Shown here: positions 1 to 32,000 of the stretch, one piece after another | Numbering within the stretch: the stretch's first letter is position 1 | Layout of the letters: each line of letters begins with the position of its first letter | Assembly: GCA_030149205.1 (NCBI GenBank) | Contig: JASBSB010000001.1 | Coordinates: forward strand, 600,001-632,000 | Direction: 5' to 3' | Length of the DNA stretch: 32,000 nt | Source of the DNA: Candidatus Heimdallarchaeota archaeon | Lineage (GTDB): Archaea; Asgardarchaeota; Heimdallarchaeia; Heimdallarchaeales; Kariarchaeaceae | The notes under the pieces: model-generated | What the model was told of the DNA's origin: nothing | The model's database searches: none | What the model saw: only the letters and a program-made list of their open reading frames with translations | Made by a program: the position numbers and the translations under genes

Positions 1-587
1 ACGGGTTCATCTAAAAGAAGTAAGGACGGAGAGGTCATCAATAATCGACCTATAGCAAGAAGTTTCTGCTGACCACCTGATATTTCACTTGCTAAATTAT
101 TCATAATATGTGCAATTTCAAGGAAATCTAGTATTTCAAGTGCCTTAACAATGTTTTGTGCCTCCTGTCTTTTCCAAAGAGGTGATCCTAGAAAGCCCCA
201 AATTAGACTCTCTCCAATCTGTCTAGGGGGAGATACAAGCATGTTCTCCAAAACAGTCATATCAGGAAAATTTCTGGTGTGCTGAAAGGTTCTAACCATT
301 CCTTTAAGAGCAATAGACTCAGGAGCCATACCCCAAATATCATAACTTTCTGAACGCTTTCCTCTAAATCGTCGGAACAGTATATTTCCACTTTTAAGTT
401 CTGGTTTTAGAAACCCAGTAATCACATTAAAGAAGGTACTTTTTCCTGAACCGTTTGGGCCGATTAATGAGGTTAACTTCCCTTTCTGAACCACAACTGA
501 AGCACCATTAACAGCCTTAACCCCTGAAAAATACTTATGGATATTTTCAGCTTTAAAAACAAAATTATCTGATTCGTTTTCCATCAT
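1..587 (-). CDS. livG: Branched-chain amino acid ABC transporter ATP-binding protein (partial, runs off window start)
   Basis: Not in ORF track; translated by hand: MMENESDNFVFKAENIHKYFSGVKAVNG...GPNGSGKST (Walker A)...EISGGQQKLL (signature)...LLLLDEP (Walker B). ATGA overlap with livM stop. Confidence 0.92.
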   Translation of the reverse strand, partial: MMENESDNFVFKAENIHKYFSGVKAVNGASVVVQKGKLTSLIGPNGSGKSTFFNVITGFLKPELKSGNILFRRFRGKRSESYDIWGMAPESIALKGMVRTFQHTRNFPDMTVLENMLVSPPRQIGESLIWGFLGSPLWKRQEAQNIVKALEILDFLEIAHIMNNLASEISGGQQKLLAIGRLLMTSPSLLLLDEP

Positions 588-2290
588 TTCATTTCCTCCT
601 CGTAATTTGAAGATTTTTCATCTGTATTCTCAGTAAATTCCAAACCCCTTAAATTTTGATGCCTAAAAGAGTTATCACCAGCAATACTCATAAAAAAGGA
701 GAGAATTCTAACTAAATAGCTCTTTGAACCCTCAGTGTCTAAGCTAAGCTGCTTTAATAATTTCAGGTATCTTTCATTTTGATTCTTCTGTTCTGGGAAT
801 ATTCCCTCAGGAGCAAAAATCAGGAACAAAATTAAAACTACACCAACTACTATTAGCGAGAAGTTAACAAAATCAAATCTTAATCCTGCAAAAATACCAC
901 CCACATTTTGAAGATCACCCATTTTCGATGCTGCTTGAAATAATAACTGAATAAGAAAGGCACCAAATATAGCACCGATGTTATTTGCTGTTCCTCCTAC
1001 TATAATCATAATATACAAGGTAAAGGTTGTTGTGGGTGTGTATCCATCAGGAGTAATTGACCCAACCTGATAAGCCAAAAGAACACCAAAAAAACCAGCG
1101 AACATATTTGACAAGGCTAAACCTTTAATCCTATAACCAAGTAGACTTTTTCCAACAGAAATAGCACTTGTATCATCATCTCTAAAGGCCCTCATAGTTC
1201 TCCCAAAAGGTGATTTTACAATATCCTCAATTAACTTGTATGAAATAAGTAATACACCAACTGCTAAAAGCATATTATACCAATTTGAAAGTGTGGTTGA
1301 AAGTGAGTTCACTGGAAAGACAAACCCAAGTACATAACTAAATATAATGTACAACATAAAAACGATGATGGTTTTGAGAAAATCCCAGTGGATATCATAC
1401 TTTCTGAGAAGAGCGAACTTATAATTTCTTTGGAAAAAAAGTAAAATCAATAATATTAATATTGATAGATCTATCGCTCCATTTGGTGATCCTCCAAAAG
1501 AGCCAAAGAAGTTTAAAACAATAACAATTATTCCCAAAAAAATTGTGAAGTTGATTAAACCATTTTCTACTTCTTCTTGAATCCCACCTTTGGTCACGAA
1601 AGGTTCACTAATTGAATATGGAACAGCATAAATTTTTGAATATTTCTGATTTAGATAAATAAAATACAAGAATATTAAAATTAATGTTATAAGAATAATA
1701 GATATTGAATTATTATTTAAAAGAATATTTTGTAAGAAGGTAGTATTTGAAGGATATAGCCTATCAATAGGAAGGGGGACTGCAAAACCTTCAAATCCAC
1801 CGAGTTGATGTTGATTTCGTACTGTTTCCCGGATAATTTCACCAACAACGATGGTTACTATAGCAAAATAATCCTCTTTTAATCTTAGGGATGGCAAGGT
1901 TAGTATGATTCCAAAAACCCCGGCTGAAATACCTGCAAAGATAAATGATAGAATTTCATTCACTCCAGAATTTACGAATAGGATATAAGAGTAGGCACCC
2001 ACTGCTATAAACCCAATCTTTCCAAAATTAGGTAGTCCAAGGAAGCCTACCTCCATATTCAAAGAAAGACTCAATCCTGCAAATATTGCAATAAATGTAA
2101 TGGTGAAGGTGAAATAATCCAAGTTTGTTGACCCTCCAAATACCAACGGTAGCACGAAGGATAAAAAGATCAGGCCACCCATAATTATTGCTAAGGTATA
2201 GTTTACTGTCTGAGATTTTGGGTTGTATTCTGCTTTGGCAATTATATCTTCTACTGTTTGATTTAATTTTTCGTTAATCATGTTATTCAC
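584..2290 (-). CDS. livM: Branched-chain amino acid ABC transporter permease, enlarged by an internal membrane insertion
   Basis: LSLNMEVGFLGLPNFGKIGF, LRLKEDYFAIVT, SPFGRTMRAFRDD, IIVGGTAN, PEGIFPE LivM motifs; 568 aa. Confidence 0.9.
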   Translation of the reverse strand: MNNMINEKLNQTVEDIIAKAEYNPKSQTVNYTLAIIMGGLIFLSFVLPLVFGGSTNLDYFTFTITFIAIFAGLSLSLNMEVGFLGLPNFGKIGFIAVGAYSYILFVNSGVNEILSFIFAGISAGVFGIILTLPSLRLKEDYFAIVTIVVGEIIRETVRNQHQLGGFEGFAVPLPIDRLYPSNTTFLQNILLNNNSISIILITLILIFLYFIYLNQKYSKIYAVPYSISEPFVTKGGIQEEVENGLINFTIFLGIIVIVLNFFGSFGGSPNGAIDLSILILLILLFFQRNYKFALLRKYDIHWDFLKTIIVFMLYIIFSYVLGFVFPVNSLSTTLSNWYNMLLAVGVLLISYKLIEDIVKSPFGRTMRAFRDDDTSAISVGKSLLGYRIKGLALSNMFAGFFGVLLAYQVGSITPDGYTPTTTFTLYIMIIVGGTANNIGAIFGAFLIQLLFQAASKMGDLQNVGGIFAGLRFDFVNFSLIVVGVVLILFLIFAPEGIFPEQKNQNERYLKLLKQLSLDTEGSKSYLVRILSFFMSIAGDNSFRHQNLRGLEFTENTDEKSSNYEEEMK

Positions 2291-2291
2291 C

Positions 2292-3515
2292 TCAAAGTTT
2301 TGATCCTGGATCTACCAATCCAAATATACCTCTAGGTCGAAATATAAGTACGACAATAATCATCAAAAATGGTCCCACATTGCTCCAATCAGCTGAGGGA
2401 TTCCAGAATACAGTATAACTTAAAGGAGATCCAGGAGGAACGTTATTTGCGATTATTCCATTGATCATTATCGTTAAAGTTTGAATTCCTGCGATAATGA
2501 AGCCACTAATTAAAGTTCCCTCGAATGAATCAAAGCCGCCTAAAATAACAACTGCAAAAATTATCAGTAATTGACTAAACCCTGCAAAAGGTACAACTGC
2601 TCCACTACTAAAAAGTAACACACCTCCAAATGCAGTTATTCCACCAGAAATAAACCAAGTCCAGTAGGTGATTGATTGTGTGTTTATACCTGAGATTTCA
2701 GATAGATCTTCATCATCTGAAGTTGCTCTCATTGAGATACCCAAATATGTCTTTTTGAAGAGGAATTGTAATGTAAGAACCATAATAACCATTGATAATA
2801 TACTAATGACTCCAATGTTACTTACGGTCAATGTTTTTGATGACCCAAAAATTCCAAATGTGGTAATATCATTAAAGGGGGATGCCAAAAATGACCCAAC
2901 TAACGGTACTGTTAATAAAAAGTTTCCAATACTCAACCAAAAACTTGGTAGGGGCAATACCATTATTACAGGAACTCCCCCACCTGGTAAGAATTGTTGT
3001 ATTACGTGTCTAATTATCAAACCAACTCCAATGGAAGCTACCATTAATGAAAGTGGTGTTGCTTTTCTCTTTGCTAGTGGCCCAAATACTAGTAATTCAC
3101 TTAATATTGCAATAAGCCCACCCATTATAAATGCGAAAAATAGGAGGGATAATAAATTATTAAAGAAGAGGTTTAAATTCAGGTCGTTAATCGCTACAAC
3201 GGTATATAACCCTACTGTGAGCAACTCTGCATGCGCGAAATTCGCGAATTTCTTAACACGTATACTTAAAGTTAGACCAACACTCACCAAAATGAATTGA
3301 GAGGCTTTAACCAGGGTAAAATAAACCTGGGCCACGTAATTCTGTCTATATAGATCTACCACAGTCAATAAATAAGAACTTACTAAAATAAAAACTGAAA
3401 TAATTAAGAGAGAGTAGATTAGTTCTTTTCTCTTTCTCATTTCTGCGATCGCTTGGTCAATATTCACTTCTTCTGGATATAATAATTCTTCATCTAAATC
3501 AATTGCATCTGTCAT
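2292..3515 (-). CDS. livH: Branched-chain amino acid ABC transporter permease
   Basis: GLTLSIRVKKFANFAHAE, TYLGISMRATSDD, VILGGFDSFEG, FRPRGIFG LivH motifs. Confidence 0.9.
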   Translation of the reverse strand: MTDAIDLDEELLYPEEVNIDQAIAEMRKRKELIYSLLIISVFILVSSYLLTVVDLYRQNYVAQVYFTLVKASQFILVSVGLTLSIRVKKFANFAHAELLTVGLYTVVAINDLNLNLFFNNLLSLLFFAFIMGGLIAILSELLVFGPLAKRKATPLSLMVASIGVGLIIRHVIQQFLPGGGVPVIMVLPLPSFWLSIGNFLLTVPLVGSFLASPFNDITTFGIFGSSKTLTVSNIGVISILSMVIMVLTLQFLFKKTYLGISMRATSDDEDLSEISGINTQSITYWTWFISGGITAFGGVLLFSSGAVVPFAGFSQLLIIFAVVILGGFDSFEGTLISGFIIAGIQTLTIMINGIIANNVPPGSPLSYTVFWNPSADWSNVGPFLMIIVVLIFRPRGIFGLVDPGSKL

Positions 3516-3519
3516 TTGG

Positions 3520-4269
3520 TCACCTCTTTCCTAAAAACATCTCCCCAATTTTCGGATTATGCAGTATATTTTCTGCTTTATCCGAGTGGGCAACTTCACC
3601 AGACACAAAAACATATGCTCGGTCACTGATTTGCAATGCCCTGGTTGCTCTTTGTTCCACTAATAAAATGCTTAAACCAAGTTTCATTAGAGTTTGAATT
3701 TCGTGGAAAATCACATCAGCTAAAACAGGAGCTAAAGCTGCACTAGGTTCATCTAACAACAAAATTTTTGGTTCAGACATTAATGCCTTACCAAGCGCTA
3801 GCATTTGCCTTTCTCCTCCAGAAAGTAAAGCGGCACTCTGACCAGTTCTAGATTTAAGCCTTGGAAAAATATCATAAATTTCTTCTACTTTTTTCTTGAA
3901 GTTATAAGAAGGGTCTTTACGTTTCACGAATCCCCCAATTTTCAGATTTTCTTCAACGGTTAACGTTGGAAATACATTAGAAACTTGAGGAACATAACTC
4001 AATGGAATCCCTGATGTTACAATTTGGTAGGGCTTTAGGGAAGTAACATTAAAGTTTTGATTTTCCTTAGGGTCAGCTATACTTATATTTCCTGACCAAC
4101 AGGGAACAAGCCCTATGATGGTCTTAACAAAAGTTGACTTACCGCTCCCATTTGGCCCAATTATTGTAACAAGCTCACCTTCCTTTACCTCAACATTGAT
4201 CCCATGAAGGATTTCTAGCTTCCCATAACCACTAACAACATCAGTAGCTTTCAAAATTGTCTCTGCCAT
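3520..4269 (-). CDS. livF: Branched-chain amino acid ABC transporter ATP-binding protein
   Basis: GYGKLEILHGI, GPNGSGKST, LSGGERQMLALGKALM, LLLDEPS, LLVEQ. Start moved from 4341 to ATG 4269 (MAETILK) where homology begins. Confidence 0.93.
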   Translation of the reverse strand: MAETILKATDVVSGYGKLEILHGINVEVKEGELVTIIGPNGSGKSTFVKTIIGLVPCWSGNISIADPKENQNFNVTSLKPYQIVTSGIPLSYVPQVSNVFPTLTVEENLKIGGFVKRKDPSYNFKKKVEEIYDIFPRLKSRTGQSAALLSGGERQMLALGKALMSEPKILLLDEPSAALAPVLADVIFHEIQTLMKLGLSILLVEQRATRALQISDRAYVFVSGEVAHSDKAENILHNPKIGEMFLGKR

Positions 4270-4447
4270 AGTTAAATCTCTTTTTATAAAAGAAGAAGGG
4301 GAAGTGGGTTTATAACAATTGCTCTTTTCTATGATGTACAATACCTAATTTTGTGTTAAAATAATACGTATAAATTAAAATTTCAACTAAATACAGTAAT
4401 AATATTTTTAAGTATCAGCTAAGATATCGTATCAACTTGTTCGATAT

Positions 4448-4463
4448 TGTTAAAGATTTAACA
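4448..4463. promoter_or_regulatory. Perfect inverted repeat TGTTAAA-GA-TTTAACA, candidate operator in the divergent livF/SBP promoter
   Basis: 7-2-7 palindrome ending 18 nt before the SBP ATG, just upstream of SD-like AAGGTGA (4469-4475). Confidence 0.4.
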
Positions 4464-4481
4464 TGAACAAGGTGATTTATT

Positions 4482-5873
4482 ATGAACAGAAATCAGAAAA
4501 TTATCTTAGCGATTATAGTATCACTAAGTTTTTTGGTTGTACCGTCCGCAAGCGTTGCACAATTCAATGCCCATGAAACGGTACATCCTCAACAGACTAC
4601 TATCAAGTTAGGTGGTCTCTTCCCTCTCTCTGGTAGATTAGCTGGAGGAGGTGTAGAGAGAAGAGCTGCTGCACAGATGGCGATTGATCAAATTAATGCC
4701 AATACGTCATTTTTGAGCAACGTAAAGTTAGAGTTATTGGTTAAAGATACCAAGACTGATCCAGCAACAGGAACTACGGTAGCAAATGAGGCAATCAGTG
4801 CAGGAGTAGTTGGAATTATCGGTGCTGCATCATCTTCAGTATCTAAGGCAATTGCAACTGTAGCAGCCCAGAAAAAGATACCACAAATTTCTTATTCTTC
4901 AACCAGTCCTTCACTCTCAGATAAACAGTTATATCCTTATTTTATGAGAGTTGTGCCTCCAGATTCTCAGCAAGGTAGTGCTTTAGCCCATATCATTCAA
5001 AATTTCAAATTTACTGATATTGCAACAATCTCAACCTCTGATGATTATGGTTTAGGAGGTATAGGTGTTGTAGAAAATGTCTCCAAAACCTTAGGAATAA
5101 ATGTCGCCACAAAACAGAGATTTACCCCTGGTGCTGCAGATGTAACCACACAATTACAAGCAATCAAAGATTCTGGAGCAAAGGTCATTGTAATTAATAC
5201 AGTGATTCAAGATGCAATTACTGTCTTTTCTCAGATGTCAAAGGTCGGTATTTCTCCAAAAAATGGATACACATGGTTTGGAACTGATGGACCAACACAA
5301 GAAGCAGTCTTTGCAAATGATACAAAAATCAAAGATGCCCTCCAAGGAATGGTTGGTACAGCTCCGAATAGAGGATCCGGTTCATCCTTTGATGCATTCG
5401 TTAACCTTTGGAAGACTTGTAATGGAAAGACTTCTACTGATTATGCAGGATGTGGAGATACCACACCAAACACCTATGCACCTTTTGCATATGATGCAGT
5501 CTATGCATTTGCACATGCAATTGACAAGATGTTAAAAGCCAACCAAGCAGTTAACGATGGAGCAAAGTTACTTGAGACCTTAAAAGGTCTAAAGTTTCAA
5601 GGTGCGACCGGTCTTATCACTTTTGACAAGAATGGTGATAGAATTGGAGATTACAATGTTCTTAACCTACAAGGAACAGTTTTCAAAGTTGTGGGTATCT
5701 ATAACTTAAATACTGGACTTAAATTAACTGGTACAATCACATGGGGAACTGGAAATACTGCGGTTCCATCATATGCTAAATTGGGTGGTGCACCTGGTTT
5801 TGAACTTCCAATGATCGCGTTTGGATTAATAAGTATCATTGCAATTATAAGATTTAGAAAGAGAGAAAACTAG
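4482..5873 (+). CDS. ABC transporter substrate-binding protein, Venus-flytrap (ANF_receptor/LivK) fold, with signal peptide and PGF-CTERM anchor
   Basis: N-terminal hydrophobic signal; GGLFP, IPQISYSSTSPSLSD, FMRVVPPD, YDAVYAFAHA, FQGATGLITFDKNGDR; C-terminal PGF + TM + RFRKREN. Divergent from the liv operon. Confidence 0.9.
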   Translation: MNRNQKIILAIIVSLSFLVVPSASVAQFNAHETVHPQQTTIKLGGLFPLSGRLAGGGVERRAAAQMAIDQINANTSFLSNVKLELLVKDTKTDPATGTTVANEAISAGVVGIIGAASSSVSKAIATVAAQKKIPQISYSSTSPSLSDKQLYPYFMRVVPPDSQQGSALAHIIQNFKFTDIATISTSDDYGLGGIGVVENVSKTLGINVATKQRFTPGAADVTTQLQAIKDSGAKVIVINTVIQDAITVFSQMSKVGISPKNGYTWFGTDGPTQEAVFANDTKIKDALQGMVGTAPNRGSGSSFDAFVNLWKTCNGKTSTDYAGCGDTTPNTYAPFAYDAVYAFAHAIDKMLKANQAVNDGAKLLETLKGLKFQGATGLITFDKNGDRIGDYNVLNLQGTVFKVVGIYNLNTGLKLTGTITWGTGNTAVPSYAKLGGAPGFELPMIAFGLISIIAIIRFRKREN

Positions 5874-5934
5874 AATTTTCAACAATCAATACAGAATAAA
5901 AAATAAACTTTAAACTTACAGTTATCTAATCTAC

Positions 5935-7002
5935 TTGTTGAGTTTCTCAAGAATACTAGACAGATCAATAATTGAACTACCAAGATTAATAGATGTAAAA
6001 CTGGATGCTTTCCCAGATATCCCAGAGAATTGTGATCGTCTTGGGCTTGATGAGAATGTGAGTCTCTTAACTGGAGAAACAACATACAAGATTGCAGGAA
6101 AGTCAGTTGAACAGGTTCTCGAGGATTCAGGTAGAAACGTGTCAGTTTATCATGTCAAAGAAGCTACCTTGGAGGAAAGTGAGAGAATTCAGGAATTTTA
6201 CAAAGATACAAGCTGTGAGTTCTCGGTCGCTGTTGGAGGGGGACGAGTTATCGATGCTGCGAAATACTCATCGTTTGAGTTTAAAATTCCCTTTGTTTCA
6301 GTCCCTACAATTGCTTCACATGATGGGATAGCGAGTGCAAGGTCTTCTCTCAGAGGACTGGGATATAAGACCTCTTACCCTGCCCAATCCCCATTGCTAG
6401 TTGTGGGTGATATCAGAACACTAAGTCAATCTCCACAAAGATTTACAGTATCTGGTTGTGCTGATGTTATATCCAACAAAACAGCAATTTTAGATTGGGA
6501 GCTTTCCAATAGAATAACAGGAGAACATATCTCTGCTTATGCTTCAAGTTTGGCAGAAATCTCAGCTCTTTCCATGATTAAAGCAAGAAAGGAGATAGCG
6601 AAGGACAGAGTAAAAGGAGCTTACCACGTTTTCAAAGGGCTTATTACCAGTTCAATGGCAATGTGTATTGAGGGTTCTTCGAGACCAGCAAGTGGTGCAG
6701 AACACCTAATTGCACACAGCCTTGAGCAAAGGTTAGAGACAATTGCATTACATGGAGAATTGGTTGGTGCTATGTCTATATTTTCAATGTATTTGCACGG
6801 AGGAGACTGGAAAGAGATAAAAGCTACACTTGAAGTGTTGGGGGCACCTACATCAGCCACTCAATTAGGTATAGAAGATAGAGTACTAATAGAGGCAATT
6901 TTATCTGCACAATCAATTCGACCTGAAAGATACACAATATTGTCTAGTGGGGTCACAGAAAAAGCGGTGGTTAGGGCATTAACAGATACTGGACTAATTT
7001 AG
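5935..7002 (+). CDS. egsA: sn-glycerol-1-phosphate dehydrogenase [NAD(P)+]
   Basis: VGGGRVID, VPTIASHDG, SSRPASGAEH, LHGE metal and cofactor motifs intact; TTG start (5935 or 5938). Confidence 0.93.
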   Translation: MLSFSRILDRSIIELPRLIDVKLDAFPDIPENCDRLGLDENVSLLTGETTYKIAGKSVEQVLEDSGRNVSVYHVKEATLEESERIQEFYKDTSCEFSVAVGGGRVIDAAKYSSFEFKIPFVSVPTIASHDGIASARSSLRGLGYKTSYPAQSPLLVVGDIRTLSQSPQRFTVSGCADVISNKTAILDWELSNRITGEHISAYASSLAEISALSMIKARKEIAKDRVKGAYHVFKGLITSSMAMCIEGSSRPASGAEHLIAHSLEQRLETIALHGELVGAMSIFSMYLHGGDWKEIKATLEVLGAPTSATQLGIEDRVLIEAILSAQSIRPERYTILSSGVTEKAVVRALTDTGLI

Positions 7003-7365
7003 GCAGAATGGCTTTCTCTCATTACACGATTTACCCATAGGATGTGTCATCTGAATACCACATTCTGAAAGTTTGTAACACACATAGATTGGTAAATAGT
7101 TGTGAATTGTAATAAAATCCACAATTCCAATTTTCCAATCAGTGATAATTGCGTTATTTCGTAAAAGTTCAATTTTAATCTCATTCATTTGTATATGTAG
7201 ACGATTGGAGAACTCATTGTCAATTATACGATCTTGAAATGAGTGGTATAGATCTACAGCCTGTCTAAGGAGGGGGATAACATTAATTATTGCGAGTTGA
7301 ATCTCTTGAAAGGAAAGTGCTTTAATCGGAAAATTCTCCGTGCTTACAAGCTCCTCAATCATCAT
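6994..7365 (-). CDS. DUF2203 family protein
   Basis: GIVDF...VCYKLSE..I...H....C.ERKP resembles the DUF2203 C-terminal pattern GLVDFP...LCW..GE.....H......RRP. Confidence 0.65.
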   Translation of the reverse strand: MMIEELVSTENFPIKALSFQEIQLAIINVIPLLRQAVDLYHSFQDRIIDNEFSNRLHIQMNEIKIELLRNNAIITDWKIGIVDFITIHNYLPIYVCYKLSECGIQMTHPMGKSCNERKPFCLN

Positions 7366-7487
7366 AGTCTATACCTTCTAGTTGTTTATAATCTTTTTAG
7401 TTTTTCTTACCTTAATATTCTTCGAACTTTTCGTACAGCAACCCGAGTCATTAATAACCTGCAATTCAATTAAAAAATAAGAATTGT

Positions 7488-8246
7488 ATGACGACAACTG
7501 GTACTGGAATGAAGCAAGCTCCAATCGAATTTATCACCAATGGAGCAGATTTGAGTGGAACAACGCTCATTACTGGATTTTATGGGATAGGAAAGATCGG
7601 ATTTATTTCAGTTAACCATCTAATTCAAAAACTTGGGGCTGAAAAAATTGGGTTTGTTTTGTCTGAATACCTGCCACCATTTATTTCTGTTAAATCTGAC
7701 AATCTGGTGTTACCCTTTGAGATCTATAAGAAAAATAATTTAGTGTTTCTGGTAACTTTCTTTGAACCCTATAAATATGAACATAGAAACTTTGCTAAGG
7801 CGGTCGTGGACTGGATGAAGTCAAATCATATGGAGAGTCTTATCTTGATTGGTGGATTAGACTCCAGATTGCGAACTGACCCAGAAATTATTGCAAAAGC
7901 AGTGTATACCAGTTCTTACAAAAGTAATTATCCAACAAATAATATCCCCGTGTTAGATGAGGGGCTTTATGTCACGGGGCCCTTGGCGTTGATAATGATG
8001 TACTGTGAAATTTTTGATTTGCCAGCTATGGGGGTGTTACCCTACGCCGAAAGATCCAGACCTGACCCAATTGGAGCAAGTCATGCAGTTGAGGTAGTCA
8101 ATGACCTACTAAATTTAGAGTGTGGAGTACAAGAACTTGTTGCTGAAGCAGAGAATATTGAAAAAGAGATACAATCAATGATGGATGTGTCAGAAAATGC
8201 TGAGGATGATGAACAGGTGCCAGCTGATAAAGGGATGTTTCTTTAG
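7488..8246 (+). CDS. PAC2 family proteasome assembly chaperone-like protein
   Basis: LITGFYGIGKIGFISVNHL, LILIGG, YVTGPLAL, RPDPIGASHAVE, acidic tail. Confidence 0.85.
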   Translation: MTTTGTGMKQAPIEFITNGADLSGTTLITGFYGIGKIGFISVNHLIQKLGAEKIGFVLSEYLPPFISVKSDNLVLPFEIYKKNNLVFLVTFFEPYKYEHRNFAKAVVDWMKSNHMESLILIGGLDSRLRTDPEIIAKAVYTSSYKSNYPTNNIPVLDEGLYVTGPLALIMMYCEIFDLPAMGVLPYAERSRPDPIGASHAVEVVNDLLNLECGVQELVAEAENIEKEIQSMMDVSENAEDDEQVPADKGMFL

Positions 8247-8312
8247 AATCTTCAACTGAAGTCAAAATAAGGATGCAACAGGTTTAAAGCAGGGAACACC
8301 TAGATATATTTA

Positions 8313-9461
8313 TTGAATAATGAAGAAAAGATACGGCAGATCCACATTTACAAACAATATCTTGATTATCGTGAAAATGATCCTTTAAAGTTGGTTAAAG
8401 AGTTAGGCTGGATTCAGATTGATACGATCGCCGTGATTTCAAGGTCTCAAGATTTGGTACTTCACTCTAGAGCTCCAAATTATTCAGAAGAGGAGATCTG
8501 GAAATTTCTAAAGAAGGGGAAAATCTTTGAAGGATTTGCTCATGCTAAGTCGCTGATACATTCTGATTATTTTCCCTTCTATTACAGTGAAGCTTTAGAA
8601 AGAAGAAAAAGACAAAAATTTTTGAAGAAGAATAATGCTTGGCTTGAAAAAGTATTAGATCATCTAGAGGGATTCGAAAGTTTTTCAACTGTTGATATTC
8701 CACTCCCAGAAGGTGTTAAAAATAAAAGAGGGAGGTGGAACTCCACTCAGAAGGGCTTATTAAATTTATTAAACCATAATGGATACATATTGGCTACATC
8801 GAGGGATTCTTTTAATAAACCATTGTATAGTCTCTCTGAGAGGGTTCTTAAAATCTCAGATGATCTCCCAAGTGGTTTGGATACCTTTTGGTTTAAGATT
8901 AATTCTACTTTAAATGCCACAGGATATGCGTCCAAAAATAGGTTATTGGGTTATTATTATTTAAAAAGATTCAAAATTAATGGTAAAACTTATGACCCTA
9001 TGAAATTAATTGAAACACGAGTAAAAGAGGGAACGATCAAGATGGTCTTAGTAAATGGGGTTAAATATTATTACAAACCTGAGATTGAAGACCTCGATTT
9101 GGAGGGTTTTAAAGGTGTAAGATTTCTATCACCATTCGACAACCTTCTCTGGTCTCGGGAAGCTCTTCTTGAACAGTTTGGGTTCAAGTATGTGTTAGAA
9201 TGTTACCTTCCAGTAGCAAAAAGAAGTTATGGTTTTTTCAATTTGCCAATTTTGTATATGTCTGATTTTGTGGGAAGAGTTGATATGAAACTAGACAGAA
9301 AAACTGGGATAATGAAATTTAATTCCTGGCATTGGCATCCCAAACCTAAGGAGAAACTATTTTGGGAGGAGTTGAATATAACATTAAATAATTTTTTACA
9401 GTTTCATAACACCACGGAAATTAAAGGACCTATAGATAATCGAATTGAGATAAACCTATAA
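8313..9461 (+). CDS. YcaQ/AlkZ-family (HTH_42) winged-helix DNA glycosylase
   Basis: IQIDTIAVISRSQDLVLHSR (QxD catalytic motif), FLSPFDNLLWSRE, KRSYGFFNLPIL, FVGRVDMKLDRK; TTG start. Confidence 0.85.
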   Translation: MNNEEKIRQIHIYKQYLDYRENDPLKLVKELGWIQIDTIAVISRSQDLVLHSRAPNYSEEEIWKFLKKGKIFEGFAHAKSLIHSDYFPFYYSEALERRKRQKFLKKNNAWLEKVLDHLEGFESFSTVDIPLPEGVKNKRGRWNSTQKGLLNLLNHNGYILATSRDSFNKPLYSLSERVLKISDDLPSGLDTFWFKINSTLNATGYASKNRLLGYYYLKRFKINGKTYDPMKLIETRVKEGTIKMVLVNGVKYYYKPEIEDLDLEGFKGVRFLSPFDNLLWSREALLEQFGFKYVLECYLPVAKRSYGFFNLPILYMSDFVGRVDMKLDRKTGIMKFNSWHWHPKPKEKLFWEELNITLNNFLQFHNTTEIKGPIDNRIEINL

Positions 9462-9505
9462 ATCAACCGATTAACCAAAGCTTTATTCATAAAATATTAC
9501 TTGAT

Positions 9506-10507
9506 TTAAATTTCACCCTTAAGATACTTGCTGTAATTCACCCGTGAATAGATCGGGTGATGTTTGGGCTCATTATCCATGATTTCCTCAATCTGTGATA
9601 CAACATCATGACTTAGTACTATATCTCCAGCAATCACATTTTCTTCAACCTGTTCAGGCTTACTTGCTCCTGTGATCAATGAACTGATCTGAGGTCGAGT
9701 AAGTGCCCATGCAAGTGATAATTGTGTTAGGGTAATATCATTTTCCTTTGCGATTGGTTCCAACAGCTTTAGCTTTGAAATAATCTCATCATTTAACTCT
9801 CTGTCAGCTAACTGCATATATTTTGCATGTCTTGAATCTTCAGGAATCCCATCATTGTATTTCCCTGAAAGGATACCCTGAGCGAGTGGAGACCATACAG
9901 TTATCCCCAATCCAAGTCCATCAACAGAGTAAAACAGTTCATTCTCAATGTGTCGATCAAGCAAATTATACCTTGGCTGTTCAACAGAAGGCGGTCGTAA
10001 CCCTAATTCTTTAGCCACACCATATGCTCGCTCTATTTCAGATGCGAACCACGTACTTGTACCCCAATAATTTATCAAACCCTCCTCAATTAAATCATTC
10101 ATCACTCTAACTGTTTCTTCAAGGGGGGTGTGATAATCGTATCTGTGACAGAAGTAAATATCCAAGTAATCAGTTTTCAGTCTTTCGAGAGACTTTACAA
10201 TAGATTCTCTAATGTGCTTTTGTGAGAGACCTTGATTGTTTGGGTTGTCACTCATCTGTCCGAAAACCTTAGAGCTAATAACTAAGTCAGATCTCTCATA
10301 ATCTTTAATAAAGGTTCCAACAACCTTTTCTGATTCGCCCTTATTATAAACATCAGCAACATCAATAAAATTCACACCTGATTCTACAGCAACTTTGAGG
10401 GATTTAAGTGATGCAGAATCTTCAATGTTCATCCCAAAGGTAAGCCAACCACCAATACTGATTGTAGATACCTTTGTCCCATATTTTCCGAGTTTACGAT
10501 ACTTCAT
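9506..10507 (-). CDS. Aldo/keto reductase
   Basis: YRKLG..G.KVS, DVADVY, SSKVF, YFCHRYD, EQPRYN, WSPLAQG, GASKPEQ. Confidence 0.93.
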   Translation of the reverse strand: MKYRKLGKYGTKVSTISIGGWLTFGMNIEDSASLKSLKVAVESGVNFIDVADVYNKGESEKVVGTFIKDYERSDLVISSKVFGQMSDNPNNQGLSQKHIRESIVKSLERLKTDYLDIYFCHRYDYHTPLEETVRVMNDLIEEGLINYWGTSTWFASEIERAYGVAKELGLRPPSVEQPRYNLLDRHIENELFYSVDGLGLGITVWSPLAQGILSGKYNDGIPEDSRHAKYMQLADRELNDEIISKLKLLEPIAKENDITLTQLSLAWALTRPQISSLITGASKPEQVEENVIAGDIVLSHDVVSQIEEIMDNEPKHHPIYSRVNYSKYLKGEI

Positions 10508-10567
10508 AGAATTTAGATTTGGTCTAATTATATATATTTGTAGCTTGTACTAAAAGGCAAAATTAAC

Positions 10568-11269
10568 TTATTGCTCAAGATCTTCCTCAGTAAAATGTTC
10601 TGTGAAAATAACCTCTTCAAACAGATTGATCAGATTTCTAAGGTCTCTTGCAATATTTTTCTTGGCAAATTGAATGTATTCAAAAAATAGTACTCGTTTG
10701 GGAAGTTCTATTATGATTTTTTCTCCCTTCAATTCAATATTAGAGTCAGCAAGATTTTGACCAGGTAATCTCCTGTTTATCAATGATTGGATCTTATGAA
10801 GCTCATCATTGATTACTTCCTTAATCTCAACCTCGTATATTAGGTCTTCACCAGCTAGTTTATGATTGAAATCTACTCTGACTCTTCCAGGACTAACAGA
10901 AATGATCTTCCCCTCTTGCTCACCTAGGGTAACCCATTCACCCTGCTGTGGGTTGAGTTGAATTTTTTGAAACTCTCGACGAGGGACCAGTCTTATTTTT
11001 GAGGGGTCTCTTTGACCAAACCCATGTTGGAAAGGTACTTCAATTACGACCTTATCGTTTTGCTTTGCTCCAATCAGTTTTTCCTCAACTTGTTTTGGCA
11101 CCCATTTTTTTCCAATCACAATCAATTCAGGTTCGTAGGAGATGAATTCAGAATACAGACCATTTTCTTTAGCAATTGTCTCTCTGGTTGTTTTAAAAAC
11201 GGATCTGTCTGTCTTTTTCATTGCAACATAATCTATTTTTACGAATGAACCTTCATTGATATCCAACAT
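10568..11269 (-). CDS. Archaeal long-type FKBP peptidyl-prolyl isomerase/chaperone (SlyD-like)
   Basis: VKIDY, GFGQRDP, RVRVDFNHKLAGEDLIYEVEI, plus the archaeal C-terminal domain. Confidence 0.88.
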   Translation of the reverse strand: MLDINEGSFVKIDYVAMKKTDRSVFKTTRETIAKENGLYSEFISYEPELIVIGKKWVPKQVEEKLIGAKQNDKVVIEVPFQHGFGQRDPSKIRLVPRREFQKIQLNPQQGEWVTLGEQEGKIISVSPGRVRVDFNHKLAGEDLIYEVEIKEVINDELHKIQSLINRRLPGQNLADSNIELKGEKIIIELPKRVLFFEYIQFAKKNIARDLRNLINLFEEVIFTEHFTEEDLEQ

Positions 11270-11413
11270 TCTTAATAAATGTATAATTTCATGGAATTAA
11301 AGCCTTTAGTTAATGTTTAAGTAAATACACACTACAAAGAAATTGTTCATATTTTATAGTAACTATTCAGTCCTTTGGAAAAACGTTAATATGATGTATA
11401 CAAATTATGAATT

Positions 11414-12076
11414 ATGACAGTCCATTTCGATTGTAATTTCTCTGAGCTAAAAAAAATGCAAGTTGGTGACTCCAAGGGTCATGGAATTGGTAATCCTATT
11501 GATTTTGCATTCACTAAAGACTATAAAATCTCTAAATTTATTATTGGGGGTTCAATGTTTGAAGAATTAGCTGAAAAAATTGGGCTCAAAAAAGATGATG
11601 ACCCTGTAGTTTCTTTAGATTTAATTAAAGATATAAAAGGAAATAAAATAATTTTAAAGGATGAAAGCAAAGACTTGCCTCACAAATTGCAAACCAGTAG
11701 TTTTTCTGATAAGGAGAGCCTTTTCTCTAAGTATCGAAACTTACCCGTTTTTACAAAAAATGGTGAAAAGGTTGGAAGAGTGATGGATGCTGTCCTCCAT
11801 GTAGACAATGGAATTTCATTCATAATTGGTGATTCAGCATTTGTTGAGTTTGCAGAAAAAATTGGGTTAACCCCAGACGTAGATTTTATGTTTACTCCAA
11901 AAGAAATTTCAAAAATGGATTCTAAAGGGATTCATCTTAACGAAACAAAGGAAGGATTACAGGAACTCCTTAATGGAATTGATATAAACAAAGCATTAAT
12001 GTCCAAGCAAGCCAGTAAGGTTGCCAGTGACCAATTAATGAATATGAGATATTATTATTTCCCTAAGTACGCGTAA
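11414..12076 (+). CDS. Tandem PRC-barrel domain protein
   Basis: Two internal repeats: V.DSKG..IG...D...FIIGGS.FEE.AEKIGL and VFTKNGEKVGRVMD...FIIGDS.F.E.AEKIGL. Confidence 0.75.
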   Translation: MTVHFDCNFSELKKMQVGDSKGHGIGNPIDFAFTKDYKISKFIIGGSMFEELAEKIGLKKDDDPVVSLDLIKDIKGNKIILKDESKDLPHKLQTSSFSDKESLFSKYRNLPVFTKNGEKVGRVMDAVLHVDNGISFIIGDSAFVEFAEKIGLTPDVDFMFTPKEISKMDSKGIHLNETKEGLQELLNGIDINKALMSKQASKVASDQLMNMRYYYFPKYA

Positions 12077-12155
12077 TATAAAAATAAAGATTGCACCAAA
12101 CAATTTAACTGAGGTAATTCAAAAGACTTGAAAACTAGGTAGATAATCACAAGCT

Positions 12156-13004
12156 ATGATAAAAAACATTACAGTTATCGGTTCAGGTCAAATGGGAGCA
12201 GGAATCGCACTAGTTTGTGCTCAGGCGGGTTATAAGGTGGTGATGAATGATATTGATATGAAATTTATTGAAGGTGGTTTAAAACGAAATTCTGCTTGGG
12301 TTTCAAGACAAGTTCAAAAAAATAGGTTTCCACAACAGGAGGCAGATAGGATTCTTGGCAATCTTACCGGTGAATTAGATTTAGAAAAGGCTGTAAGCAA
12401 TGCAGATCTCGTGTTAGAAGCCATTATAGAAAACATAGAAATCAAATGTAAAACCTGGAAAAGAATAGGTGAATTCGCACCTACCAAAGCTATTTTTGGT
12501 TCAAACACCTCATCACTTTCAATTACTGAAATGGCAACTGCGTCTGGTAGACCAGAAAAATTTTTAGGGACTCATTTCTTTAACCCTCCAGTAATTCTTC
12601 GATTAATTGAATATGTAATGGGATACTCAACCAGCCAGGAAACAATGGAAATCATGAGAGATTGGGGTAAGTCTCTAAAGATGGAAGCGGTTGTTGCTGC
12701 TGAGGCACCAGGGTTTATTGTAAATAGAATATTAATGCCAATGTTGAATGAGGCATTTTTCACACTTCAGGAGAATATCGCAAGTGTTGAAGATATAGAT
12801 AAGGCAATAAAATTAGGCTTGAATCATCCTATGGGACCCTTAACCCTAAGTGATTTCATAGGGCTAGACACTATCCTATACATATCTGAATACCTCCATG
12901 AAGAGCTTGGTGAAGACAAATACAGACCATGTCCACTTTTACGAAAAATGGTCAGAGCTGGAAAACTTGGCAGAAAAAGCGGTGAGGGTTTCTACAAATA
13001 CTAA
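12156..13004 (+). CDS. hbd: 3-hydroxybutyryl-CoA (3-hydroxyacyl-CoA) dehydrogenase
   Basis: VIGSGQMGAGIA, SNTSSLSIT, GTHFFNPP, PGFIVNR, HPMGPL, GKLGRKSGEGFY. Confidence 0.93.
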   Translation: MIKNITVIGSGQMGAGIALVCAQAGYKVVMNDIDMKFIEGGLKRNSAWVSRQVQKNRFPQQEADRILGNLTGELDLEKAVSNADLVLEAIIENIEIKCKTWKRIGEFAPTKAIFGSNTSSLSITEMATASGRPEKFLGTHFFNPPVILRLIEYVMGYSTSQETMEIMRDWGKSLKMEAVVAAEAPGFIVNRILMPMLNEAFFTLQENIASVEDIDKAIKLGLNHPMGPLTLSDFIGLDTILYISEYLHEELGEDKYRPCPLLRKMVRAGKLGRKSGEGFYKY

Positions 13005-13128
13005 AGCCCAAATCTATAACCTATGCAATATTATAAAGTTAATTGTTGTCCTATTAAAGTAATTTAAAGAACCATTAGGGGTATTTTAATTCTCTACGGG
13101 ATGATCAAAGAGGTTCTAAAATTTTAGA

Positions 13129-13683
13129 TCAATAGCTCATAGTCTCAAGAAAAGGGATAGTTGCAGACAGAAGAAGTTCAACAATTTCGTCTACTTTTAC
13201 TTCTATCCCCTCAGTTTGGAGATTGGTCGCAATGTCTTTGATAGTAGGGTTAAGAGGGTTAACCACATTTAATCCAATACCAAGTATGATTCTTCTTATC
13301 TTATCTGACTGAATCTGTGTTTCCATCAAAATCCCTGCGATCTTCTTTCCGGATATGAGGATATCATTTGGTGGTTTAACATAGAATTCTTTCTCGAATT
13401 TGTTTGAAAGTATCTCAGCTATTTTTTTGACATAAGGGGAAACCAAATCTGTGGCGGTTCTTTCACAGATAATTCCACAGCTGAGCCATGCACCTCCCTC
13501 ATCAGAAAACCAAAAGTTTCCCTTGGTCCCTCTTCCACTAATTTGCTTTTTTGCAACCACGCAAACCTTTTGGGAATCACCTAACATTTCATCAACAACG
13601 TCATTTGTAGAAGATACCTCTTCTAATAGTCGAAATTCCCAATCTGCAAATAATTTTTGGAGTTTTTCAAAGGATGCTGTCAA
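13129..13683 (-). CDS. Biotin-protein ligase, catalytic domain only (no HTH, no C-terminal domain)
   Basis: VSSTND, QISGRG.KG..W, KPPNDILISGKKIAGIL, LGIGLNV; 184 aa, TTG start. Confidence 0.85.
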   Translation of the reverse strand: MTASFEKLQKLFADWEFRLLEEVSSTNDVVDEMLGDSQKVCVVAKKQISGRGTKGNFWFSDEGGAWLSCGIICERTATDLVSPYVKKIAEILSNKFEKEFYVKPPNDILISGKKIAGILMETQIQSDKIRRIILGIGLNVVNPLNPTIKDIATNLQTEGIEVKVDEIVELLLSATIPFLETMSY

Positions 13684-13711
13684 TGATTTTGAATTAAATT
13701 TTTCTTTAAGT

Positions 13712-13738
13712 CAGTTTAGCTTGTGAAAAGCTGAACTG
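13712..13738. promoter_or_regulatory. 11-bp inverted repeat CAGTTTAGCTT-GTGAA-AAGCTGAACTG between divergent biotin ligase and mce
   Basis: 10/11 Watson-Crick pairs plus one G-T; lies next to the putative biotin ligase TATA box. Confidence 0.4.
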
Positions 13739-13795
13739 TGCAATTGTTTGTTCATAAGTACATAGAGATTTTAAGACTGGTTCAGTTAGAAAGGT

Positions 13796-14191
13796 ATGAC
13801 AAAATTATCACAGGTAGCGATCGCGGTAAAGAACATAGATTCTGCCAAAACTGTATTTGAGACTTTAACCAAAGTTTCATCTGGAGAAAAACACTTTGTA
13901 GAAAATCAGAAGGTCAATATTGCAATGATTGAACTAGGTGAGACGGTTATAGAAATCCTGGAACCAAACGGAGATGACACTCCAATCTCAAATTTCTTAG
14001 AACGAAGGGGTGGAGGAATCCATCACATTGGAATCAAAACAAAACAATTTGAAAAGACAATTGAAGATATGAGAAAAATTGGAGTAAGAACGCTAGGTGA
14101 ACCATCTATAGGCGCAGAGGGACATCGTGTTATCTTCTTCCATCCTAAAGATACATTTGGAGTTTTAATAGAATTAGAGGAAGAACAGTAA
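13796..14191 (+). CDS. mce: Methylmalonyl-CoA epimerase (VOC fold)
   Basis: QVAIAV, QKVNIAM, IEILEP, FLERRGGGIHHI, FFHPKDTFGVLIELEE. Confidence 0.9.
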   Translation: MTKLSQVAIAVKNIDSAKTVFETLTKVSSGEKHFVENQKVNIAMIELGETVIEILEPNGDDTPISNFLERRGGGIHHIGIKTKQFEKTIEDMRKIGVRTLGEPSIGAEGHRVIFFHPKDTFGVLIELEEEQ

Positions 14192-14203
14192 ACACGCAAA
14201 ATC

Positions 14204-14211
14204 TTATAAAA
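14204..14211 (+). promoter_or_regulatory. TATA box (TTATAAAA) with upstream A-rich BRE-like element, likely promoter of the C/D sRNA
   Basis: Begins 27 nt before the sRNA terminal stem; preceded by CGCAAAATC. Confidence 0.55.
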
Positions 14212-14230
14212 ACTCTAAGATGAGACATAA

Positions 14231-14296
14231 TGTGAGATGATGAAAAGAGAGTCAATGATCCTTTGAAATGAAGAAAAACGACTAGGCCTGATCACA
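14231..14296 (+). ncRNA. Box C/D methylation guide sRNA
   Basis: C ATGATGA 14237-43; D' ATGA 14255-58; C' ATGAAGA 14268-74; D CTGA 14288-91; terminal stem TGTGA/TCACA; guides of 11 and 13 nt; D' guide AAGAGAGTCA complementary to LSU rRNA UGACUCUCUU. Confidence 0.85.
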
Positions 14297-14885
14297 ACAA
14301 CTCAATCAACTGTTTTCCCCTATTTTTCGATTTTGCTTGGTTTACCAAGACATCCTCTATATCTTCAAGTGGTGGGGATTTTAGGGACAAGACATCATTT
14401 TGTATGTTTAAACTTGCAGATGTGACCATAAATTCAAACCTTTGACCAAATCCCTTACCTCTCATCTTTTCATTTAAGGCTTCATTCTCAAAGATGAAGC
14501 GAGGAGAGGAGAGGTCTTCGAACTCCAGATCTGTAATTTTTCCCACTATGTTTGAATGAATGTCTTCAATTTCCATCACTTTTAGCTTAGTATAGATGAT
14601 TGAGTTAGCTGGTAAAATAACAGAGACTTTACCTCTCGTTAGCTCGGATTCATTAAAATTCAAAACAATAAGATCTTTTGTGATCCTCTTGATAGCAGAA
14701 ATAGGGATATAGATATCAATATCCTCTCTTCTCTCTATTTCCTCCAAGAGCTCTTCGATAAATCCACCACCCACAATAAGATGAGTAATTTCAAGTGACT
14801 CATTGAAAATGAGGTCTATGGGTTCTCCTATGTCAACATCTTCATTATCTACTATTAGTTTTCTTTTAAATTTCGAAAATCTCAT
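14292..14885 (-). CDS. Tandem PRC-barrel domain protein (paralogue of 11414..12076)
   Basis: IVDNEDVDIGEPIDLIF...LIVGGGFIEE...IPISAIKRI; second repeat IEDIHSNIVGKITDL. Confidence 0.7.
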   Translation of the reverse strand: MRFSKFKRKLIVDNEDVDIGEPIDLIFNESLEITHLIVGGGFIEELLEEIERREDIDIYIPISAIKRITKDLIVLNFNESELTRGKVSVILPANSIIYTKLKVMEIEDIHSNIVGKITDLEFEDLSSPRFIFENEALNEKMRGKGFGQRFEFMVTSASLNIQNDVLSLKSPPLEDIEDVLVNQAKSKNRGKQLIELL

Positions 14886-14944
14886 TAACGAACTCCAGAG
14901 ATAATACTTTACAGGAAACTTCCTTTAAATATCCTTTTGAATGT

Positions 14945-15727
14945 TCATGGATTTGCTTCATCATTGGAACTTGATTTTATTATATTAGGAGTACCAAATT
15001 CGTCAATTAAATCAAGATCTTCATCTTTCAGATAGTAAAGGTCTCTTGAGACTATCCCGTCAGAGAATTTTAGGATCCTCATTCCTTTCCTTAGTTTACT
15101 TATATCATGAGTGACCATAAGAATCGTTGTCTTTAATTCAGAGTTCTGATTCAAGCTCTGTAACAGCTCAATTATATTATCACCCGTTGCTGAATCTAAG
15201 TCCCCTGTGGGTTCATCAGCCAGAATGATTGAAGGATTTGTGACTAGAGCCCTTGCAATCCCAACTCTTTGTTTCTCACCTCCCGAAAGCTCATGTGGGT
15301 AATTGGCTTTTCTATCAGTCAAGCCAACAAGATTCAGAACCATTTGAGCTCTTTCCCTCCTTTCCCGTTTTGGTATTGAAGCAATTAAAAGAGGTAATTC
15401 AACATTCTCCTGAGCAGTCATTGAATCTAACAAGTAAAAGTGTTGAAACACGATACTAATTTCGTTTCTGCGTAAGATCGCCAACTGATCCTCAGAGAGC
15501 TGTGAGAGATCCTGATCCTTCAGTCTCACCCAACCAGAACTGGGTTGAGTCAAACCACCAATAAGGGAAACAAAGGTGGATTTCCCACTACCAGATTTTC
15601 CTAGAATAGCAATGAATTCTCCTTTGTTGATGGTCAAGGTGATTCCATTGATTGCAATTACCCTACTTGTTCCCACAGTGTATTCTTTGGTGATCCTGTC
15701 TGTTTGAATGAGGACTTCGTCCATCAT
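14945..15727 (-). CDS. ABC transporter ATP-binding protein (LolD/MacB-type)
   Basis: GKSGSGKST, LSGGEKQRVGIARAL, ILADEPTGDLD, MVTHD. Confidence 0.93.
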   Translation of the reverse strand: MMDEVLIQTDRITKEYTVGTSRVIAINGITLTINKGEFIAILGKSGSGKSTFVSLIGGLTQPSSGWVRLKDQDLSQLSEDQLAILRRNEISIVFQHFYLLDSMTAQENVELPLLIASIPKRERRERAQMVLNLVGLTDRKANYPHELSGGEKQRVGIARALVTNPSIILADEPTGDLDSATGDNIIELLQSLNQNSELKTTILMVTHDISKLRKGMRILKFSDGIVSRDLYYLKDEDLDLIDEFGTPNIIKSSSNDEANP

Positions 15728-16689
15728 TTGCTTTCTACCTCCTTATCAGCGGGGATTATGGTGAGTTCCTCTTTTTCGTTGATTAAAAACCTTACATAGC
15801 TCCCAATTCCTACCTTGTCTCGTATCTCTTTAGGAATCTTAACATTCCCATATTGATCAACATAAGCAAGCTCTTCTCTTATTGCTTCTCTCCAGTTCTT
15901 TGCTGCAGCCCCACTTACAGATCGTCTTACACCACTAATTTGGCCATCAAGAATGTTGTAGGTTCTTTTTGTCATTCGCTCAAACCTATTGTCATGTGTA
16001 ACAATAATTAGAGTTGTTCCAAATTCTTCATTTATAGATTGTAGATAACTAATAACTTCCATTGTAGTTTCAGAATCCAATTCACCGGTAGGCTCATCAG
16101 CAAGTAATATTTTAGGTTCTGCTGCTAAAGCCACAGCGAGACCTGCACGTTGGGCTTCTCCACCTGACAACTGATTTGGCTTGTGATGCTTCCTCTCAGA
16201 TAAACCGACCTGTTTAAGGAGTTGGTCTATCCTCTGCTTAAATGATAGTTTTTCATAATTTGCAATTCGTAAAACAAATTCAATGTTCTCTCTTACTGAG
16301 AGAGAGGGCAAAAGATTTCTTTCCGAGGACTGCCATAAAATACCGACAATCTTTTGCCGATAGGCCATTTTTGTTTCTGATTTAATACTGTGTACAGGGA
16401 TATTACCTGCCCAGATCTCTCCAGCTGTTGGAGAGTCCAATCCACCTAAAAGGTTTAACAGGGTTGATTTTCCTGCACCTGACGGTCCAATAATTGAAAC
16501 AAAATCACCAGGGGTCACATCCATTTCTATGTTTCTGAGAGCAACAATTCCTTTGTCACTTGCAGGGTCAGGATAGACTTTCATCAATCCTCGAACTGCT
16601 AATCCAGTTGAATCTGTTGCTGTGTTAATTCTTTGCAAAATGTCTGTTTGTATTTGTCTGTAACTTAATTGATTAACCATTTTCTTCAC
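15724..16689 (-). CDS. ABC transporter ATP-binding protein (LolD-type) with C-terminal AbrB/SpoVT-like domain
   Basis: GPSGAGKST, LSGGEAQR, LLADEPTGELD, VTHD; tail YVDQYGNVKIPKEIRDKVGIG...LTIIP. Confidence 0.88.
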   Translation of the reverse strand: MKKMVNQLSYRQIQTDILQRINTATDSTGLAVRGLMKVYPDPASDKGIVALRNIEMDVTPGDFVSIIGPSGAGKSTLLNLLGGLDSPTAGEIWAGNIPVHSIKSETKMAYRQKIVGILWQSSERNLLPSLSVRENIEFVLRIANYEKLSFKQRIDQLLKQVGLSERKHHKPNQLSGGEAQRAGLAVALAAEPKILLADEPTGELDSETTMEVISYLQSINEEFGTTLIIVTHDNRFERMTKRTYNILDGQISGVRRSVSGAAAKNWREAIREELAYVDQYGNVKIPKEIRDKVGIGSYVRFLINEKEELTIIPADKEVESK

Positions 16690-19600
16690 TCCGCTCTTAA
16701 GATTGACGAGGTTTGTTGCCCTGCAAGATAAATTGCAGGTATTACAGAAGCAATTAAGACAACCACCAAATAGACACCTGAAAGTATCATTAGGTTAATT
16801 TGGTTTATAACCAAATTAAGTGGCGGAATGCTTCTTGAAGCTGGCCCTCCGATTGAGAAGAGCACATTGAACATAAAATCAGCCACAAACACGCTTAGAG
16901 CGAAACCAACAATCGCAGAAACCAATCCAATCAACATAGATTCGATGATTAGTACCTTTGTAATTTGTGATTTTACCATCCCAATAGCCCTTAGTATTCC
17001 TATCTCCTGTCTCCTGTTAACCATTGTTATAGTAAGATAATAAACAACCGTATAAATCAGCCCTATTATGGTCAATTGACTTGCAATCTCAAAAATCACA
17101 TCTATAAGTTGGCGTTCAAAACTAAACAACGATGGTCTAAACCTTATATCTCCTAATTGAATTATTTGGGTCGATACTAGGTCTTGAACATCTGCTAAGG
17201 TGAGGTTCAATGTTGAGGCTAGTTGGTTTTCAAATGTGGATAAGTTGAATCCAGGATTAAACTTTGCGTAGATATATTTTGTTGGCAAACCTGTGCTCTG
17301 ATTGATCTTGTTCACAAGGAGATGCATTGTATGTAAACTCATTGCTATTGGAATAGATCTTGAAAAACTATATTTGTACAAATTTGGGAAATAATTAAAT
17401 TCATCAACTATTTTTAATGGATCGGAGCGAGATAAACCCTGAAAGTCACCTACACTAATAGAAATATTGCCATTAAGGTTAAATCCAGACGATTGTAATC
17501 TTTCTCTCTGCCCAATAATTGTATTGTTGGGTTTAAGTTTATTTATCAAACCTGTAAGGGAGGTTGCTGCGTATCGACTCTCCCAGAATGCAGCTTTTGC
17601 AAAATTACTAGTATTTAATCCTAGTACATCGAAAAAGTATCCACCAAATTGACCACTATAAACTTGTAAACTGTAGACAGAGGTATAACTTTGGACAGTA
17701 GACATATTACTGAGAGCGTTTGAAAGCTGAGTTTCGTTTACCCCTAGAGCAGAAACGGTGAATCTTACATCTGCACCTGTGTTATAATAAGCTTGGATTG
17801 TGTTAGCCTGTTGAAGAGAGCTAGGAATGATTTGAAAAGTAAAGGCAAGAATTAACCCAAATAATATCAGTACAAAAACTCTTCTGCTTAGGTTTTTGTT
17901 TATTGAGATGTTTCGAGAGCCAAGTGCTAACAGTCCTTGGTTGGTGTTCCAGAAAAAGCGAGAAATTCGTTCGACAATCGGTATAAACAAACGACCCAGG
18001 GTGAGACTCGCTCCAATAAAAATTCCAATTGTTCCTATAATACCTAAAAGTACGAATACCAATACTAAAAATCCACCTTGGAATTGAACTATTGAATTTT
18101 TGTAAATAAAATAAGTAACTATCCCAATTGCAAAAGTAATTACATCAAGGTACGCTCTGCTCCAAAGAGGTGCTTTTTTCTCGACTGGGTTGAATCCACT
18201 AATTACCTCTGTATGGCTTAGCTCAAGTAGTGTCGAAAAGTTCGAATCGAGGCTTAGAATAATTCCAACTAGAATAAATTGGGGTATTTTTGATAAGGGG
18301 AAATTATAGGTTTGAAAGGAAACTTGAAACAAACTTTGAAACATATATTGTAACCAGAAATATGAAATTATTAATGCAAAAATTACAGAAACAAGCCCAG
18401 ATAGTAGGATTTCGAAGAGGATATAGGTCTGTATTTGACCTGATCCCGCACCCCGGACTTTCAGAATGGAAACAATAGATTTAATCCTACCCTCAATTAA
18501 TGAGCTCACAAAAAACAAAAGTGCAATAGAAAAAACAATAACTGGGACAATTATAAACAATGCTACAAATTTAAACGCTTCAAATCTTGTGTTAATATTA
18601 TCAAGTGTCTGTGCAAATTTGTTAGACACCCGTGCGTCAAAACCAAATTTAGCAAAAACATAATCTGAAAGTTGACGATAAACCTCACTAGCCTGAGTAG
18701 TGCTTGTGGATATTGAATCACGAAATAGGTCTTTAACTGGAGTATTTATTAAAACAATATTTTCTACAGGGTTCCGGATTGTGTTTGAGGTTGAGTTAAG
18801 CATAGAGCTGAAGAGATCAGGTGATAAGAACAGATAATTATTGTAGGGTACGGATGACTCAAACCCTCCAGGTGAAATATTGGAAAGAATATCCCTAAAG
18901 GTATTAAAATTCAGGGGTATAGTATCATTTATACGAATGATTATTGAAGATGAATTGTTTGAGGGGAATGACTTAGAAGGATTAACTTCAACGCTTACTG
19001 GTGTAGAATTACCCCACCTTTCTATTGATGCTAGAATAACATTATTTTTGAATGACACAGGTATTGACTGATTAGAAAGCTTGATTTTTGGGTACGTGAA
19101 ATTATCTAATTGGACAATTTGAAAACTTCTAAGTTTTTTGATTCCGTTTTTCAAAGTAAAGTTATCAAAAAAACTATAGCGTAGTTTGCTATAATATTCT
19201 ATACTCGATTTTTCAAATACTGTCCCTTTCATCATATTTTGGAAATCTCCACTTAGGTTTGCCTTTAAATCCCCAATGTTTGGGGTATTTACTGTAACCC
19301 TGAAAGTGTTTAGATCAGAGGTTGAACCAATAGATTTACTAAAAAATACGTTCTGTGCTGAATCTGAAACAAAATACGATTGAGTTATTATTAAAACGGA
19401 GATTACGAGTCCTACCAGTCCAATTAGAACAAAAAATCTCGTAATCTTGAAGTACTTCACAGTTTTCCACAGGTCGCTAGTTGTTGACTTAACTGGATTG
19501 GATTTTGGAATTTTGAATTTTGTTAAAAGTAATATAGCACCAATTACCAACCCAATAATTGATAAGGTTAAGTAAAACTCATTTGTGTAAATCACATATA

Positions 19601-19691
19601 AAATGTAGAAGTTTACAAGGAATAGTGCTAATTTAGCCCCAAAACCCACACCAGATGGGGCATTTTGAAGTCTATCTCCACTGAATGACAC
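16686..19691 (-). CDS. FtsX/MacB-like ABC permease (two FtsX domains, two large extracellular domains)
   Basis: ILKVRGAGSGQI and RRQEIGILRAIGM..SQI FtsX motifs; 1001 aa; GTG start; 4-nt overlap with the next ATPase. Confidence 0.88.
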   Translation of the reverse strand: MSFSGDRLQNAPSGVGFGAKLALFLVNFYILYVIYTNEFYLTLSIIGLVIGAILLLTKFKIPKSNPVKSTTSDLWKTVKYFKITRFFVLIGLVGLVISVLIITQSYFVSDSAQNVFFSKSIGSTSDLNTFRVTVNTPNIGDLKANLSGDFQNMMKGTVFEKSSIEYYSKLRYSFFDNFTLKNGIKKLRSFQIVQLDNFTYPKIKLSNQSIPVSFKNNVILASIERWGNSTPVSVEVNPSKSFPSNNSSSIIIRINDTIPLNFNTFRDILSNISPGGFESSVPYNNYLFLSPDLFSSMLNSTSNTIRNPVENIVLINTPVKDLFRDSISTSTTQASEVYRQLSDYVFAKFGFDARVSNKFAQTLDNINTRFEAFKFVALFIIVPVIVFSIALLFFVSSLIEGRIKSIVSILKVRGAGSGQIQTYILFEILLSGLVSVIFALIISYFWLQYMFQSLFQVSFQTYNFPLSKIPQFILVGIILSLDSNFSTLLELSHTEVISGFNPVEKKAPLWSRAYLDVITFAIGIVTYFIYKNSIVQFQGGFLVLVFVLLGIIGTIGIFIGASLTLGRLFIPIVERISRFFWNTNQGLLALGSRNISINKNLSRRVFVLILFGLILAFTFQIIPSSLQQANTIQAYYNTGADVRFTVSALGVNETQLSNALSNMSTVQSYTSVYSLQVYSGQFGGYFFDVLGLNTSNFAKAAFWESRYAATSLTGLINKLKPNNTIIGQRERLQSSGFNLNGNISISVGDFQGLSRSDPLKIVDEFNYFPNLYKYSFSRSIPIAMSLHTMHLLVNKINQSTGLPTKYIYAKFNPGFNLSTFENQLASTLNLTLADVQDLVSTQIIQLGDIRFRPSLFSFERQLIDVIFEIASQLTIIGLIYTVVYYLTITMVNRRQEIGILRAIGMVKSQITKVLIIESMLIGLVSAIVGFALSVFVADFMFNVLFSIGGPASRSIPPLNLVINQINLMILSGVYLVVVLIASVIPAIYLAGQQTSSILRAE

Positions 19692-19791
19692 ATCATAGAA
19701 AAACTTTTTACCTTTTTATACCTTCCCAATTGAACAGTATTGAATGTATTGAAAATTAGACATTAAAGCCTATATACGATATCGCGTCCCA

Positions 19792-20466
19792 TTAAAGATC
19801 TTTTAATGCATCTTCAACTAGTTTAGTAAATTCCTCGTCGTATTTTTTCTCTATGGGTTTGGTGTGTGGTGATGGAGGTTTAACAGTTTTTATTTCTCTC
19901 CCACTACTATCTTTGATGGAAATATTTAACCCTTCTAAATCAGTTGCTCCAAGCTCACTTAATGTTGTTTCTACCATTTTTGTGAAGTCATCCTCTGGAT
20001 CATAATCCTGATCCCAGTCTTGAGGTAGTAAATCATGAGGCATTATATTTTTTAGGTTTCCTTTTGCAAAAGTATGTAAGGATTCGCTTTGCGTTTCTTT
20101 TTGTCCGATTTTTTGTTTTTGCATGAAATCGTACAGAGACTCACCTTCCTCACCCTTTGAGTCTAGTGATTCTTGGCTATTCTCAATTTTGGTCTCCTGT
20201 TGTATCTGAGAATCAATTTTCACGGGTTTAGGACGTAACAGTTTCAGTTCTTTGTTCATCTCTTTAAGCGTTTCAATAACCTGAAGTGTAAGACTTTCTT
20301 GTACCCTTAACCGTTCAGACAGTTGAACCTGATTGAGAAGGTTGTTATGTAGATCAACTATGTAGGCTTTTATGGTTTTACCATTATCAGATGCCGTTCG
20401 TTTGATCTCCTTGTGTAATTCATCAGTCACATAGAAACTTATCTGTTTGTTGTGCTTTCTGCCCAT
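19792..20466 (-). CDS. Hypothetical protein: N-terminal ribbon-helix-helix-like domain, coiled coil, acidic tail with duplicated motif
   Basis: KQISFYVTDELHKEIKRTASDNGKTIKAYI fits the RHH beta-alpha-alpha pattern; likely start MGRKH at 20466 (ORF track 20481). Confidence 0.55.
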   Translation of the reverse strand: MGRKHNKQISFYVTDELHKEIKRTASDNGKTIKAYIVDLHNNLLNQVQLSERLRVQESLTLQVIETLKEMNKELKLLRPKPVKIDSQIQQETKIENSQESLDSKGEEGESLYDFMQKQKIGQKETQSESLHTFAKGNLKNIMPHDLLPQDWDQDYDPEDDFTKMVETTLSELGATDLEGLNISIKDSSGREIKTVKPPSPHTKPIEKKYDEEFTKLVEDALKDL

Positions 20467-20545
20467 CCAATCACTTTTCAATCTTATAAGAGATTTGCTG
20501 ACATAAAAATGTGTGTATTCATTAACTAACCGAATGAATACTCAT

Positions 20546-21964
20546 TCAATACCTCCAAAAGATTCTTAAAAATTTTGTTTTAAATGAAGTGAAAGGTGGG
20601 AACCTAGCTGAAAAATCAAATGTCCCGTACCTTTTGAGAATTGATCTTTGATAGGAAAAGGTTTGGAAACCTTCGTAACCACCATAGTAGCCAAACCCAG
20701 ATTGACCACAACCACCAATTGGAAAACCAGGGATTGCAAACTGTAGAATTGCATCATTTACAACACCGTTTCCGAACTTTACCTGAGTAAAAATATTATT
20801 TTCAAATTCTTTGTTTTTGGTAAAGGAGTATAATGCCAAAGGTTCCTTAAAGGATTGAAGTATACGTATTGCTTCTTCTTCTGTGGCAAAGGGTACTAGT
20901 GGAAGAATTGGTCCAAAAATTTCCTCTGTCATAACTCTTTGAGAGGGTAACACATTTTTGATAAGATAAGGTTCAAAAAGTAGATTTTTTTCATCTATAT
21001 CCCCTTTATAAGCAACTTGATCCTCTGTTATATCAGTCAGAAGAGATTTGATTCTCTCAAAATGACGAGCGTTTACAATATGAGCATAATTCTCTTTTGT
21101 AAACTTATCTTCGTAAATTTCATGAATGGATTCTCTGAGCTTTTCTAGCAGGTTTTCTTGAACTGTATCTTTAACTAGTATGTAATCAGGTGCTACACAG
21201 CTCTGACCAGAATTATAATATTTTGCATGGATAATTCTTTTTGCTGTAGACTTAAGTGGACTGGTCTCATCAACTATCACTGGACTTTTTCCACCCAACT
21301 CCAATGCAACTGGTGTTAAATTCTTACTGGCTGCCTCATAAACAAGCTTCCCCGTCTTGTTTCCACCAATGAACATGATAAAATCGATCTGTGAATCAAT
21401 GAGCATTTTTGCAGTCTCTGCCTCACCAAGGACAACAGAAACATGCCTCTGATCAAAATATCTTCCTAGTAAGGTTTGGAGCATTTCAGAGGCTCTTGGA
21501 GTGAATTCAGATGGTTTGATAATTACTGTGTTACCAGCCGCTAATGCAGATGCAAGTGGTATTAAGGTCAAAAGAAAAGGATAGTTCCAGGGGGTGATTA
21601 GTAAACATATGCCCCTAGGGCTATTCGTTACTGTAGATTTGGATGGGAATGCAATTAGAGATGAAATTCCACCACGTACCTTTTTTGGTCTAGACCACCT
21701 TTTTAAGTTTTTGAGAGCAAATTTAATTTCTTGGGCAACAACCCCAATTTCTCCAGAGAATGCCTCACCTCTTGGCTTATGCATATTTTCTTCTTCCAAT
21801 AAATTTAACAGGAGATTTTCGTTTTCCCTAATTAATTTTAAAAGATTTTTTAATGCTAATTTGCGAATTTCATACTTATAAGTCTCTCCAGTTAAGAAAT
21901 AGTCTCTTTGGGTCTGAACCAATGATTCAATCTCTTTGTTTTTAATCTTAATCTCACTAACCAC
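20546..21964 (-). CDS. Aldehyde dehydrogenase (ALDH3-like)
   Basis: TPWNYP, KPSE, LELGGKSP, NSGQSCVAPDY, EEIFGP, PIGGCGQSGFG. Confidence 0.93.
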   Translation of the reverse strand: MVSEIKIKNKEIESLVQTQRDYFLTGETYKYEIRKLALKNLLKLIRENENLLLNLLEEENMHKPRGEAFSGEIGVVAQEIKFALKNLKRWSRPKKVRGGISSLIAFPSKSTVTNSPRGICLLITPWNYPFLLTLIPLASALAAGNTVIIKPSEFTPRASEMLQTLLGRYFDQRHVSVVLGEAETAKMLIDSQIDFIMFIGGNKTGKLVYEAASKNLTPVALELGGKSPVIVDETSPLKSTAKRIIHAKYYNSGQSCVAPDYILVKDTVQENLLEKLRESIHEIYEDKFTKENYAHIVNARHFERIKSLLTDITEDQVAYKGDIDEKNLLFEPYLIKNVLPSQRVMTEEIFGPILPLVPFATEEEAIRILQSFKEPLALYSFTKNKEFENNIFTQVKFGNGVVNDAILQFAIPGFPIGGCGQSGFGYYGGYEGFQTFSYQRSILKRYGTFDFSARFPPFTSFKTKFLRIFWRY

Positions 21965-22066
21965 AAGCTAGTGCAGTAATTTACCTCTATTAATCTTAAG
22001 ATTCACCCATATAAATCCGTCAAAATTCGAAGCTTTATAAAATGCATTTCCTCTAAAAAATAGGAT

Positions 22067-22876
22067 ATGTCATTTCGTGCAAAAGATTCTGAACACGTTG
22101 AGGATGAAAGTGGGTTACAATACCATCTAAAGGTTAAACCAAATGATCTTGCTAGGACTGTACTATTTCCTGGTGACCCGAAAAGGATCGATAGAATAGT
22201 AAAAATGTGGGATAATTTTAAAGAGATAGCCGACTATAGACAATATAAATCCGTGACAGGAGAATACAAGGGAGTACCAATTTCAGCTACAAGCTCTGGG
22301 ATAGGTCCAGCTGCTTGTGAAATTGCTCTTACAGAGCTAAAAAATGTTGGTGTAGAAAATGTAATTCGGGTGGGCTCATGTGGGACCCTTGTCGAAGATA
22401 TAGAGATTGGTTCAGTGATCATATCTGAAGGTGCAGTCAGACTTGAAGACACCAGTGACCATTATGTTGACAAAGCATTCCCCGCGCTGGCATCGCGTAA
22501 AATTACCTCTGCTCTTATTAAGGCTGCAGTAGAACACGATGTTCCATATCATGTTGGGATAACTGCTACAGCTTCTTCGTTTTATGCTGGACAAGGGCGT
22601 CATACATGGAACAATTACCTACCAAGTCACCGAAAACACCTGATAGAAGATTTAACAATGGCTGGTGTATTGAACCTGGAAATGGAAGCAAGCTTGATTT
22701 TTGTGCTTGGGAAAATATTTAAAATGGAGGTTGGTGCTGTTAGCGCAGTCTACGCAAACCGTCCAAAAAACCAGTTTGCTGTAAAGGGAGAAGAAAATGC
22801 GATTTTAGTTGCAAATGAGGCTACAAATATATTGATAAGTGAATATGAACCTCAGAACAAGAAGTACTGGTATTGA
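22067..22876 (+). CDS. udp: Uridine phosphorylase (PNP_UDP family)
   Basis: YHL, PGDPKR, YRQY, SGIGP, RVGSCG, FYAGQGR, LEMEAS. Confidence 0.87.
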   Translation: MSFRAKDSEHVEDESGLQYHLKVKPNDLARTVLFPGDPKRIDRIVKMWDNFKEIADYRQYKSVTGEYKGVPISATSSGIGPAACEIALTELKNVGVENVIRVGSCGTLVEDIEIGSVIISEGAVRLEDTSDHYVDKAFPALASRKITSALIKAAVEHDVPYHVGITATASSFYAGQGRHTWNNYLPSHRKHLIEDLTMAGVLNLEMEASLIFVLGKIFKMEVGAVSAVYANRPKNQFAVKGEENAILVANEATNILISEYEPQNKKYWY

Positions 22877-22975
22877 TCGGAATTTTTTACCAAATTAAAC
22901 TTACTAATGTAATTGAAATTATTTTTTGTTTAAAGAATTAGAAGTAATTTATCTATTGATTAAATATTTTAGAAA

Positions 22976-24475
22976 TTAAGTTTTGGTCAGCCCAAGCAAC
23001 CCAGCAACAGCAGGATTGATTTCTGAAATTCTCTCTTTCGCAAGGATCTCATAATATTGTCTTATGATACCTGTTGTAAGAAGTATCCCAGTCCCTGAAC
23101 CTATTGCCCCCAAGAAATCTGCAAATGCTGCCAATATTCCAACAGTGACTCCACCTAGGAATGCTGCATAGGGAATATAGTTATCCAAATATTTTTCTAT
23201 ACTATGTATATTTCTTCTGAACCCTGGAATCTGCATATCTGCACCAATGAGTTGTTGTGCAACATCTCTAGAAGACATCCCGGCTGTTTCTACCCATATC
23301 ATTGCAAAAATTGTTGAGAACACTATCATGAGGATAGCATAGACAATGGCTTTGTCTGGATGATAATACACATCCAATAGGCCTCTCGGTGCAGTGGTAA
23401 ATGCTGCCAACCCCCCTAGAGGTATCTGCTGTGTACTACTCGGATTATTGGGGTCCGTCCCCCACACCCCTGTAAGTCTCGCTAATGTACCCATTAATCC
23501 CTGATCTTGCCCCCATGTGTTGTTCATTAGTCTACTGACAAGATAAACATTTGCGAATAATGCTGCCACCAAAATCACAGGTATGTTACTTACATACATA
23601 AATTTGATTGGATATCTGGCAGGCATTTTATATTCACTGTGCTGAACTGGTATTTCAATCTTCATAGTTTCAAAGTAAATAACCATACCAAAGACCAAGA
23701 CTGTCGCAAACAGGTTAAACATATCAGGAGAACTGGTGATTTGAGGATGCCAAAGTCCTAAAAACACATTGTTTCTTGCAATAGATTGGAAGAAAAATAT
23801 TAATGCTCCTTCCTTGTATGTACAGCTAGCTACTCCAGGGCATCCACCAACAACATTTACATCAGTAAGATTGAGTGATCCACGAACCACCTGAAAGCTG
23901 ACTGATGCAGCAATGAATAATGAAATACCTGAACCTAACCCATACCCTTTTTGTACGAGCTCATCTAACATCATAATTGCAAAACCTGCTAGCGTTAACT
24001 GAGCAACTACTAAAGCCTGTAAATCTGGTCTTGAGAGAATGTTTGCCCCATAGGCTCCACCTGTGATGTAAGCAATTGCCTCGAAAACAGTCATGAAAAT
24101 TGCCATCCATTTTTGTGAAACTGTGTAAAGCGCTCTTTCCTCAGAGTCTTCAAAATCAACAGAAATGATCTTAGAACCCACTAATAACTGAAGTATCATA
24201 CCGGCTGTGACGATTGGACCGATACCTAATTCTGCAAGTGTGCCTCTTTGACTGGCTAATATAGTCCTCAAGGCAAAGAATGGATCTGGGGTATTTTTGA
24301 AATTTCCAGGTCCAAATACGGGTACAGAGAGCATAATCAGATAGAGTACTAATGCTAATAGTGTATAAACTACCTTCTGGTTGAAGGTAATTTTCTTCTG
24401 TGGTTTCTTCACTTCAATTGTGATAGGAAGAAACATTTTGAATAGTTGTAAGAATCTACTTGCTATAATCGTCAC
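22976..24475 (-). CDS. secY: Preprotein translocase SecY/Sec61alpha, located outside a ribosomal protein operon
   Basis: SQRGTLAELGIGPIVT, LDELVQKGYGLGSGISLFIA, YPIKFMYVSNIP, MQIPGFRR, GAIGSGTGILL; GTG start after AGGA. Confidence 0.95.
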   Translation of the reverse strand: MTIIASRFLQLFKMFLPITIEVKKPQKKITFNQKVVYTLLALVLYLIMLSVPVFGPGNFKNTPDPFFALRTILASQRGTLAELGIGPIVTAGMILQLLVGSKIISVDFEDSEERALYTVSQKWMAIFMTVFEAIAYITGGAYGANILSRPDLQALVVAQLTLAGFAIMMLDELVQKGYGLGSGISLFIAASVSFQVVRGSLNLTDVNVVGGCPGVASCTYKEGALIFFFQSIARNNVFLGLWHPQITSSPDMFNLFATVLVFGMVIYFETMKIEIPVQHSEYKMPARYPIKFMYVSNIPVILVAALFANVYLVSRLMNNTWGQDQGLMGTLARLTGVWGTDPNNPSSTQQIPLGGLAAFTTAPRGLLDVYYHPDKAIVYAILMIVFSTIFAMIWVETAGMSSRDVAQQLIGADMQIPGFRRNIHSIEKYLDNYIPYAAFLGGVTVGILAAFADFLGAIGSGTGILLTTGIIRQYYEILAKERISEINPAVAGLLGLTKT

Positions 24476-24602
24476 ATCCTAAATTTTCTCGCGTGTTATT
24501 GCTTCGCGATTTTTTAGTTAACCTACTTGAATTACCCTATATTAAATTATTATCGTTAGGTGTTTTTTCTGAGTTGCAGAAACATATAAAATTAACTCAC
24601 TA

Positions 24603-24968
24603 CTATGATTTGACGTTTATAATACAAAAAATCGGTGATGCAAGATTTTCAAGACAGGAGATGTCTCCATCTAATATTCCTAGCAAAGACTCAGGGTTTT
24701 CAACTGTCGATTCTCTTAGATGAATCGAAAGCTGATCAGAAGATTGAGTCAAGCTGACTTCTCCTCTCTTAAATTCGGTTCTTAAGCGTTCACTTTTGCT
24801 TGAGAAATCCATGGGGAATTGTATCATTGATTTGTTAATCAATCCCTTAAGGTTAATTGGAAGGGCTTCAACTACCAGTTTATGTGTAAAGGGAAGAAAA
24901 GAGCGTTTAAGCTCTAGCTCTAATTTACAACCCTCAGAAAACTCAAAAACTAGGATAGTTTTGTTCAC
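24603..24968 (-). CDS. Cyclophilin-like fold protein (DUF369/TM1367-like)
   Basis: LKRSFLPFT...ALPI, FKRGEV, LSIHL, P..LLGI resemble the cyclophilin-like family; divergent. Confidence 0.5.
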   Translation of the reverse strand: MNKTILVFEFSEGCKLELELKRSFLPFTHKLVVEALPINLKGLINKSMIQFPMDFSSKSERLRTEFKRGEVSLTQSSDQLSIHLRESTVENPESLLGILDGDISCLENLASPIFCIINVKS

Positions 24969-25077
24969 AACATTCCTTTGTAACTTAGTTTATTACATCT
25001 TCCAATTAAAATTACTCATATGATGAATTAAACAGAATTAAATCTCAATTTCAGATACTGATCTTTAGAAATTTAAG

Positions 25078-25317
25078 TTATTCATACGTTGAGAGTATAT
25101 TTTTTATGTCACTGACAATTGAATCATCATAAATCTTGATTTTGATAAAAGCAAACTCACGGTCATCAGGAAAATATGAGATTTCACATCTTTCTGTAAA
25201 GATGATCTGAGTTTCATCACGTTCCTCAATCGTAGCTCCAAGATACTCAGCAGCTTCTTTCATGAACGATTCACCTTTCTCCCAGGTCTCAAGTTTAACT
25301 TTTAATTGCTCGGTCAT
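25078..25317 (-). CDS. Hypothetical protein (79 aa)
   Basis: Start re-assigned to ATG 25317 (MTEQLKV), ATGA-overlapping the PLD stop codon. Confidence 0.65.
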   Translation of the reverse strand: MTEQLKVKLETWEKGESFMKEAAEYLGATIEERDETQIIFTERCEISYFPDDREFAFIKIKIYDDSIVSDIKNILSTYE

Positions 25318-27482
25318 TTGTTTTTCCTCCTGAATATTATTGGCACTGTAATCACAAAAAATAAGGTCACCCAAGGAAAAGACAGAGGATTTTGAGTACT
25401 TGTGTTTAAAGCCCCTCCTGTGCTAAGTGGAGTTTTTGGAACCTTATAAAATGGATCAGGGGTTTGAAGTTTGAAATCAGTAGCTTTGTTTGTGTCTTTA
25501 TAGGATGGTGATCTGAAAATAGCCTTTCCTGCCTCAATTGTCTTAACTGCCTCTGATCCATCTGGAGCTTTTGCAGTTCCCCAGGCGATAGCATCCATAA
25601 CCTTTCCTTTGTTATCTAATAACTGTACGAAATCACCAGAATTAGAGAGACTAAAACTATAGCTATAACTTGCATCTCCTGAAAAGGCCTGTTTAAAACC
25701 TGTTGAGCTCCTTGCAAAAATTAAAGATGTATAAGATGGTATTACAACATTATCAAATGTGAACAATTCATTTTGAGTTCCAACCTTCCAACCATCTAAT
25801 AGGACATCAAAGGGAAAGCTATTTGAAACAACGAAATATTCACCCAAGGTGTCAGAGACTGTTGATGGATTAGGAAGAACCTGTGTTAATAGAACTCTCC
25901 AGTTGTTTGATCCTTTGTCATAATTGGCAATAGTAACTTTGACATTATCAGTAAATGTCTGCCCATTTGACACAGCCCTGAGAAAGATAGAAACAACACC
26001 ATTTGATAATTTAGTTGTATCAATTGATGTCGTGAAGGTTGATGCAGATGCAGTGATGCTATTCCAGGTTGCTTTGTTATCCAAACTGTATTCAACAGTC
26101 GATACATTTAATCCGGAGAGCACACCTTTTAGATTCACTGTTCCTGAGAGAATGTCTCCCGTTGTGAAGCTATTTTGGGTTATCCCAATTGGGAGTTTCC
26201 AAGCACTTGCAACAGCAACGTCTTTTTTAAACACCTCATTTTTGAAGAAGTCTGCGATCGTAGGATCATCATGGATTGCAATGCCCATATCTCTGTTAAC
26301 ATCTCCTGAGGGGTAGGACGTTTTACCACTGGCAAGAGGTGAACTTACACTTCTAGGTGACCAGTTCCCAGAATATACAAACACATGCTTCCCATCAATG
26401 ATCCAGTACTTGTTGTGGTAAAAGTTCAAGTCTGATGTGCTATTAAAAACTGGGATCAAATTCGCTACCAATGACTTGGCAGCAGCCTTAGTATCAACAT
26501 TTTCGGATCCACCTACCCTGCGTCTAGAAATCAGAACCTGAATATCAAGGCTGGGATTGTCTTTTTTAAGCTTTATCAGAGTATTATTAAAATCAGGCCT
26601 ACTAATTGTGTACATGGAAACGTAGATTGATTTTTTGGCTGTGTTAAGGTAATTGAAAATAACATCATTAGCATTATCAGGATTTGTAAATGCTGTAACA
26701 TTGTAAATACCAGTGTAATTAGTTCTGGGGATATTAGTTGGGGATTTAAAGCCAGTGTAGTCAATGTGGACTGGTTTCACAAAAGGTGGTGGCACAGTAA
26801 CTGAAGGTGATGGGGGAACTACTCCATCATTCCAATCAGCCTCAAAAATACTCGTGTAATATTTTGCAACGTTTGAATTTTGGATAACCATTCCCGCCTC
26901 CCTGTTACGTGTGAATGCATTTGATCCAAAGTTAATAGAACTGATTAAGGACACCTTTTTATCGATGACTACCATTTTATTATGTGTTTGACTTATGTAT
27001 GAACCAGAAGTGGCGGAAGCAGAGTCCCCCATCCATCTCACACTTATCCCAACGTTCTGAAAAAACGCAGTTACATCATCTGAGTCACTCAACTCATTTA
27101 CTTGAACACGAACAGTCACACCTCTCTGATGTGCTTTTACCAATTCACGAACTATTGGGTTAGAATCAGAGGGCCAATCTTTTGGAGTTGTTGATGTTGT
27201 TCCATTAAACATTGTAATGTATTGATTTTGAACATCGATCGATGTGTTTGCTTTAGACAACCAATTTGCATAGATTGCCAATGCATTATCAGGTGTGAAA
27301 AGAGGAGACAAACTCATCTGTTCCTTCACATTTAATGCCTTGAATGTAGGTGTATAAGTTAAAGGTTCAACATTTGATAGATTTACCTTAGATGTTGAAT
27401 GTGCAGATGCATGTACAATAGTCCCAGTCGGAATCAAGAGAACAAACATCATAAGCAATAACAGTCGCTCTTTTTTAAGCAT
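25314..27482 (-). CDS. Secreted phospholipase D-family protein (2x HKD) + Ig-like + lamin-tail domain + C-terminal TM anchor
   Basis: Signal peptide; HNKMVVID...SSIN and HNKYWIID...SGN; beta-rich GTVNL...VEYSLD module; LTQVLPNP...EY...N...L.GW...LSNSGD (LTD); TM + RRKNK. Confidence 0.85.
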   Translation of the reverse strand: MLKKERLLLLMMFVLLIPTGTIVHASAHSTSKVNLSNVEPLTYTPTFKALNVKEQMSLSPLFTPDNALAIYANWLSKANTSIDVQNQYITMFNGTTSTTPKDWPSDSNPIVRELVKAHQRGVTVRVQVNELSDSDDVTAFFQNVGISVRWMGDSASATSGSYISQTHNKMVVIDKKVSLISSINFGSNAFTRNREAGMVIQNSNVAKYYTSIFEADWNDGVVPPSPSVTVPPPFVKPVHIDYTGFKSPTNIPRTNYTGIYNVTAFTNPDNANDVIFNYLNTAKKSIYVSMYTISRPDFNNTLIKLKKDNPSLDIQVLISRRRVGGSENVDTKAAAKSLVANLIPVFNSTSDLNFYHNKYWIIDGKHVFVYSGNWSPRSVSSPLASGKTSYPSGDVNRDMGIAIHDDPTIADFFKNEVFKKDVAVASAWKLPIGITQNSFTTGDILSGTVNLKGVLSGLNVSTVEYSLDNKATWNSITASASTFTTSIDTTKLSNGVVSIFLRAVSNGQTFTDNVKVTIANYDKGSNNWRVLLTQVLPNPSTVSDTLGEYFVVSNSFPFDVLLDGWKVGTQNELFTFDNVVIPSYTSLIFARSSTGFKQAFSGDASYSYSFSLSNSGDFVQLLDNKGKVMDAIAWGTAKAPDGSEAVKTIEAGKAIFRSPSYKDTNKATDFKLQTPDPFYKVPKTPLSTGGALNTSTQNPLSFPWVTLFFVITVPIIFRRKNK

Positions 27483-27653
27483 TATACCTGAAGTTTTATG
27501 TAACTTATTAAATAATGTTGTAACTATATGTAAAAATAATTAATGATTTTATAGATTAAGGTTTTCCACTTGAATTCCTTTTGATTGATATGAGAACTTA
27601 TAAAAAGAAGTATACCCTCTGATATTTATGCATCCTACTGAGGCGATGTCTTA

Positions 27654-27926
27654 ATGACCAAAAAAAGAAGAGCAGGTGGCAGATCAGGTGGTTCTCGAGG
27701 AAGAGCACAAACTGTTCAATGCAGTTCCTGTGGTAGATCTGTTCCTGCAGATAAAGCAAAGAAGAGCACTAAGTATGTCAGTGTTGTCGATCCAAGAATG
27801 GCACAAGAGCTACGAAAAGCTGGGGCTGTAATTCCAAGAAGAAGAGAAACCCAGATATTCTGTATTAGTTGTGCGATTCATAGAAAGAGAGTTAAAATTA
27901 GATCCAAAGACGCAAGGAAAGAATAA
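27654..27926 (+). CDS. rps26e: 30S ribosomal protein S26e (eS26)
   Basis: MTKKRR.GGR, VQCSSCGRSVPADKAKK, FCISCAIH, RSK. Confidence 0.95.
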   Translation: MTKKRRAGGRSGGSRGRAQTVQCSSCGRSVPADKAKKSTKYVSVVDPRMAQELRKAGAVIPRRRETQIFCISCAIHRKRVKIRSKDARKE

Positions 27927-28096
27927 GGTATAATTTAATTCCACTAAAATTTTTTACTTTTGTTGTGTAATGTTATCTGAAGTTTTAAGACTTAGAATAT
28001 TCAATTTTATCTTATAATCACAGAAAATATTCTTAGGATAATATCTTGGTATCCTCTAAGCTTTTACATTATATTAATCAAAGGAGTAATGCAATC

Positions 28097-29539
28097 ATGA
28101 CAAGGGATAACAAGTGGAAATGTAAATCTTGCGCAACCACTCAGCCCCTGTCATTCTGTAAAAACTGTGCAACTTTTCTCTGTCATGATTGTTTAGAAGA
28201 AAGTTTGATAGAAATTTACAAGTGTGACTCCTGTGAGGTTAAATTAGAGAATACTGAAATTTGTCCAAAATGTCATGAACCTGCAACAAAAATCGATAGC
28301 TCTAAGAAAAAATCTTGCAAATACTGTAAATCTACAGAGATTGTAGAGCCATATGAGCTTCTCAATTCAATCCCAAAAGATTTTATTTCAAAAATTAGCT
28401 CAATCACAACTTTCAGTGATCAGATTGTTGATATCCATAAAAAACTTGAGCGGATGATAGCAGTTGTAAAGATAGCGAGAGACATGGGCTATATCGGATA
28501 TCCTTCAATCGAATATCATTTACAGAAGATTCTCGTTGCTTTGGTTGCGCTAAATAGTGAGGCTGAAAAAAACCTTGATCTAATAAAGAAAACGGCACTC
28601 CAAATCCTTAGAAATCAAAACAATTTTTCTGAAATAGATCTTGAATTGTTTAGCCTTGTGAAGTCCAACTTTCAGGTTCTTGATAACTCAATCGAAACCT
28701 TCGAGAAAAACACCATTGAAAAACAAGAAAAGCTTAATGAGGAATTTATTCAACTTGTTCCAAAGGTTGAAAATCTCCTATATCACAGAACATTGTTTGA
28801 GAGTCTTAAACCTCAACTTTCGGTAGAGTTCCCAGAAATTTTTGCGGTGCTTCAACACTTGAAAATAAAGTTGAAAATAACTTTGATCCAAAAGCAGAGT
28901 GACATCGCTGTTTTCGTCTTTTTAAGAGACTGTCTGTTCATATTGAGAGAAAGCACAGGTGAGTTCGTTCATGAGATAAAGTACTCTGACATCCAAAACA
29001 TAGAGATCCAAGAACCGCTACTTAAATCCTCCAATATAGTTCTTCATGCAAGAAAGGGAGAAATCAGGATCTTTGGAACCCCAACTGAACTCAGCCAAAT
29101 TAAATCATATTTCGATCTGATTTCATCAGGAACTGATTTTACAGTGAGAGACAAACAGATGGTGTATAACCTAGAGGCAAATTGTCCTGATGGTTCAATT
29201 ATCAAAAATGATTCTGATGGATTAATCAACATTGTTAAAGAAAAAATTAATGGACAACCTCTTGATCAGATCAGACAAAACACCCGAACAGGAATCAATC
29301 AAATAAAATCTAAAATTGTGGAGATACAAACAGAGATTGATATGTTGGAGGCAGAGGCAAAGTCTCAAACAAATTTTGATCCACTGCTTCTGGATAAAAT
29401 TCAATTTCTAAAATCAGAAAAGCGTGACTGGCAATCTAAGCTTTACCTAATCCAAGGTGGCTACTCTCAGAATTTATCACAATACTTTCAGAGAAGGTCG
29501 AATCTTGATGAAGAATCTAGCAACCCTTACGGAATTTAG
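28097..29539 (+). CDS. Hypothetical multi-zinc-finger / coiled-coil / PH-like domain protein
   Basis: Six CxxC pairs in the first ~80 aa; helical region; beta-rich module ending in a helix; terminal helical hairpin. Start set at ATG 28097 with AGGAG at 28082-86. Confidence 0.7.
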   Translation: MTRDNKWKCKSCATTQPLSFCKNCATFLCHDCLEESLIEIYKCDSCEVKLENTEICPKCHEPATKIDSSKKKSCKYCKSTEIVEPYELLNSIPKDFISKISSITTFSDQIVDIHKKLERMIAVVKIARDMGYIGYPSIEYHLQKILVALVALNSEAEKNLDLIKKTALQILRNQNNFSEIDLELFSLVKSNFQVLDNSIETFEKNTIEKQEKLNEEFIQLVPKVENLLYHRTLFESLKPQLSVEFPEIFAVLQHLKIKLKITLIQKQSDIAVFVFLRDCLFILRESTGEFVHEIKYSDIQNIEIQEPLLKSSNIVLHARKGEIRIFGTPTELSQIKSYFDLISSGTDFTVRDKQMVYNLEANCPDGSIIKNDSDGLINIVKEKINGQPLDQIRQNTRTGINQIKSKIVEIQTEIDMLEAEAKSQTNFDPLLLDKIQFLKSEKRDWQSKLYLIQGGYSQNLSQYFQRRSNLDEESSNPYGI

Positions 29540-29786
29540 GAATTAGTATCCATAGTATTAACACACGATAGTTTGATTTCAATAGATCTTAAGCTAAAAA
29601 ATGGTTAAATTGTGCAATACATGGGTAGATCATAAAAAGATTCAGAGATACTCCTTAATTTTAAATATTTAACAAGTTTATTGTTGGAACCATTTTGAAC
29701 CCTTTGAACAGATTAACAAAGTGTTATCATATTTAGCAAATTAATAACGTATAGTGCTGATTAAACGCAATGTTAAAAGAAAATTC

Positions 29787-29796
29787 AAAAAAAAAA
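29787..29796 (-). terminator. Oligo-T (T10) archaeal terminator downstream of tRNA-Trp
   Basis: Run of 10 A on the + strand, starting 6 nt past the discriminator base. Confidence 0.6.
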
Positions 29797-29815
29797 TAAT
29801 ATGGGGACAGAGGGA

Positions 29816-29836
29816 ATTTCATGAATTTACATTCAT
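29816..29836 (-). other. tRNA intron at non-canonical position 59/60 (T-loop), strict bulge-helix-bulge
   Basis: 21 nt; central helix TTCA/TGAA, bulges AA^A and AT^T, outer stem TGAAT/ATTCA closed by a GTAA loop. Confidence 0.9.
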
Positions 29837-29858
29837 TTTGAACCCCCGACCTTCTGGT

Positions 29859-29886
29859 TTTACTGCTCAGGTATTTTAAACCTAAT
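29859..29886 (-). other. tRNA intron at about position 37/38 with relaxed BHB
   Basis: 28 nt; 5' bulge AG^A, outer stem TTAGGT/ACCTGA, central helix CTCC/GCAG with one C-C mismatch, 5-nt 3' bulge TAAA^A. Confidence 0.8.
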
Positions 29887-30001
29887 CTGGAGCCAGATGC
29901 GCTGCCGAGCTACGCTACATCCCCACAGCCTTCTTGTAGAAAGCCAAATTTTAATCAGAGTTTTAGCTTTTTAGCCTTTTGGTTATTACGAGAGAATTTA
30001 T

Positions 30002-30667
30002 TCAGTAAGCGAGTAATTCTTTCATCTTTTCAAGGTAAGGTGACGATAGTCTGAGTATTCTTGATATAATTTCATTGACAGCCGAATTAATATCATCTTT
30101 TTCAATGCAGTAATGAATAATTTTTAGCCTTAGTGCATCTTCTGCTGAAATTCCATCTGCTAACAGTATGAGTTCTTTTGCTCGACTCAGACCAATTAAC
30201 TTCGGTAACCTTTGTGTCCCACCCCAAGCTGGCAATAGCCCAATACTTAGTTCAGTTAACCCCAGTTTTGCTGAGTTTACACAGATCCGTACATCACATG
30301 CAAGGGCAAGTTCTAACCCTCCACCAAACGCATGCCCATTCATAACAGCTACGACTGGTTTAGGGAAGTTTTGTATTTTCATCAATAATTTTTGGGCAGA
30401 GCGGGTGTAAGCAGATTTTTTCTCACCCTTTAGAGTTCTCACTTCTTTCAAGTCTGCTCCGGCACAAAATGTTGTACCAGTTCCGGTTATTATCAGGCAT
30501 TTCAATTTTTGGTTTTTCCAAAACTGTTCAATTAGAAAATTAAATTCTTTTATCACATCACTGGAAATTGCGTTTCTGGCTCTTTCCCTGGAAATTGTTA
30601 TTGTGACAACCAAATCTTTTCCTATTGCTTCTTCCTTTACGGTGAGATTGTTAAGGATCAATATCAC
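30002..30667 (-). CDS. Enoyl-CoA hydratase/isomerase (crotonase) family protein, short C-terminus
   Basis: RARNAIS, FCAGADLKE, MNGHAFGGGLELALACD, LTELSIGLLPAWGGTQRLP. Confidence 0.9.
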   Translation of the reverse strand: MILILNNLTVKEEAIGKDLVVTITISRERARNAISSDVIKEFNFLIEQFWKNQKLKCLIITGTGTTFCAGADLKEVRTLKGEKKSAYTRSAQKLLMKIQNFPKPVVAVMNGHAFGGGLELALACDVRICVNSAKLGLTELSIGLLPAWGGTQRLPKLIGLSRAKELILLADGISAEDALRLKIIHYCIEKDDINSAVNEIISRILRLSSPYLEKMKELLAY

Positions 30668-30745
30668 CCTCTGAATTGATAAGTTAATATCTCTTCATAC
30701 TGTTAAATAATGGATTGTAAATTGTATTTTCTGTTAATATCCTAC

Positions 30746-31336
30746 TTATAAACTATCTTTTCTTTGAAATTCTGCTTCAAGCCTTAATCGTATCAAGCCA
30801 ATAACCTGACTTGCTAATAGTGATTCTTCGTGGATCGATATTGGAACACACCCTAATTCCTCCAAATTCAATCTGTCTTCTGGGGTTATGTCATTCTTTG
30901 ACCCTAACACAATACCCAAGTCGTTATCTTTAAGGAGTTCTGCAATGTTCTCCTGCGTTAATTTGAAACCCGTTTCTTGTAGATCCATCCAGATCATATT
31001 TGGGTTGTTTTTCTTTAAATTGCCAGCAAGGTTAATCAGAGATTCTTCATGCCAAAGTGTTTCCCAATTTTCTTTGACCTTCCGAGCTAGTGAAACTTCA
31101 AATTCTTGATCAAAATTGAAGCTGTCTCGAGTCAAGTGAAGGTAACCTTTTGGTTCCCCACCCTTTAGAAAAGAATAAAAATCGACCTCAACGAAATCGT
31201 TTTTGGAAATAGTCCTTAATGCATTTAACATGCATCTGAATATAATATCAATTCTTCCATGACCAGGAAGGTTATTGAGCTTGTATGAATTGTTTGGGAT
31301 TGCTTTTTGATGTATGAGTAGAACAATGAGTTTCAT
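30746..31336 (-). CDS. trmY: tRNA pseudouridine-54 N1-methyltransferase-like SPOUT methyltransferase
   Basis: LPGHGRIDIIFRC..NAL and C-terminal SPOUT knot IVLG...I..ED...ISI....LLASQVI; start set at MKLIV (31336). Confidence 0.65.
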   Translation of the reverse strand: MKLIVLLIHQKAIPNNSYKLNNLPGHGRIDIIFRCMLNALRTISKNDFVEVDFYSFLKGGEPKGYLHLTRDSFNFDQEFEVSLARKVKENWETLWHEESLINLAGNLKKNNPNMIWMDLQETGFKLTQENIAELLKDNDLGIVLGSKNDITPEDRLNLEELGCVPISIHEESLLASQVIGLIRLRLEAEFQRKDSL

Positions 31337-31352
31337 ATTTTTGTGATATTCT

Positions 31353-32000
31353 TTAGAGAACACCAATATTATCAGAAATTGTACCACGAATTACCTGATT
31401 TGGGCCTATAGTTACATTTTGATTGACCAATGTGCCTGGCAATGAAGTAACATTAGGCCAGATAACACTGTGAGTTCCAAAAACCGCCCCAAATTTTATA
31501 GTGGGTATCTGTTCCTTTTTCCCGTCAACTAATGCAAATATGTGGTCTTGACCCTTGATTTTATTTACTGTGACACAACCAGCCTGAACAACTGCCTTTT
31601 TTCCAACAATTGAGTCACCTACAAAACATTGGCGAGAGACAGTAGATCCTTCCATCACCAAAGAACCTTTGACTTCAACGCCCATTCCTATTACTGAGTT
31701 TTTTTCAATGATAGTATCTTTTCGAACCAGACTGTTATTTCCTATAAAGGTGTTTTCTCCAATGTAAACTGGACCTCGAATAACAGATCCATGAAGAATT
31801 GTTACTCCCTTTTCTATAATAACAGGCCCTATGATTTGTGTACCACCCTCAATATTGGTTTCAGGGTGTATTATTGATACCTGTTTTGTCCCTAAAATCA
31901 TCTTGTTAGCTCGTAACAGGTTCCAAGGTCTTCCTACGTCAACCCAGGGTTCATTCCAGACCCCACAAGCAATTTTACCATCATTTTCAATGAAATGGTT
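31353..32000 (-). CDS. Sugar-phosphate nucleotidyltransferase/acetyltransferase (archaeal GlmU-like), C-terminal part
   Basis: Frame stays open to the window end: ...WVDVGRPWNLLRAN, then hexapeptide left-handed beta-helix repeats (GPVIIEKG, GPVYIGEN, VGDSIVG). Confidence 0.85.
   Translation of the reverse strand, partial: NHFIENDGKIACGVWNEPWVDVGRPWNLLRANKMILGTKQVSIIHPETNIEGGTQIIGPVIIEKGVTILHGSVIRGPVYIGENTFIGNNSLVRKDTIIEKNSVIGMGVEVKGSLVMEGSTVSRQCFVGDSIVGKKAVVQAGCVTVNKIKGQDHIFALVDGKKEQIPTIKFGAVFGTHSVIWPNVTSLPGTLVNQNVTIGPNQVIRGTISDNIGVL

Follow-up and report, generated by a model that had tools for sequence, protein, structure and literature searches.

Does the ABC binding protein encoded at this locus belong with the ordinary LivK-type receptors of amino-acid importers, or is it kin to the Venus-flytrap domain of eukaryotic class C receptors, and in which direction would that domain have travelled? 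Work since 1993 has derived the ligand domains of mGluR, GABA-B, calcium-sensing and taste receptors from LIVBP-type periplasmic binding proteins of bacteria, on the strength of roughly 20% identity. The gene lies in a window of 32,000 nucleotides (the whole stretch of DNA that was analysed; contig JASBSB010000001.1, positions 600,001 to 632,000) from an Asgard genome of the class Heimdallarchaeia, the archaeal class thought nearest to eukaryotes. The initial annotation had made its inference dependent on an Asgard source, and this held: the named homologues were from Heimdallarchaeota, Kariarchaeaceae and Hodarchaeales, and the actin encoded in the genome scored 445 bits. At the family level, the genome probably belongs to Kariarchaeaceae.

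The binding protein and its parts

The open reading frame claimed by the initial annotation was found exactly at positions 4482-5873 of the plus strand, encoding a substrate-binding protein of 463 aa (P0001), and all the motifs quoted for it (GGLFP, AIDQIN, IPQISYSSTSPSLSD, RVVPPD, YDAVYAFAHAIDKM and FQGATGLITFDKNGDRIGDY) were present. The gene and the parts of its product are the following:

4482..5873, plus strand: substrate-binding protein gene P0001 (open reading frame and translation, Pfam, AF2 model)
4482..4559, plus strand: putative Sec-type signal peptide, about aa 1-26 (sequence reading)
4587..5771, plus strand: Venus-flytrap domain with two lobes, of the type-I binding-protein fold, aa 36-430 (Pfam, PDB matches)
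5787..5864, plus strand: predicted C-terminal sorting/anchor signal, aa 436-461 (PGF, hydrophobic helix, basic tail)

The N-terminus resembled a signal peptide, with a basic start, a hydrophobic core and SVA before Q, as read without a dedicated predictor, and its cleavage site was inferred from sequence alone; within this stretch, the AF2 model formed a helix from aa 4 to 15 and then, at aa 21-29, a linker modelled with low confidence. The model, with a mean pLDDT of 91.5, presented two lobes, and the Pfam domains ANF_receptor and Peripla_BP_6 spanned aa 40-399. At the C-terminus, a helix was modelled at aa 441-462, the PGF was conserved in the family alignment (A1), and the NCBIfam Heimdall-CTERM profile (NF045529) matched with 21.6 bits (E = 2e-4), just below its 24-bit cut-off. 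An exosortase/archaeosortase-family gene was found elsewhere in the same genome (TIGR04178, 40 bits, above cut-off; L048), while the Pfam profile Exosortase_EpsH found nothing in this genome but also missed the Haloferax control.

P0001 stops 33 residues past the flytrap domain, with a single helix and no signalling domain, and no 7tm_3 domain above cut-off was detected either in the genome that encodes it or across 83 genomes of Heimdallarchaeia. With neither a 7TM nor a signalling domain, P0001 is not a GPCR. A membrane-tethered flytrap without 7TM has been described in Entamoeba histolytica, where EhVFT is GPI-anchored and involved in signalling and motility (PMC12965686). Both are stand-alone flytraps with a C-terminal lipid/anchor signal, a predicted one in P0001, and the same 8-residue amino-acid motif, but EhVFT is eukaryotic and lies outside any ABC importer; their sequences were not compared.

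Resemblance to eukaryotic receptor domains

The Pfam profile ANF_receptor (PF01094) matched P0001 with 279 bits (cut-off 25.4) over positions 2-353 of its 353, against 174 bits for Peripla_BP_6, and the best 60 PDB sequence matches were all eukaryotic (plant GLR3.4, mGluRs, GABA-B1 and T1R1), with 128 bits for GLR3.4, 114 for mGluR8 and 92 for GABA-B1; bacterial LivK was absent from these 60. The claim of similarity beyond a generic LivK likeness thus held quantitatively. The initial annotation had also proposed that its reading would fail if a typical archaeal binding protein matched equally well, and a paralogue from the same genome (L002) behaved as an ordinary LivK, which P0001 does not: its best match was bacterial LivK (3td9, 96 bits), and mGluR8 was matched only locally (68 bits). 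Moreover, P0001 is not a LivJ/K equivalog, since it reached only 81.9 bits against the NCBIfam profile for the high-affinity branched-chain amino acid binding protein (NF011933), whose cut-off is 477.

Identity to amoebozoan 7tm_3 receptors was 37-38% over 86-93% of the protein, and 38-44% to amoebozoan and apusozoan receptors, whereas bacterial homologues shared only about 30% identity and scored at most 117 bits. Matches to P0001 were found in 643 of 72,556 bacterial plasmid records, none above 117 bits, and a metazoan mGluR-like flytrap, used as query against the same plasmid set, gave no match at E <= 1e-3. About 35-40 more residues of P0001 aligned with eukaryotic flytraps, up to about aa 438, than with bacterial proteins, where the alignment ended at about aa 410. 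The best single match among solved structures was the amino-terminal domain of AtGLR3.4 (7lzh; E = 3e-36, P0001 36-416 in two stretches); in GLRs, the flytrap forms the amino-terminal, regulatory part of an ion channel, whereas P0001 is a free-standing transporter receptor. With the class C GPCR flytraps (mGluR1-8, GABA-B1, CaSR, T1R) and the protist 7tm_3 receptors of Vannella and Endostelium, P0001 shared motifs around GGLFP, AIDQIN, IPQISY.ST, RVVPPD and FD.NGD as well as a clade in the trees described below; unlike class C GPCRs, it lacks a 7TM domain, a cysteine-rich linker and a signalling module, and is encoded beside ABC-transporter genes.

Foldseek searches with the P0001 model returned mGluR or GABA-B without exception in the top 50. 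Structural alignment with VIA-align gave Z = 42.7 for GABA-B, 42.1 for the LivK of Thermotoga maritima (TM1135, 3td9; 343 residues aligned) and 41.7 for GLR3.4. The fold was accordingly rejected as a discriminator between a class C-like and a LivK-like protein; with the three within one Z unit, only sequence and phylogeny can separate the two.

The LivJ/LivK-type proteins of the HAAT family (cluster B, type-I; T. maritima TM1135 and E. coli LIVBP) are therefore alike in fold, they have the same 8-residue amino-acid motif, and they would also share the role of P0001, to judge by the livG, livF and two permease genes that adjoin it. They differ in that P0001 scores far higher on ANF_receptor, in being free in the periplasm or lipid-anchored at the N-terminus instead of carrying the Heimdall-type C-terminal anchor predicted for P0001, and in splitting from P0001 in the tree at 100/100.

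Ligand-site residues and the cysteine pair

The 8-residue amino-acid motif of Acher and Bertrand, as quoted in PMC12965686, was used as the pattern S-x22-[TS]-x13,14-R-x4-D-x2-Q-x24,25-Y-[GA]-x74,84-[ED]. It was present in full in the flytrap domain of P0001, beginning at S118, continuing through T141, R156, D161, Q164, Y189 and G190, and ending at D269; R60 and Y332 also lie within this domain. In the alignment columns, S118 and D161 were invariant, and R60, R156, Y189 and D269 were kept in at least 40 of 43 sequences. The residues that the initial annotation had numbered (R60, S118, T141, D161, Y189, D269, C313, C324 and Y332) held as stated. The first six we take to be the equivalents of mGluR1 R78, S165, T188, D208, Y236 and D318, and Y332 we take to occupy the position of K409, the glutamate-contact lysine of mGluR1; this mapping is presumed, and a computed alignment exists only for mGluR8.

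Two inferences drawn from these residues did not survive. The ligand residues had been offered as evidence for a class C affinity; they are present but not specific, since the full motif also occurred in 10 of 21 ordinary outgroup binding proteins. Similarly, the C313/C324 segment had been likened to the Cys-containing insert of mGluRs, and homology of the two loops was rejected: the pair was limited to part of the archaeal clade, and in all nine of the nearest eukaryotic relatives in alignment A1 the C313 column was a gap and the C324 column held a residue other than Cys.

The importer locus

The binding-protein gene is divergent from a complete set of importer genes, as the initial annotation had reported (livF is truncated in the window yet complete in the genome):

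4342..4481, no strand: A+T-rich intergenic region of 140 bp between the divergent binding-protein and livG genes (sequence reading)
3520..4341, minus strand: livG-type ABC ATPase, 273 aa (Pfam ABC_tran)
2292..3515, minus strand: branched-chain-type ABC permease, 407 aa (Pfam BPD_transp_2)
584..2290, minus strand: second permease, LivM-like with extensions, 568 aa (Pfam BPD_transp_2)
1..587, minus strand: livF-type ABC ATPase, truncated by the window edge (domain scan; genome sequence)

Both divergent promoters are presumed, from sequence alone, to lie in the intergenic region. The full-length livF product has 274 aa, and 27 nt downstream of livF, outside the window, a class I/II aminotransferase gene closes the series livG, permease, permease, livF, aminotransferase that runs opposite to the binding-protein gene. 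The divergent linkage to livG and permease genes was repeated in at least seven Kari-type loci (the lineage that holds P0001), and livG adjoined the binding-protein gene in at least eight loci of the Hodarchaeales (Hod) type, where the order, in the two loci checked (L024 and L025), was binding-protein gene, livG and permease, all co-directional. No livG was found within 1.5 kb of the binding-protein gene in five loci (L016, L029, L034, L035 and L037). An orphan relative, P0142, adjoined a GAF/response-regulator gene, without ABC genes nearby.

The conserved linkage to livG and permease genes supported the view of the initial annotation that P0001 is a working transport receptor. Because the arrangement of livG, permease, livF and aminotransferase genes recurs in its relatives, P0001 most likely works as the receptor of an amino-acid importer and not as a GPCR, although binding and uptake themselves are inferred. 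The rival reading, that P0001 is chiefly a surface sensor acting in chemotaxis or two-component signalling in the manner of orphan binding proteins, could appeal to the existence of orphan relatives such as P0142 and to the five loci without a nearby livG. This is very unlikely, however, for a gene placed 140 bp from livG, in an arrangement kept in at least seven related genomes, whose product has no signalling domain and comes from a class in which no 7tm_3 domain was found in 83 genomes.

According to the importer reading, which as a complete explanation we favour by a modest margin, P0001 would be an extracellular, membrane-anchored binding protein of a branched-chain/HAAT-type ABC importer, its ligand, transport and localisation all being inferred. 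The signal peptide would export the protein, and the Heimdall-type C-terminal anchor would hold it at the cell surface, probably after archaeosortase processing. The lobes would close on an L-alpha-amino acid, which would be passed to the complex of LivG, two permeases and LivF encoded divergently next door and then catabolised, as the aminotransferase gene at the end of the operon suggests. Conservation of R60 points weakly to an acidic or polar ligand, but this specificity is a guess.

Relatives and distribution

A HMMER scan of 1.84 billion representatives returned 209 matches at E < 1e-30, and the top 150 were Heimdall binding proteins and long multi-domain proteins. All the multi-domain matches that could be identified were eukaryotic, coming from Vannella, Endostelium, Thecamonas, Euglena, Rhodelphis and Pocillopora, from a transcript with poly(A) and from a contig with introns; for one match, P0176, no contig location was found. 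These close eukaryotic relatives were flytrap fusions to 7tm_3, phosphodiesterase and kinase domains (7TM domains were marked with a first-round home-made HMM and Pfam scans), and the eukaryotes with the flytrap domain included Amoebozoa, Apusozoa, Metazoa, Euglenozoa and Rhodelphis. Neither the exhaustive HMMER scan nor the profile search found a member of the clade in bacteria or in archaea outside Heimdall.

Within Asgard archaea, only 22 of 400 genomes matched at 1e-20, among them members of the family of the source genome (10 of 11), its sister family (2 of 3) and a Hod genus (6 of 22), with none in a neighbouring family (0 of 31). Among the prokaryotes sampled, the P0001 lineage is confined to Heimdallarchaeia. 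One genome of another Asgard class (G397) has a Hod-type copy, which reflects either gene mobility or contamination. A distribution that is narrow in Asgard archaea and covers many supergroups in eukaryotes is a pattern often taken as a sign of transfer from eukaryotes to prokaryotes.

Proteins of this family are already public: that of Heimdallarchaeota LC_2 (HeimC2_26800) and those of Kariarchaeaceae and Hodarchaeales MAGs share 46-57% identity with P0001 and are annotated only generically, as "ABC transporter substrate-binding protein". In the searchable literature, no paper tying this Heimdall family to eukaryotic flytrap receptors was found, only general reviews of GPCR origin or unrelated papers.

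Phylogenetic placement

Maximum-likelihood trees were inferred with IQ-TREE (LG+C20 PMSF) from sets of 90, 50 and 44 rows, with transporter binding proteins as outgroups throughout. The eukaryotic rows were picked by similarity to P0001, and many rows were called eukaryotic from domain fusions or contig features alone; plant GLR, iGluR amino-terminal domains, NPR, human GABA-B and CaSR, and Dictyostelium sequences were not included. In all three sets, the Heimdall binding proteins and the eukaryotic flytrap domains formed one clade with 100/100 support and a stem of 0.57-0.95. Its Heimdall members split into a Kari-type clade, which holds P0001 (the window's clade), and a Hodarchaeales-type clade, and its eukaryotic members were class C GPCRs, protist phosphodiesterase/kinase fusions and metazoan mGluR-like receptors.

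When the window's clade was constrained to sit with the nearest group of ordinary binding proteins, the log-likelihood fell by 91 units (AU p = 6e-5), and a second AU test of such a placement gave p = 1.5e-5. The best prokaryotic BLAST match of all 43 eukaryotic flytrap domains tested fell in the window's clade, and the median bits of these domains were 184 against the window's clade, 109 against the Hod type and 80 against ordinary proteins. P0001 and its Heimdall relatives are thus the closest known prokaryotic kin of the eukaryotic receptor flytrap domain. Neither of the two other outcomes that would have refuted the initial annotation was observed, for the protein does not nest among ordinary LivK proteins and does not lie far from eukaryotic flytraps.

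These results all but exclude the explanation that P0001 is an ordinary LivK-type protein whose class C likeness is only generic similarity within the superfamily. In its favour stand the fold comparison, which does not separate LivK from GABA-B, and the amino-acid motif, found in many ordinary binding proteins. Against it stand the AU rejection of such a placement, the contrasting LivK-like result of the same-genome paralogue, the eukaryotic top 60 of the PDB ranking, and the fact that the close relatives in the exhaustive scan were only Heimdall and eukaryotic.

Direction of descent

The branching order inside the clade of Heimdall and eukaryotic sequences is unresolved, so that the direction of descent is unsettled. 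The maximum-likelihood topology was (Hod type, (six eukaryotes, (window's clade, other eukaryotes))), supported at 94/88 and 99/89, and was the same in repeat trees; taken literally, it puts the window's clade inside eukaryotes. Monophyly of eukaryotes was nevertheless not rejected (AU test on the 50-row set, p = 0.09-0.19), although it became borderline without the Hod type (p = 0.051), and monophyly of the two archaeal clades was not rejected either (p = 0.12). The window's clade had short branches and lay near the centre of a star-like radiation. The six early-branching eukaryotic rows were long-branched multi-flytrap proteins, which may be drawn rootwards. As a result, the suggestion of the initial annotation that the protein could be close to the ancestor of eukaryotic receptors remains partly unresolved, and a transfer of the gene between Heimdall archaea and protists cannot be ruled out.

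The ATPase partners offer a further source of evidence. In a LivG tree, the ATPases encoded beside Kari-type and Hod-type binding proteins formed one group (92/96), with two further LivG paralogue types, both of which occur in both lineages, falling outside it; the binding-protein operon therefore looks ancestral to the two types. This orthology of the LivG partner in Kari- and Hod-type genomes favours an archaeal ancestry, even if replacement of the binding-protein gene in place remains possible under this argument. The outgroups, all of them transporter binding proteins, and the two monophylies that were not rejected also count for it. We lean, by inference and without great assurance, towards a lineage of archaeal origin from which the eukaryotic flytrap domain was derived, its source being a Heimdall-type transporter binding protein; later, in eukaryotes, the flytrap would have been fused to 7TM, kinase, cyclase or channel modules.

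The first rival is transfer from a eukaryote to an archaeon, in which the flytrap part of a protist receptor gene would have replaced the resident binding-protein gene of a Liv operon in the ancestor of Kariarchaeaceae and its sister family, the Hod-type clade being either a second transfer or a true archaeal homologue. It is supported by the nesting of the window's clade after six eukaryotic sequences, the borderline monophyly of eukaryotes without the Hod type, the narrow Asgard distribution and the high identity (38-44%) to amoebozoan and apusozoan receptors. However, we consider it unlikely: P0001 is fully prokaryotic in style (putative signal peptide and Heimdall-CTERM anchor, conserved livG adjacency), the ATPases that partner it and the Hod-type clade are orthologues, neither archaeal nor eukaryotic monophyly was rejected, the short-branched central position is that expected of a slowly evolving ancestral form, and the six early eukaryotic rows are long-branched and may have been pulled to the root.

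The second rival, also unlikely, is lateral supply to eukaryotes around or after their last common ancestor, either by a Heimdall-like archaeon or by an unsampled bacterial lineage that also supplied Heimdall archaea; the Asgard link would therefore be uninformative on the host ancestry of eukaryotes. The patchy distribution within Asgard fits this explanation, as does the gene-tree order, with Hod outermost and Kari nearest eukaryotes, which conflicts with the expectation from the species tree (that of Eme et al. 2023 reportedly has eukaryotes branching beside Hodarchaeales). The Hod-type copy in G397 would likewise count for it if it shows mobility and not contamination. On the other hand, no bacterial or non-Heimdall archaeal member was found in the searches described above, and the occurrence of the domain in groups as varied as Amoebozoa, Apusozoa, Metazoa, Euglenozoa and Rhodelphis suggests presence in the last eukaryotic common ancestor.

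In a bolder form of the archaeal-origin reading, the Heimdall-type archaeon ancestral to eukaryotes would have passed down to them the receptor flytrap domain of class C GPCRs, of GLR/iGluR amino-terminal domains and of natriuretic-peptide/guanylate-cyclase receptors, a domain that in this ancestor would have been the binding protein of an amino-acid ABC importer resembling that of P0001. This remains tentative, and we would sooner doubt than endorse it.

Significance

A free-standing transporter binding protein is here found to share 37-44% identity with protist class C receptors. If the archaeal origin is true, a major eukaryotic sensing module would be added to the parts known to derive from Asgard archaea, eukaryogenesis would become the date at which nutrient uptake turned into signalling, and a tractable prokaryotic protein would be available for the ancestral ligand pocket of receptors that are drug targets. 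If the bolder reading is true, the flytrap would join the eukaryotic signature domains of Asgard origin, among which it has not been listed so far, and a 30-year-old story of bacterial origin would be replaced. If instead the gene passed from protists to Heimdall archaea, it would be a clear case of a receptor domain of eukaryotes put to new use in an archaeal transporter. In either direction, because the Heimdall proteins are the closest known prokaryotic kin, the origin of the eukaryotic flytrap domain is now directly testable.

Genomic setting and protein architecture

The source organism is an Asgard archaeon of the class Heimdallarchaeia, probably of the Kariarchaeaceae, as indicated by archaeal neighbouring genes (glycerol-1-phosphate-dehydrogenase-type Fe-ADH_2, PAC2 and FKBP26), a true actin encoded in the genome (445 bits) and the closest named homologues of the binding protein P0001 (46-57% identity), which belong to Candidatus Kariarchaeaceae and to Heimdallarchaeota, including HeimC2_26800 of LC_2, with Hodarchaeales being more distant. 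The contig carrying the window is 995 kb long and the genome 3.3 Mb (93.5% complete). The locus comprises:

4482-5873 (+), binding-protein gene P0001, a single ORF of 463 aa
5787-5864, C-terminal sorting signal of P0001, Heimdall-CTERM-like (PGF, hydrophobic helix, basic tail)
opposite strand, 140 bp upstream of the P0001 gene, livG, 273 aa
same strand as livG, two BPD_transp_2 permease genes, 407 and 568 aa
opposite strand to the P0001 gene, livF, cut by the window edge (274 aa when complete in the genome)
just outside the window, 27 nt downstream of livF, class I/II aminotransferase gene (L065 394-1737 (-), G000:C4:598393-599736)

The divergent livFHMG-type importer proposed in the initial annotation was therefore confirmed. 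The aminotransferase gene probably belongs to the same operon as livF, which would tie uptake to amino-acid catabolism. At least seven related genomes show the binding-protein gene and livG arranged divergently in the same way, and livG also adjoins the binding-protein gene in Hodarchaeales-type relatives; in L024 and L025, the only loci where coordinates were read, the binding-protein gene, livG and a permease gene lie on one strand. Two more Liv-type binding proteins are encoded in the source genome, at L002 (G000:C7:229488-230741) and L003 (G000:C2:663039-663998), each with its own LivG paralogue, and the same three operon types were found again in Hodarchaeales genomes. ORFs of 107 and 210 aa in other frames within the binding-protein and permease genes (5212-5535 (+) and 2668-3300 (+)) are very probably spurious.

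P0001 starts with a typical export signal, read from its sequence as a basic start, a hydrophobic stretch and SVA preceding Q. Its last 26 residues matched the NCBIfam Heimdall-CTERM model with 21.6 bits, just below the cut-off of 24 (E = 2e-4), and the source genome carries one exosortase/archaeosortase-family gene (L048, G000:C2:525029-525298), which together suggest archaeosortase-dependent surface anchoring. In Pfam searches, ANF_receptor scored 279 bits over profile positions 2-353 of 353, Peripla_BP_6 174 bits and Peripla_BP_5 47 bits, and the NCBIfam LivJ/K subfamily model gave only 82 bits versus a cut-off of 477. The AF2 model, built from a 43-sequence alignment, presented a two-lobed fold with a terminal helix at aa 441-462 (mean pLDDT 91.5, pTM 0.83).

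Likeness to eukaryotic flytraps

Searched by sequence against every PDB chain, P0001 gave 233 matches, of which the best 60 were all eukaryotic and included no bacterial LivK. The top match was plant GLR3.4 (E = 3e-36, 128 bits), and the remainder were mGluR8, 7, 3, 4, 6, 5, 2 and 1, GABA-B1 and T1R1; the alignment with mGluR8 contained long identical runs near AIDQIN, KIPQISY.ST.P.LSD and RVVPPDS. The paralogous protein of L002 served as a control (ANF_receptor 156 bits, Peripla_BP_6 153 bits) and acted as an ordinary LivK, its best PDB matches being bacterial Leu/Ile/Val-binding proteins (3td9, 96 bits) and mGluR8 reaching only 68 bits over 125 residues. The resemblance of P0001 to eukaryotic flytraps, the Venus-flytrap ligand-binding domains of class C GPCRs and other receptors, therefore far exceeds that of a typical archaeal binding protein.

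At the structural level, the top 50 Foldseek matches in the PDB were all mGluR2, 3, 5, 8 or GABA-B1 (E = 1e-32 to 1e-29). Exhaustive structural alignment, in turn, effectively tied Drosophila GABA-B (Z = 42.7), T. maritima LivK (42.1), AtGLR3.4 (41.7) and mGluR3 (40.9), so that the fold by itself cannot separate class C flytraps from LivK. Eukaryotic chains aligned over about 380 residues, to around residue 438 of the model, whereas bacterial proteins aligned over about 345, to around residue 410.

Ligand residues and the cysteine pair

The initial annotation had claimed similarity above the generic LivK level, which the PDB ranking and the L002 contrast supported, and every motif and P0001 residue number that it quoted was present in the translation. 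It had further read the ligand residues as a class C mark, proposing R60, S118, T141, D161, Y189 and D269 as equivalents of mGluR1 R78, S165, T188, D208, Y236 and D318, and Y332 as the replacement of K409; this assignment is consistent with mGluR1 numbering but putative. P0001 carries the full 8-residue amino-acid-binding motif as quoted in PMC12965686 (S118, T141, R156, D161, Q164, Y189, G190 and D269); S118 and D161 were invariant among the 43 aligned sequences, and R60, R156, Y189 and D269 were kept in at least 40. This motif is a sign of amino-acid binding and not of class C kinship, because 10 of the 21 ordinary outgroup binding proteins match it too.

The C313/C324 pair, noted for its position at the Cys-containing insert of mGluRs, was likewise rejected as evidence of homology to the mGluR Cys loop. 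The two cysteines occur together in 19/43 aligned sequences, all archaeal, and the pair is missing from all nine of the nearest eukaryotic domains, in which the C313 column is a gap and the C324 column is not Cys.

Distribution of relatives

When 1.84 billion cluster representatives were scanned exhaustively with HMMER, 209 proteins were recovered at E < 1e-30, and the top 150 were of two kinds: Heimdall-type binding proteins of 440-530 aa, and long proteins with one to more than ten flytraps fused to other domains, among which Pfam identified 7tm_3, phosphodiesterase, protein kinase and Ephrin_rec_like in close relatives. All identifiable long multi-domain relatives were eukaryotic (Vannella MMETSP0168, Endostelium, Thecamonas, Euglena, Rhodelphis and the coral Pocillopora); others were recognised as eukaryotic by a poly(A) tail on the transcript, by Rpb1 and Ric8 on the same contig, or by an intron splitting an adjacent gene. 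Amoebozoan 7tm_3 receptors shared 37-38% identity with P0001 across 86-93% of the archaeal protein. Some close eukaryotic relatives have unusual architectures: the amoebozoan, Vannella-type P0050 and P0055 present a flytrap followed by an LDL-receptor-A-like Cys/Asp motif and 7tm_3. Elsewhere, the flytrap-kinase protein P0233 contains an intein-like insert, and giant multi-flytrap proteins have at least 10 repeats and up to 3927 aa (P0139).

No non-Asgard prokaryote appeared at E < 1e-60 in the profile search. Within Asgard, 22 of 400 genomes gave a match at E <= 1e-20, distributed as 10/11 in the organism's own family, 2/3 in a sister family, 6/22 in one Hodarchaeales-type genus, 1/2 in a further family, plus two strays. 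None of 31 genomes from a neighbouring family in the organism's order matched at this threshold. No 7tm_3 above cut-off was found in 83 Heimdallarchaeia genomes. Against 72,556 bacterial plasmids, a metazoan mGluR-like flytrap matched nothing at E <= 1e-3, whereas P0001 matched 643 records with at most 117 bits, and P0001 therefore bridges both worlds in sequence.

Several archaeal relatives depart from the common architecture. The metagenomic proteins P0116 (881 aa) and P0117 (878 aa), within the archaeal clade and with 47% and 42% identity to P0001, are tandem double flytraps with two full domains each, a prokaryotic parallel to the protist multi-flytrap proteins. The Hodarchaeales-type P0202, P0197, P0228 and P0263 (640-660 aa) and P0172 (871 aa) carry C-terminal extensions of about 200 aa without Pfam match, and P0172 has a right-handed beta-helix/NosD domain C-terminal to the flytrap. 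P0142 (L044 8001-9377) branches at the base of the window's clade and is an orphan, lacking neighbouring ABC genes. Its gene is oriented divergently to a GAF/response-regulator gene, and the contig further carries genes for a ubiquitin-conjugating E2 and an Arf/Ras-like GTPase; this copy might represent a sensory use of the flytrap domain in an Asgard archaeon. The L024 copy (G397:C38:10599-11828), Hodarchaeales-type with an adjacent livG, comes from a genome assigned to another Asgard class (91% complete, 9% contamination) and may reflect either contamination or transfer within Asgard.

Phylogenetic position

Near-complete flytrap domains were excised, near-duplicates dropped, and maximum-likelihood trees inferred in IQ-TREE under LG+C20+F+G4 (PMSF) from sets of 90, 50 and 44 rows, with identical outcome. 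One side of the tree held the ordinary prokaryotic binding proteins, including the source genome's paralogue, and the other the eukaryotic flytraps with two archaeal groups (100/100 support; stem 0.57-0.95 substitutions per site), namely the Kari type including P0001 (99/94) and the Hodarchaeales type (100/100). Nesting among ordinary LivK proteins, which would have refuted the initial annotation, was not observed: forcing the window's clade to the nearest ordinary group was rejected by the AU test (delta lnL 91, p = 6e-5), as was forcing both archaeal groups there (delta lnL 87, p = 1.5e-5). Moreover, the best prokaryotic BLAST match lay in the window's clade for each of the 43 eukaryotic domains, including those of the mGluR-like metazoan kind, with median bits of 184 for this clade, 109 for the Hodarchaeales type and 80 for ordinary proteins.

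These trees have limits. Eukaryotic rows were picked by similarity to P0001, many were called eukaryotic from fusions or contig features only, and several rows combined long branches with a deviant composition. The sampling left out plant GLR, iGluR amino-terminal domains, NPR and human reference sequences, and the AU-test groups were partly set after seeing a first tree.

Direction of descent

Within the clade, the maximum-likelihood tree has the Hodarchaeales type branching first, then six long-branched multi-flytrap proteins of eukaryotes, and last the window's clade as sister to the remaining eukaryotes (supports 94/88 and 99/89). Read literally, the window's clade is nested in eukaryotes, suggesting transfer from a protist. 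Such eukaryote-to-archaeon transfer is unlikely but conceivable, being supported by this topology and by the narrow distribution among archaea, which both speak against an archaeal origin; however, neither eukaryote monophyly (p = 0.09-0.19; 0.051 without the Hodarchaeales type) nor monophyly of the two archaeal groups (p = 0.12) was rejected.

The ancestral state of the clade was a binding protein, because all outgroups are transporter binding proteins, and the genes of both archaeal groups still neighbour those of a Liv-type transporter. In a LivG ATPase tree of two Kari-type and three Hodarchaeales-type genomes, the LivGs encoded beside a eukaryote-like binding protein clustered together across both lineages (92/96) and were distinct from two further LivG paralogue types, each likewise found in both lineages; the operon therefore appears older than the Kari-Hod split. 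Outgroups, transporter linkage and the LivG tree favour an archaeal origin. The window's clade has short branches and lies close to the middle of a star-like radiation, as expected of an ancestral form that evolves slowly. On balance we lean, without firm confidence, towards this archaeal origin, and strictly vertical inheritance from it falls narrowly on the doubtful side. We consider it unlikely that eukaryotes received the domain laterally or that both sides obtained it from a common donor outside the sampling.

Proposed function and significance

The best-supported mechanism, likely but with every step inferred from homology and synteny, is that of a surface-anchored importer receptor. P0001 would capture an L-amino acid at the cell surface and would hand it to the adjacent ABC importer, for which there are no transport data; R60 hints at an acidic or polar ligand, without binding data.

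The sequences were already public, under the generic label of ABC transporter substrate-binding protein. The literature searched traces class C flytraps to bacterial periplasmic binding proteins and holds no mention of an Asgard link to them. P0001 represents a familiar type of binding protein in a new, Heimdall-specific form, and its interest lies in its position beside eukaryotic receptor domains.
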